DNA from: an uncultured Alphaproteobacteria bacterium
GTDB lineage: Bacteria > Pseudomonadota > Alphaproteobacteria > Acetobacterales > Acetobacteraceae
Assembly: GCA_963789495.1 (NCBI GenBank)
Contig: CAWBLP010000031.1
Span: forward strand, 118,679 to 182,678
Direction: 5' to 3'
DNA: 64,000 bases
Position numbers and translations under genes: made by a program. This document shows positions 1 through 64,000 of this stretch, piece after piece. Positions within the stretch are counted from its first letter, which is position 1. Each line of letters starts with the position of its first letter. The notes below the pieces were generated by a model that saw only the letters and a program-made list of their open reading frames with translations, was not told the origin of the DNA and did no database searches.

Positions 1-230
1 CACGGCCGGCGGTGAAGGCTCCGTAGTATCGCCGGCCGGCTTGCCGAGACTGCCCATGCTAATCTGCTCCCGGATCTCGGCGCGCGGAATGCCGGTGGGT
101 TCCAAGCCAGTCGTGGATGGATGGCCTGCGCCGGGACCTGCGCCCGCCACGGCGTGGTTGGCATCGCTCTTGCGTTTCCCGCCGTCGCCGCCCTTCAATG
201 CCATGCGCAAGACCATAAAAGGAAACGGCC

Positions 231-767
231 ATGACGATCCGCGCGCGGCTTGCCCATATGGGACTCTACGTGAAGGACCGCGACACCATGCAGCGCTTCT
301 ACTCCGAAGTGCTGGGCCTGATGGTGACCGACCACGGCGAGGGCCACGGCGGTGTCCATCTGACCTTCATGAGCGCCAGTCCGGCAAACCATCACCAGGT
401 CGTGCTGGTCACTGGTCGCCCCGACACCGCCGGCTTCAATCCGATCAACCAGATCTCATTCCTGGTCAATTCGCTGGCCGATCTGCGGGAGGTCCACCAA
501 CGCGCCCTGTCGCTTGGGGCAACCGACATGCGGCCGGTGAGCCACGGCAATGCCTGGTCGATCTACTTCAAGGATCCGGAAGGCAATACGGTGGAGGCCT
601 ATCTGGATACGCCGTTCCACGTGCCGCAGCCGCATGGCGAACCGCTCGACCTCACCAAGTCGGACGAGACGATCATCCGGGAGACCGAGGCAGCCTGCCG
701 CAAGGATCCCGGCTTCATGCCGCGAGAGGCCTTCGTACACAGCCTGGGTGAACGCCTCACCGGCTGA
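231..767 (+). CDS. VOC-family (glyoxalase / extradiol dioxygenase fold) protein
   Basis: 178-aa ORF with ATG preceded by aaaggaaa. RLAHMGLYVKDRDTMQRFYSEVLG and FKDPEGNTVE segments are typical of vicinal-oxygen-chelate fold proteins. Confidence 0.75.
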   Translation: MTIRARLAHMGLYVKDRDTMQRFYSEVLGLMVTDHGEGHGGVHLTFMSASPANHHQVVLVTGRPDTAGFNPINQISFLVNSLADLREVHQRALSLGATDMRPVSHGNAWSIYFKDPEGNTVEAYLDTPFHVPQPHGEPLDLTKSDETIIRETEAACRKDPGFMPREAFVHSLGERLTG

Positions 768-850
768 GTTTTCCGGTCGGGCGGGCGGACGACCGAACCG
801 GCTTGCGGCGCCCGGACTGGAGAGGCGTCGCCGTCATGCGTGGCGGCGCT

Positions 851-3025
851 TCATCCGCTACGTCCGGTGCGCAGCATCTCGCTCACGTCCTGGGCGCTGC
901 GGCGTTCCACCATATGCGGATCGCCGCGTTGCACCGCGAAATGCGTCTCGCCCTGCTCGCGCCAGAACCGGATGTCGAAATGCCGCCGCCCGAGGCGCAG
1001 ATCCAGCAAGGTGATATCCGGCAGCCATTCGGGCAGCGCGGGATCGACATAGATCCGTTCGCGCGGTGCATCCAGGCTGATCCCCAGCATCGCCTGCAGC
1101 AACGCGAACGCCGATCCGGCCGCCCAGGCCTGCGGCACATTGGCGCCGAGATATTGCACCGGGAACCCGCCGGCATGGCGCTCGATGCCCGCGTACAGTT
1201 CCGGCAACTGGTTCAGCAGGAAATGGCTGGCGGCCTCGTTGATGCCATGGGCGATCTGCGCGACCTGCTCGGTGAAACCGTATCGCTTGAAACCAAGCAC
1301 GATCAGGCTGTTGTCGTGCGGCCAGACCGAACCGTTCTGATAGGAATAGGGATTATACGCGGCATGCTGGCTCGACAGCGTGCGAATCCCCCAGCCGCTG
1401 TTCATGTCCGGCGCCATCAGCCGCGCCACCACCCGGGCGGCGCGGTCCGCCGGGACCAGCCCGGACCACAGCAGATGGCCGGGATTCGAAGCCACCGTCA
1501 GCACCTTCCGCTTCGCCCCATCCAGCATATAGGCGTAAAACCCGCTCGCTTCGTCCCAGAACACCTCATTGAAGCGCCGGAACAGCGTGGCCGCCTTGTC
1601 CCGCAACGCGACCGCACGTTCGGCATCGCCCAGTGCCTCGAACACCTCCGCCATGCGCAGCCAGGCGTCGTAGACATAGCCTTGCAGTTCGCACAAAGCC
1701 TTGGGCCCGACCACCGGCGTTCCGTCCGGATTGACCATGGAATCCTGGGCATCCTTCCAGGCCATGTTCTCGTAGCCGACGGGCGAGCGGGTCTGGTACT
1801 CCTGAAACCCGTCACCGTCGCGATCGCCGTGCTGATCGATCCAGTCCAGCGCCGCCTCGGCATGCGCGCGGTGGCGTTCCAGTAATGCCTTGTCGCCGGT
1901 GGCACGCCAGGCGGCGTGCAGCGTGATCAGGAACAGCGGTGTGGCATCGGCCGTGCCGTAATACGGCGTATGCGGAATCAGCTTGAAATGCGCCAGCTCG
2001 CCATAGCGCAGCTCATGCATGATCTTGCCGGGTTCAGCATCGCGATAGTCGTCGCGCTCCGTCGCCTGCAACTGGCCCAGCACGTCCAGTGAACCGCGGG
2101 CAAATTCCGGATAGACCAGGATGTTCTGTAACGATACGATCAGAGAATCGCGACCGAACAACGCCATGAACCAGGGCAGGCCGGCCGCCGGAACAAACAC
2201 CATATGGTCGGTGCCCTCCAGCGGCAGGCGCAAGGCCGCCATGTCCTCGATCGACTGGCAGTAGAATCGGAAAAATTCTTCGTTGCTGCAACGAACCTTC
2301 AGCACCGTGCGTTGCCAGTCGATCCGCTCCAGCGCGTGACTGGTGCGGTCCATATGATGTGAGCACTCGGGGCTGGCGCGATAAATCCGCTCGCCATCGG
2401 TCAGATGATAGAGCAGGCAGCAATGCCAGGACTCGCCGGGCGCGATGCTGACGTCGAAACTCAGCCGACCATTGGCATGGACGGCGCGTGGATCGCCCTT
2501 CCCAACCTCGATCCTGACCGCGCGGAGGAAGTCCCGATTGCGATAGGTCGTGGTCAGCGTCTGGCGCGTTTCGGACCAGTCGGTGCGGATATGGCCGCGC
2601 CGGACGTTGCGACGCGACTTCACATCGAACACATCGGCGAAGTCGGACCGGAGCGCGATCTCCAGATTGAACCGAACCGGCTTTTGGCCATGGTTGGTGA
2701 TATCGAGATCCTCGTGCAGCCCGTCGTTGATCGCGCGGCCCAGCACGAAGGCCAGCGTGTGTGCCGGGACGACGCCATCCTCCGTCAGGAAGCTGCGATT
2801 GGTCAGGAACAGACGCGCAACGTCGTAGATGACCGCTCCACCGCTCATCAGTTCCCACGGTTCGCCGTTGGCGTACACGGCCCAGGCACTGATCAGGCGC
2901 GTGTCGAAGAAATACAGGCCCTTGTCCGATGGCGAGATGATCTGCCCGTCGGGTTCGGTGACGAGCACGGTCATCGCGTGGTGAATGGCGATCTGCGGCG
3001 GGCCGACCTGGACTTTGAACGGCAT
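851..3025 (-). CDS. Amylo-alpha-1,6-glucosidase / glycogen-debranching-enzyme-like protein
   Basis: 724-aa ORF. N-terminal GLYFFDTRLIS resembles the bacterial GDE N-domain. WFMALFGRDSLI and YQNGSVWPHDN are six-hairpin glycosidase signatures. Confidence 0.8.
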   Translation of the reverse strand: MPFKVQVGPPQIAIHHAMTVLVTEPDGQIISPSDKGLYFFDTRLISAWAVYANGEPWELMSGGAVIYDVARLFLTNRSFLTEDGVVPAHTLAFVLGRAINDGLHEDLDITNHGQKPVRFNLEIALRSDFADVFDVKSRRNVRRGHIRTDWSETRQTLTTTYRNRDFLRAVRIEVGKGDPRAVHANGRLSFDVSIAPGESWHCCLLYHLTDGERIYRASPECSHHMDRTSHALERIDWQRTVLKVRCSNEEFFRFYCQSIEDMAALRLPLEGTDHMVFVPAAGLPWFMALFGRDSLIVSLQNILVYPEFARGSLDVLGQLQATERDDYRDAEPGKIMHELRYGELAHFKLIPHTPYYGTADATPLFLITLHAAWRATGDKALLERHRAHAEAALDWIDQHGDRDGDGFQEYQTRSPVGYENMAWKDAQDSMVNPDGTPVVGPKALCELQGYVYDAWLRMAEVFEALGDAERAVALRDKAATLFRRFNEVFWDEASGFYAYMLDGAKRKVLTVASNPGHLLWSGLVPADRAARVVARLMAPDMNSGWGIRTLSSQHAAYNPYSYQNGSVWPHDNSLIVLGFKRYGFTEQVAQIAHGINEAASHFLLNQLPELYAGIERHAGGFPVQYLGANVPQAWAAGSAFALLQAMLGISLDAPRERIYVDPALPEWLPDITLLDLRLGRRHFDIRFWREQGETHFAVQRGDPHMVERRSAQDVSEMLRTGRSG

Positions 3026-3202
3026 GGCGCCGGTTCTCCTGCGGTGTGAGACGGAAGCATGGTGCCGAGGCTGCTATAGCCTTGCTGGCGGTCGGAAATC
3101 ACGCGTCACTCTGCGAGCGGTCGGCCGCGGTCTGTCGTCCAGGTTTGCCGCCGACGCCGATTCCGGAGATAGTACGGCCAAACGGCCCAGGAGAGCGTCC
3201 CA

Positions 3203-4039
3203 ATGCGCTACGAGACCATTTCGGTGAAGGCGAGCACGCCGACGATCGGCGCAGAAGTCGCGGGTATCGATCTGGGAAAACCACTGGGAAACCAGCAGTT
3301 CCAGGAAGTGCACGATGCGTTGATGGCGCACCAGGTGCTGTTCTTCCGCGACCAGAAGCTCAGCTTCGACCAGCACAAGGCGTTCGGCCGGCTGTTTGGC
3401 GAACTGCACGTGCATCCCAATACCAAGGGACCGGAGGGTCATCCGGAGATCCTGCCGATCCATGCCGATGCGAATTCCAAGCGCATCTCGGGCGAGCGCT
3501 GGCATTCCGACGTATCCTGCGATCCGGAGCCGCCGATGGGCTCCATCCTCAACCTGAAGACGATCCCGCCGGTCGGCGGCGACACGCTGTTTGCTTCGAT
3601 GTACGCCGCGTATGACGCGCTGTCGGCACCGATGAAGAAGTTCCTGTCCGGTCTGATCGCGATTCATGACGGTGCACCGAACTATATGCGCACCAACCGG
3701 TTGATCGGCGACACGACGCAGAAGACCTTTCCGACCGCGGAGCATCCGGTGATCCGCACCCATCCGGTGACGGGCAAGCAGGCGATCTTCGTCAACCCGG
3801 TGTTCACGGTCGCCCTCAAGGATATGCCGGAGGCGGAAAGCAAGGCGATCCTGGAATTCCTGTATGAGCATTGCGGCCGGCCGCACTGGCAGGTGCGGTT
3901 CCGCTGGGAGGCTGACAGCGTCGCGTTCTGGGATAATCGCTGCGTGCAGCACATCGCGATGTGGGATTACTTCCCGCAGGTGCGCTCCGGCTATCGCGTG
4001 ACGGTGAAGGGGGACCGGCCGTTCCATCGGCCGAACTGA
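3203..4039 (+). CDS. tauD: Taurine dioxygenase (Fe(II)/2-oxoglutarate dependent, TauD/TfdA family)
   Basis: 278 aa, recalled as colinear with E. coli TauD: TPTIGAEVAGIDL, FGELHVHP, WHSDVSCDPEPP (HxD), HPVTGKQAIFVN, FWDNRCVQH. Confidence 0.85.
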   Translation: MRYETISVKASTPTIGAEVAGIDLGKPLGNQQFQEVHDALMAHQVLFFRDQKLSFDQHKAFGRLFGELHVHPNTKGPEGHPEILPIHADANSKRISGERWHSDVSCDPEPPMGSILNLKTIPPVGGDTLFASMYAAYDALSAPMKKFLSGLIAIHDGAPNYMRTNRLIGDTTQKTFPTAEHPVIRTHPVTGKQAIFVNPVFTVALKDMPEAESKAILEFLYEHCGRPHWQVRFRWEADSVAFWDNRCVQHIAMWDYFPQVRSGYRVTVKGDRPFHRPN

Positions 4040-4091
4040 TCCGGCATACCCCAGGCTGCGTCGGCGGCAAAGCGCGCCACAGGACGGCGGC

Positions 4092-4799
4092 ATGAGCGAG
4101 GATATCGCCGCCCTGCTGGATGCCGGCCGCCCGGTCCCGCCGGACCTGGCTGACGCCGTCACCGAACTGCATCTGGCGCGCAGCCGGATCACCGATCTGC
4201 GCGAGCTGCGCAGCCTGACCAATCTGCGACGTCTGGTGCTGAGCCACACGCTGGTCACCGATCTGATGCCGCTCGCCGGCCTGACCGGTTTACGCCGGCT
4301 GGAACTGACCCGCTCCCGCATCCAGGATGTGGCACCGCTGGCGTCGCTGAGCCGGCTGGAAAGCCTGCACGCCTGGTACACGGCAGTCGGCGACCTGCGC
4401 CCGCTCGCCGGGCTTGTCGCATTGGTGGGCCTGTTCCTGACTGGAACATTGGTCGAGACGGTTGCGCCCCTGATACGCCTGACATCGCTGGAGCGGCTGG
4501 ACCTCGGCAGCACGGCGATACGCGATATAACGCCGCTGGCCGGCCTGCATCGCCTGCGCAGCCTGGATCTGTCCGGCACGGCGATCAGCGACCTGACACC
4601 ACTGGCCGGGCTGACGGGGTTGCAATATCTCGACCTGACCGGCACGCCGGTGTGCGATCTGGCGCCCTTGGCGGGACTGACCGATCTGCGCCGGCTGGAC
4701 CTGCGCAGTACCCGCGATCCTGATCCTGCCGCGCTGTTTCATCTGGCGCGCTGCCAGATCATCACGGTTGCGCAGCCACCGCGACGGCGACGCGGCTGA
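4092..4799 (+). CDS. Leucine-rich repeat protein (about 8.5 internalin-type 22-aa repeats), no signal peptide seen
   Basis: 235 aa. Repeating LxxLxLxxTxIxDLxPLAGLxx units, e.g. LRSLDLSGTAISDLTPLAGLTG and LQYLDLTGTPVCDLAPLAGLTD. The N-terminus MSEDIAALLDAGRPV is not hydrophobic. Confidence 0.85.
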   Translation: MSEDIAALLDAGRPVPPDLADAVTELHLARSRITDLRELRSLTNLRRLVLSHTLVTDLMPLAGLTGLRRLELTRSRIQDVAPLASLSRLESLHAWYTAVGDLRPLAGLVALVGLFLTGTLVETVAPLIRLTSLERLDLGSTAIRDITPLAGLHRLRSLDLSGTAISDLTPLAGLTGLQYLDLTGTPVCDLAPLAGLTDLRRLDLRSTRDPDPAALFHLARCQIITVAQPPRRRRG

Positions 4800-4924
4800 A
4801 CGCCGCGGCGTTCACCATTTCCTTGCAATTGCCTGGGTAAACCGGCCTGCCACTTCGCGGGGACGGCGCCTGCCGGTGGTGCGGCAAGGCGACGTGCCTC
4901 CGCAACAAGGCGCCGATCCAACGG

Positions 4925-7900
4925 GTGCGCATGGCATTCGCGGTCGGGCAACGCGTGCAGGCTCGCGGCCTGGAGTGGGACGTGGTGGAGCTGGAGCCGT
5001 CCGGTGAGCAGCATCGCCTGCACCTGCGCTGCACCTCCGGTGCGCTGCGCGGGCTGGAGTGGGATGTCCTGTATCCGCTTGAAGCGGTCACTGCCCTGCA
5101 GGTCGCATTTCAGCCCGAGCATCCGACATCGCTGCCGGCTTGGCGGTTGCATCATACTGCCTGCGTGCTGGACCAGGTGCCTGGTCCGGATGCAGTGGCC
5201 GCCACACAGCCGGGCCGACTGCGGATCGAACCGTATCAGCTTGTCCCGCTGATGCGCGCCTTGGAATTGCCGCGCGTCCGGCTTCTGCTGGCCGACGATG
5301 TCGGTCTGGGCAAGACCGTGCAGGCCGGGCTGATCGTCACCGAACTGATTGCCCGACGCCAGGCACACCGCGTGCTGGTGGTGGCCCCTGCCGGTCCATT
5401 GCTGCGGCAATGGCAACAGGAACTGCGTCAGCGCTTCGGCCTGCGGTTTGTCGCGATCACCGACGCGGCGACGTTGGAGCAACAGCGCCGCGTCCTGGAG
5501 TTCGGCGGCAACCCGTTCGATGCGGCGGCGCTCACTCTGCTGGCGCTGGATTTCGCCAAGCAGGAGCGGGTGCTGCAGGAGCTGGAGCGCTCGTCCTGGG
5601 ACATCGCGATCATCGATGAGGCGCATCACTGCATCAGTGCCGGATCAGGCAGCAACCGCGAAGCAACCCAGCGTCGGCGCCTGGCGGAGGTGGTGGCACA
5701 ACGCAGCGACGGTTTGCTGCTGTTGACCGCGACGCCACATGACGGGTTCGATCCGCATTTCGTCTCCCTGATCGAACTGCTGGATCCGAGCCTGGTGGAC
5801 GGACGCGGCGGACTGGTCGGGTCGGCATACCGCAGACACGTGGTGCGTCGACTGAAATCGCATCTCCGCGATCCGGCGTCCGGTGCGCCGCTGTTCACCC
5901 AGCGCGTCGTGCGGCCGGTGTCGGTCGATCTGCACGACAAGGCCTATCAACCGGTACGCGCGTTTCATCAGGCTCTGACGGCACTGGTGGCGCCACGGCT
6001 GCGCCGGGTAGCGCAGGGACGCGATGAAGCGGACACGCTGGCGTTCGTCGGTCTGCTGAAACGCTCGGTTTCCACCATCGCCGCCTGTGTCGCCACGCTG
6101 CGCGTGGTGACCGAACGGTATGAAGCGGCGGCAGACGACCCGAGCCAGGCGGAAGCCTTGCGCAAGGAACGGACTGGGGCGCTGCGCCGGCATCGCCGCC
6201 GCACCTTGCGCTTCGGCACCCTGGATGCGGCGGAGGATGGCGAGGCCGAACGCCTGGAGGTAGAGCAGATTGCCGCCGACCTGCATCATCGCGACGTGGA
6301 ACGGGATAACGGCCGAACCGAAGCCACGCTGCATGCGCTGCGCGCGCTGATCGCGCTGGGCGAGGTCGCGGCACGGTCGGACCCCAAATTATCCGCCCTG
6401 CTGCAGGAGGTGCGCGCGATCCGCATTGCGCATCCGCGGGCAAACATCCTGATCTACACGGAATACGCTGACAGCCAGCGCGCGGCGTTCGCCGAACTGC
6501 ACGCCGCGACGGCGCGCGAGGGCACGGTGCTGACGATCGGCGGCGACGACACGGAAGCCGCCCGGGCTCATGCGGTTGAGCGCTGTTCGCAGGAAGACGG
6601 CATTATCCTGCTGAGTACCGATTCGCTAGCGGAAGGGCTGAACCTGCAGCAGCGCTGCTGCCATCTGATCCATCTGGATCTGCCATACAATCCGAACCGG
6701 CTGGAACAGCGCAACGGCCGCATCGATCGTTACGGCCAACGCTGCGTGCCGGACATTCGCTATCTGTATCTGGCGGGCACGTTCGAGGAACGGCTCTTGT
6801 TGCGGCTGATCGCCAAATACGAGAAGGCGCGCGCACAGCTTGCATTGATGCCTGCCACATTGGGGGTCACCGCCGATCCTGGCGCCTTCGGCTCTGGCCT
6901 GATGACCGGGTTCGCCGAACGACAGGCGGGCCTGTTCGACGATGCGCCATCGCCCATTCGCACGCTGGACCAGGCGGCCCAGCAGAGCAATGCCGTGTCC
7001 TGGCGCGACCTGCTGCATGAAGTCGATCGCGCCTTCGCCTGGCATGATCGGCATGCGGTGCGCCATGGCTGGTTTGCCGGCCAGGGATTGAATGCCGACA
7101 CCGGGCAGGTGACCGCGGCCGATGCTGCATATCGACGCGGCGAACGGATGGTGAGTGGGATCGATCTTCCTGGTTTTGTCGCCGATGCAATCGCCGCCGA
7201 GACCGGACGCCGCACCGATCCGGAACGGCTGCAGCTGCCGGCGGACTGGACGCACGGGATGGACGACCTGCCAGGCTACGATCCTGCCACCGGACTGTTG
7301 CGCGTAACCCGATCGCACAGCCGCATGCAGAACGCAGCGGGCGATTTGCTTGGCTATCTCGGTCGCGCCCATCCGATCGTGCGACACGCAATCCAGCGCG
7401 CGCGGCGTGATCAGATAGCCATCAGCGCTGCCCTGGGTGACAGCGCCGCGGCGCCATCCGTGCTGCTGACCTTCGCCATCGAACTGCACAGCGCGCGCCA
7501 TGTGATGCTGAGCCAGGTTATCGCGGTCATGCTGTCCCGATCTGGCGCGCCAGTTGCGTTGTTGCACCCACGGCAATGGCTGCATTTCGCCGCATCGACG
7601 CGTGAGGTGCCGGTCGAGGGTGTTTGGCAAAATGATTTCGCAGCCTGGGTTCCCGAGCGCCTCGCCGCGGCCGAAGCCGTGGCAGCATCAACCGCGCACG
7701 CGCTGCAGAGCGAATTTGCCACGCGCGATCGGCGCCGCCTGCGCACGGAAGCGACGGCGCAGGAGCGTTGGCTGACACTGCGTGCCGACGAGCTGTGCGG
7801 GGCGGCACGGCCGGACATGAAGAACCTGTTCGGCGATGCACCGGCCTGCCCGGCCTGGAAGTTGCCCTCACCGCCCCTGGAACGACTGGCGGCGTTCGTG

Positions 7901-8062
7901 GTGGACGCGGACAACCCACCACCACACCGACGCGCCGCCGCCAGCGCAGTGTCTTTATACCGCCGCCTGCAGGACGATCTCGCCACCCGCGCCACAACGT
8001 CATCCGCGCAGGTGAGCCGGCTCGGATTGCTGATGCTGGTCCCGCCGCAGCACACCGCATGA
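4925..8062 (+). CDS. SNF2/RAD54-family helicase (DrmD-like) with about 400-aa uncharacterised C-terminal region
   Basis: 1045 aa. Helicase motifs: I LLADDVGLGKT, II IIDEAHHC, III LLLTATPHDG, V STDSLAEGLNLQ, VI LPYNPNRLEQRNGRIDRYGQ. Confidence 0.9.
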   Translation: MRMAFAVGQRVQARGLEWDVVELEPSGEQHRLHLRCTSGALRGLEWDVLYPLEAVTALQVAFQPEHPTSLPAWRLHHTACVLDQVPGPDAVAATQPGRLRIEPYQLVPLMRALELPRVRLLLADDVGLGKTVQAGLIVTELIARRQAHRVLVVAPAGPLLRQWQQELRQRFGLRFVAITDAATLEQQRRVLEFGGNPFDAAALTLLALDFAKQERVLQELERSSWDIAIIDEAHHCISAGSGSNREATQRRRLAEVVAQRSDGLLLLTATPHDGFDPHFVSLIELLDPSLVDGRGGLVGSAYRRHVVRRLKSHLRDPASGAPLFTQRVVRPVSVDLHDKAYQPVRAFHQALTALVAPRLRRVAQGRDEADTLAFVGLLKRSVSTIAACVATLRVVTERYEAAADDPSQAEALRKERTGALRRHRRRTLRFGTLDAAEDGEAERLEVEQIAADLHHRDVERDNGRTEATLHALRALIALGEVAARSDPKLSALLQEVRAIRIAHPRANILIYTEYADSQRAAFAELHAATAREGTVLTIGGDDTEAARAHAVERCSQEDGIILLSTDSLAEGLNLQQRCCHLIHLDLPYNPNRLEQRNGRIDRYGQRCVPDIRYLYLAGTFEERLLLRLIAKYEKARAQLALMPATLGVTADPGAFGSGLMTGFAERQAGLFDDAPSPIRTLDQAAQQSNAVSWRDLLHEVDRAFAWHDRHAVRHGWFAGQGLNADTGQVTAADAAYRRGERMVSGIDLPGFVADAIAAETGRRTDPERLQLPADWTHGMDDLPGYDPATGLLRVTRSHSRMQNAAGDLLGYLGRAHPIVRHAIQRARRDQIAISAALGDSAAAPSVLLTFAIELHSARHVMLSQVIAVMLSRSGAPVALLHPRQWLHFAASTREVPVEGVWQNDFAAWVPERLAAAEAVAASTAHALQSEFATRDRRRLRTEATAQERWLTLRADELCGAARPDMKNLFGDAPACPAWKLPSPPLERLAAFVVDADNPPPHRRAAASAVSLYRRLQDDLATRATTSSAQVSRLGLLMLVPPQHTA

Positions 8063-8108
8063 ACCAGCCACCACCCAAAGCGCGAAGTTCGCTTCACAGG
8101 CCGCATGG

Positions 8109-11100
8109 ATGAACTTCGAACTCAGCGATTGCAGCTTCTCCGGACCGGCGCTGCCGGAACCCTTCGTCCAGTTCGAGCTGGCCACGGTCTTGGCAAAGCA
8201 TGGCCTGCTGCACGAGCATGTCGTCCAAAACTGTTGGTCCACACTCCGGCGGTCATTGGCCACGCTCGGCGCCTCGGCCGGGCGGTTGCGCGTCAACAAC
8301 CACGTGCTCCAGCCGTTGCTTCAAAGCCTGGGGTATGCGCCAGCCGAACGGCAGCCTCCGATGCAGACGCGAGAAGGTGTTGAAGACGGCGGCTGGCTCG
8401 CGCGCACACCCGACAATGCGCAACTGCGCCTGTGGTCGGTCGACAGCGATATCGATCTCGATGTGCCGCACCGGACCGGCCGCGCCTATCGTTTCAGTCC
8501 GACCCGCTGCGCCCAGCGCGTGCTGCTGGCCGCCAGTGAACATGTCGGGCTGCTGACCAACGGCGAACAACTCCGCCTGCTGCTGTGCGACGCTGCGCGA
8601 CCGGACAGCCATATCGCCATCCGGCTGACCGCCTGGCGCGGCCAACGCCCGCCACCCGACTCGCTGCGCCTGCTGCTCGCCATTGTCGCGCCGACGGGAC
8701 TTGCCGCACTGCCAGAGATTTTGGATGCGGCGCGATTGAGCCAGGTCCGCATCACCAAGGACCTGCGCGTGCAGGCGCGCGCCGCCATCGAAGGTTTCCT
8801 GCAGTCCGTGCTGGATCATCCGGGCAATCGTGCCGCGCTGCCAAGCCATGCGCAGGCTGATAAGGTTGTTGCGCTGTGGCAGGAAAGCCTCGTTCTGGTC
8901 TATCGACTCCTGTTCATCCTGAAACTGGAAAGCGCCACCGACACGACGCGTGCATTCAGCTTCGCATCCACCCGTCTCTGGCGTCATGCCCTGTCACCCA
9001 ACCAGGCGCTCGGCCCGCTGGTACGCCGCCACCTGGATCAGGGCCAGGATACCGGCCGCATGCTGGAAGACGGGCTGCGCTGCCTGTTCCGTGCCTTTCG
9101 CGACGGCCTGTCCTGCAGCGAGCTGCGCATCACCCCACTGGGCGGCGCGCTGTTCGGTTCGGCCACCACGCCGCATCTCGACGCCTTGCAATGGGGCGAA
9201 CGCGGCGTAGCACTGCTGCTCGACCGGCTGTTATGGACAAAGCCACCCAACCGCGCCCGCGAACGCGTGCATTACGGTTCGCTCGACGTGGAAGATCTGG
9301 GCCGCATCTACGAAGCACTGCTCGATCTGGAGCCGGGTCTCGCCGAAGTACCCATGGTGCGACTGCGGCGCGCCCGTCTCGACGTGGTGCTGCCGAAAGC
9401 CGACGCGGCACCGGTTCAGGCGCGCAGCGAAGCCGGCGGCGGAACGCGTACCGTCTGGATGCAGGACATCGCCCCGGGCCGCTTCTTCCTGCGTGCCGGC
9501 CTGGGACGCAAGGCAACCGGTGCCTACTACACGCCGCACGCGTTCGTCCGCTTCCTGGTGCAGCAGTCGCTGGCACCGCAAATCGCTCAGCGCAGCCCGG
9601 ATGACGATCCCAATCCCAACGCCATCCTGACCCTGAAGATCGTCGATCCCGCGACGGGCAGCGGCCATTTCCTGGTGGAGGCGTGTCGGTTCCTCGGCGA
9701 AGCGCTCTATGTGGCGTGCCGCCTGTGCGACGACCAGGCGACCGCCGCCGAGGCTGCCGCAGCGCGCACCGAGGGAGAGAAACGTACGACGCTTCAGGCC
9801 CGTGCTGTGACCCTCCGCGATCGCTTGGCGGCGCTGCCGGACGGGGACGGAAGCCTGGCCGCCTACCTGCCAAGCCACGCCTGCGAGGGCGGTGCCATCG
9901 GACCGTCGCAACAGCGCGGTCTCGCCATCTGCCGCCGCCTGGTCGCGGTCCATTGCCTGTACGGCGTCGACTGCAATGCATTGGCGGTGGAACTTGCGAA
10001 GCTGTCGCTGTGGCTGGAATCCTACGCCGAAGGCCTGCCGCTCACCTTCCTGGATCATCGTCTCCTGGTGGGCGACTCCCTCGCCGGCGCATTCTTTGCC
10101 CAGCTTGAAACACTGCCGATCAGCGGAAAGTCCCTGTCATCGACGGTCAGTTTCGGCATCGCCGAACGGCTGCATGCGGTCGTCGTCCGGGCCCGCCGCG
10201 AAGTGCGTGTGCTCGATGCCAGCGTGGGTCGGGACACGGCCGATCTGATTGTGAAGCAGGCCGCCAAGACGCGCCTCGATGCGCTGCTCGCGCCGTTGCG
10301 TAATCTCGCCCGTGCCTGGTCCGGTGCCGTGCTGTCGGGCGCGGCGAATGCCGATGCTGCCTGGTTCGCACTGGCGCGCCAGGTCGCACGCACCGGCGTC
10401 TGGCCGAATGCACTGACCGATGTGCAGGCAACCCTGCTGCGAACCGGCAGCACCGCCCTGCCCTGGGATCTCACCTTTCCGGAGGTCTTCGCGCCTGATC
10501 GCGCCGGTTCCAGCGGCTTCAACGCGGTTCTCGGCAATCCGCCGTGGGATGTGTTGCAGTACAGCACACGCGATTTCGTCGCGGCCTTCGATCCCACTGT
10601 GCTGGATGCGCCGACCAAGCAGGAACGCAGCGCGGTGGAGCATCGCGTGCTGGCCGACCCCGTGCGCGCCGCACAGTTCGCCGCGTACAAATCCGACATG
10701 GACGCGCGCAAACGCCTCATGCTGCGGCTGTTCCGCCATCACAAGATCGCCCTCGGCAACTCGCTGACCGCAGGCAACCTCGACGCATTCCGCCTGTTCA
10801 GTGAACGCAAGCTGCAACTGGTCAGCCAGGACGGTGCCATCGGCATGGTGGTACCGTCGGCCTTCCACGCCAACGAAGGCACCACCGGCCTGCGCCAGCT
10901 CTATCTGCAACAGACCCGGCTGGACTACTGCCTCTCGTTCGAGAATCGCAGAAAACTGTTCGATATCGACAGCCGCTTCAAGTTTGCGCTGATCGTCGCG
11001 CGCCGCCCGGGACCGACGCAGTCACTGCGCTGCGCCTTCTATCTGGACTCGTTCGAGCAAACCAATGACCCGTCCCGTCTCCTGACCTATGATCGCGCCT

Positions 11101-18931: not shown

Positions 18932-20389
18932 TCAGAACCGGAAATACAGAAACGGCACGACGTGCGGCGCGAAGAACAGCGCCTGCACGCTGAAGGCGAA
19001 GCTGCCGGCCAGCGCCCAATGCCGCGCGCGGTCGGTCATTTCCTGCACGGACGGGGCGAGCAGCACGATCGCCCAGCCCAGGACCAGGCAGGCGGTGACC
19101 TCCGGGAAGCTCAGCGTGCGCGCGTCGCCGAGGAACGGCAGCACCGGCACCGGTGTCGCGATCGCGGCGAGCGGTGGCACGGCGTGCACGATCATCTGCG
19201 GCAGCAGGCTGCCGTTCAGCCCGGCCATGGCGCGCAGCATGGACCAGGCGGTGTCCAGCCCGTCTGCCCGAAACGGCACCCAGGCCACGACCACGGCGAG
19301 CAGGGTCAGTCCCTGCGAGACCAACCCGGGCAGCCGCGCCCGCCACAGCGTCTGCACCACCAGGAACAGCCCGTGCAGCCCGCCCCACAGCACGAAATTC
19401 CACCCGGCGCCGTGCCACAGGCCGCACAGCAGCATCGTCGTCATCAGGTTCGCCACATGGCGGGGCGGACCGCAGCGGCTGCCGCCCAGCGGGATATAGA
19501 CGTAGTCGCGCAGGAACCAGCCGAGGGTGATATGCCAGCGGCGCCAGAATTCCCCGATATTGCGCGCCTGGTACGGGCTGGCGAAATTCTCCGGGAAGTG
19601 CACGTTCATCATCCGCGCCAGCCCGATCGCCATATCGGAATAGCCGGAAAAATCGAAGTAGATCTGCAGGCTGTAGGCGAGCGTGGCGTACCAGGCCTCG
19701 AACAGGCTCAGCGTGTCGCCGTGGGCCGCGGCGTTGAAGCCGACATCGGCGAAGTTGCCGAAGGTGTCGCCGAGGACGAGTTTCTTGGCCAGGCCGAGCA
19801 GGAAGAGGAGCAGGCCGGCGGCGATGGCTTCGGCGCGCGGGATGGCGAAGGCCGGGGCGGTGAGCTGCGGGATGATGTCGCGCGGGCGGACGATCGGGCC
19901 GGCGATGAGATGCGGGAAGAAGGCGACGAAGGCGGCGTAATGCAGCAGGTCGCAGTCGGCGCATTCGCCGCGGGCGCGACCGACCAGGAACATGATCTGC
20001 TGGAAGGTGAAGAAGCTGATCGCGAGCGGCAGGAAGATGCGCAGCCCGGTAGCCTGGGGGGCGACGCTGTGCAGCAGGAAGTCGGCATATTTGAACCAGC
20101 CCAGCAGACACAGGTTGAAAGCGATGCCGGCGATCAGCCAGGCGCGGCGTCGCCCGGGGTCATCGCGTCGGGCCAGGTCGCGCAGCCGGCACGACACGGC
20201 GTAGTTGGTGAGGATCGAGCCGACCAGCAGCAGTACCAGCGGCGGCTTCCACCAGCCGTAGAAGAACAGGCTCGCGGCCAGCAGCCCGCGCAAGGCCCAG
20301 ACCACCCCGGCCTGGCGACCGAGGAGGAAGAATCCCGCCAGGCAGACCGGCAGGAAGCCCAGCACGAATGCCTGCGACTGGAACAACAT
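18932..20389 (-). CDS. MBOAT-family membrane-bound O-acyltransferase (AlgI/DltB-like)
   Basis: 485 aa, multi-TM. N-terminus MLFQSQAFVLGFLPV. FWRRWHITLGWFLRDYVYIPLGG and LCGLWHGAGWNF contain the conserved His. Confidence 0.9.
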   Translation of the reverse strand: MLFQSQAFVLGFLPVCLAGFFLLGRQAGVVWALRGLLAASLFFYGWWKPPLVLLLVGSILTNYAVSCRLRDLARRDDPGRRRAWLIAGIAFNLCLLGWFKYADFLLHSVAPQATGLRIFLPLAISFFTFQQIMFLVGRARGECADCDLLHYAAFVAFFPHLIAGPIVRPRDIIPQLTAPAFAIPRAEAIAAGLLLFLLGLAKKLVLGDTFGNFADVGFNAAAHGDTLSLFEAWYATLAYSLQIYFDFSGYSDMAIGLARMMNVHFPENFASPYQARNIGEFWRRWHITLGWFLRDYVYIPLGGSRCGPPRHVANLMTTMLLCGLWHGAGWNFVLWGGLHGLFLVVQTLWRARLPGLVSQGLTLLAVVVAWVPFRADGLDTAWSMLRAMAGLNGSLLPQMIVHAVPPLAAIATPVPVLPFLGDARTLSFPEVTACLVLGWAIVLLAPSVQEMTDRARHWALAGSFAFSVQALFFAPHVVPFLYFRF

Positions 20390-20488
20390 GGCGCTGGGCG
20401 GACTGTGCCAGGGCCGGGATAAGCAAGTGTGAACGCCGGGGACGGCCCGCGCTGCCGCCGGATGCGCGGCGAAACAGGCCCGACCCGG

Positions 20489-21106
20489 TCAGGCGGAAAT
20501 GGTGCCTGCCCCGCCTTGCGCGCGTTGCTCCAGCCGCTGGCGCAGCATGTCGATGCGGTCGCCACCCCAGAACAGCTCGCCGTCCAGCACCATGGTGGGC
20601 ACGCCGAACACGCCCAGTTCCTCGGCCTCATTGAGAATCCGGTCGTGTTCCTGCCGGCCCGGACCGTCCGCATAGGCGGCGAAGGCATCGGCCGATCCAC
20701 CCAGTTCGGCGATCAGCGCCTGCATCTGGTCCGGCGCGTCCAGGTCCAGCGCGCGCGCCCAGAACCGTGCAAACACCGTCTCATGATAGGCGGGGAAGAA
20801 CCCGTGACGCTGCGCGAACAGCATCCCCACGCTGGCCAGGTAGCCGTTGAAGACGCGCTGCGGCCCTTTCAGCACCAGGCCCTGCGCATTGGCGTAGCGG
20901 CGCGCGTCCATGTACGAGTAGCGCACGCGGCGCCATTGATGCGGCGACCGCGCCTCCATTGCGCCCAGGTAGTCGGCGATGCGCAGCGTGTAGGGCAGCC
21001 ATTCCAGCGTCACGCCGTGGCTCTGCTCCAGCGCGAGCAGCGGCCGGTTGGCGACATAGGCGTAGGGGCTCTTGTAGTCGGTATAGACGCGGACACAGGG
21101 TTGCAT
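20489..21106 (-). CDS. 2-hydroxychromene-2-carboxylate isomerase family (DsbA-like) protein
   Basis: 205 aa. VYTDYKSPYAYV N-terminus and GVFGVPTMVLDGELFWGGDRIDML C-terminus are typical of HCCA isomerase / DsbA-like thioredoxin-fold proteins. Confidence 0.8.
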   Translation of the reverse strand: MQPCVRVYTDYKSPYAYVANRPLLALEQSHGVTLEWLPYTLRIADYLGAMEARSPHQWRRVRYSYMDARRYANAQGLVLKGPQRVFNGYLASVGMLFAQRHGFFPAYHETVFARFWARALDLDAPDQMQALIAELGGSADAFAAYADGPGRQEHDRILNEAEELGVFGVPTMVLDGELFWGGDRIDMLRQRLEQRAQGGAGTISA

Positions 21107-21126
21107 CGGCGGGTCGGTTCCTCCGG

Positions 21127-22824
21127 TCAGAGACGGTCGCGGCGGATCACGATGCCGGCCTGCGCGCGATCCCAGGTGTCCGGGGTGATCCCCTGCCCGC
21201 GCAGCACGTGCTTCTGCACCTTCTCGGTCGGCGTCTTCGGCAGCGCGTCCACGATCCGCACATAGCGCGGCACCATGTAATGCGGCACCCGGTCGCGCAG
21301 ATGCGCCACGATGTCGGCCGGCGCGAGCACGCGGCCGGACACCGGCGCCACCACCACCATCACCTCATCCTCGGTATATTCGCTCGGCACCGGTACCGCC
21401 GCGGCTTCGCGGATATCCGGATGGGCCAGCAGCTCCACCTCGATCTCGTAGGAGGAGATATTTTCGCCGCGCCGGCGGATCGCGTCCTTCATCCGGTCGA
21501 CGAAGGTGAAATCGCCGTCGGCATCGCGCAGGAACGCGTCGCCGGTGTGGAACCAGCCATTGCGCCAGGCCTCCGCCGTGGCGACGGGGTTGTTGTGGTA
21601 GCCATGCGTCATCGCCCAGGGCTGCGCTGTGCGCACCACGAGCTGGCCCACCGTGCCGTCCGCCACCGGGCAGTCATGCGCGTCGACCAGCCGCACCTCC
21701 ACCCCCGGGCGCGGCCGGCCGCAGATGCCGGGTTTGTCCGGGTTGGCGGCGGACAGCAGCGGCGTGCTGATCTCGGTCATGTTGAACAGGGTGTAGACGT
21801 CGGTGCCAAAGCGCTCGCGGAACGGCGGCCCGCTCTGCCCCAGCGGCACGATGAACACCATGCGCAGCGTGTGGTCGCGATCGTCCGGCCGCGGCGGCGC
21901 CTTCAGCAGGAAGGTGGCCATCGCGCCGAGCAGGAAGACGACGGTCACCTCCATGCGGCGCACAGAGGCCCAGAATGTGTCGGTGCGGAATGCATCGACC
22001 ACCGCGATGGAGCTGCCCGAGCACAGGCAGACGCTGGCCACGAAGGCGCCGCCGATATGGAAGATCGGCATATGCAGCAGGTGGCGGTCGCCCGGCCGGG
22101 TGCAGCTCCAGGTCTCCGGCGCCGCCGCCGAATAGCTGTGCATGTAGGTGGACAGCACGCCCTTGGACCGGCCGGTGGTGCCGGAGGTGTACATGATCGA
22201 CTGCAGGTCCCAGGACTCGATCGGTCGCGCCGGTGCGGGTGCGTCCTCGGCGCGGCCGAACAGAAGGTCGATCGGCAGCACCACCCGGCCGACCGCGCCG
22301 GGATCGGGCGCCACCGCGCCAGGGGAGATACCCGAGGAGATGCCAGGGGAAATGCCAGAGGAGATGCGAGAGGAGATGCCAGAGGAAATGATCCTCGTCA
22401 GCGTCGGCGCGGCGATCCCGGCGACCCGCTCCACCAGGCTTTCATGCACGATCGCGCAGCACGCTCCGGAATCGGCGACCACATGCTCCAGCAGGCTGCC
22501 CTTCAGCGCCGGGTTGATCGGCACGAACACGGCACCCAGCCAGTTGATCGCGAACAGCGCCTGCACCGCCAGGGCGGCGTTCGGCAGCATCACCAGGACC
22601 CGGTCGTCCTGCCGCACGCCGGCCGCATACAGGCCCGCGGCCGCCACACGCACATGGTGCAGCGTCTCGCGGAAGCTCCAGCGCGCGCCGTCCTCGAACA
22701 CCGCGTAGGTCGCGTCGGGACGCTCCCGCGCCTGGCGTTCCAGCGCGTCGCGTATCACGCAGACCTCACGCGGCAGCACGCCATTCGACTGATCCGGCGC
22801 CGCGGCCTCGCACTGTGACGTCAT
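21127..22824 (-). CDS. AMP-dependent acyl-CoA synthetase/ligase
   Basis: 566 aa from ATG 22824 (MTSQCEA...). AMP-binding motif YTSGTTGRSKGV; TGDAFLRDADGDFTFVDRMKD; PKTPTEKVQK. Contains an in-frame tetrapeptide repeat insert. Confidence 0.85.
   Translation of the reverse strand: MTSQCEAAAPDQSNGVLPREVCVIRDALERQARERPDATYAVFEDGARWSFRETLHHVRVAAAGLYAAGVRQDDRVLVMLPNAALAVQALFAINWLGAVFVPINPALKGSLLEHVVADSGACCAIVHESLVERVAGIAAPTLTRIISSGISSRISSGISPGISSGISPGAVAPDPGAVGRVVLPIDLLFGRAEDAPAPARPIESWDLQSIMYTSGTTGRSKGVLSTYMHSYSAAAPETWSCTRPGDRHLLHMPIFHIGGAFVASVCLCSGSSIAVVDAFRTDTFWASVRRMEVTVVFLLGAMATFLLKAPPRPDDRDHTLRMVFIVPLGQSGPPFRERFGTDVYTLFNMTEISTPLLSAANPDKPGICGRPRPGVEVRLVDAHDCPVADGTVGQLVVRTAQPWAMTHGYHNNPVATAEAWRNGWFHTGDAFLRDADGDFTFVDRMKDAIRRRGENISSYEIEVELLAHPDIREAAAVPVPSEYTEDEVMVVVAPVSGRVLAPADIVAHLRDRVPHYMVPRYVRIVDALPKTPTEKVQKHVLRGQGITPDTWDRAQAGIVIRRDRL
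22318..22392. repeat. About six tandem 12-bp units inside the acyl-CoA synthetase CDS
   Basis: ggagatgccaga-like units read directly. On the coding (minus) strand they give ISSGISSRISSGISPGISSGISPG. Confidence 0.8.
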
Positions 22825-23007
22825 CGGCTCCTCGTCCCGGTCCTTCCCCGGCCGGCGCTGTTCGATCCCCGCCGCCTCACAGCCACGCATCCGGACCGGT
22901 TGCGCGGCCGAGGCGTTGATCACCCGCCCGCCTGCCGGCGTCAATCACCTGGTACCGCGCGACGGGCTGCGGTTCCAGCGCGACCGAACCTGCTCTAAGA
23001 AGCGCGC

Positions 23008-24174
23008 ATGACCGACGACCTGCCCAACCCGGCCCTGCTGCCGGCTGGCCTGCGCGACCTGCTGCCACCGGATGCGGAGACCGAAGCCTCCGCCGTCGAG
23101 GCGCTGATGGGCGTGTTCGCGGCCCACGGCTACCAGCGGGTGAAGCCGCCGCTGCTGGAATTCGAGGATTCGCTGCTCGCCGGCTCCGGTGCCGCGGTGG
23201 CGGAGCAGACCTTCCGGCTGATGGACCCGGACAGCCAGCGCATGATGGGGCTGCGCGCCGATACCACGCCGCAGGTGGCGCGCATTGCCACCACCAGGCT
23301 GGGCACCGCGCCGCGCCCGCTGCGCCTGTCCTATGCCGGGCAGTGCCTGCGCGTGCGCGGCACCCAGCTCGCGCCGGACCGCCAGATCGCCCAGGCCGGC
23401 ATCGAGCTGATCGGCCCGGACAGTAGCGAAGCCGACGCCGAGATCGTGCTGGTCGGCGCCGAGGCGCTGGCCTCGCTTGGCCTGACCCGGGTCAGTTTCG
23501 ACCTGACCTTGCCGATGCTGGTCCCGACCCTGCTGGATGCCGCCGGCATTGCCGGGTCCTCCCGGACATCGCTGGCCCGCGCGCTGGATCGCAAGGACGC
23601 CGCTGCGGTGGCGCGGCATGGCGGACCCCTGGCGCCGGTGCTGACCGAGCTGCTGCTGGCGGCGGGACCCGCGGATCGCGCGCTGGCCGCTTTGCAGACC
23701 GCCGCCCTGCCGCCGCTCGCCGCGACCCTGGCCGGCCGCCTCACCGAGGTGGTGGCCGCGATCCGCGCCCGCGCGCCGGCACTGCGGCTCACCATCGATC
23801 CGGTCGAGTTCCGCGGGTTCCGCTACGAGACCGGGGTGTCGGTCACCATCTACGCGCCGGGTCGCCACGAGGAGCTGGGCCGCGGCGGCCGCTATATCTG
23901 CGGCGAGGCGGAGCCCGCCACCGGCCTGACCCTGTTCCCCGATGCGGCGCTGCGCGCCGCCCCGCCCCGCCAGGCGCGACCCCGCGTGTTCGTGCCGGTC
24001 GCGACCGGCACGAACATCACAGCGCGGTTGCGGTGCGAGGGCTATGCGACCGTCGCGGCCTTGTCCGCCGTGGCCGATCCCGTGTCGGAGGCGCGGCGGC
24101 TCGGCTGCACCCATGTCGTGGTGGATGACGCGGCGGTGGCCCTGGCCCGCCCCCCGGGTCCGGCCCCGGCCTGA
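23008..24174 (+). CDS. hisZ: ATP phosphoribosyltransferase regulatory subunit
   Basis: 388 aa. LLPAGLRDLLPPDAE and FRLMDPDSQRMMGLRADTTPQVARI are HisRS-like class II core motifs characteristic of HisZ. Confidence 0.8.
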   Translation: MTDDLPNPALLPAGLRDLLPPDAETEASAVEALMGVFAAHGYQRVKPPLLEFEDSLLAGSGAAVAEQTFRLMDPDSQRMMGLRADTTPQVARIATTRLGTAPRPLRLSYAGQCLRVRGTQLAPDRQIAQAGIELIGPDSSEADAEIVLVGAEALASLGLTRVSFDLTLPMLVPTLLDAAGIAGSSRTSLARALDRKDAAAVARHGGPLAPVLTELLLAAGPADRALAALQTAALPPLAATLAGRLTEVVAAIRARAPALRLTIDPVEFRGFRYETGVSVTIYAPGRHEELGRGGRYICGEAEPATGLTLFPDAALRAAPPRQARPRVFVPVATGTNITARLRCEGYATVAALSAVADPVSEARRLGCTHVVVDDAAVALARPPGPAPA

Positions 24175-24321
24175 GCTGCTGCGGTGGCGAGGTGTCCCGC
24201 CGGCGCGCTGAACTGAGTCGCAGAGTACTGATCCAATCCGCCGGGGCGCTGAGCTGACCCGCGGGATGGCCGGCGCAGGCTGCGTGCGCGTCGAAGTGGC
24301 GGGCGGACACACTCTCCTTCC

Positions 24322-24372
24322 GTCATGGCCGAACCCTGACCCGGCCATCTCCACCGGAACGATCGGGTCGCG
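24322..24372. repeat. REP-like hairpin element (GTCATGGCC..CCCGGCCATC family), copy 1
   Basis: gtcatggccgaaccctgacccggccatctccaccggaacgatcgggtcgcg. Same about 50-bp consensus as 46939-46988 and 50730-50778. Confidence 0.75.
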
Positions 24373-24497
24373 CCGCCCGCGCTGCATGCCCGTCCTCGGA
24401 TAGCTGGCCGGATCAGGTTCGGCCACGACGAGACGTGCGTGAAGCGTGCAGCTCGCGGGCCACTCCAGAGCCCGCTGCGTTCGCGACCCGCCGGCGC

Positions 24498-25418
24498 CTA
24501 CGCGGCCGATCCCGGCCAGGCACCCGAGCGGGGTCCCTCGCGCGCCACCGACCGAATGGTCGCGTGAAACGCATCGAGCAGCGGGCTGCGCGCCCGATCG
24601 GTGGCGCGGACGATGGCAAGCGGCCACCAGGCGCGCGGCCGGAACGGCAGCGCCTGCACCGCACCCGCCTGCAGGTCGGTCGCAAAGGCGCCGCGGGTCA
24701 GCAGGCTGAACCCGACGCCCGCCTGGATCAGCGCACGAATGATCGAATGATCGTCCACCTCGGCGCGGATGTTCAGCGTGATGCCGGTGCGCGCCACCCA
24801 GGTGTCGAGCAGCCGCCGCGAGGCATTGGGACGACTGGGCAGCAGCAGCGGCACCTCGGCCAGGTCGGCCACCCGCACATGATCGCGACCGAAGGGCGAC
24901 ACGCCGGCGCGGCCCACCAGGAACACTTCCTCCCGCAGCAACGGCGTGATCTCGAAGCCTTTCTGCGGCAGCGGATCGTGCAGGCAGGCAATATCCGCCT
25001 CGCCGCGGATCAGCCATTCATGGATGTGGCTGGAGAAGCCGCCCACCAGGCGCAGGAACACGTTCGGATAGGCGGCGCCGAACCGCTGCACCAGAGCCGG
25101 CACCAGGAAATGCGCGGCGGCCGGCGGCACCGCGAAGGAAATTTTGCCGGATGGACCGCGCTGTCCGTTCAGGATCTCGGCCCGCGCCTGCTCGAGTTCG
25201 CGCAACACGGACTGACAGCGGACCAGCAGCACGCTGCCGGCCTCGGTCAGGCTGACGCCATGGCCGTGGCGGCGGAACAGCCTGGCGCCCAGCTCGTCTT
25301 CCAGCTTGCCGATCTGCCGGCTGACCGCGGGTTGGGAAATCCGCAGCAGCTCGGCACCACGGCTGTAGCTGCCGCTCTCCGCCACGGTCTGGAAATAACG
25401 CAGTGCACGGGTTTCCAT
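24498..25418 (-). CDS. LysR-family transcriptional regulator
   Basis: Start taken at METRALRYFQTVAESGSYSRGAELLRISQPAVSRQIGKLE (wHTH). Divergent from the LLM oxidoreductase gene. Confidence 0.9.
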   Translation of the reverse strand: METRALRYFQTVAESGSYSRGAELLRISQPAVSRQIGKLEDELGARLFRRHGHGVSLTEAGSVLLVRCQSVLRELEQARAEILNGQRGPSGKISFAVPPAAAHFLVPALVQRFGAAYPNVFLRLVGGFSSHIHEWLIRGEADIACLHDPLPQKGFEITPLLREEVFLVGRAGVSPFGRDHVRVADLAEVPLLLPSRPNASRRLLDTWVARTGITLNIRAEVDDHSIIRALIQAGVGFSLLTRGAFATDLQAGAVQALPFRPRAWWPLAIVRATDRARSPLLDAFHATIRSVAREGPRSGAWPGSAA

Positions 25419-25537
25419 CACAGGCGCATCCCGACCGGCCCGATCCAACGTTCCGGTTATGAGGCCTATGCGTCTTATGCCTTGGACGCAAGAACGCAGC
25501 TTTCCTACCGTTCGCCCATGACAAGGGGACCGGGCGC

Positions 25538-26608
25538 ATGAAATTCGGATTGCTCAGCCAGATCCAGGTGCCGCGACCGTGGGGCGAGACCACCGAGCGG
25601 CAGACCTACTGGGATAATCTGGACCATGCGGTGGCGGCAGAAGCCGCCGGGTTCAGCCATTTCTGGCTCACCGAGCAGCATTTCTTCGCCGAGATCGGCC
25701 ATTGCGCGGCCCCGGAGATGGTGCTGGCCGCGCTGTCACAGCGCACCCGCACCATCCGGCTGGGCTTCGCGGTGATCCTGATGCCCTGCCACAACCCGTT
25801 CATGATCGCCGAACGCGTCGCCACGCTGGACATCCTGTCGAACGGGCGCTGCGAGTTCGGCGCCGGCCGCGGCACCGCGCCCTATGTGGTGGAAGGCCTC
25901 GGCATCAATCCCGATCCGGTCTACGGCCGGGAGATGACGCGTGAGGCACTGGATGCGGTCATCCAGATGCTGGAGCAGGAGCAGTTCCCCGGCTTCAAGA
26001 GCGCGCATCTGGACCTGCCGGCGCGCCAGGTGATCCCGCGTCCGGTGCAGCGCCCGCATCCGCCGCTGTGGTTCGCGGCCTCCAACCTCGAGACATTCGA
26101 GCGGGCCGGCGAAGCCGGGGTCGGCGTGATCGGCGTGACCCGCTACACGCCGGAGGAGGTTCGGCCGCATGTGCAGGCGTACAAGGCGGCGGTCCGCAAC
26201 GTCGATCCGGCGAAGATGGCCGGGCGGTTCGTCAATGACTGCGCGGCGGCCTTCGTGATCGGCTGCGTGCATGACGACGATGCCACCGGCAAGGCTCTGG
26301 GCTGCGCCGCCGCGCGGTTCTACTACGGCGACAACGACGCGGAGCTGAACGTGGTGCGCTTCGGGTCGTCGGAGGGCGTCGCGCGCATCAAGGCGCGGAT
26401 GGCGTCCTATTCCGACGACGCGCTGCTGGAGACCGGCATGGCGATCGGCGGCAATCCCGATTCGGTCTGTCGCCAGGTGGAGAAATGGGCGTCGATCGGG
26501 CTGGATCAGATGGTGTTCATGATGCAGATCGGCCGCACCACGCATGACCAGGTGATGCGCTCGATCGAGCTGATCGGGGAGAAGGTGATCCCGCGCTTCG
26601 CCGACTGA
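25538..26608 (+). CDS. LLM-class (luciferase-like) flavin-dependent oxidoreductase
   Basis: 356 aa. MKFGLLSQ..., HFWLTEQHF and the TIM-barrel LLM pattern. Confidence 0.8.
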   Translation: MKFGLLSQIQVPRPWGETTERQTYWDNLDHAVAAEAAGFSHFWLTEQHFFAEIGHCAAPEMVLAALSQRTRTIRLGFAVILMPCHNPFMIAERVATLDILSNGRCEFGAGRGTAPYVVEGLGINPDPVYGREMTREALDAVIQMLEQEQFPGFKSAHLDLPARQVIPRPVQRPHPPLWFAASNLETFERAGEAGVGVIGVTRYTPEEVRPHVQAYKAAVRNVDPAKMAGRFVNDCAAAFVIGCVHDDDATGKALGCAAARFYYGDNDAELNVVRFGSSEGVARIKARMASYSDDALLETGMAIGGNPDSVCRQVEKWASIGLDQMVFMMQIGRTTHDQVMRSIELIGEKVIPRFAD

Positions 26609-26681
26609 GCGGTTGCCTGCGCGCCGGCCGTGCGCACCGACGTAAGTCCGGTGGCGCAAGGCGGGAGAGAAAGGACGCGTC

Positions 26682-27839
26682 ATGTCGAAGCACGACTTTC
26701 CGCCGGAGGAATTCGCCGACCGCCTGGCGCGCACGCGGGCGGCGATCGGCGACGCGGGGCTGGACTGGCTGCTGGTCATCCATCCGATGTCGCTGCACTG
26801 GCTGATCGGCGCGGAGACCAAGAGCTATCAGACCTTCCAGTGCCTGCCGGTGTCAGCCAGGCCCGGACCGTTGGTGATGTTCACCCGCGAGTCGGAACGC
26901 TGTGAGTTCATCGAAGACTCGCTGGCAGACGAGGTCGTTGGCTGGGGCGGCAGCGAGCCTGCAGATCCGCTCGACGCATTTGCGACGCTGCTGGACCGGC
27001 TGGGTGCGCGCCAGGCGCGGGTCGGGCTGGAGACACCGGCCTACTATTTGCACCCGCATCATTATGTCCGCCTGAAGGACATGCTGGGCGACCGGCTGGT
27101 CGCCGAACCGGTCAATCTCGTGGCCGGATTGAAGCAGGTGAAGTCGGCGCGCGAGATCGGGTTCGTGCGCGAATCCGCGCGCATCGCCGATCTGGCGATG
27201 GCCGCCTGCGTCGGCGCCGTGGCGGCGGGCCGCACCGAGCTGGAGATTGCCGCCGCGGTTTATGAGACGTTGCTGCGCGAAGGAAGTTCACTGCCGGCGA
27301 GCGTGATGAACCTGGTGACCGGGGAACGCTGCGGCTTCTCGCATGGCGCACCGACGCTGCGGCGCCTGCGTCCCGGCGATCCGGGCAATGTCGAACTTGG
27401 CGCGGCCTATCGCCGCTACACCAAGACCATCGGCCGGCAGTTCAACCTCGGCCGGCCCTCGCCACGGGTTCGCGCACTGTATGGCGTGGCACGCGCCGCC
27501 TTCGATGCCTGCCTGGCGGAGATCCGCGACGGCGTGCCGGCGATCGTGCCGCACGAGGCGGCCAAGCGCGTCATCGCCGATGCCGGGATGGATCGGTATC
27601 GCGTGCACACCAGCGGCTATTCCGTTGGCGCCGGCGTGCCGCCTTCGTGGGGAGAGCCGCTCAACATGTTCGGTGGCAGCACGGATATCCTGCGTGCCGG
27701 CATGGTGGTGTCGGTGGAGCCGCCGGTGTTCATCGCCGAGGAACGGATCGGCGCGCGCATCATCGACAATGTGCTGGTGACGGAGACCGGCGCGGAGCTG
27801 TTGTCCGGCTACACGCTCGACCTGATCGTGATCGATTGA
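26682..27839 (+). CDS. M24-family metallopeptidase (Xaa-Pro dipeptidase / creatinase-like)
   Basis: 385 aa. N-terminal creatinase-like domain and C-terminal pita-bread fold (GMVVSVEPPVF, IIDNVLVTETGAELL). Confidence 0.75.
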   Translation: MSKHDFPPEEFADRLARTRAAIGDAGLDWLLVIHPMSLHWLIGAETKSYQTFQCLPVSARPGPLVMFTRESERCEFIEDSLADEVVGWGGSEPADPLDAFATLLDRLGARQARVGLETPAYYLHPHHYVRLKDMLGDRLVAEPVNLVAGLKQVKSAREIGFVRESARIADLAMAACVGAVAAGRTELEIAAAVYETLLREGSSLPASVMNLVTGERCGFSHGAPTLRRLRPGDPGNVELGAAYRRYTKTIGRQFNLGRPSPRVRALYGVARAAFDACLAEIRDGVPAIVPHEAAKRVIADAGMDRYRVHTSGYSVGAGVPPSWGEPLNMFGGSTDILRAGMVVSVEPPVFIAEERIGARIIDNVLVTETGAELLSGYTLDLIVID

Positions 27840-28017
27840 GCGATCGCAGCGGGTAAATCGCTCAGCCGCTCACCGATGGCTGCCGGTCCGTCATGGCTGG
27901 CACAGACCGGCCGTGCCTCCGCCTGGTTGGTGCATGGATGGAAATCGTGGATGATCGGTCCACCGCGTCCGACCGGGCGATGGGCTGCGCCGACCATGAC
28001 GCGGGACAGAGGGAAGC

Positions 28018-28389
28018 ATGCAGATTTCCGGCGTCATACCGCAGCTGCGCACGACGGACCTGGCCGCCTCGATCGCGTTCTACACCACGAAACTCGGCAT
28101 GACGCTCGCGTTCCAATACCAGGATTTCTACGCCGGCATCCAGGCGGGCACGCAGACATTCCATCTGAAGCGCAGCGACGATGTCGATCCGTCGATCGCC
28201 TTCGTGCAGCGCCAGCAGCATTTTCATCTGTATTTCACCACACCGGACATTCGGGCGGCGGCCGAAGCGGTGCGACGCAACGGCGTGACGCTGGCACAGG
28301 ACGTGCACGATACGCCGTGGGGCACACGGGAATTCGTCATTCAGGACAACCAGGGTCACATCCTGTATTTCGGTCAGGACAGCGCATGA
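28018..28389 (+). CDS. VOC-family / glyoxalase-bleomycin-resistance-like protein
   Basis: 123 aa. PQLRTTDLAASIAFYTTKLGM ... WGTREFVIQDNQGHILYFGQ. Confidence 0.8.
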   Translation: MQISGVIPQLRTTDLAASIAFYTTKLGMTLAFQYQDFYAGIQAGTQTFHLKRSDDVDPSIAFVQRQQHFHLYFTTPDIRAAAEAVRRNGVTLAQDVHDTPWGTREFVIQDNQGHILYFGQDSA

Positions 28390-29426
28390 GCCAGCGTCTC
28401 GCCACGCGTATCGGCGGACTCATCCTGCCCAACCCGCTGATCTGCGGTTCCGGCGAGCCGGTGATGACCGAAGCCGGCATTCGTGCCGCGCTGGCAGCCG
28501 GCGCTGCGGGCGTGATCGCCAAATCAGTGAACGAGCGGCCGGACGCAGCGCGACAACTGGACCGCGCCGACTATGCGCAGCTCGACGCGACCGGCACGCC
28601 GGTGGCACACGGCGTGTCGATCTTCTGCCGCTCCGGCCTGATACAGCGCGATCCATCAGACTGGTTCGCCGCGCTGGCACCACTCGATCGTGACGCCGCA
28701 CGCGACGGACGTTTCATTGCCGCCAGCATCGTGCTGGCCGGTGCCGATGGCGCGGTCGCGATTGCCGATCTCGCACGCCGCGCCGGGCTGCGCGTGTTCG
28801 AGTTGAATGTCGGCGCGCCGCACGCCTCCGAGGCGACACCCGGCGCGATCGTGCAGGAGACCGATCCGGCGCGCCTCGGCGAGCTGGTGGCGCGGGTCCG
28901 CGCCGCAACCGACGGCATGGCGTTGTGGGTGAAACTCACCGGCCTGTCCTCCAACCTTCCCGCATTGGCGCTGGCCGCATCCGAGGCCGGCGCCGACGCC
29001 GTGTGCATGATGGGCCGCTTCATGGCCATGATGCCCGACCTCGACACATTCGCCCCGGTGCTCGGCACGTCCGGCGCCTATGGCGGCGGCTGGGCGCTGC
29101 CGATCGTGTGCCGGTTCCTCGCACTGAGCCGCCGCGCCGTCGGCTCACAGTTCCCGCTGCTCGGCACCAACGGCGTGCGCAGCGGCGGCGATGTCGCGCG
29201 CATGGCGCTGGCCGGCGCCTCCGCCGTGGAAGTGTGCTCCGCGGTGATGCATGAGGGCTTCGGCGCAATCACCCGCATGATCGACGAACTGGATGCGCTG
29301 CTCGACGCGCGGGCGATGCACTTTGCCGATCTGGTGGGACGTGCCGCGGACGCGCTGCAAGGCTACGCGGAGCAGCCGGAACGGCCTGGACGGTGGCGGG
29401 ACTTCGTGCCTGCGGAGTCACGGTAA
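28386..29426 (+). CDS. Dihydroorotate dehydrogenase-like (class 1 DHOD/DHPD fold) oxidoreductase
   Basis: ATG 28386 overlaps the preceding stop (ATGA). LILPNPLICGSGEP, FELNVGAPH and GTNGVRSGGDVARMALAGASAVEV fit the DHOD-like TIM barrel. Confidence 0.65.
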   Translation: MSQRLATRIGGLILPNPLICGSGEPVMTEAGIRAALAAGAAGVIAKSVNERPDAARQLDRADYAQLDATGTPVAHGVSIFCRSGLIQRDPSDWFAALAPLDRDAARDGRFIAASIVLAGADGAVAIADLARRAGLRVFELNVGAPHASEATPGAIVQETDPARLGELVARVRAATDGMALWVKLTGLSSNLPALALAASEAGADAVCMMGRFMAMMPDLDTFAPVLGTSGAYGGGWALPIVCRFLALSRRAVGSQFPLLGTNGVRSGGDVARMALAGASAVEVCSAVMHEGFGAITRMIDELDALLDARAMHFADLVGRAADALQGYAEQPERPGRWRDFVPAESR

Positions 29427-29457
29427 GCAGGCCCGATATCCGCGCTGGTGACGGGAT

Positions 29458-29603
29458 GCCGCAAAGGTCGGGGGCGTTGCCCCGCCCCCCAGCAAATTCT
29501 CGCATTTGCAATCGGAGTCGGTTCCAAGGGCCGGGCCCTTGGCGGGGATGCAAGGGGCAGCGCCCCTTGATGGGGGTTTCGGGGGCAACGCCCCCGACGC
29601 TTT
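29458..29603. repeat. Dispersed GC-rich palindromic element (MITE/REP-like), copy 1, short form
   Basis: Bounded by inverted GCCGCAAAGGTCGGGGGCGTTGCCCC ... GGGGCAACGCCCCCGAC. Internal hairpins ccaagggccgggcccttgg and caaggggcagcgccccttg are shared with copies at 35.4, 43.0/44.4 and 48.6 kb. Confidence 0.85.
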
Positions 29604-29647
29604 CCTGCGTTCAATGACCGCGCGAGAATGCGTGGAAGACCGACCGG

Positions 29648-30106
29648 CTAGAACGGCAAAGGCGAATTGTCCTTCACCTCCTTCATCACGAAGAATGTGC
29701 GTGTCTGCCGGATCCCCGGCAAAGCGAGCAGTTTCTCGCCATGCAGCTTGTTGAAGGCGGCGATATCCCGCACGCGGATCTTCAGCAGATAGTCGAAGTC
29801 GCCGGCCACCAGGTGACAATCGAGAACAACGGCAAGGCCGGCGATCGCCGCCTCGAACGCGGCAAAGCTCTCGGGCGTGGAGCGATCCAGCACCACGCCG
29901 ACCATGACGACGACCCCGAGGCCGACCGCGTCCGGGCGGAGATGAGCCCGCACGCCGGTAATCAGGCCGGCGTCGAACAGGCGCTGCGTCCGCCGATGGC
30001 AGGTTGCCGGACTGACATTGACCAGCTTCGCGAGATCCACGTTGGGCAATCGGCCATCCCGCTGCAGCGCGCGCAGGATGTTGCGATCGATCCGATCGAT
30101 GTCCAT
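29648..30106 (-). CDS. acdR: Lrp/AsnC-family transcriptional regulator (AcdR-type)
   Basis: 152 aa from ATG 30106 (MDIDRIDRNILRALQRDGRLPNVDLAKLVNVSPATCHRRTQRL). Divergent from acdS. The rest of the 526-aa ORF is shadow sequence. Confidence 0.85.
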   Translation of the reverse strand: MDIDRIDRNILRALQRDGRLPNVDLAKLVNVSPATCHRRTQRLFDAGLITGVRAHLRPDAVGLGVVVMVGVVLDRSTPESFAAFEAAIAGLAVVLDCHLVAGDFDYLLKIRVRDIAAFNKLHGEKLLALPGIRQTRTFFVMKEVKDNSPLPF

Positions 30107-30268
30107 GCTGGAAGATCCTTCCAATCCGTTGCTCCCATTGCTGCGAAGTGCATATGATAACGCCGAATTCCGAAAGAACTTCCATAAATCCCCGGCGAAC
30201 TTGCAAGCACCTCGCTCGGCTCCAATGCTATCTTCGACCCCGGGATCAGCGATTGGGAGACCGCCGTC

Positions 30269-31282
30269 GTGCTGGAGAAATTCGAACGTTATCCGCTTAC
30301 CTTCGGTGCAACCCCGATCGAGCATCTGCCGCGGCTCTCGGCGGCGCTGGGCGACACGGTCGCGATCTACGCCAAGCGGGAAGACTGCAACTCCGGCCTG
30401 GCGTTCGGTGGCAACAAGCTGCGCAAGCTGGAATACATCGTGCCGGATGCGATCGCCTCCGGCGCCGACACGCTGGTCTCGATCGGTGGCGTGCAGTCCA
30501 ACCACACCCGCATGGTCGCCGCGGTTGCCGCCAAGATCGGCATGAAATGCGTGGTGATTCAGGAAAAATGGGTGCCGCACTACGACGCCGTCTACGACCG
30601 GGTGGGCAATATCCTGCTGACCCGGCTGATGGGCGCGGACAGCCGGCTGGTTGAGGACGGCTTCGATATCGGCATCCGGAAAAGCTGGGAGGACGCGATC
30701 GCCTCGGTGGAGCGGGCCGGCGGCAAGCCCTATCCGATCCCCGCCGGCGCCTCGGTCCACAAATATGGCGGCCTCGGCTATGTCGGCTTCGCCGAGGAGG
30801 TCGCCCGCCAGGAGCGCGATCTCGGCTTCCGCTTCGACTACGTCATCGTCTGCGTGGTGACCGGTTCCACCCAGGCCGGCATGATCGTGGGCTTCGCGGC
30901 GCAGGACCGGGCCGACCGGGTGATCGGCATCGATGCCTCCGCCACCCCTGCGCAGACCCGCGCGCAACTGCGCCGGATCGTCGACAACACCGCGCAATTG
31001 GTGGAACTCGGCCGCGCGGTGCGTGACGACGAGATCATCGTCAATCCGGATTACGCCTATCCGGCCTATGGCGTGCCCAGCGAGGCAACCAACGACGCGA
31101 TTCGCCTCGCCGCCCGCACCGAGGCCATGATCACCGACCCGGTCTACGAAGGAAAATCCATGCAGGGGCTGATCGACCTCGCCCGCAAGGGGTTCTTCCC
31201 GCGGGGATCGCGGATCCTCTACGCCCATCTCGGCGGCGCCCCGGCGCTGAGCGGCTATTCCTACTACTACAAGGACGGTTGA
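30269..31282 (+). CDS. acdS: 1-aminocyclopropane-1-carboxylate deaminase
   Basis: 337 aa, GTG start. PLP lysine context [10 protein letters not shown]; GGVQSNHTR; DPVYEGKSM (Tyr-Glu pair) and YAHLGG (Leu). These are recalled as discriminating AcdS from D-cysteine desulfhydrase. Confidence 0.85.
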
Positions 31283-31386
31283 GCGGCGCGGTCACCAACC
31301 CATCGCCGGCTGACCCGCGCACCGGTCGACGGCCGTGATGGCGGCTAACGGAGCCTGGCCATCCGATGAAGCTCTGCGAGGGACGG

Positions 31387-31463
31387 TGGGGCGAGCAACG
31401 GGACTCGAACCCGTGACATCCAAGACCACAACCTGGCGCTCTACCAACTGAGCTATGCCCGCC
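31387..31463 (-). tRNA. tRNA-His (anticodon GTG) with encoded G-1, C73 and CCA
   Basis: Minus strand: G-GCGGGCA-TAGCTCAGTTGGTAGAGCG-CCAGG-TTGTGGT-CTTGG-ATGTC-ACGGGTTCGAGTCCCGT-TGCTCGC-C-CCA. Folded by hand into a cloverleaf; G-1 pairs with C73. Confidence 0.93.
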
Positions 31464-31914
31464 ATCCGGGGCCGGGGTTTTGCCTTCTCAGGCCGTCAGC
31501 GTCAATGCACAGCCCCGCGGTCCGCCGGCTCACCCGCGACGGCGTGGCTCGTGCGGCACACCGGCGCGGCGGGAGATCCGGGGGGCGCTGGGCCGAGCGA
31601 TCCCATAGTGCGCCACGCAAGCCGCGTTGGCCGCCGATCAGCGCAGCGGCAAACACGCCAGCACGGCGGCGCTTGGGAGGCCTCCCCAGGACACTGGTTG
31701 CGCAGGCGCAGGCGGAAAACCCGCCGGTGTGACGCGGCTCGGTCGGAGCGGCCGCGCCCGGCATTGGTTCGTTGCCGCCACGGCGTCTGCCATTGGGGTT
31801 GCGGATGTGTGCACTGGCGCCATCTCCCCAGCGAGACGGCGGCGTGGCTTGCACCCGCCCAACGCCGGGACCACGCTGACCGCCAATCAAGCCAAACAAC
31901 GAGGAGCCTGGAAC

Positions 31915-32784
31915 ATGTCCGACGCAGCCGAGTACACGCCACCCAAGGTCTGGATCGCCAAGCCGGCTCTGGGCCGGTTCGCCAACATCAACCGGCCGGT
32001 GTCGGGCGCGACCCACGAGAAGGAACTGCCGGTCGGCAAGCACCCGCTACAGCTCTATTCGCTCGGCACGCCGAACGGCGTGAAGGTCACCATCATGCTG
32101 GAGGAGCTGCTGGCCGCCGGCCACACCGGCGCCGAATACGACGCCTGGCTGATCCGCATCAGCGAAGGCGAGCAGTTCGGCAGCGGCTTCGTCGCGATCA
32201 ATCCCAACTCCAAGATCCCGGCGCTGCTGGACCGCAGCGGGCCGAAGCCGATCCGGGTGTTCGAGACCGGCGCGATCCTGATGCACCTGGCGGAGAAATT
32301 CGGCGCCTTCCTGCCGACCGACGAGACCCGCGCCGAGTGCCTGTCCTGGCTGTTCTGGCAGATGGGCAGCGCGCCTTATGTCGGCGGCGGGTTCGGCCAT
32401 TTCTACGCCTATGCGCCGGTGAAGATCGAATACGCGATCGACCGCTTCACCATGGAAGCGAAGCGGCAGCTCGATGTGCTCGACAAGCGGCTGGCGGATA
32501 ACAAGTACCTGGTCGGCGACAGCTACACGATCGCCGACATGGCGGTGTTTCCCTGGTATGGCGGGCTGGTGAAGGGCTGGCTGTACGGCGGGGCCGAGTT
32601 CCTTGCAGCGCAGGACTACAAGCACGTGAACCGCTGGGCGGACATGCTGCTGGCACGGCCGGCGGTGCAGCGCGGGCGCATGGTGAACCGCGTGCAGGGC
32701 GAACCGTCCAGCCAGTTGCACGAGCGGCACGACGCCAGCGATTTCGAGACCAAGACCCAGGACAAGGTCGCCGCCGCGGAGTGA
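31915..32784 (+). CDS. yghU: Glutathione S-transferase, YghU-like (Nu class)
   Basis: ATG 31915 is preceded by gaggag. HPLQLYSLGTPNGVKVTIMLEEL, INPNSKIPALLD, LFWQMGSAPYVGGGFGHFY. Confidence 0.8.
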   Translation: MSDAAEYTPPKVWIAKPALGRFANINRPVSGATHEKELPVGKHPLQLYSLGTPNGVKVTIMLEELLAAGHTGAEYDAWLIRISEGEQFGSGFVAINPNSKIPALLDRSGPKPIRVFETGAILMHLAEKFGAFLPTDETRAECLSWLFWQMGSAPYVGGGFGHFYAYAPVKIEYAIDRFTMEAKRQLDVLDKRLADNKYLVGDSYTIADMAVFPWYGGLVKGWLYGGAEFLAAQDYKHVNRWADMLLARPAVQRGRMVNRVQGEPSSQLHERHDASDFETKTQDKVAAAE

Positions 32785-32805
32785 GCCTGGGGGCCGCCTG
32801 ACGGT

Positions 32806-33150
32806 GCGGGCGGCAGTAAAGGCAAGCATTCACCACGGGGGATGTGGAGAGCCACGGCGGGCCACGGAGAAGGTAACTGCTGCTGCGCGCAGCGTCTTTC
32901 TGCCTACTGCGTGGCCGCCGTGGCCCTCATTCTTGCTGCGTGGTGAAATGCTTTCCTGTTACGGCCGAGTTCCTGGCAATGCGGGCGGCAATAAGGGCAA
33001 GCATTTCCCACGGAGGACGTGGCGCGCCACGGGGGGCCACGGTGACGGCAAGTTGCTGCTGGGCACAGCGCTTTTTCTCTGCTCCGTGGCGCTCCGTGGT
33101 CCTCGTTCTGCCTCCGTGGTAAATGCTGTCCTGCCTGTTGCCGCGTCGAA
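32806..33150. repeat. Two tandem about 175-bp units, each an extended imperfect palindrome rich in CCACGG/CCGTGG
   Basis: Unit starts gcgggcggcagtaaaggcaagcatt (32806) and gcgggcggcaataagggcaagcatt (32981). Within a unit, aagcattcaccacg pairs with cgtggtgaaatgctt. Confidence 0.8.
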
Positions 33151-33237
33151 CACCGGACTTGCCAGATGGCATCGCCTCGCCGACGCTTGAGATGACGGTC
33201 GACCACGGCGCAATCCCACGCTCAGGACACCCACGCC

Positions 33238-33997
33238 ATGCCATTCTACCAGAGCAAGAATGTCCGCATCCGTTATGAAGAGACCGGCAGTGGCTTTCCA
33301 CTGCTGGTGATCCCCGGCGGCGGCCTGAATTCGCGCGTCAGCAACTGGCCCAGTGCGGCGTTCAACGCGATGGAGGTGTTCAAGCGTGACTTCCGCTGCA
33401 TCACCATGGATCAGCGCAACGCCAATGGTGGCGAGTTCGACCGGGCCCATCGCCATCGATGATCCGTGGGGCGCGTTCGCCGATGACCAGCTCGGGCTGA
33501 TGGATCATCTCGGGATTAAACAGTTCCTGTTCATGGGCTACTGCATCGGCGGCTGCTTTGCGCTGAAGCTGGTGGAGCGCGCACCGGACCGCGTGGTGGC
33601 AGCGGTGCTGTGCCAGACGGTCGGCCACCGGCCGGAGGACCCGGACGTGATGTACCGCTCCGGCCGCGACGTCTGGGCACCGGAATTGCTGGCGCGGCGA
33701 CCGGATGTGACGATGGCGACGATCGAAGCCTATCTGCATGCCCTGTATCGGGGGCGGCCGGATTTTGTCTACAGCGTGTCGCGGGACTTCGTGCGGGCCT
33801 GCCAGACGCCGATGCTGGTGATGCCGGACGACACGCCCTCGCATCCGCTGCAGACCTCGGTCGATGTCGCCGCGCTGGCACCGCTGGCAGAGGCGACGGT
33901 GTTCCCATGGCGGGAGCCGGCCGCGTTGAAGGCGCAGACGATCGAGCAGGTGCGGACGTTCCTGCGCGGCCATGTGCCGGCATCAGCCACCGCCTGA
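33238..33997 (+). pseudogene. Alpha/beta-hydrolase-fold protein interrupted by a +1 frameshift near 33440
   Basis: ORF 33238-33462 (MPFYQSKNVRIRYEETGSGFPLLVIPGGG...DQRNANGG) continues colinearly in ORF 33353-33997 (...STGPIAIDDPWGAFADDQLGLMDHLGIKQFLFMGYCIGG...). Confidence 0.75.
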
Positions 33998-34133
33998 CAA
34001 CGCGGCGTCGGACCCGTCGTGACGGAGATCCCGCCGATGCATGGCAGCGGCAGAGCCTCGACCGGGTTGCCCCAGAACCTCATTCATCGCTAGCAATGAG
34101 CGTCGAGAACAGCGGCGTCAGGGAGAGCGGTTC

Positions 34134-34823
34134 GTGGAACTCATCGATCTAAGCCGGGAGCTGTTTCACCGGACTCAGGTGCATCCGTCGCACCCGCCGG
34201 TCATCGTCACCGTCTGGGGCGATCACAGCGAGAAGAAATACGCCGGCAATACCGTGTTCACCTCCAAGGCACTGTCGATCGCGTTTTCCGACCACGCCGG
34301 CACGCATGTCGACGCGCCGGTGCATTTCGATCCGCGCCCGGAGGCACTGTCGATCGACCAGGTGCCGCTGGAGAAATTCTATACCGAGGCGATCTGCCTC
34401 GACCTGTCGCATATCCCGCTGAAACACGCAGCCACCGTGGCGGAGATGGAGACGGCGCTGGCCGCGTCCGGGCAGACCATCCGCCCCGGCGACACGGTGC
34501 TGCTGCACATGGCCACCAACGACCGGCTGCTGGGCAAGCCAGGCTACCTGCACGACTTCCCCGGCCTGGCGATCGAATCGGTGCACTGGCTGGCGGATCG
34601 CGGCATCGGCATGTTCGGCGTGGAGGCGATCAGCCCCGCCCCGGAAGGCGAGCTGAACTACCTGGCCCATATGGCCTGCGCCGAACGCGGCATTACCCAC
34701 GTGGAATGCCTGGCCAACCTGGACCGGCTGGTGGGCCGCGGCCGGTTCCGCTTCATCGGCTTTCCGCTGAAGATCCGCGGTGGCACCGCCAGTCCGATCC
34801 GCGCCGTCGCCGTCCTGGACTGA
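34134..34823 (+). CDS. Cyclase-family protein (kynurenine-formamidase-like)
   Basis: Probable GTG start at 34134 after gggagag. HxGTHxDxPxH motif as DHAGTHVDAPVHF. Confidence 0.75.
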   Translation: MELIDLSRELFHRTQVHPSHPPVIVTVWGDHSEKKYAGNTVFTSKALSIAFSDHAGTHVDAPVHFDPRPEALSIDQVPLEKFYTEAICLDLSHIPLKHAATVAEMETALAASGQTIRPGDTVLLHMATNDRLLGKPGYLHDFPGLAIESVHWLADRGIGMFGVEAISPAPEGELNYLAHMACAERGITHVECLANLDRLVGRGRFRFIGFPLKIRGGTASPIRAVAVLD

Positions 34824-34829
34824 CCGGCC

Positions 34830-35315
34830 GTGCTGGATATCGAGATCGCCATGACCATCCGGCGCACAAGGCGCGATGTCGCAGCGGTCATGTTCAACCC
34901 ACGCTACGATCCGATCTGGATCCGCAGCGTCAGACAGGCCCGTCCGCTCACCCCCGGCCCGCTGCGCCAGGGCTCCCGCCTCGAACGCGAGACCAGTCTG
35001 CTTGGCCGTCCGGTCAGTGGCATCGTGGACGTGGTGGAGTTCGTCACCGACCGCTCGATGAAACTGGCCGGCGTGCCGCCGCTGGGGCTGCAGGTGCATT
35101 ACACGCTGGAGGGCATTCCCGAAGGCACCATCACGCGCATTCATGCCCAGGGCACCGTGAAAGGCATGCTCCGCATGGCGGAACCCGCCTTTGCCGCGCG
35201 ACTGCGCGGGGCGATCATGCGTGACCTGGAACAATTGAAGGCGCTGGTGGAAAGCGGCGGTGGCCGTAACCTGAAACCGATGCCCTGGAACGACGCCGCC
35301 GAACTGCCGATTTAG
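34830..35315 (+). CDS. SRPBCC-superfamily (polyketide cyclase/START-like) protein
   Basis: 161 aa. Size and beta-rich pattern with a C-terminal helix (AARLRGAIMRDLEQLKALVE). Family call is tentative. Confidence 0.55.
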   Translation: MLDIEIAMTIRRTRRDVAAVMFNPRYDPIWIRSVRQARPLTPGPLRQGSRLERETSLLGRPVSGIVDVVEFVTDRSMKLAGVPPLGLQVHYTLEGIPEGTITRIHAQGTVKGMLRMAEPAFAARLRGAIMRDLEQLKALVESGGGRNLKPMPWNDAAELPI

Positions 35316-35361
35316 GCAGTGCTCCACGGCCCATGCCACCCCGGCTGCATTGGGGGTGGGT

Positions 35362-35617
35362 GCCGCAAACGTCGGGGCTTTGCCCCGAACCCCACCAGGG
35401 GCTTTGCCCCCTGCACCCCCAGCAAAGGCACAGCCTTTGCAATCGAAATTCGTTTGGGGTGGGAAGCGGGCGTGACGGCCTCGGACCACGCGGCCATCAC
35501 GGAACGCCCCTCCCCACCCCAAACATATATGGTTCCAAGGGCTGTGCCCTTGGCGGGGATGCAAGGGGCAGCGCCCCTTGCTGGGGGTGCGGGGGCAACG
35601 CCCCCGACGCTTGCGGC
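35362..35617. repeat. Dispersed GC-rich palindromic element, copy 2 (long form)
   Basis: GCCGCAAACGTCGGGG ... CCCCCGACGCTTGCGGC termini. Internal agcaaaggcacagcctttgcaatcg, ggttccaagggctgtgcccttggcgggg and caaggggcagcgccccttg. Confidence 0.85.
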
Positions 35618-35653
35618 ATCCCACCTCCAAAGCGGCTGGGTGGCACGGGCCGG

Positions 35654-36412
35654 TCAGGCGAACGGATCATCCGGGTAGTGCACGGCGCTCAGGCACAGGC
35701 CCTCGGCCGGCGCTGTCGGCCCACCGGCGGCGCGATCGCGTGCGGCCAGGGCGATGGCGACGCGTTCCACCGGCCAGTGCCGATCGCCAACCAGTTTCAG
35801 CGTGCCGGCCAGGTTGCGGACCTGGTGATGCAGGAAGCTGCGCGCCTCTGCCACGATCTCGATCTGCTCGCCGCTCCGCATCACATCCAGCCGGTCCAGT
35901 GTGCGCAGCGGACTCTTCGCCTGGCAGGCGGTGGCGCGGAAGGTGGTGAAATCGTGCCGGCCGAGCAGGGTCTGTGCGGCGCGATGCATGGCCGCCTCAT
36001 CCAGCGGCGCCGCGACATGCCAGACCCGGCCGGCCAGCAGCGCCGGGCGGGCGCGCCGGTTCAGGATGACATAGCGATAGGCGCGGCGGACCGCGGAGAA
36101 CCGTGCATTCCAGCCCTCCGGCGCCCGGGCGGCGCGCAGCACCACCACCGGGTGCGGCTTCATGTGGAAGTTCAGCGCCTCGCGCAGCCGTTCGGGCGCG
36201 AGCGCGGAGGCCAGCGTAAGCTGCACCACCTGGCCGGCGGCATGCACCCCGGCATCGGTGCGGCCGGCAACGATGGTGGTGACCGGGGCGCCGCCGCTGA
36301 GCCGCGCCGCCGCGGTTTCCAGCACCTGCTGGACGGACAGACCCGCGGCCTGGCGTTGCCAGCCGACGAACGGGGCGCCGTCATATTCCAGCAACAGCGC
36401 CCAGAGGCTCAT
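35654..36412 (-). CDS. truA: tRNA pseudouridine(38-40) synthase
   Basis: 252 aa. YDGAPFVGWQRQ and GRTDAGVHAAGQV (catalytic Asp context). Confidence 0.9.
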   Translation of the reverse strand: MSLWALLLEYDGAPFVGWQRQAAGLSVQQVLETAAARLSGGAPVTTIVAGRTDAGVHAAGQVVQLTLASALAPERLREALNFHMKPHPVVVLRAARAPEGWNARFSAVRRAYRYVILNRRARPALLAGRVWHVAAPLDEAAMHRAAQTLLGRHDFTTFRATACQAKSPLRTLDRLDVMRSGEQIEIVAEARSFLHHQVRNLAGTLKLVGDRHWPVERVAIALAARDRAAGGPTAPAEGLCLSAVHYPDDPFA

Positions 36413-36415
36413 CGG

Positions 36416-37387
36416 TCAGGCAGTGGCGGACGCAGGGCCACCGCGCACGACGCCGGGTGACACAGGGTCACCCAGCACGACGCCCGACGCGACCGGATGT
36501 CCGCGCAGGAACGCCGGCGCGTCCATGGCGGCGCGTCCGGTGCGTTGCACGCGGGTCAGCCGCAGCGCGCCCTGGCCGCAGGCAACGGTCAGGTCGGTGT
36601 CAAGCACCGTGCCGGGCCGGGCCGGATGCGCCCGGTCGCCGGCCGGCACGATCTCGGCGCCGAGAACTTTCAGCGTTGCGCCGGCCAGGGTGGTGAAGGT
36701 GCCGGGCCAGGGGTCGTAGGCGCGCATCTGGCGCTCGATCGCTGCGGCGTCCTGGGTCCAGTCGATCCGTCCATCCTCGCGGGTCAGCTTGGGCGCGTAG
36801 GTCACGCCCTCGGCCGGTTGCGGGATCGCGGTCGGCTGTTCCTCCAGCGCGCGCAGCACCAGGCGCGCGCCCAGTTCGGCGAGCACGTCATGCAGCCTGC
36901 CGGTGGTGTCGGTGGGACCGATCGGCACCGCCTCACGCAGCAGCATCGGTCCGCTGTCGAGGCCGGCCTCCATTTGCATGATGGTGATGCCGGTGGCCGC
37001 GTCGCCGGCGCGCACCGCGGCGTGGATCGGTGCCGCGCCACGCCAGCGCGGCAGCAGGCTGGCATGGATGTTGAGGCAGCCGCGCACCGGCGCGTCCAGC
37101 ATCGCCTGCGGCAGGATCAGCCCGTAGGCGGCGACCACCGCAACATCCAGCGCCAGGGCTGCGAACGCGCGCTGCGCCGCTTCATCGCGCCGCAGCCCGA
37201 CTGGAGAGCGCACGGTCAGGCCCAACGCCTCCGCCGCCACCTGCACCGGACACGGCTGCACCGCCTGGCCGCGGCCGGCTGGCCGGGGCGGCTGGCAGTA
37301 GACCGCGGCAATATCGTGTCCCGCGGCATGCAGCGCCCGCAGCGCCGGCACCGCGAAATCCGGACTGCCCATGAATGCGAGGCGCAT
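36416..37387 (-). CDS. fmt: Methionyl-tRNA formyltransferase
   Basis: 323 aa. [32 protein letters not shown]. Conserved def-fmt-truA order. Confidence 0.9.
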
Positions 37388-37396
37388 GTCCGGGTC

Positions 37397-37960
37397 CTAC
37401 CGTGCGCCGTCCCGCTTCTGGCGCTGGTCCTTGGCCAGCCGGCGCATGATCATGTTGCGCTTCAGCGACGAGATGTGATCGACGAACAGCACGCCGTCGA
37501 GATGGTCGATCTCGTGCTGCAGACACGCCGCGAGCAGCCCGTCCGCCTCGATTTCCTGCCGCAGGCCGGCCGCGTCGCGGTAGCGCACCTTCACCCGCGC
37601 CGGGCGGGTGACGTCGGCATATTGGCCGGGCAGCGACAGGCAGCCTTCCTCGCGCGTCGCCAGCTCGTCGCTGATGCCGACGATCTCCGGGTTGATCAGG
37701 CCGATCGGCGCGGGCGCGTTGTCCGGCATCAGGTCGATCACCACGACGCGCAACCCGTGATCGACCTGCGGCGCCGCCAGGCCGATCCCCGGAGCGCGAT
37801 ACATCGTGGAGAACATGCGCGGCAGCAGGGCGCGCACCGTCTCGTCGTCGCCCGGGCCGACCGGGCGCGCCCGCGCGCGCAGCGACGGATGCGGCGCGAT
37901 CAGGATCGGCAGCGTGTCGGCTTGGTCGCGGATCAGGCTATCGGGTGGCATGACGCGCAT
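37397..37960 (-). CDS. def: Peptide deformylase
   Basis: 187 aa. GIGLAAPQV, EGCLSLPG and QHEIDHLDG motifs. Confidence 0.92.
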   Translation of the reverse strand: MRVMPPDSLIRDQADTLPILIAPHPSLRARARPVGPGDDETVRALLPRMFSTMYRAPGIGLAAPQVDHGLRVVVIDLMPDNAPAPIGLINPEIVGISDELATREEGCLSLPGQYADVTRPARVKVRYRDAAGLRQEIEADGLLAACLQHEIDHLDGVLFVDHISSLKRNMIMRRLAKDQRQKRDGAR

Positions 37961-38149
37961 GTAGCGGTGCGCTGCCCGCCGATCAACGGCGGACGCGGCA
38001 CCGGAGGCTGCAATGGGCCACGCAGGCCGCCCGAATTGCCGACCGGTTCGCCGAGTGGTTGCCGAACCCCAAGGTTGCGCCTAATACCGGGCCGCCGGCC
38101 TGCCCTCTGCGTATCGTCCCGCGGGTTTCGGACGACAGGATTCCGCCCG

Positions 38150-38395
38150 ATGTTGCGGCTCTTGGAGGTTGCTCTCTTCCTCCTTCCCTTTGTTGCCTTG
38201 GCACTCTGGCGCCTCACCGCGCCGGTGGGCGGGCCGTCGCCGCGTTTCATCGTCCTGGTGGGCGTGGTGCTGGTGCTGCTGGCGGGCGGCATGGTGTGGT
38301 TCAGCCGCGAACACAAGCTGCCGAGCGGCGCCGTTTACGTGCCGGCCGAATTGCATGACGGGCGGCTGGTGCCGGGGCGCGGGGCGGCGCCGTGA
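38150..38395 (+). CDS. Small membrane protein (two predicted TM helices)
   Basis: 81 aa. MLRLLEVALFLLPFVALALW ... FIVLVGVVLVLLAGGMVWF. Its stop overlaps the GTG start of cca (GTGA). Confidence 0.55.
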   Translation: MLRLLEVALFLLPFVALALWRLTAPVGGPSPRFIVLVGVVLVLLAGGMVWFSREHKLPSGAVYVPAELHDGRLVPGRGAAP

Positions 38396-39621
38396 GCGAG
38401 CCGCCGGCGCTGCGCATTCCGCCGCCGGCCTGGCTGACCGACAAGGCGGTGGCGGCCGTGCTGGATGCGCTGCCGCAGGCCCGCATCGCCGGCGGTGCGG
38501 TGCGCGACACACTGGCAGGGCGCGCGGTCGCGGATGTGGACCTGGCGACGCCGCAGCCGCCCGACCAGGTGATGGCAGCGCTGACGGCGCGCGGCATCCG
38601 CAGCGTGCCGACCGGCCTGGCCCACGGCACCGTCACCGCGGTGGTCGCCGGACGCGGCTTCGAGATCACCACGCTGCGCCGCGACGTGCAGACCGACGGG
38701 CGGCACGCGGTGGTCGCGTTCACCGACGACTGGCGCGCGGACGCGGCGCGACGCGACTTCACGCTGAATGCGATGTCGATGACGCGCGACGGCGCGGTGT
38801 TCGACTATTTCGGCGGTATCGCCGATCTGCGCGCCGGCATCGTGCGATTCGTCGGCGACGCGGCGACCCGCATTGCCGAGGACTATCTGCGCATCCTGCG
38901 GTTCTTCCGCTTCTTCGCCCGCTACGGTGCGGGTGCGCCCGACCCCGCCGCGGTAGGGGCGATCCGCGCCGGCGTACCGGGGCTGGCCGGGCTGTCGGCC
39001 GAACGGGTGTGGAGCGAGTTGCGGCGCATCCTGGCGGTGCCCGACCCGCGTCACGCCGTGGCGCTGATGGCGGCGCTGGGCGTGCTGGCCGCGGTGCTTC
39101 CCGAGGGCGCCGATCCAGCGCGGCTGGAGCGGATGATCGCGGCCGAGGCGCCGGCCGACCCGCTGCTGCGGCTGGCGGGCCTGCTGACCGGCGATCCCGC
39201 GGCGGTGGCAGAGCGGCTGCGCCTGTCGAATGCGGAGCGGGACCGACTGCTGGGCATCCACACCGCGCCGCTGGCGGAGCCGGACGCGGATGACGCGCGG
39301 TTGCGGCGTCTGGCGGCCGACACACCGCCGGTGCTGCTGATCGACCGGACCTGGCTGGAGGCCGGGCGCGGCGTGGGCTGGGACGGGCTGCGGGTCCGGC
39401 TGCGGGCGCTGCCGCGGCCGGTGTTTCCCGTGGAGGGCCGCGACGTGGTGGCGCTGGGCGTGCCGCCTGGCCCGCAGGTGGGCTCGCTGCTCCGGGCGCT
39501 GCGCCAATGGTGGCTGGAGGGCGGCTGCCTGGCGGATGCGGGGGCATGCCGGGCGGAACTGGCGCAGCGGATTGCGGGCCCGGACGGCACGGGCGAAGGC
39601 GCTGGCCGATCGGGGCAGTGA
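38392..39621 (+). CDS. cca: CCA-adding tRNA nucleotidyltransferase / poly(A) polymerase family protein
   Basis: 409 aa. IAGGAVRDTLAG, DVDLAT and RRDFTLNAM motifs. Confidence 0.85.
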   Translation: MSEPPALRIPPPAWLTDKAVAAVLDALPQARIAGGAVRDTLAGRAVADVDLATPQPPDQVMAALTARGIRSVPTGLAHGTVTAVVAGRGFEITTLRRDVQTDGRHAVVAFTDDWRADAARRDFTLNAMSMTRDGAVFDYFGGIADLRAGIVRFVGDAATRIAEDYLRILRFFRFFARYGAGAPDPAAVGAIRAGVPGLAGLSAERVWSELRRILAVPDPRHAVALMAALGVLAAVLPEGADPARLERMIAAEAPADPLLRLAGLLTGDPAAVAERLRLSNAERDRLLGIHTAPLAEPDADDARLRRLAADTPPVLLIDRTWLEAGRGVGWDGLRVRLRALPRPVFPVEGRDVVALGVPPGPQVGSLLRALRQWWLEGGCLADAGACRAELAQRIAGPDGTGEGAGRSGQ

Positions 39622-39710
39622 GCCGCGCGGCGTTGACACCGGCGTAGTGGATGCGGGCGGCGGTCTTGCGGATCATGTCGAGGATGCCGGCGCCGGCCGA
39701 ACCGTCCTGA

Positions 39711-40103
39711 TCAATCCGCCAGCAGGTCCTCGATCCGGACGCCGAACCTGCGGGCGAGCTTCTGGAAGATCCCGATATCCGCTGATCGGCGTGCACCACC
39801 TTCAAGCTGGGCCAGGTAGGGCTGAGAGATCCCGGCGGCCGCGGCAAGCTCGGCTTGGGTGATCAACGTCGTCCGGGTAGAGTTGGACCAAGTCGCAAAA
39901 CATCCCCGCGCCTCGATTGTCTTTTGGGCGGCGTCGACGAAAGTCTCGTTAGCCCCAATGGTCCGGGCGGCGGCCGCGCCACGGGCCGCAAGCAGTCTTC
40001 GGCAGGCATGGCACGTCCGTCCTACGTCCAGGACAACTGGTTCTTCGGCAGCTTGCCGGTTGGATCGTATGCCACGACCTTGTGCGGCCGCTCGGGTCTC
40101 CAC
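39711..40103 (-). CDS. XRE-family helix-turn-helix protein (start uncertain)
   Basis: C-terminal LITQAELAAAAGISQPYLAQLEGGARRSADIGIFQKLARRFGVRIEDLL is an HTH_3-type domain. The 5' part of the ORF overlaps the RES remnant, so the true start is probably downstream. Confidence 0.6.
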   Translation of the reverse strand: METRAAAQGRGIRSNRQAAEEPVVLDVGRTCHACRRLLAARGAAAARTIGANETFVDAAQKTIEARGCFATWSNSTRTTLITQAELAAAAGISQPYLAQLEGGARRSADIGIFQKLARRFGVRIEDLLAD

Positions 40104-40228
40104 AGCACCCGGTTCTGATCATCCGCCGTCGCACCGTTGGCGAAGCTCGGAACCAGGATCCCCGCGCAGCCATCTGCCATCAGCCAGTTGGGGTCATGCG
40201 CCCGGAAACACTGACCCCGGAACCTCAA
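40022..40228 (-). pseudogene. Remnant of a RES-domain toxin (internal deletion of the catalytic core)
   Basis: 68 aa joins a RES-type N-terminus (CFRAHDPNW) directly to the C-terminal block GILVPSFANGATADDQNRVLW...YDP. The Arg-Glu-Ser core region is absent. Overlaps the stop of the upstream antitoxin gene. Confidence 0.6.
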
Positions 40229-40647
40229 GCGTATCCGCCGGTCGCCAGGTGATCGAGGTAGTCTCGAACCGCCGTGGCGTTGCCGGACTTGCTCAGCGCC
40301 TCGGCCGTGCGACCACCAAAGGCCGGAATTGGCTCGGCCCGGTACCAGGCCATGGCTTGCGCCGCACCGCCGGCCCAGCCCTGGACGAGGTTGATGATCT
40401 CCAGCATCTCGCGAACCCGGCTCTGCGCCTTGGGCCCGTTGCGGCGGCTGGCCTTCTGGAACACCTCGCGGGCCAGGCCGGCAGTTTCCGCCAGTTGCGC
40501 CTTGGACATGCTGAAGGTGTCGGCCACGTCGCCGAGCTTCACCGCGCCCTGCTCATCCATCAGGCTCGCGATCGAGAACCGGCCGGTCGCGGAAGGTCGG
40601 CGAGCCAACCGGCCCGTGGCGGTGGTCTTCTTGGCTGGCTGACTCAT
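40225..40647 (-). CDS. Xre-like antitoxin of RES-Xre (ParS/MbcA-type, DUF2384) family
   Basis: 140 aa. HTH segment FSMSKAQLAETAGLARE. C-terminal AMAWYRAEPIPAFGGRTAEALSKSGNATAVRDYLDHLATGGY matches the DUF2384 pattern. Confidence 0.75.
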   Translation of the reverse strand: MSQPAKKTTATGRLARRPSATGRFSIASLMDEQGAVKLGDVADTFSMSKAQLAETAGLAREVFQKASRRNGPKAQSRVREMLEIINLVQGWAGGAAQAMAWYRAEPIPAFGGRTAEALSKSGNATAVRDYLDHLATGGYA

Positions 40648-40909
40648 GCGCCGCTCCAGTGACCTGGTTTCCGGTCAAGCTGTAGGCGGATCGCTGGGGT
40701 TGCAAGGACGGCACACGCCCACTCGACGTGACCGGCGCGGCAGCGTCGCCGCCGTCAAGTCCGGACCCGACCCGACCATCTTCCCCGCGCCGGACGACCC
40801 GCAGGTGCAGCGGCGCGATGGCGCAGCCGCAACGCTCCCGCGGCGCCGCTTGCGCGTCCTGCGTGTGTGTCTCAGGATCGCTGCAACAAGACATCCCAAG
40901 GAGGGGTCC

Positions 40910-42631
40910 ATGCAGGCGGAATACGATCTGGTCATCCGGGGCGGCACCGTCATCGATGGCACCGGCGCCGCGCCGGTCGAGGCCGATGTCGCGATCACCG
41001 GCCAGCGCATCGCCGCCGTCGGCAAGGTCAGCGGCAAGGGCACCGAGGAGATCGACGCGCGCGGCAAGCTGGTCACCCCCGGCTTCGTCGACATCCACAC
41101 CCATTACGATGCGCAGGCGGTGTGGGACAGCCACATGGCGCCCTCCTCCTGGCACGGCGTCACCACCGCGGTGATGGGCAATTGCGGCGTCGGCTTCGCG
41201 CCCTGCAAGCCGGCGGACCGCGAGAAGCTGATCGAGCTGATGGAAGGCGTCGAGGACATTCCCGGCGCGGTGATGCATGAAGGCCTGCGCTGGGAATGGG
41301 AATCCTTCAGCGAATATCTCGATGCGCTGGACCGCCGCACGCGCGACATCGATGTCTGCGCGCTGCTGCCGCATGCCGCTGTCCGGGTGTTCGTGATGGG
41401 CGAGCGCGCCATCGCGTCGGAGAACGCCAACCAGGGCGACATCGCGCAGATGCGCGAGATCGCGCGCGAGGCGATGCAAGCCGGCGCGTTCGGCTTTTCG
41501 ACCTCGCGCAGCCTCAGCCACAAGACGCTGAAGGGCGATCCCACGCCGACCCTGCGCGCGCAGGAAGACGAGCTGACCGGCATCGCCATGGGCATGCGCG
41601 ACGCGGGCTCCGGCATGCTGGAGGTCGTCAGCGAATGGGCGCCGGACCACAATGCAGAGTTCGCCATGCTGCGCCGGGTGGTGGAAGCCTGCGGCCGGCC
41701 CGCGGTGTTCACGCTGACGCAGCGCCACTCCCGGCCCGAGGTCTGGCGCGACCTGCTGCGCAACGCCGACGCCGCAATCCGCGACGGTGTCTCCATGCGC
41801 CCCGTGGTCGCGCCACGCGCAATCGGCGTGCTGCTCGGCCTGACCGGCAGCCAGAACCCGTTCGCCGGCACGCCATCCTACAAGGCGATCGCCGATCTGC
41901 CGCTGGAAGAGCGGGTGCGCCGTCTGCGCGACCCGGCCTTCCGCGCGAAAATCCTGTCCGAGGACCCGCGCGCCGGCAACACCTTCCCGCTGTTCCAGCG
42001 GCTGCAGTTCGAGCACATGTTCCGCTTCGGCAATCCACCGAACTACCAGCCGCAGCGCGAGGATTTGCTCGCCGCGATCGCCGCGCGCGAAGGCCGCACG
42101 CCGCCGGAAGTCGCCTATGACGCGCTGCTGGAGGATGACGGCAAGGCGTTCATCTACACGCCACTCGGCAACTACGCGTATTACGACCTCAGCGTTTCCG
42201 AAACAACTCTGGCGGACCGCAACACGATCATGGGGCTCGGCGATGGCGGCGCCCATGTCGCGTTCATCCTGGATGCCGGCTACCAGACCTGGCTGCTGAC
42301 CCATTGGGGCAAGACCAAGCGGCGCTGGGATACGCCGGAACTGATCCGGCGGCTGACCTCGGACACCGCACAGGCGGCGGGGCTGCTGGATCGCGGCGTG
42401 CTGGCGGCCGGCCTCAAGGCCGATGTCAACGTGATCGACTGGGACCGCCTGGGTTGCGACAAGCCCTACGTGGTGAACGACCTGCCGGCCGGCGGCAAAC
42501 GGCTGATGCAGAAGGTGCATGGCTACGAGGCGACTATTGTCTCCGGCGAGGTCACCTTCCGCGAGGGCGAGGCCACCGGCGTGCTGCCGGGCCGCCTGGT
42601 GCGCGGTCCACAGGCGGAACTCGCCGCGTAA
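40910..42631 (+). CDS. N-acyl-D-amino-acid deacylase (D-aminoacylase) family amidohydrolase
   Basis: ATG 40910 after aaggagggg. YDLVIRGGTVIDGTG and PGFVDIHTHYD metal-binding motif. Confidence 0.85.
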   Translation: MQAEYDLVIRGGTVIDGTGAAPVEADVAITGQRIAAVGKVSGKGTEEIDARGKLVTPGFVDIHTHYDAQAVWDSHMAPSSWHGVTTAVMGNCGVGFAPCKPADREKLIELMEGVEDIPGAVMHEGLRWEWESFSEYLDALDRRTRDIDVCALLPHAAVRVFVMGERAIASENANQGDIAQMREIAREAMQAGAFGFSTSRSLSHKTLKGDPTPTLRAQEDELTGIAMGMRDAGSGMLEVVSEWAPDHNAEFAMLRRVVEACGRPAVFTLTQRHSRPEVWRDLLRNADAAIRDGVSMRPVVAPRAIGVLLGLTGSQNPFAGTPSYKAIADLPLEERVRRLRDPAFRAKILSEDPRAGNTFPLFQRLQFEHMFRFGNPPNYQPQREDLLAAIAAREGRTPPEVAYDALLEDDGKAFIYTPLGNYAYYDLSVSETTLADRNTIMGLGDGGAHVAFILDAGYQTWLLTHWGKTKRRWDTPELIRRLTSDTAQAAGLLDRGVLAAGLKADVNVIDWDRLGCDKPYVVNDLPAGGKRLMQKVHGYEATIVSGEVTFREGEATGVLPGRLVRGPQAELAA

Positions 42632-42713
42632 CCTACGGTCTCGTGATCGCCGCCTTGTTGCTGCCATGGTCCTTGGCTTTTCTGAGGATCATTGCAGCGC
42701 AACAGGCGCAGTC

Positions 42714-43013
42714 ATGCCCCCTCGCACGATCCGCAGTCGTCATCCCGGCCGGGTGCTCCGCGAGGAGTACATGGAACCCATGCACCTCGATGCCGCGGCA
42801 CTGGCCCATGCGCTGGACGTGGTGCCAGGCCGCATCGCCGCGCTGATCGCCGACCAAGGGCCGGTCACGTCGGATATCGCATTGCGGCTGGCGCGGTGCT
42901 TCCGCACCAGCCCGCAATTCTGGCTGGGACTGCAAACGGCGTACGACCTGTCGCTGGCGCAGGCGGAATTGGGCGCGGAGATCGAGCGCCGGGTGCACCC
43001 CCTGGCCGCCTGA
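42714..43013 (+). CDS. higA: HigA-family antitoxin (HTH), no adjacent HigB
   Basis: 99 aa. HPGRVLREEYMEP...LAHALDVVPGRIAALIADQGPVTSDIALRLARCFRTSPQFWLGLQTAYDL is the canonical HigA/VapI pattern. Confidence 0.8.
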   Translation: MPPRTIRSRHPGRVLREEYMEPMHLDAAALAHALDVVPGRIAALIADQGPVTSDIALRLARCFRTSPQFWLGLQTAYDLSLAQAELGAEIERRVHPLAA

Positions 43014-43063
43014 GCCGGCAAGCGTCGGGGCGTTGCCCCGAACCCCTCCAGGGGGCTTTGCCC
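43014..43063. repeat. Dispersed GC-rich palindromic element, copy 3, left part (interrupted by IS)
   Basis: gccggcaagcgtcggggcgttgccccgaacccctccagggggctttgcccc matches the left ends of the other copies, then stops at the IS inverted repeat. Confidence 0.75.
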
Positions 43064-44384
43064 CATGTGCGCGAATCTAACGCTTGCGCGGTCACGGGGT
43101 GGTACGATTCCAAGCTTGGATGCCCCGCGCATCCTCCCTGCGTTCTGGTGAATGGACAGCGATCGTCGCGTCGCTGGCCAGGATTGTCGACCTCGAGGCC
43201 ACGGCGCGCCAGTTCAAAGCACTGGTGCGCCGGCGCAAGATCCGCTCGGCGGAGGCGTTGCTGCGTCTGGCGCTGATGTGGGGTCCGGGCGGGCAGTCGT
43301 TTCGCGCCGCGGCGGCGCTGGCCGGGGATGCCGGCATCGCCGATCTGTCGGACAAGGCGGTCGAAGGGCGGTTGCGCAAGATGGGCGACTGGCTGGCGCA
43401 TATGCTGGCGGCGCTGCTGGCCGATCGTCTGCACCGGCCCAGCGGCAGTGGGCTGCACCTGTCGCTGGTGGACGGCTCGGTGATCTGCGCGCCAGGCAAG
43501 GGCCAGGACTGGCGGCTGCACGCGCGCTACGACCCCGCGCGTGGGCGCTTCGCCGACCTGGCGCTGACCACGACCCGCGAGGCCGAAGCTACCGGACGGA
43601 CGCGGATCTGTTCCGGCAGCATCCTCATCATGGACCGCGGCTATGCGCGGGTGCGGAACTTCAAGGAAGTGCTGGGGCGTGGCGCCGACTTCGTCACGCG
43701 GATCAGCTGGGGATCGGTGAAGCTGTATGACGCAGCGGGCGCGCGCATTGATGTGGCGGCGCTGCTGGCCGGGACCACCGAACCGCGCGAGGTCGCGGTC
43801 TGGATCAAGGGTATTCCACGCGGCCTTCGCCTGGTGATCCAGCCACTGCCGCCCGAGGATGCAGCGCGCCAGCGTGCCAAGCGGACGCGCAAGGCCAACA
43901 AGAAGAGCCAGCAGATCCAGCCGCGCACCGTGCTCGCGGCTGGGTTTCTGATGCTGATCACCTCGCTGCCGGATGCAGCGCAGCCGATGGCGCAGGTGGC
44001 CGCGCTCTACCGGCATCGCTGGCAGGTGGAGATCGGCATCAAGCGGCTGAAGAGCCTGGGCGGGCTGGACCAACTGCCATGTGCTGATCCGGTGCTGGCG
44101 CGAAGCTGGCTGCTGGCGCAGCTGATCGCCGCGGTGCTGACCGACGATCTCGCCAACGAGATCGTCGGTTTTCCCCCCTCGGCCTGACCAGACGCAGCCT
44201 GCGCCGCAAACGCTGTGGCGGGCTTGGGACACCGCCAGGGAGATCCTGCGTGGCGCGATCCTGCCACGACCCAGACTACGAACCCCGGCCGCCTTGGCGA
44301 TATTCCGCCACCGCCTTGCCGAAGCGCCGAGACGCCGCACGCTCCAGGCCCACGAGCTCAGGCCCCCGTAAGTTCGCGCGTATG
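43064..44384 (+). mobile_element. IS4-family insertion sequence (about 1.3 kb)
   Basis: Imperfect terminal inverted repeats CATGTGCGCGAATCTAACG (43064-) and the complement of CCGTAAGTTCGCGCGTATG (-44384). Encloses a DDE transposase. Both flanks are halves of the dispersed repeat. Confidence 0.75.
43084..44187 (+). CDS. IS4-family DDE transposase
   Basis: 367 aa (possibly starting at 43120). LIMDRGYA (second Asp region) and the Y-x2-R-x3-E-x6-K signature in YRHRWQVEIGIKRLK. Confidence 0.85.
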   Translation: MRGHGVVRFQAWMPRASSLRSGEWTAIVASLARIVDLEATARQFKALVRRRKIRSAEALLRLALMWGPGGQSFRAAAALAGDAGIADLSDKAVEGRLRKMGDWLAHMLAALLADRLHRPSGSGLHLSLVDGSVICAPGKGQDWRLHARYDPARGRFADLALTTTREAEATGRTRICSGSILIMDRGYARVRNFKEVLGRGADFVTRISWGSVKLYDAAGARIDVAALLAGTTEPREVAVWIKGIPRGLRLVIQPLPPEDAARQRAKRTRKANKKSQQIQPRTVLAAGFLMLITSLPDAAQPMAQVAALYRHRWQVEIGIKRLKSLGGLDQLPCADPVLARSWLLAQLIAAVLTDDLANEIVGFPPSA

Positions 44385-44606
44385 GGGCAGCGCCCCCTGA
44401 ACCCCCAGCAAAGGCTCAGCCTTTGCAATCGGATTCTGTTTGGGGTGGGGAGGGGGCGCGACCGTCCCGGACCACACGAGCATCGCGGAATGGCCCCCTC
44501 CCCACCCCAAACGGAGGCGGTTCCAAGGGCCGGGCCCTTGGCGGGGATGCAAGGGGCAGCGCCCCTTGCTGGGGGTTTCGGGGGCAACGCCCCCGACACT
44601 TTCGGC
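44385..44606. repeat. Dispersed GC-rich palindromic element, copy 3, right part
   Basis: ggggcagcgccccctgaacccccagcaaaggctcagcctttgcaatcgg ... ggttccaagggccgggcccttggcggggatgcaaggggcagcgccccttg ... ggggcaacgcccccgac. Confidence 0.8.
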
Positions 44607-44653
44607 CCGCGCCCGGCATGGCGCGGGCGGCCCGGGTTCTCTATATCCCCAGC

Positions 44654-45492
44654 ATGCGCGCACATTTCTGGAAGATGCACGGCTGCGGCAACGATTTCGT
44701 CGTGTTCGACGAGCGCACCGGCACGTTCGGCTTCACGCCCGCCCGCGCCGCCGCGCTGGCCGACCGGCGCACCGGCATCGGCTGCGACCAGTTCATCACC
44801 ATCGAGCCGCCGCCGTTCGGCTCCAACGCGGATGCCTTCATGCGCATCCGCAACCCGGACGGGGCGGAAGCCGGCGCCTGTGGCAACGCCACCCGCTGCG
44901 TCGCGTCCCTGCTGGCCACCGAAACCGGGCGGCGCAGCCAGGTCATCCGCACGGTCGCCGGCAACCTGCCGTCCGAAGTGCTGCCGGATGACCGGGTCCG
45001 CGTCGACATGGGTCCCGCCCGGTTGCTGTGGTCGGACATCCCGCTGGCGCAGCCCATGGACACGCTGCATCTCGACCTGACGGACGGCCCCCTCGCCGAT
45101 CCCGCCGCCGCCAGCATGGGCAACCCGCATGCCACCTTCTTCGTCCCCGACCTCGCTGCCCTGCCGATCGAGAAGTTCGGCCCGCGCCTGGAACATCGAC
45201 CCGCTGTTTCCGGAGCGCGCCAATATCGGCTTCGCCCAGATCCTGGCGCCCGACCGGATGCGCCTGCGCGTCTGGGAGCGCGGCGCTGGTCTGACGCTCG
45301 CCTGCGGCTCCGGCGCCTGCGCCGCCGTGGTGAACGCGCACCGCCGCGGCCTGACCGGCAACCGCGTCACCGTGCTGGTCGACGGCGGCGCGCTGGAGAT
45401 CGAATGGCGCGGCCGAGACCACCGTGCTGATGACCGGACCGGTCGCCACCGCCTTCACCGGAACCATCGAGCTGGCAGACTACCCGGCATGA
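44654..45492 (+). pseudogene. dapF: Diaminopimelate epimerase reading through three frames (two +1 frameshifts near 45197 and 45410)
   Basis: MRAHFWKMHGCGNDFVVFD...GPRLEH (frame a); [15 protein letters not shown]...[11 protein letters not shown]...LEIEW (frame b); [26 protein letters not shown]-stop (frame c). The last stop overlaps the mtaB ATG (ATGA). Confidence 0.85.
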
Positions 45493-46955
45493 GTGTCGAG
45501 ATCCTGACCTTCGGCTGCCGGCTCAACAGCTACGAGAGCGAGGTGATGCGCGGCCACGCCGCCGGCCTGACCGACACGGTGATCGTCAATACCTGCGCCG
45601 TCACGGCTGAGGCGGAGCGCCAGGCGCGCCAGGCGATCCGCCGTGCCGCGCGGGAAAATCCCACCGCCCGGATCGTGGTCACCGGTTGCGCGGTGCAGGT
45701 CGATCCGCAGGCCTGGGCGCGGCTGCCCGGCGTGCATCGTGTGCTCGGCAACGACGACAAGCTGCGGCCGGAAAACTGGGCGCCGGACGCCGGGCCGGCG
45801 GTGTCCGACATCATGGCGGCGCGGGAGACCGCGGCGCATCTGGTGACCGAGTTCGCCGGCCGCGCGCGTGCCTTCGTGCAGGTGCAACAGGGCTGCGACC
45901 ATCGCTGCACGTTCTGCATCATCCCGTTCGGTCGCGGCCCCAATCGCAGCGTGCCGATCGGCGCAGTGGTGGGGCAGACTCGCGCCCTGGTCGCCGCCGG
46001 CTATCAGGAGGTGGTGCTGACCGGCGTCGATATCGCCAGCTTCGGGCCGGACCTGCCCGGCCACCCGACGCTCGGGCAACTGGTGCGGCGGCTGCTGGCG
46101 ATGGTGCCGGAACTGGCGCGGCTGCGGCTGTCCTCGCTGGACCCGGCGGCGATCGACGCCGATCTGTGGCGTCTGATGGCGGAAGAGCCTCGGCTGATGC
46201 CGCATTTGCACCTGTCGCTGCAGGCGGGCAGCGACCTGATCCTGAAGCGGATGAAGCGCCGCCATTCGCGCGCCGAGGCGCTGGCGGTGATCGCGCGGGC
46301 GCGCCGGTTGCGGCCGGGCATCGCCATCGGCGCCGACCTGATCGCCGGGTTTCCGACCGAGACGGATGCATTGTTTGCGGAGACGCTGGATTTCGTGACG
46401 CAGGCCGAACTGCCGTTTCTGCACGTGTTTCCGTATAGCGAGCGGGCCGGGACGCCGGCCGCACGCATGCCGGCGGTGCCGAAGGCCCTGCGGCGGGAAC
46501 GCGCCGCGCGGCTGCGTGACGCCGGCCGGGCGGTTTCGCGCCGGTTCTTCGCGACGCAACTGGGGCGCCGCGTTTCGGTGCTGGCGGAGCGCGGGGATGC
46601 CGGCCACAGCGAGCACTTCGCGCCGGTGCGGCTCACGGTGCCGGTGGCGCCCGGCTTCCTGGTGACGGCGCTTGTTACCGGTGCGACGGCGGACGGCCTG
46701 GTGGCGACCCCGGTCGAGGTGCCGGGCGCGCCGACTCTGCCCCCCGCTCTTCCCGTTGCGGCCACCGCTGCTCCTGCGGCCCGGGCTGCTCCCGCTGCCG
46801 CGAATGAGGCTGTTCCCGCGGCGGCCACCCCTGCTCCCGCCGCCGCGGCTGGTCACTGCCTCCGGCGCCGCGGCCGGCACCGCCCTCACCGCGGCGGCCG
46901 GCACTGCCCCTGCCGCCGCGGCCACCCCTGCTCCCCTCGTCATGGCCCGGCTTGA
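45489..46955 (+). CDS. mtaB: tRNA (t6A37) methylthiotransferase MtaB (radical SAM), with Ala/Pro-rich C-terminal extension
   Basis: [19 protein letters not shown], radical-SAM [11 protein letters not shown]. Family-like sequence ends around aa 410; about 80 further residues are AP-rich low complexity running into a REP hairpin. Confidence 0.8.
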
Positions 46956-46988
46956 CCCGGCCATCCACCCCGGGACGATCGGGACGCC
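46939..46988. repeat. REP-like hairpin element, copy 2
   Basis: gtcatggcccggcttgacccggccatccaccccgggacgatcgggacgcc. Confidence 0.75.
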
Positions 46989-47021
46989 AGCCGACCGGGC
47001 CAGCACCACCGACGGGGGGCA

Positions 47022-47048
47022 GATGGCCGGATCAAGCCCGGCCATGAC
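47022..47048. repeat. REP-like hairpin element, copy 3 (inverted, hairpin core only)
   Basis: gatggccggatcaagcccggccatgac is the reverse orientation of the GTCATGGCCGGG..CCCGGCCATC core. Confidence 0.7.
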
Positions 47049-47182
47049 GACGGAGGTCGCGGGTACGACGAACGAGGTCGCGGCTGCGACGGGAAGACTG
47101 GCGGGCGCCATCCCGCCTCCCACCAGACACCCGCCCGCCACACCGAACCCGGCCAGTTCCGAAACATTGGTAGCATCCTGAC

Positions 47183-55158: not shown

Positions 55159-56094
55159 CTGAGAGTCCGACTCGAAATTCGCGTTGCGCTCAGCCTCTCG
55201 CCAATCGGCGGGTCAGTAGCCGAATGTGTGCCAACAGGACCCATGCGGCGGCGCTTTCGATGCAGCCCTCGAAATCCTTTGCCAGGCGCCGACAGCGGCC
55301 GAGCCAGGCAAAGGTTCGCTCCACCACCCATCGCTTCGGGATCACCTCAAATCCTTCGGCCTTGTCGGAGCGCTTGACGATCTCCAGCGTCCAGTTGCCA
55401 TGTCCCTCCAGCGCCCGGCGCAGCTTGCCCCCGGCATAGCCGCCATCGGCGAACACGTGGCGCAGCCAGGGATAGAGTTTGCGAACCGACGCCAGCACGC
55501 TGACCGCTCCGTCGCGGTCCTGGATGCTCGCCATGTGGATGATCAAACCAACCAGGTGCCCGGCGGTGTCGGTCAGGATATGGCGCTTGCGTCCGTTGAG
55601 CTTTTTGCCGCCATCGTAGCCACGCGGGCCGCCCGCTTCGGTGGTTTTGGCCGACTGGCTGTCGATCACGCCCGCGGTCGGACTCGCTTCACGTCCCATC
55701 TTCTCGCGCGCATCCATCACCAGGGCGTGGTTGATCCGTTCCCACACGCCCCGGTCGCGCCAGGCGTAGAAATAGCCCTGGACCGTCGAATATGGCGGGA
55801 AGTCTTTGGGGATCTGCCGCCATTGGCAACCGGTGGAGGCCATATAGAGCAGCGCATTGACCACCTCGCGCAGCGCCCGCTTGCGCGGACGGCCTCGCTG
55901 ATTGGGTGGCGGCATGAACGGTTCGACCAGCAACCACTCCGCGTCGGTCAGGTCGCTTGTGTAGCGCAGTCCAGCCCGCAGATAGTGCGGGCGAGTGATC
56001 TCGGTCCAGGGCATCGCAAATCCGCAGTCTGTCGCAAGCCTACGGAATCGCTCCTGACGGGATCACTCAACCGATTTTTCGGTCAGGCTCTGAG
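55159..56094 (-). mobile_element. IS5-family insertion sequence with 4-bp target-site duplication ATGT
   Basis: Terminal inverted repeats CTGAGAGTCCGAC(T)CGAAA (55159-) and the complement of TTTTTCGGTCAGGCTCTGAG (-56094). ATGT lies immediately outside both ends (55155-55158 and 56095-56098). Confidence 0.8.
55190..56014 (-). CDS. IS5-family DDE transposase
   Basis: 274 aa. LTDAEWLLVEPFMPP, TGCQWRQIPKDFPPYSTVQGYF, VIDSQSAKT, FADGGYAG, KRWVVERTFAWL. Confidence 0.92.
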   Translation of the reverse strand: MPWTEITRPHYLRAGLRYTSDLTDAEWLLVEPFMPPPNQRGRPRKRALREVVNALLYMASTGCQWRQIPKDFPPYSTVQGYFYAWRDRGVWERINHALVMDAREKMGREASPTAGVIDSQSAKTTEAGGPRGYDGGKKLNGRKRHILTDTAGHLVGLIIHMASIQDRDGAVSVLASVRKLYPWLRHVFADGGYAGGKLRRALEGHGNWTLEIVKRSDKAEGFEVIPKRWVVERTFAWLGRCRRLAKDFEGCIESAAAWVLLAHIRLLTRRLARG

Positions 56095-56196
56095 ATGTGC
56101 TACATGGTAGTTGGCGTTGAAAGGCTCGCTTGATGTGGAGGGATAGGTTACACGTCCATTACAATTTAAACATAGGTGGGGGTATATTGTGAGCGG

Positions 56197-57030
56197 TCAC
56201 GGCGGTTTCGAAGGTGGTTGAATTACATTCCCTTCGCGGGTGACGACCGAGCCGGCCTGAAAATTCCTATTACCCCAGTCGCGTTCCCACGGCTGGCAGG
56301 TTTGCGAACGATCTTTGCAGGGCGGCGCGGTGACAAGTAATTTGTTTATCTGCGTAGCTTTGTGGGGGGCTCTCCGAATTGCTTCCCCGCCAACCAATGC
56401 GCCGCCAATGAACAATGCGACGCTGGCAAGGCACAAGACAATCGCTACATATCGCTCCCAAATCCACCACAAGCGCAATCGTGCGGCACGTCGGCGGGCT
56501 ACCTTCGCGTGCTTGGCCATTTCCTGAGCCTGTGGCGGGAAATATTTGCCCTGAATGGTGCGAGCGGTGTGAACAGCATTAGAATAGAAGTAATCTGCCT
56601 TATGAGCAAGCGCGAAAAATGCACAAATACTCGCGACGCTCGCGCTGCAAAGGCCACCCACAAACAGCCCGGCAGTAAGGAGGAGAAGGGAGTGTAATCT
56701 TTCTGCATCAATATTGAACAGCGCAACGACGGCCGGAATGGCGATGATGCCACCACCGTTGAGGATGAACCCGGACTTGATGACCATTTGAGCAAGCGCT
56801 ACTGCCGAGCTTTCACCCAATTTGGCCGCTTCCAAATCCGCCGCCATCTCGGTTTCACGTTCTTCCCGATACTCCTTGCGAACGTCGCGGTGCTCGATCC
56901 ATTGGGGAGAAATTAGCGGAGGGCATTGCCCCGGCTGGCCTGGTACCGGCTGGGGCTGCTGTTGCCCTTGAGTCCACCGCGCCGATATTCGCCATGTGGT
57001 CGGATGCGATGGGCCTGGGTCGTTCATATC
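56197..57030 (-). CDS. Membrane protein with Gln/Pro-rich N-terminus (hypothetical)
   Basis: Start taken at ATG 57030, which overlaps the stop of the upstream 44-codon ORF (ATGA); alternatives are 56847 or 57153. TM segments IIAIPAVVALF, LLLLTAGLFVGGLCSASVASICAFFAL, YVAIVLCLASVALFIGGALV. Confidence 0.55.
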   Translation of the reverse strand, partial: DMNDPGPSHPTTWRISARWTQGQQQPQPVPGQPGQCPPLISPQWIEHRDVRKEYREERETEMAADLEAAKLGESSAVALAQMVIKSGFILNGGGIIAIPAVVALFNIDAERLHSLLLLTAGLFVGGLCSASVASICAFFALAHKADYFYSNAVHTARTIQGKYFPPQAQEMAKHAKVARRRAARLRLWWIWERYVAIVLCLASVALFIGGALVGGEAIRRAPHKATQINKLLVTAPPCKDRSQTCQPWERDWGNRNFQAGSVVTREGNVIQPPSKPP

Positions 57031-57158
57031 GCCATCCGCGGAATCGTGCTGTTGTGGACGTTGTAGCTCCGCGCAATTTTCCGCACCGTCTCGCCGCTGT
57101 CTTTCGGCCAGATCGTCTCGACGCATCGACGTCGAGCGGCCTTCAGCTTGCACCCCAT
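57024..57158 (-). CDS. 44-codon HTH ORF resembling a resolvase/invertase C-terminal DNA-binding domain
   Basis: Hand translation MGCKLKAARRRCVETIWPKDSGETVRKIARSYNVHNSTIPRMAI. Below the ORF-track size cutoff. Starts 2 nt after the stop of the preceding ORF. Confidence 0.4.
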   Translation of the reverse strand: MGCKLKAARRRCVETIWPKDSGETVRKIARSYNVHNSTIPRMAI

Positions 57159-57160
57159 CT

Positions 57161-57397
57161 TCACGCCTCGCGCGAGGGTGTGTTCTCGCCCCTCTCCGGT
57201 GCGATGCCGTGGCGTCCGCCCATACGGATGGTGGCTAGCTTCCGCAGCTCCGCAATAGCTTCCTTCGCTGCTCGTTTGGCGTCTGTGCGATTCAACCCAC
57301 GTTCGCGCATTTGAACCGCCGTGTATCGAGAATAGAGTCTATCCCAGAATCTTCCGCCGAATCCGGTATCAGGCACTTCCAAAATGACCTTGGGCAC
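57161..57397 (-). CDS. Hypothetical small protein
   Basis: 78-aa ORF (MPKVILEVPDTGFGGRFWDRLYSRYTAVQMRERGLNRTDAKRAAKEAIAELRK...) with normal amino-acid composition in the low-GC island. No family recognised. Confidence 0.45.
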   Translation of the reverse strand: MPKVILEVPDTGFGGRFWDRLYSRYTAVQMRERGLNRTDAKRAAKEAIAELRKLATIRMGGRHGIAPERGENTPSREA

Positions 57398-57475
57398 ATT
57401 AGACCCGTTGCGAAAGTCGGCTCCCCGGTCACCGGTGTCCGGCGCGTTCTCACCGGCGGCGTTTCCCTCACCTGA

Positions 57476-58381
57476 TCAGAACGGTCCGAACCCAGCTTGC
57501 AGGTTCACCAGTCCCGCGATGATGGAGATTTTGGTGTGATGCGTCCCAAGTGGGTTGCGAAACCGCTCAGCAGCGATCCTGAACCGCTTCGTTCGTCCGA
57601 TCCGGTGCTCAACCCTGACACGGAATCCACTCAGTCCACGGTTATATGCCTTCTCCTCATCAGTGAGTTTCCCGTTCTTTGGCTTCTTGTATGGACATTC
57701 CAGGTTCCGATGTTCCTTGTCGTACCCCTGGTACGCACTGTCCGCGTAGAGCCGTGCCTTCCTCGGCAGCTTTGGTCCATTGCGACGGATCGCCAGGTCA
57801 TGGTGACTGCCGGGGTGAGAGGGCGAGGCGCTGACGATACGACGATTCCGGGTAACGATGTATTCGGTCTTCACCGTATGGCGCTTCTTCTTGCCGGAGT
57901 AATGCTCTCGCTGTTTGGCGTCCGTGTCAGGACGCTGGATCGGCTGCTCGGTGCAATCGACGATCAGGGCCTCGGCCTCGTTCCGACTGATTTTGGGCTT
58001 CCGTCCAACCCCGATCAGCGGCCGGGCGAGCTTTTCGATCCGCTGGATCGCTCGGCAGATCGCGCTTTTGTTGACGTTGTAGAAGAAGCCCAGGAACTCC
58101 TGGGTGATGTAGCAACGATAATAGATCAGCATGATCAAAAGATGATCTTCCAAACCACCGACGTCCCAGGGGCGGCCGGATTTGGCCTTGTGCAGCTGAG
58201 CTTTCTCCCAGGGGTCCGCGAGTTGCTTCAGCATTTTGTCGAACGTGGCGACGCTGACCCCGGTCAGGCGGACGAAGCTCGTGTTGGCGCGCAACCGGGC
58301 AGCGGAGAACGGACGGGACATCGGGCCGGTACCTTCATGAAGAAGGTTCTCGACGAATCGAATCGTCCCGTGACCTGTCAA
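57476..58381 (-). CDS. Harbinger/PIF-like DDE_Tnp_4 transposase with N-terminal HTH_Tnp_4
   Basis: 301 aa (probably from M21 at 58321). FVRLTGVSVATFDKMLKQL HTH, LIVDCTEQPIQRP (first Asp), GSHHDLAI (second Asp), LYADSAYQG, VRVEHRIGRTKRFRI (Glu). Confidence 0.85.
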   Translation of the reverse strand: MTGHGTIRFVENLLHEGTGPMSRPFSAARLRANTSFVRLTGVSVATFDKMLKQLADPWEKAQLHKAKSGRPWDVGGLEDHLLIMLIYYRCYITQEFLGFFYNVNKSAICRAIQRIEKLARPLIGVGRKPKISRNEAEALIVDCTEQPIQRPDTDAKQREHYSGKKKRHTVKTEYIVTRNRRIVSASPSHPGSHHDLAIRRNGPKLPRKARLYADSAYQGYDKEHRNLECPYKKPKNGKLTDEEKAYNRGLSGFRVRVEHRIGRTKRFRIAAERFRNPLGTHHTKISIIAGLVNLQAGFGPF

Positions 58382-58402
58382 GCTCGGCCGCGCCGGCTCA
58401 GC

Positions 58403-58855
58403 TCACCGACGGAGAGCCGCTAACGTACTCATTTTCGCAACGGGTCTATTCACATCCTGCTTCAAGCGATCACCCTCGCGTCCGGCCTGAATGTAAAGAG
58501 CCTTGGTGGCGAGTATCTGTTCGACAAGAACCCCGTGATTCGTCTTAAGATCAAACTCGACGATAATAACCAATTCGGCAGGACGTAAGAACGACAGGAT
58601 GAGCGCAACGGTATTGTCGTGACTGATGAGCTGACCCCATTGGCACTTCACATCTCCTGCGTTGACGTATTGATGGACGAGAAGATACTCCTCGAAGTCT
58701 GGTCGGCTGCTAGTGTCAAGGATCACCAAGGGAATCAGCCGCCCTTCGCCCAGACCAACGGTAGCGATGGCACCGTCTGCAACAATGCGAAGGGCATCCT
58801 TTTCACGCTCTTGGGTCACCTGGATGAATCCAGTGCGGAATTGGCTAAACAGCAT
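58403..58855 (-). CDS. Hypothetical protein C of the three-gene cassette (soluble, about 150 aa)
   Basis: ATG 58855 overlaps the stop of gene B by 11 nt (earlier in-frame ATGs exist at 58882/58885). Balanced composition; no family recognised. Confidence 0.6.
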   Translation of the reverse strand: MLFSQFRTGFIQVTQEREKDALRIVADGAIATVGLGEGRLIPLVILDTSSRPDFEEYLLVHQYVNAGDVKCQWGQLISHDNTVALILSFLRPAELVIIVEFDLKTNHGVLVEQILATKALYIQAGREGDRLKQDVNRPVAKMSTLAALRR

Positions 58856-59411
58856 GGCGCTTCTCAGTGACCACGAGAGCATCAACGCTCGTCTCGGCTT
58901 GATGACTGTCCGTCAGAACAATCTGATAGCCATCGATCCTGCGTCCGCCGAGAAAGCTGGGTTTAAGGACGAAATCACACCAGCCGGATGCGGTATCGTG
59001 CGCCGCAATTCGGAACGGTGCTATCAGCCGACGATGATCGCTTTTCGGGACACAGAAGCCAACTGACGGCGGCAACTTTACCGTCATCGGTACATCGCCG
59101 TCGATGAGGTAGCGCAGATGCATTTCAATCTGCGCTATCGCATTGTCCGAATTCGTCGGATTTCCTACCGACAACGAAAAAGAATAGACGCGATCACCTG
59201 CGGTCAAGCTTTCAAAGTGGCTGTCCAACAACCTCGGAACAAGCCGAGGCTGTTTCCGCTGTTCCTGTTGTTCCGATAGTCGCAGTGCGCGTGAGGATAC
59301 CCTGAAACTCCCGACAGCAACGACAAGGGCGGCGACTGCCGTGACGGCAACCACAATGTCCGTCCAATCTTTGGCTAACATTTTTAAGATGGCTTGGGCT
59401 TCTTCGATCAT
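58845..59411 (-). CDS. Hypothetical protein B of the cassette (N-terminal TM anchor + beta-rich domain)
   Basis: ATG 59411 overlaps the TGA of gene A (ATGA). TM DIVVAVTAVAALVVAVGSF, then a 140-aa domain of alternating hydrophobic pattern. Confidence 0.65.
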   Translation of the reverse strand: MIEEAQAILKMLAKDWTDIVVAVTAVAALVVAVGSFRVSSRALRLSEQQEQRKQPRLVPRLLDSHFESLTAGDRVYSFSLSVGNPTNSDNAIAQIEMHLRYLIDGDVPMTVKLPPSVGFCVPKSDHRRLIAPFRIAAHDTASGWCDFVLKPSFLGGRRIDGYQIVLTDSHQAETSVDALVVTEKRHAV

Positions 59412-60109
59412 TCGCAAGCTTCGACATCGCGCGGATGTGGCAGTATCAGCCCATGCTTTGCCTGATATCCAGCCTTTGCCTCGATAAGATCACCCACCCA
59501 GTTATCGATGCCCTCAAGGTAATCTGCCAGCTTTTCTAACGCGCTCGACAACTCCCGAATGTCGATGCTGGTTAGGCCAGAGCACAACGATGGTATGCTT
59601 CTTCTAGTCGTTGGGTAACGGAAATGCTGACCGTTAGGGTCATGCTCATGCATCTGCCGGATATAGGAGTTGATGCCTTCAAGGTCATCCATAGGGAAAA
59701 CTGAATTGTCAGCAATTTTGGAAACTGCGTTGAGTAGCGGTCTTGCCAACGTCCACAATTCTGACAAATCGTGTCGAGTTAGCGGATCGCTGCCTTTGCC
59801 GGTTACTGCCTCATCGAGCAGGCTATGGGCACCCCCGATAATCGATTTTAATGCAAGCTCAATGTGGTGCCGATACAAATAGATTATTGGGCAGAACAGA
59901 AAGTCCTGCTCACTCCCCTTATCACAGAGATACTCGACGAGATGGAGCGCCGCCCGGCGGTAACCATCTTGGTAGATGATGCCATCGAAGCCGGATGCGG
60001 CACAGGCCTTAGCCTGCCAGTCAATTCCCGGCCCAAACAAGACATCTGATTTTCGGGGTGGGAGTGACGTTCCAACGGCCGATTCCTCGTCATCCGACAT
60101 ATCAGGCAC
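59408..60109 (-). CDS. Hypothetical protein A of the cassette (all-helical, HEPN-like features)
   Basis: 233 aa (GTG 60109 or ATG 60100). YRHHIELALKSII...TRHDLSELWTLARPLL resembles the HEPN helix pair. One Rx4H string, RQMHEH, is present. Confidence 0.65.
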   Translation of the reverse strand: MPDMSDDEESAVGTSLPPRKSDVLFGPGIDWQAKACAASGFDGIIYQDGYRRAALHLVEYLCDKGSEQDFLFCPIIYLYRHHIELALKSIIGGAHSLLDEAVTGKGSDPLTRHDLSELWTLARPLLNAVSKIADNSVFPMDDLEGINSYIRQMHEHDPNGQHFRYPTTRRSIPSLCSGLTSIDIRELSSALEKLADYLEGIDNWVGDLIEAKAGYQAKHGLILPHPRDVEACE

Positions 60110-60194
60110 CGAATTTGGAAATCATAGCCACGCCGAAGTTACAGGGACGAACAATCTGCGTCGGTAGTTTCCCCTCTCAATTATCGCTTCGAGG

Positions 60195-60491
60195 TCAGAA
60201 GGCATAGATCGCATCAGTCGTAGCGGCTGGCTTCACGTAAGGCTTGGGCCCTTCCCGGTTCACGACATCGACCGGATCGTCGAAGAGCGTTGCGATGTAT
60301 TCCTTCAACCCGACATACTCGTACACACCGATCCGAGCCGCAGGGTCGATCTCGATCATGATATCGGTGTCGCTGTCGGGACGCGCATCGCCCCGCGCGC
60401 GCGAGCCAAACAGCGCCGCATGTGCCACGCCGCGGGCTTTCAGCGCCGCCTCGTTCTCCCGCAGCCGGGCGATGATCTCCTGCCTGTCCAT
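60195..60491 (-). CDS. MNT-type nucleotidyltransferase (Pol-beta superfamily; antitoxin-type of HEPN/MNT modules)
   Basis: 99 aa from ATG 60491. LFGSRARGDARPDSDTDIMIEI is the GSx(n)DxD NTase motif. Confidence 0.85.
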   Translation of the reverse strand: MDRQEIIARLRENEAALKARGVAHAALFGSRARGDARPDSDTDIMIEIDPAARIGVYEYVGLKEYIATLFDDPVDVVNREGPKPYVKPAATTDAIYAF

Positions 60492-60913
60492 GGTTACCCA
60501 CCATAGCATAACACCACGGCATTCGAAGCCGCCAAAAGGCGCCCCGATGCGGCCGTCATCGCGCTGCACTGCAACAAGACCGTCATCGCATCCACCAGCT
60601 CCACTTGCGGCCTTACACTTATCAAATACTTATCAAACCCGTCGACACCGCCAGGGCCCGGTTGGCAGGAAAGCGAACATACGCTGCAGAGGGCAGTGAT
60701 GAAGTGTCGCTTGGCCGGCCGTGCCAAGACACTCGGGCCAAAAATAATCAGCCGCGGCGCAGTCTCGAGCGGCCAGAACTGGGCTTAACCCGCGACGAGG
60801 ACTTATAATTTTACCGGATCGATGCCGACTGATGTAGATCAATGACCGCCATACTCAGCGTGTGTTCATCTGAATGGCCCATATGAATTGGGCCACAAAA
60901 GGAGGCAGGACAC

Positions 60914-61417
60914 ATGCCAATGAAAGATATTCTTTTATTCCTGCACCCCACTTTCGGGGTGCTGGCACTCGTCGCCTCAGTCTGGGTCTTTGTCGAGGCC
61001 CTCAACGCGAGCGAGGCGAACCAACAGCGTATCTGGATCGGCAGCCTCGCCGTCGCAGCATTGTTCGTAGTAACGTGGTTCTTCGCCGGCTGGTACTATA
61101 CGATCTACTACGGCCACGGCGACCAGCAGATCATCGTCAAGGGACCGGTGCCGTGGGCACATAACTTCTTCATGGAAACGAAGGAGCATCTGTTCTTCAT
61201 CCCGGCGATCCTGGCGCTGTTCCTGCCGTTCGTGGCGCGCGTCCGGCTTTCGATGAACCGGCAGGCACGCTCGATGGTGCTGGTGGTCACCGCCTTGATC
61301 GCATTGAACGTGCTGGCGATCGAAGGCGCCGGCGCAATCATCAACTGGGGTGCGAAGACCGCTCTGGCACAAACAGTGGCCGATGCGGCTCCAGCCGCCG
61401 TGAAGGGGACAAAGTGA
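60914..61417 (+). CDS. Integral membrane protein (4 predicted TM), hypothetical
   Basis: 167 aa, ATG after aaaggagg. TM helices LLFLHPTFGVLALVASVWVFV, IGSLAVAALFVVTWFFAGWYY, LFFIPAILALFLPFV, MVLVVTALIALNVLAI. Confidence 0.7.
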   Translation: MPMKDILLFLHPTFGVLALVASVWVFVEALNASEANQQRIWIGSLAVAALFVVTWFFAGWYYTIYYGHGDQQIIVKGPVPWAHNFFMETKEHLFFIPAILALFLPFVARVRLSMNRQARSMVLVVTALIALNVLAIEGAGAIINWGAKTALAQTVADAAPAAVKGTK

Positions 61418-61771
61418 TGGGAACGACAGCAAGAGGGCAGACCTTGCCGAACACCAGGACGGTCGAGAGCAGCAAGGAAACCTTGGCCGCCGCGTTCGGC
61501 CTGTCGGCGGCGATCACAGTGGTGTTCAACGTCGTGCTGGCGTTCGTCAAGGATTTCAACGCCGGCACTCAATGACTTCATGAAGATGCTCACAGGGCAT
61601 CACTGGCGGACCCATGGACTGTTCGACCTGGTGGTGTTTTTCCTGCTGGGCTGGGTGTTCATGCGGAACAGGATCCCGGCCGGTGGGCTGACCAATGGCC
61701 TGGCGGCCACCGTTGCAGTGGCCTCCATCGCGTCCGGTGCGGCGCTGGGCCTCTGGTTCCTGCTGGTCTGA
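61417..61771 (+). pseudogene. Small membrane protein interrupted by a +1 frameshift near 61566
   Basis: MGTTARGQTL...AAITVVFNVVLAFVKDFNAG(stop) continues in the next frame as LNDFMKMLTGHHWRTHGLFDLVVFFLLGWVF...GLWFLLV. Confidence 0.55.
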
Positions 61772-62045
61772 ACCCCGCCTGCCCGAGGCCGTTGGAGGTG
61801 GGTGCAAACCGACCACGAGCACCCACCACCTCTTCCGCAATCTTATCCGCCATCAGTCGCGTTGCGGCGCTGGTCTCGGACTCGCTCCCGTGGCCTGCCA
61901 CCGGCATCGCCCGGCCGGCCCGGCGACCGGCCACCAACCCGCCACCCCAGCCCCGCGGATCGCCGCGTCGCCGGATCGCGCCACCTGCCCAACCCCTCCG
62001 CATCATGGCATCATGCCGCGCAACAGCACCCAACGAGGGAACGAC

Positions 62046-63047
62046 ATGGCAATGCGCATCCTCTGGCCGAACCTGGCCGCCGATCTGATCCCGGCCGTCC
62101 GCGACGTGGTCGGAGACGGCTTCGAAACCGATTTCTGCGCCGGGTTCGCGGAGGTGACCGACACGCAATGGGCCAATGCCGACGCCATCGTCGGCGGCTG
62201 CCCGGCGCAATACATCGACAAGCTGCGCAACTGCCGCATCTTCGTGAAATACGGCGTCGGCTACGACGACGTCGACATCGAGCGCTTCGGCAAGCTCGGC
62301 ATCCCCGTCTGCAACACCCCCGATTACGGCACCCGCGAAGTGGCCGACCACGCGATGGCGCTGATGCTGACCCTGGCCAAAAGCATCGAGTACCACGATC
62401 AGGAACTGCACGCCGATCTGCGCGGCAACTGGCGGCCGGCACATAATCCGTTCGGCCGCCGGCTGTCGGTCTGCACTTATGGCGTGGTCGGCATGGGACG
62501 CATCGGCACCGCCGCCGCGCGCCGCGCCAAGGCGTTCGACATGGATGTGGTGTTCTACGATCCGTACCAGCCGAACGGCTATCAGTTCGCCATCGGCGTC
62601 CGCCGAGCCGATACGCTCGCGGAACTGATGGGGCAGTGCGACTTCGTCAGCATCCATGCGCCGCTGACCGCGGAGACGCGCAATCTGATCGGCGCCGAGG
62701 CGTTCGCCGCGGCAAAGCGCGGCATGATCCTGATCAACACGGCGCGCGGACCGATCGTCGATATCGACGCGCTGTACGACGCGATGAAGGACGGCACCGT
62801 GCTGGCGGCGGGACTGGACGTGCTGCCGGAAGAGCCGGCCAATGCGCAACGCCGCCTCATCGCGGCGTGGCAGAACAACGAAGACTGGATCCGTCATCGC
62901 CTGGTGCTGACGCCGCACTCGGCCTTCTTCACACCGGAGAGCATGCACGACAATCGCACCTTCGCCGCGCGTACCGCGGCGCGGTACCTGCGCGACGGGC
63001 GGCTGGAGAACTGCGTCAACCGGCAATTCCTGGTCGCCCGGAGCTGA
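62046..63047 (+). CDS. D-isomer-specific 2-hydroxyacid dehydrogenase (CtBP-like)
   Basis: ATG 62046. NAD-binding GVVGMGRIGTAAARRAKAF, catalytic region INTARGPIVD ... LTPHSAF. Confidence 0.85.
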   Translation: MAMRILWPNLAADLIPAVRDVVGDGFETDFCAGFAEVTDTQWANADAIVGGCPAQYIDKLRNCRIFVKYGVGYDDVDIERFGKLGIPVCNTPDYGTREVADHAMALMLTLAKSIEYHDQELHADLRGNWRPAHNPFGRRLSVCTYGVVGMGRIGTAAARRAKAFDMDVVFYDPYQPNGYQFAIGVRRADTLAELMGQCDFVSIHAPLTAETRNLIGAEAFAAAKRGMILINTARGPIVDIDALYDAMKDGTVLAAGLDVLPEEPANAQRRLIAAWQNNEDWIRHRLVLTPHSAFFTPESMHDNRTFAARTAARYLRDGRLENCVNRQFLVARS

Positions 63048-63136
63048 CAACGCGGGGCTGGACGCGCGCTACCAAGTGGTAGATATCCAGTCTGACTGGT
63101 ATCATCTGACTGGTATCAAAGGAAGGGACTGACGCA

Positions 63137-64000: not shown

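What the first reader, a model, noticed from the sequence alone, without database searches (positions are those of the whole stretch)
60100..60491. Orphan MNT nucleotidyltransferase lacking the usual DUF86/HEPN partner, followed instead by the HEPN-like gene A
MNT-type proteins with the GSxxxG...DxD motif, here LFGSRARGDARPDSDTD, normally sit immediately upstream of a 110-140-aa HEPN toxin, often with overlapping codons (type VII HepT/MntA). Here the next gene on the same strand is 85 nt away, 233 aa long, and lower in GC than the MNT gene. Either the canonical HEPN was replaced by an incoming cassette, or gene A is a divergent, enlarged HEPN regulated by the MNT. The second case would make a four-gene MNT-A-B-C system.
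Basis: inference. Interest (0 to 1): 0.6.

Follow-up and report, generated by a model that had tools for sequence, protein, structure and literature searches.

The report
Orphaned MntA antitoxin beside unrelated cassette
The small nucleotidyltransferase gene is the surviving antitoxin half of a common two-gene toxin-antitoxin pair whose toxin gene was deleted, and the three genes that now follow it are an unrelated mobile cassette, so this is ordinary decay of a toxin-antitoxin locus and not a new four-gene system.

Summary
On the minus strand, 60195-60491 encodes an intact 98-aa MNT with an exact GSX10DXD motif and no DUF86/HEPN partner. The next gene (A) starts 85-94 nt downstream and has much lower GC.

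The four-gene reading does not hold. Of four MNT relatives (64-82% aa identity; one is frameshifted), three carry hepT (one with a premature stop), starting at the same ATG inside the MNT stop region. The window keeps only about 8 hepT codons (60205-60182) before homology ends.

Elsewhere A-B-C is a cassette of its own: Resolvase-A-B-C, Resolvase-Mrr-A-B-C, Abi_C-A-B-C. B-C also occurs without A. In 105 A-family loci (635 kb), an MNT model found three MNTs. All three have their own DUF86 hepT, and none is paired with A.

Gene C is split by a 1047-bp multicopy IS with a 3-bp target duplication. The 78-aa ORF at 57161-57397 is its C-terminus.

Gene A is probably a distant, enlarged PF05168-like HEPN. 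The evidence is weak but consistent across profile, motif-order and fold comparisons. It lacks Rx4-6H.

Verdict: a degraded type VII TA locus next to a mobile cassette.

The parts
60195..60491 (-). mntA: intact 98-aa MNT nucleotidyltransferase (type VII antitoxin type) with a GS-X10-DXD motif
   Evidence: Pfam PF01909 4.6e-12; PADLOC PDC-S09 1.5e-19; NCBIfam MntA 43.1 bits, below cut-off. 82% aa identity to full-length homologues in G018 and G036. All invariant residues present: G29 S30 D41 D43 E47 D75.
60182..60205 (-). hepT remnant: start codon inside the mntA stop region (ATGCCTTCTGA) plus about 8 codons (MPSDLEAI). The frame then runs 19 unrelated codons to a stop.
   Evidence: Alignment A1. 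Relatives begin hepT at the same ATG (MPSDVDVA, MPSEVEAT, MRSDREAI). The 13 nt after the mntA stop match G003 and G026 at 9/13 each; only 0.15% of 13-mers in the island match as well. Homology ends at about 60182.
60113..60175 (-). Possible decayed 3' end of a serine-resolvase gene directly upstream of A (..IVRPCNFGVAMISKFGA*)
   Evidence: Positional match to L014 and L055, where the resolvase stop lies 1-2 nt before the next gene (..IARSYNVHNSTISRLGA*). About 30 of 41 nt are identical to L014 near the A start. Blastx E is only 0.035-0.24, so this is weak and an inference.
59408..60100 (-). Gene A (230 aa; alternative GTG start at 60109): all-helical, HEPN-like protein without an Rx4-6H motif
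   Evidence: No direct family hit. 87 close homologues and 5313 representative clusters. AF2 model pLDDT 91.8. The highest-probability Foldseek hits are HEPN proteins, but E is about 0.5. 15 of 103 relatives weakly hit PF05168. hhalign E 9e-4, probability 23%.
58845..59411 (-). Gene B (188 aa): one apparent N-terminal hydrophobic (membrane-type) helix, read from the sequence. Its ATG overlaps the A stop (ATGA).
   Evidence: Sequence. 40 homologues, many on the same contigs as A and C homologues. No family or PDB hit.
58451..58855 (-). Gene C, 5' part (135 codons). Its start overlaps the B stop.
   Evidence: Homologues are 195-218 aa and the window copy covers only about 87% of the query. Collinear with L055-L058 up to the IS edge.
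57401..58447 (.). 1047-bp IS (DDE_Tnp_4 transposase 57476-58381, minus strand) inserted in gene C. Terminal inverted repeats AGACCCGTTGCGAAA; 3-bp target duplication ATT at 57398-57400 and 58448-58450.
   Evidence: Pfam DDE_Tnp_4 1.9e-28. At least 20 near-identical copies in the genome define the ends. Ends and duplication read.
57161..57400 (-). Gene C, 3' part (the '78-aa ORF')
   Evidence..PKVILEVPDTGFGGRFWDRLYSRYT.. matches the C-termini of P0135, P0149 and P0145. Joining the flanks in silico gives a continuous 214-codon frame, DVN-VPKVIL, against DVNLPKVIL in homologues.
57033..57209 (-). Serine-resolvase C-terminal (HTH) fragment downstream of C
   Evidence: tblastx 61% over 59 aa to the L055 resolvase and 51% to the L014 resolvase. 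Translation ..GEGREHTLARGVKMG..VRKIARSYNVHNSTIPRMAI*.

Best explanation
[quoted passage not shown] In the ancestral state, hepT started at the ATG buried in the last codons of mntA. By analogy with characterised systems, MntA neutralised the HepT RNase by oligo-AMPylating the Tyr of its RX4HXY motif. In this genome everything after hepT codon 8 was lost. The break is now joined to a lower-GC mobile cassette whose usual layout elsewhere is serine resolvase, then A, B and C; at most the last codons of the resolvase survive here. Gene A is a divergent, enlarged HEPN-like helical protein. It belongs to that cassette and not to the MNT. Later, a multicopy IS inserted cleanly into gene C, so the cassette itself is now disrupted. 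The MNT-A adjacency is therefore a scar of recombination in a mosaic island and not a functional coupling. MntA is either a neutral relic or is kept as a trans-acting anti-addiction antitoxin. Shown here: domain identities, the missing hepT, the comparative gene orders, the IS insertion and the lack of MNT-A pairing. Inferred: the order of events, the resolvase remnant, MntA activity and any function of A-B-C.
For: (1) MNT identity and intact catalytic motif.
(2) MNT relatives in G018 and G036 (82% aa identity) are followed by an intact DUF86 hepT that starts at the ATG overlapping the mntA stop. G003 has the same gene with one TAG nonsense codon.
(3) The window keeps that ATG and 8 codons, then diverges. 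The 13 nt after the stop match G003 and G026 at 9/13 each; 0.15% of island 13-mers do as well. There is no PF01934 hit on this contig.
(4) A-B-C recurs without any MNT: L014 Res-A-B-C (88% nt identity over 946 bp), L055 Res-Mrr-A-B-C, L057 and L075 Abi_C-A-B-C, L076, L125 and L127. B-C occurs without A in L056 and L058.
(5) An MNT HMM run over 105 A-family loci (635 kb) found 3 MNTs. Each has its own DUF86 gene (intact in L093, short in L110/L111) and none abuts A. The same HMM found an MNT just upstream of 12 of 16 PF05168 HEPN control loci.
(6) Different composition: GC3 is 77% for MNT and 55% for A.
(7) The IS in C has a target duplication and at least 20 genomic copies.
Against: The hepT remnant is short. 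Only about 13 nt beyond the mntA stop carry independent signal, because the ATG itself is constrained by mntA coding. The resolvase remnant upstream of A is statistically weak. No close relative with the ancestral or empty site was found: the only congener is not syntenic. The order of events is therefore inferred. No terminator-like site lies between mntA and A, so co-transcription cannot be excluded. A resembles PF05168 HEPNs, which are the Class II partners of MNTs and carry a conserved Tyr (PMC7641770), so cross-regulation is not impossible.
Confidence: 0.8

Rival explanations
1. MNT-A-B-C is a genuine four-gene system. A is an enlarged HEPN toxin or effector that the MNT switches off by AMPylation.
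For: A is HEPN-like. It carries a nearly invariant Tyr in an F-R-Y-P motif that aligns with the R-Y-P motif of PF05168 HEPNs. Class II HEPN/MNT toxins have a conserved Tyr and no RX4H (PMC7641770). There is no predicted terminator between mntA and A.
Against: None of 105 A-family loci has an MNT paired with A, although the same HMM readily finds MNTs next to true PF05168 HEPNs. This MNT's closest relatives pair with DUF86 hepT. A hepT stub lies between MNT and A. Composition differs sharply. The closest A-B-C copies have a resolvase, Mrr or Abi_C upstream instead.
Confidence: 0.04
2. The MNT is a solo gene that never had a hepT at this site, for example a stand-alone nucleotidyltransferase acquired alone. 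The 8-codon similarity would then be chance or a by-product of mntA 3' conservation.
For: Independent signal for the remnant is only about 13 nt. hepT N-termini are poorly conserved even among relatives, at 1-8 of 13 nt. The NCBIfam MntA score is below the equivalog cut-off.
Against: All four related MNT loci contain hepT or its stub at exactly this position. The window's post-stop sequence is as similar to G003 and G026 as they are to each other, with an empirical tail of 0.15%. The in-frame peptide MPSD-EAI matches MPSDVDVA, MPSEVEAT and MRSDREAI.
Confidence: 0.08
3. The orphan MntA is kept by selection as a trans-acting antitoxin, giving anti-addiction or cross-neutralisation against other HepT toxins in the cell or on incoming elements. 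This is compatible with the best explanation but adds a function.
For: The ORF and all catalytic residues are intact. The genome holds three other HepT-like loci, at least one apparently open: C4, with a 137-aa open frame.
Against: A 297-nt ORF can stay open by chance for a long time. Two of the other HepT loci are themselves broken. The window copy has Pro where all four close relatives have Leu (EGPKPY against EGLKPY).
Confidence: 0.15

Closest known systems
Class I type VII HepT/MntA (HEPN/MNT) toxin-antitoxin system, e.g. Shewanella oneidensis SO_3166/SO_3165 (Yao et al. 2020, PMC7641770)
   Same: A small (<150 aa) PF01909 MNT with an exact GSX10DXD motif. In relatives, the MNT lies upstream of, and overlaps, a DUF86 hepT that carries the RX4HXY motif (NIYRHEY / NIYRHQY).
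   Different: The toxin gene is reduced here to about 8 codons, so the locus is no longer a TA pair. The NCBIfam MntA equivalog score is below cut-off (43 against 60 bits).
Class II HEPN/MNT modules (PF05168 HEPN + PF01909 MNT; PMC7641770)
   Same: Gene A shares the order of three PF05168 motifs: E-x3-K in a long helix, H-x-L-x2-L, and R-Y-P. Like Class II toxins, it lacks RX4H but keeps a conserved Tyr.
   Different: A is about twice the size (230 aa against about 120-145 aa). It fails the Pfam model itself, and its family is not paired with MNTs in any of 105 loci. Twelve of 16 true PF05168 loci had an MNT immediately upstream in the same test.
Orphan (solo) antitoxin genes left after toxin loss in decaying TA loci (general knowledge, not checked in papers here)
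   Same: The antitoxin is intact and the toxin is deleted or inactivated. The same MNT clade shows a nonsense hepT (G003) and a second independent hepT replacement together with a frameshifted MNT (G026).
   Different: Nothing essential. This appears to be an ordinary case.

Membership tests
Type VII HepT/MntA TA system (Class I) | MNT protein with a PF01909 domain | tested here: met
   PF01909 46.6 bits against a cut-off of 21.
Type VII HepT/MntA TA system (Class I) | GSX10DXD catalytic motif in the antitoxin (PMC7641770) | tested here: met
   G29-S30-RARGDARPDS-D41-T-D43, read from the sequence.
Type VII HepT/MntA TA system (Class I) | Neighbouring HEPN toxin (PF01934 or PF08780) with an RX4HXY motif | tested here: not met
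   Only 8 hepT codons remain. No PF01934 hit on the contig. Relatives have the gene.
Type VII HepT/MntA TA system (Class I) | NCBIfam MntA_antitoxin equivalog score at or above the cut-off | tested here: not met
   43.1 bits against a cut-off of 60.
Type VII HepT/MntA TA system (Class I) | Antitoxin oligo-AMPylates its toxin and neutralises it | not testable with these tools
   Requires co-expression and mass spectrometry.
HEPN superfamily (gene A) | HEPN-type helical bundle fold | tested here: inconclusive
   AF2 model pLDDT 91.8. Nearly every PDB hit with rmsd below 10 A is a HEPN protein: 2hsb (probability 0.72), 4nqf (0.69), HepT 7ae6/6m6u/7bxo/5yep and Csm6. However, E is 0.49 or higher and TM 0.48 or lower.
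HEPN superfamily (gene A) | Rx4-6H RNase motif | tested here: not met
   No such motif among the conserved positions. The invariant residues are P71, R77, E81, H110, D154 and R161.
HEPN superfamily (gene A) | Profile match to a Pfam HEPN family | tested here: inconclusive
   The window protein has no hit. 15 of 103 family members hit PF05168, best E 5.3e-4. hhalign against 14 PF05168 domains gives E 9e-4 and probability 23%, with motif-consistent columns.
Class II HEPN/MNT module (MNT + gene A) | Recurrent adjacency of the HEPN family to an MNT gene | tested here: not met
   None of 105 A-family loci has an MNT paired with A. All three loci with an MNT nearby carry its own DUF86 hepT. The positive control found 12 of 16.

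The most novel reading that the evidence does not exclude
After losing hepT, the orphan Class I MntA was co-opted to control the newly adjacent HEPN-like protein A. It would act by read-through co-transcription and AMPylation of the conserved Tyr162 in A's F-R-Y-P motif. That would be a case of a TA antitoxin caught rewiring onto a foreign HEPN-type effector.
Probability: 0.04. Interest if true: 0.6.

Novelty: new member of a known kind. Interest (0 to 1): 0.22.

Why it matters
The result removes a false lead: there is no four-gene MNT-A-B-C system here, and the MNT should be annotated as an orphan MntA antitoxin next to a hepT stub.

It also gives a small, clean example of how type VII TA loci decay. 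In this one MNT clade, hepT was lost by replacement in two genomes and by a nonsense codon in a third.

The work sharpens the description of the neighbouring A-B-C cassette:
- Its true extent runs to 57161, because the 78-aa ORF is the end of gene C.
- It is interrupted by an IS.
- Its usual partners are serine resolvases, Mrr-like nucleases and Abi_C proteins.
- Gene A belongs to a large family (5313 representative clusters) with no Pfam model, and that family is probably a distant HEPN branch.

That family, not the MNT, is the part worth further study.

Tried and rejected
- Direct family searches of A, B and C (Pfam, PADLOC, NCBIfam, PHROGs) gave nothing.
- Profile searches against PDB sequences with the A, B and C alignments gave no meaningful hit. 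The best for A was SIRV ORF131 at E 0.11.
- A Pfam scan of 32 C homologues gave nothing.
- The first AF2 model, from 50 close homologues, was mediocre (pLDDT 76.8), and its Foldseek output was dominated by unrelated long-helix proteins. A deeper 103-sequence alignment fixed the model.
- Foldseek against viral structures gave nothing.
- Synteny with the only congeneric genome was sought to find an empty or ancestral site. The flanks map to different contigs, so this was uninformative. The flanks of the MNT relatives are not syntenic either.
- A conserved neighbour of A was sought by clustering flanking ORFs. Across the wider family only mobile-element genes recur (integrase, resolvase), apart from one unnamed 254-aa protein found in three loci.
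- The promoter and terminator scan was uninformative.

Full report
**Observation**

The region is read on the minus strand. ORF 60195-60491 encodes a 98-aa protein that matches:
- Pfam NTP_transf_2 (4.6e-12) and Polbeta (5e-10);
- PADLOC PDC-S09 (1.5e-19);
- the NCBIfam MntA antitoxin model, at 43.1 bits, below its 60-bit equivalog cut-off.

An alignment with relatives shows every invariant residue in place.

The next gene on the strand, A, runs 59408-60109 from a GTG, or from the ATG at 60100 used by all homologues. It has no family hit. GC is 62.6% for the MNT (GC3 77%) and 51.9% for A (GC3 55%).

**What happened to the HEPN partner**

A DNA search of 60 related genomes found four loci with this MNT clade.
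- In G018 and G036 (82% aa identity), the MNT is followed by an intact DUF86 hepT with the NIYRHEY/NIYRHQY (RX4HXY) motif. Its ATG lies inside the last MNT codons (TATGCCTTCTGA).
- In G003 the same gene carries a single TAG at codon 51.
- In G026 the MNT has an 11-nt deletion, and hepT homology stops after about 13 codons, where unrelated DNA begins.

The window has the same ATG (60205-60203) and reads MPSDLEAI, against MPSDVDVA, MPSEVEAT and MRSDREAI in the relatives. After 60182 the similarity ends, and the frame closes after 27 codons in all.

Only the roughly 13 nt after the MNT stop are independent evidence, because the ATG itself is constrained by MNT coding. Those 13 nt match G003 and G026 at 9/13 each. 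Only 0.15% of 13-mers in the island match as well. A PF01934 search of the whole genome finds no HepT on this contig.

I conclude, with moderate-to-good confidence, that hepT was present and was deleted or replaced beyond codon 8.

**What now follows the MNT**

A, B and C are translationally coupled: the A stop and B start share ATGA, and the B stop lies 11 nt inside C.

The closest A homologue (82% aa; 88% nt over 946 bp) sits in L014 in the order serine resolvase-A-B-C. Other contigs show:
- Resolvase-Mrr_cat-A-B-C (L055);
- Abi_C-A-B-C (L057, L075);
- A-B-C (L076, L125, L127);
- B-C without A: Resolvase-WGR-B-C (L056) and Mrr_cat-B-C inside a defence island (L058).

Every A copy at 69% identity or more to the window's is followed by B, and by C where the contig extends far enough. 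More distant A genes stand alone or next to resolvases, integrases, Mrr-like, YaaC or RhuM genes.

The 60-70 nt between the hepT stub and A may be the decayed end of such a resolvase gene. The reading ..IVRPCNFGVAMISKFGA* stops 1-2 nt before A, as in L014. This is statistically weak.

**The cassette is itself broken**

C homologues are 195-218 aa. The window's C is interrupted at 58450/57401 by a 1047-bp IS that encodes a DDE_Tnp_4 transposase. The IS has terminal inverted repeats and a 3-bp ATT target duplication, and at least 20 near-identical copies are present in the genome.

The 78-aa ORF at 57161-57397 is the C-terminus of C. Joining the flanks in silico gives one continuous 214-codon frame. 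A 59-aa resolvase C-terminal fragment follows C at 57209-57033.

**Do MNT and A ever go together?**

I built an HMM from the MNT clade and searched all six-frame ORFs of 105 A-family loci (635 kb), drawn from genomes, metagenomes and assemblies.
- Three loci had an MNT. L093 carries an MNT plus DUF86 hepT on the opposite strand, behind an IS. L110 and L111 carry an MNT plus a short DUF86 (RNRLIHGY) and then a membrane ORF before A.
- No locus has an MNT directly partnered with A.
- As a control, the same HMM found an MNT immediately upstream of 12 of 16 genuine PF05168 HEPN genes.

**Is A a HEPN?**

Sequence searches with the window protein fail. The family is large, however: 5313 representative clusters at E 1e-3 or better. 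Three lines of evidence point the same way.
- When 103 diverse members were scanned one by one, 15 hit Pfam HEPN PF05168 (best E 5.3e-4). No other family was hit more than once.
- Family-wide invariant residues are P71, R77, E81, H110, D154 and R161. Y76, K85, W116, F160 and Y162 are nearly invariant. They form three motifs, YRHxxELxLK, HxLxxLW and FRYP, in the same order as the QQAAEKxLKA, sHDLxxL and aRYP motifs of 14 PF05168 domains taken from alphaproteobacterial genomes. hhalign pairs exactly those columns, with E 9e-4 but probability only 23%.
- An AlphaFold model built on the deep alignment is confident (pLDDT 91.8, pTM 0.87). Its Foldseek hits with the highest probability and lowest rmsd are nearly all HEPN proteins: AF_0298 2hsb (0.72), 4nqf (0.69), HepT 7ae6/6m6u/7bxo/5yep and Csm6. 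No hit is significant, though (E 0.49 or higher, TM 0.48 or lower).

A has no Rx4-6H motif. I therefore rate A as probably a distant, enlarged PF05168-like HEPN. This is a resemblance in kind, not demonstrated membership. It may not be an RNase at all.

**Mechanism**

The most likely account is historical. A Class I HepT/MntA pair sat in a mosaic, lower-GC island. A recombination or deletion removed hepT from codon 9 onward, leaving the stub joined to a resolvase-borne A-B-C cassette. An IS later hit C.

MntA remains intact. It is either a neutral relic or a trans-acting antitoxin. The genome has three other HepT-like loci, two of them broken.

No terminator-like site separates mntA from A, so read-through transcription is possible.

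**Comparison and novelty**

This is an orphaned type VII antitoxin, a new member of a known kind and not surprising to a specialist. The more interesting object is the A family and the modular [resolvase]-[Mrr / Abi_C / A / WGR]-B-C cassettes, which are the subject of a separate finding.

The one unexcluded novel reading is that the orphan MntA now AMPylates Tyr162 of A, since Class II HEPN toxins keep a conserved Tyr without RX4H (PMC7641770). I give that about 4%.

Noticed in passing
window 57161-58855: Gene C of the A-B-C cassette is split by a clean IS insertion (IS 57401-58447, 3-bp ATT duplication). The separately listed '78-aa ORF' 57161-57397 is the C-terminus of C, not an independent gene.
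   Followed up: yes
window 57401-58447 and genome-wide: This DDE_Tnp_4 IS is present in at least 20 near-identical (98-100%) copies across the 35 contigs, so it is an active, recently expanding element.
   Followed up: partly
window 57033-57209: A 59-aa C-terminal HTH fragment of a serine resolvase lies directly after gene C. It overlaps the end of C in another frame. Elsewhere the resolvase lies upstream of the cassette, which suggests tandem or permuted cassettes.
   Followed up: partly
L003 (G026) 1475-3261: A second, independent decay of the same TA clade. The MNT has an 11-nt deletion causing a frameshift. hepT homology stops after about 13 codons, and a 421-aa ORF of unknown function follows.
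   Followed up: partly
L005 (G003) about 1100-1450: hepT is otherwise conserved but has a single in-frame TAG at codon 51. This could be a pseudogene or a sequencing error.
   Followed up: partly
own genome, contigs C8:286814-287050, C6:171088-171371, C4:472990-473112: Three other HepT-like (PF01934) loci. One has an internal TGA and one is split over two frames, so HepT genes seem to be decaying generally in this genome.
   Followed up: no
L055, L056, L057, L058, L075: The B-C pair is a conserved core with interchangeable upstream genes (Mrr_cat, WGR, Abi_C+A, A). It usually sits next to a serine resolvase; in L058 it lies inside a SIR2-HerA / type I R-M defence island.
   Followed up: partly
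gene A family (alignment A3): The family has 5313 representative clusters at E 1e-3 or better and 2818 at 1e-10 or better, with no Pfam/NCBIfam/PADLOC model. The invariant residues are P71, R77, E81, H110, D154 and R161.
   Followed up: partly
window 56197-57153: The 318-aa ORF after the resolvase fragment has a Gln/Pro-rich N-terminus and several apparently hydrophobic C-terminal segments (read by eye from the translation). It has no family hit. It shares no homology with the genes that follow the resolvase in other cassettes.
   Followed up: no
window 60232-60234 (MNT residue 86): The window MNT has Pro where all four close relatives have Leu (EGPKPY against EGLKPY/EGLRPA/EGLKSY). This may be a sign of relaxed constraint after toxin loss.
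   Followed up: no
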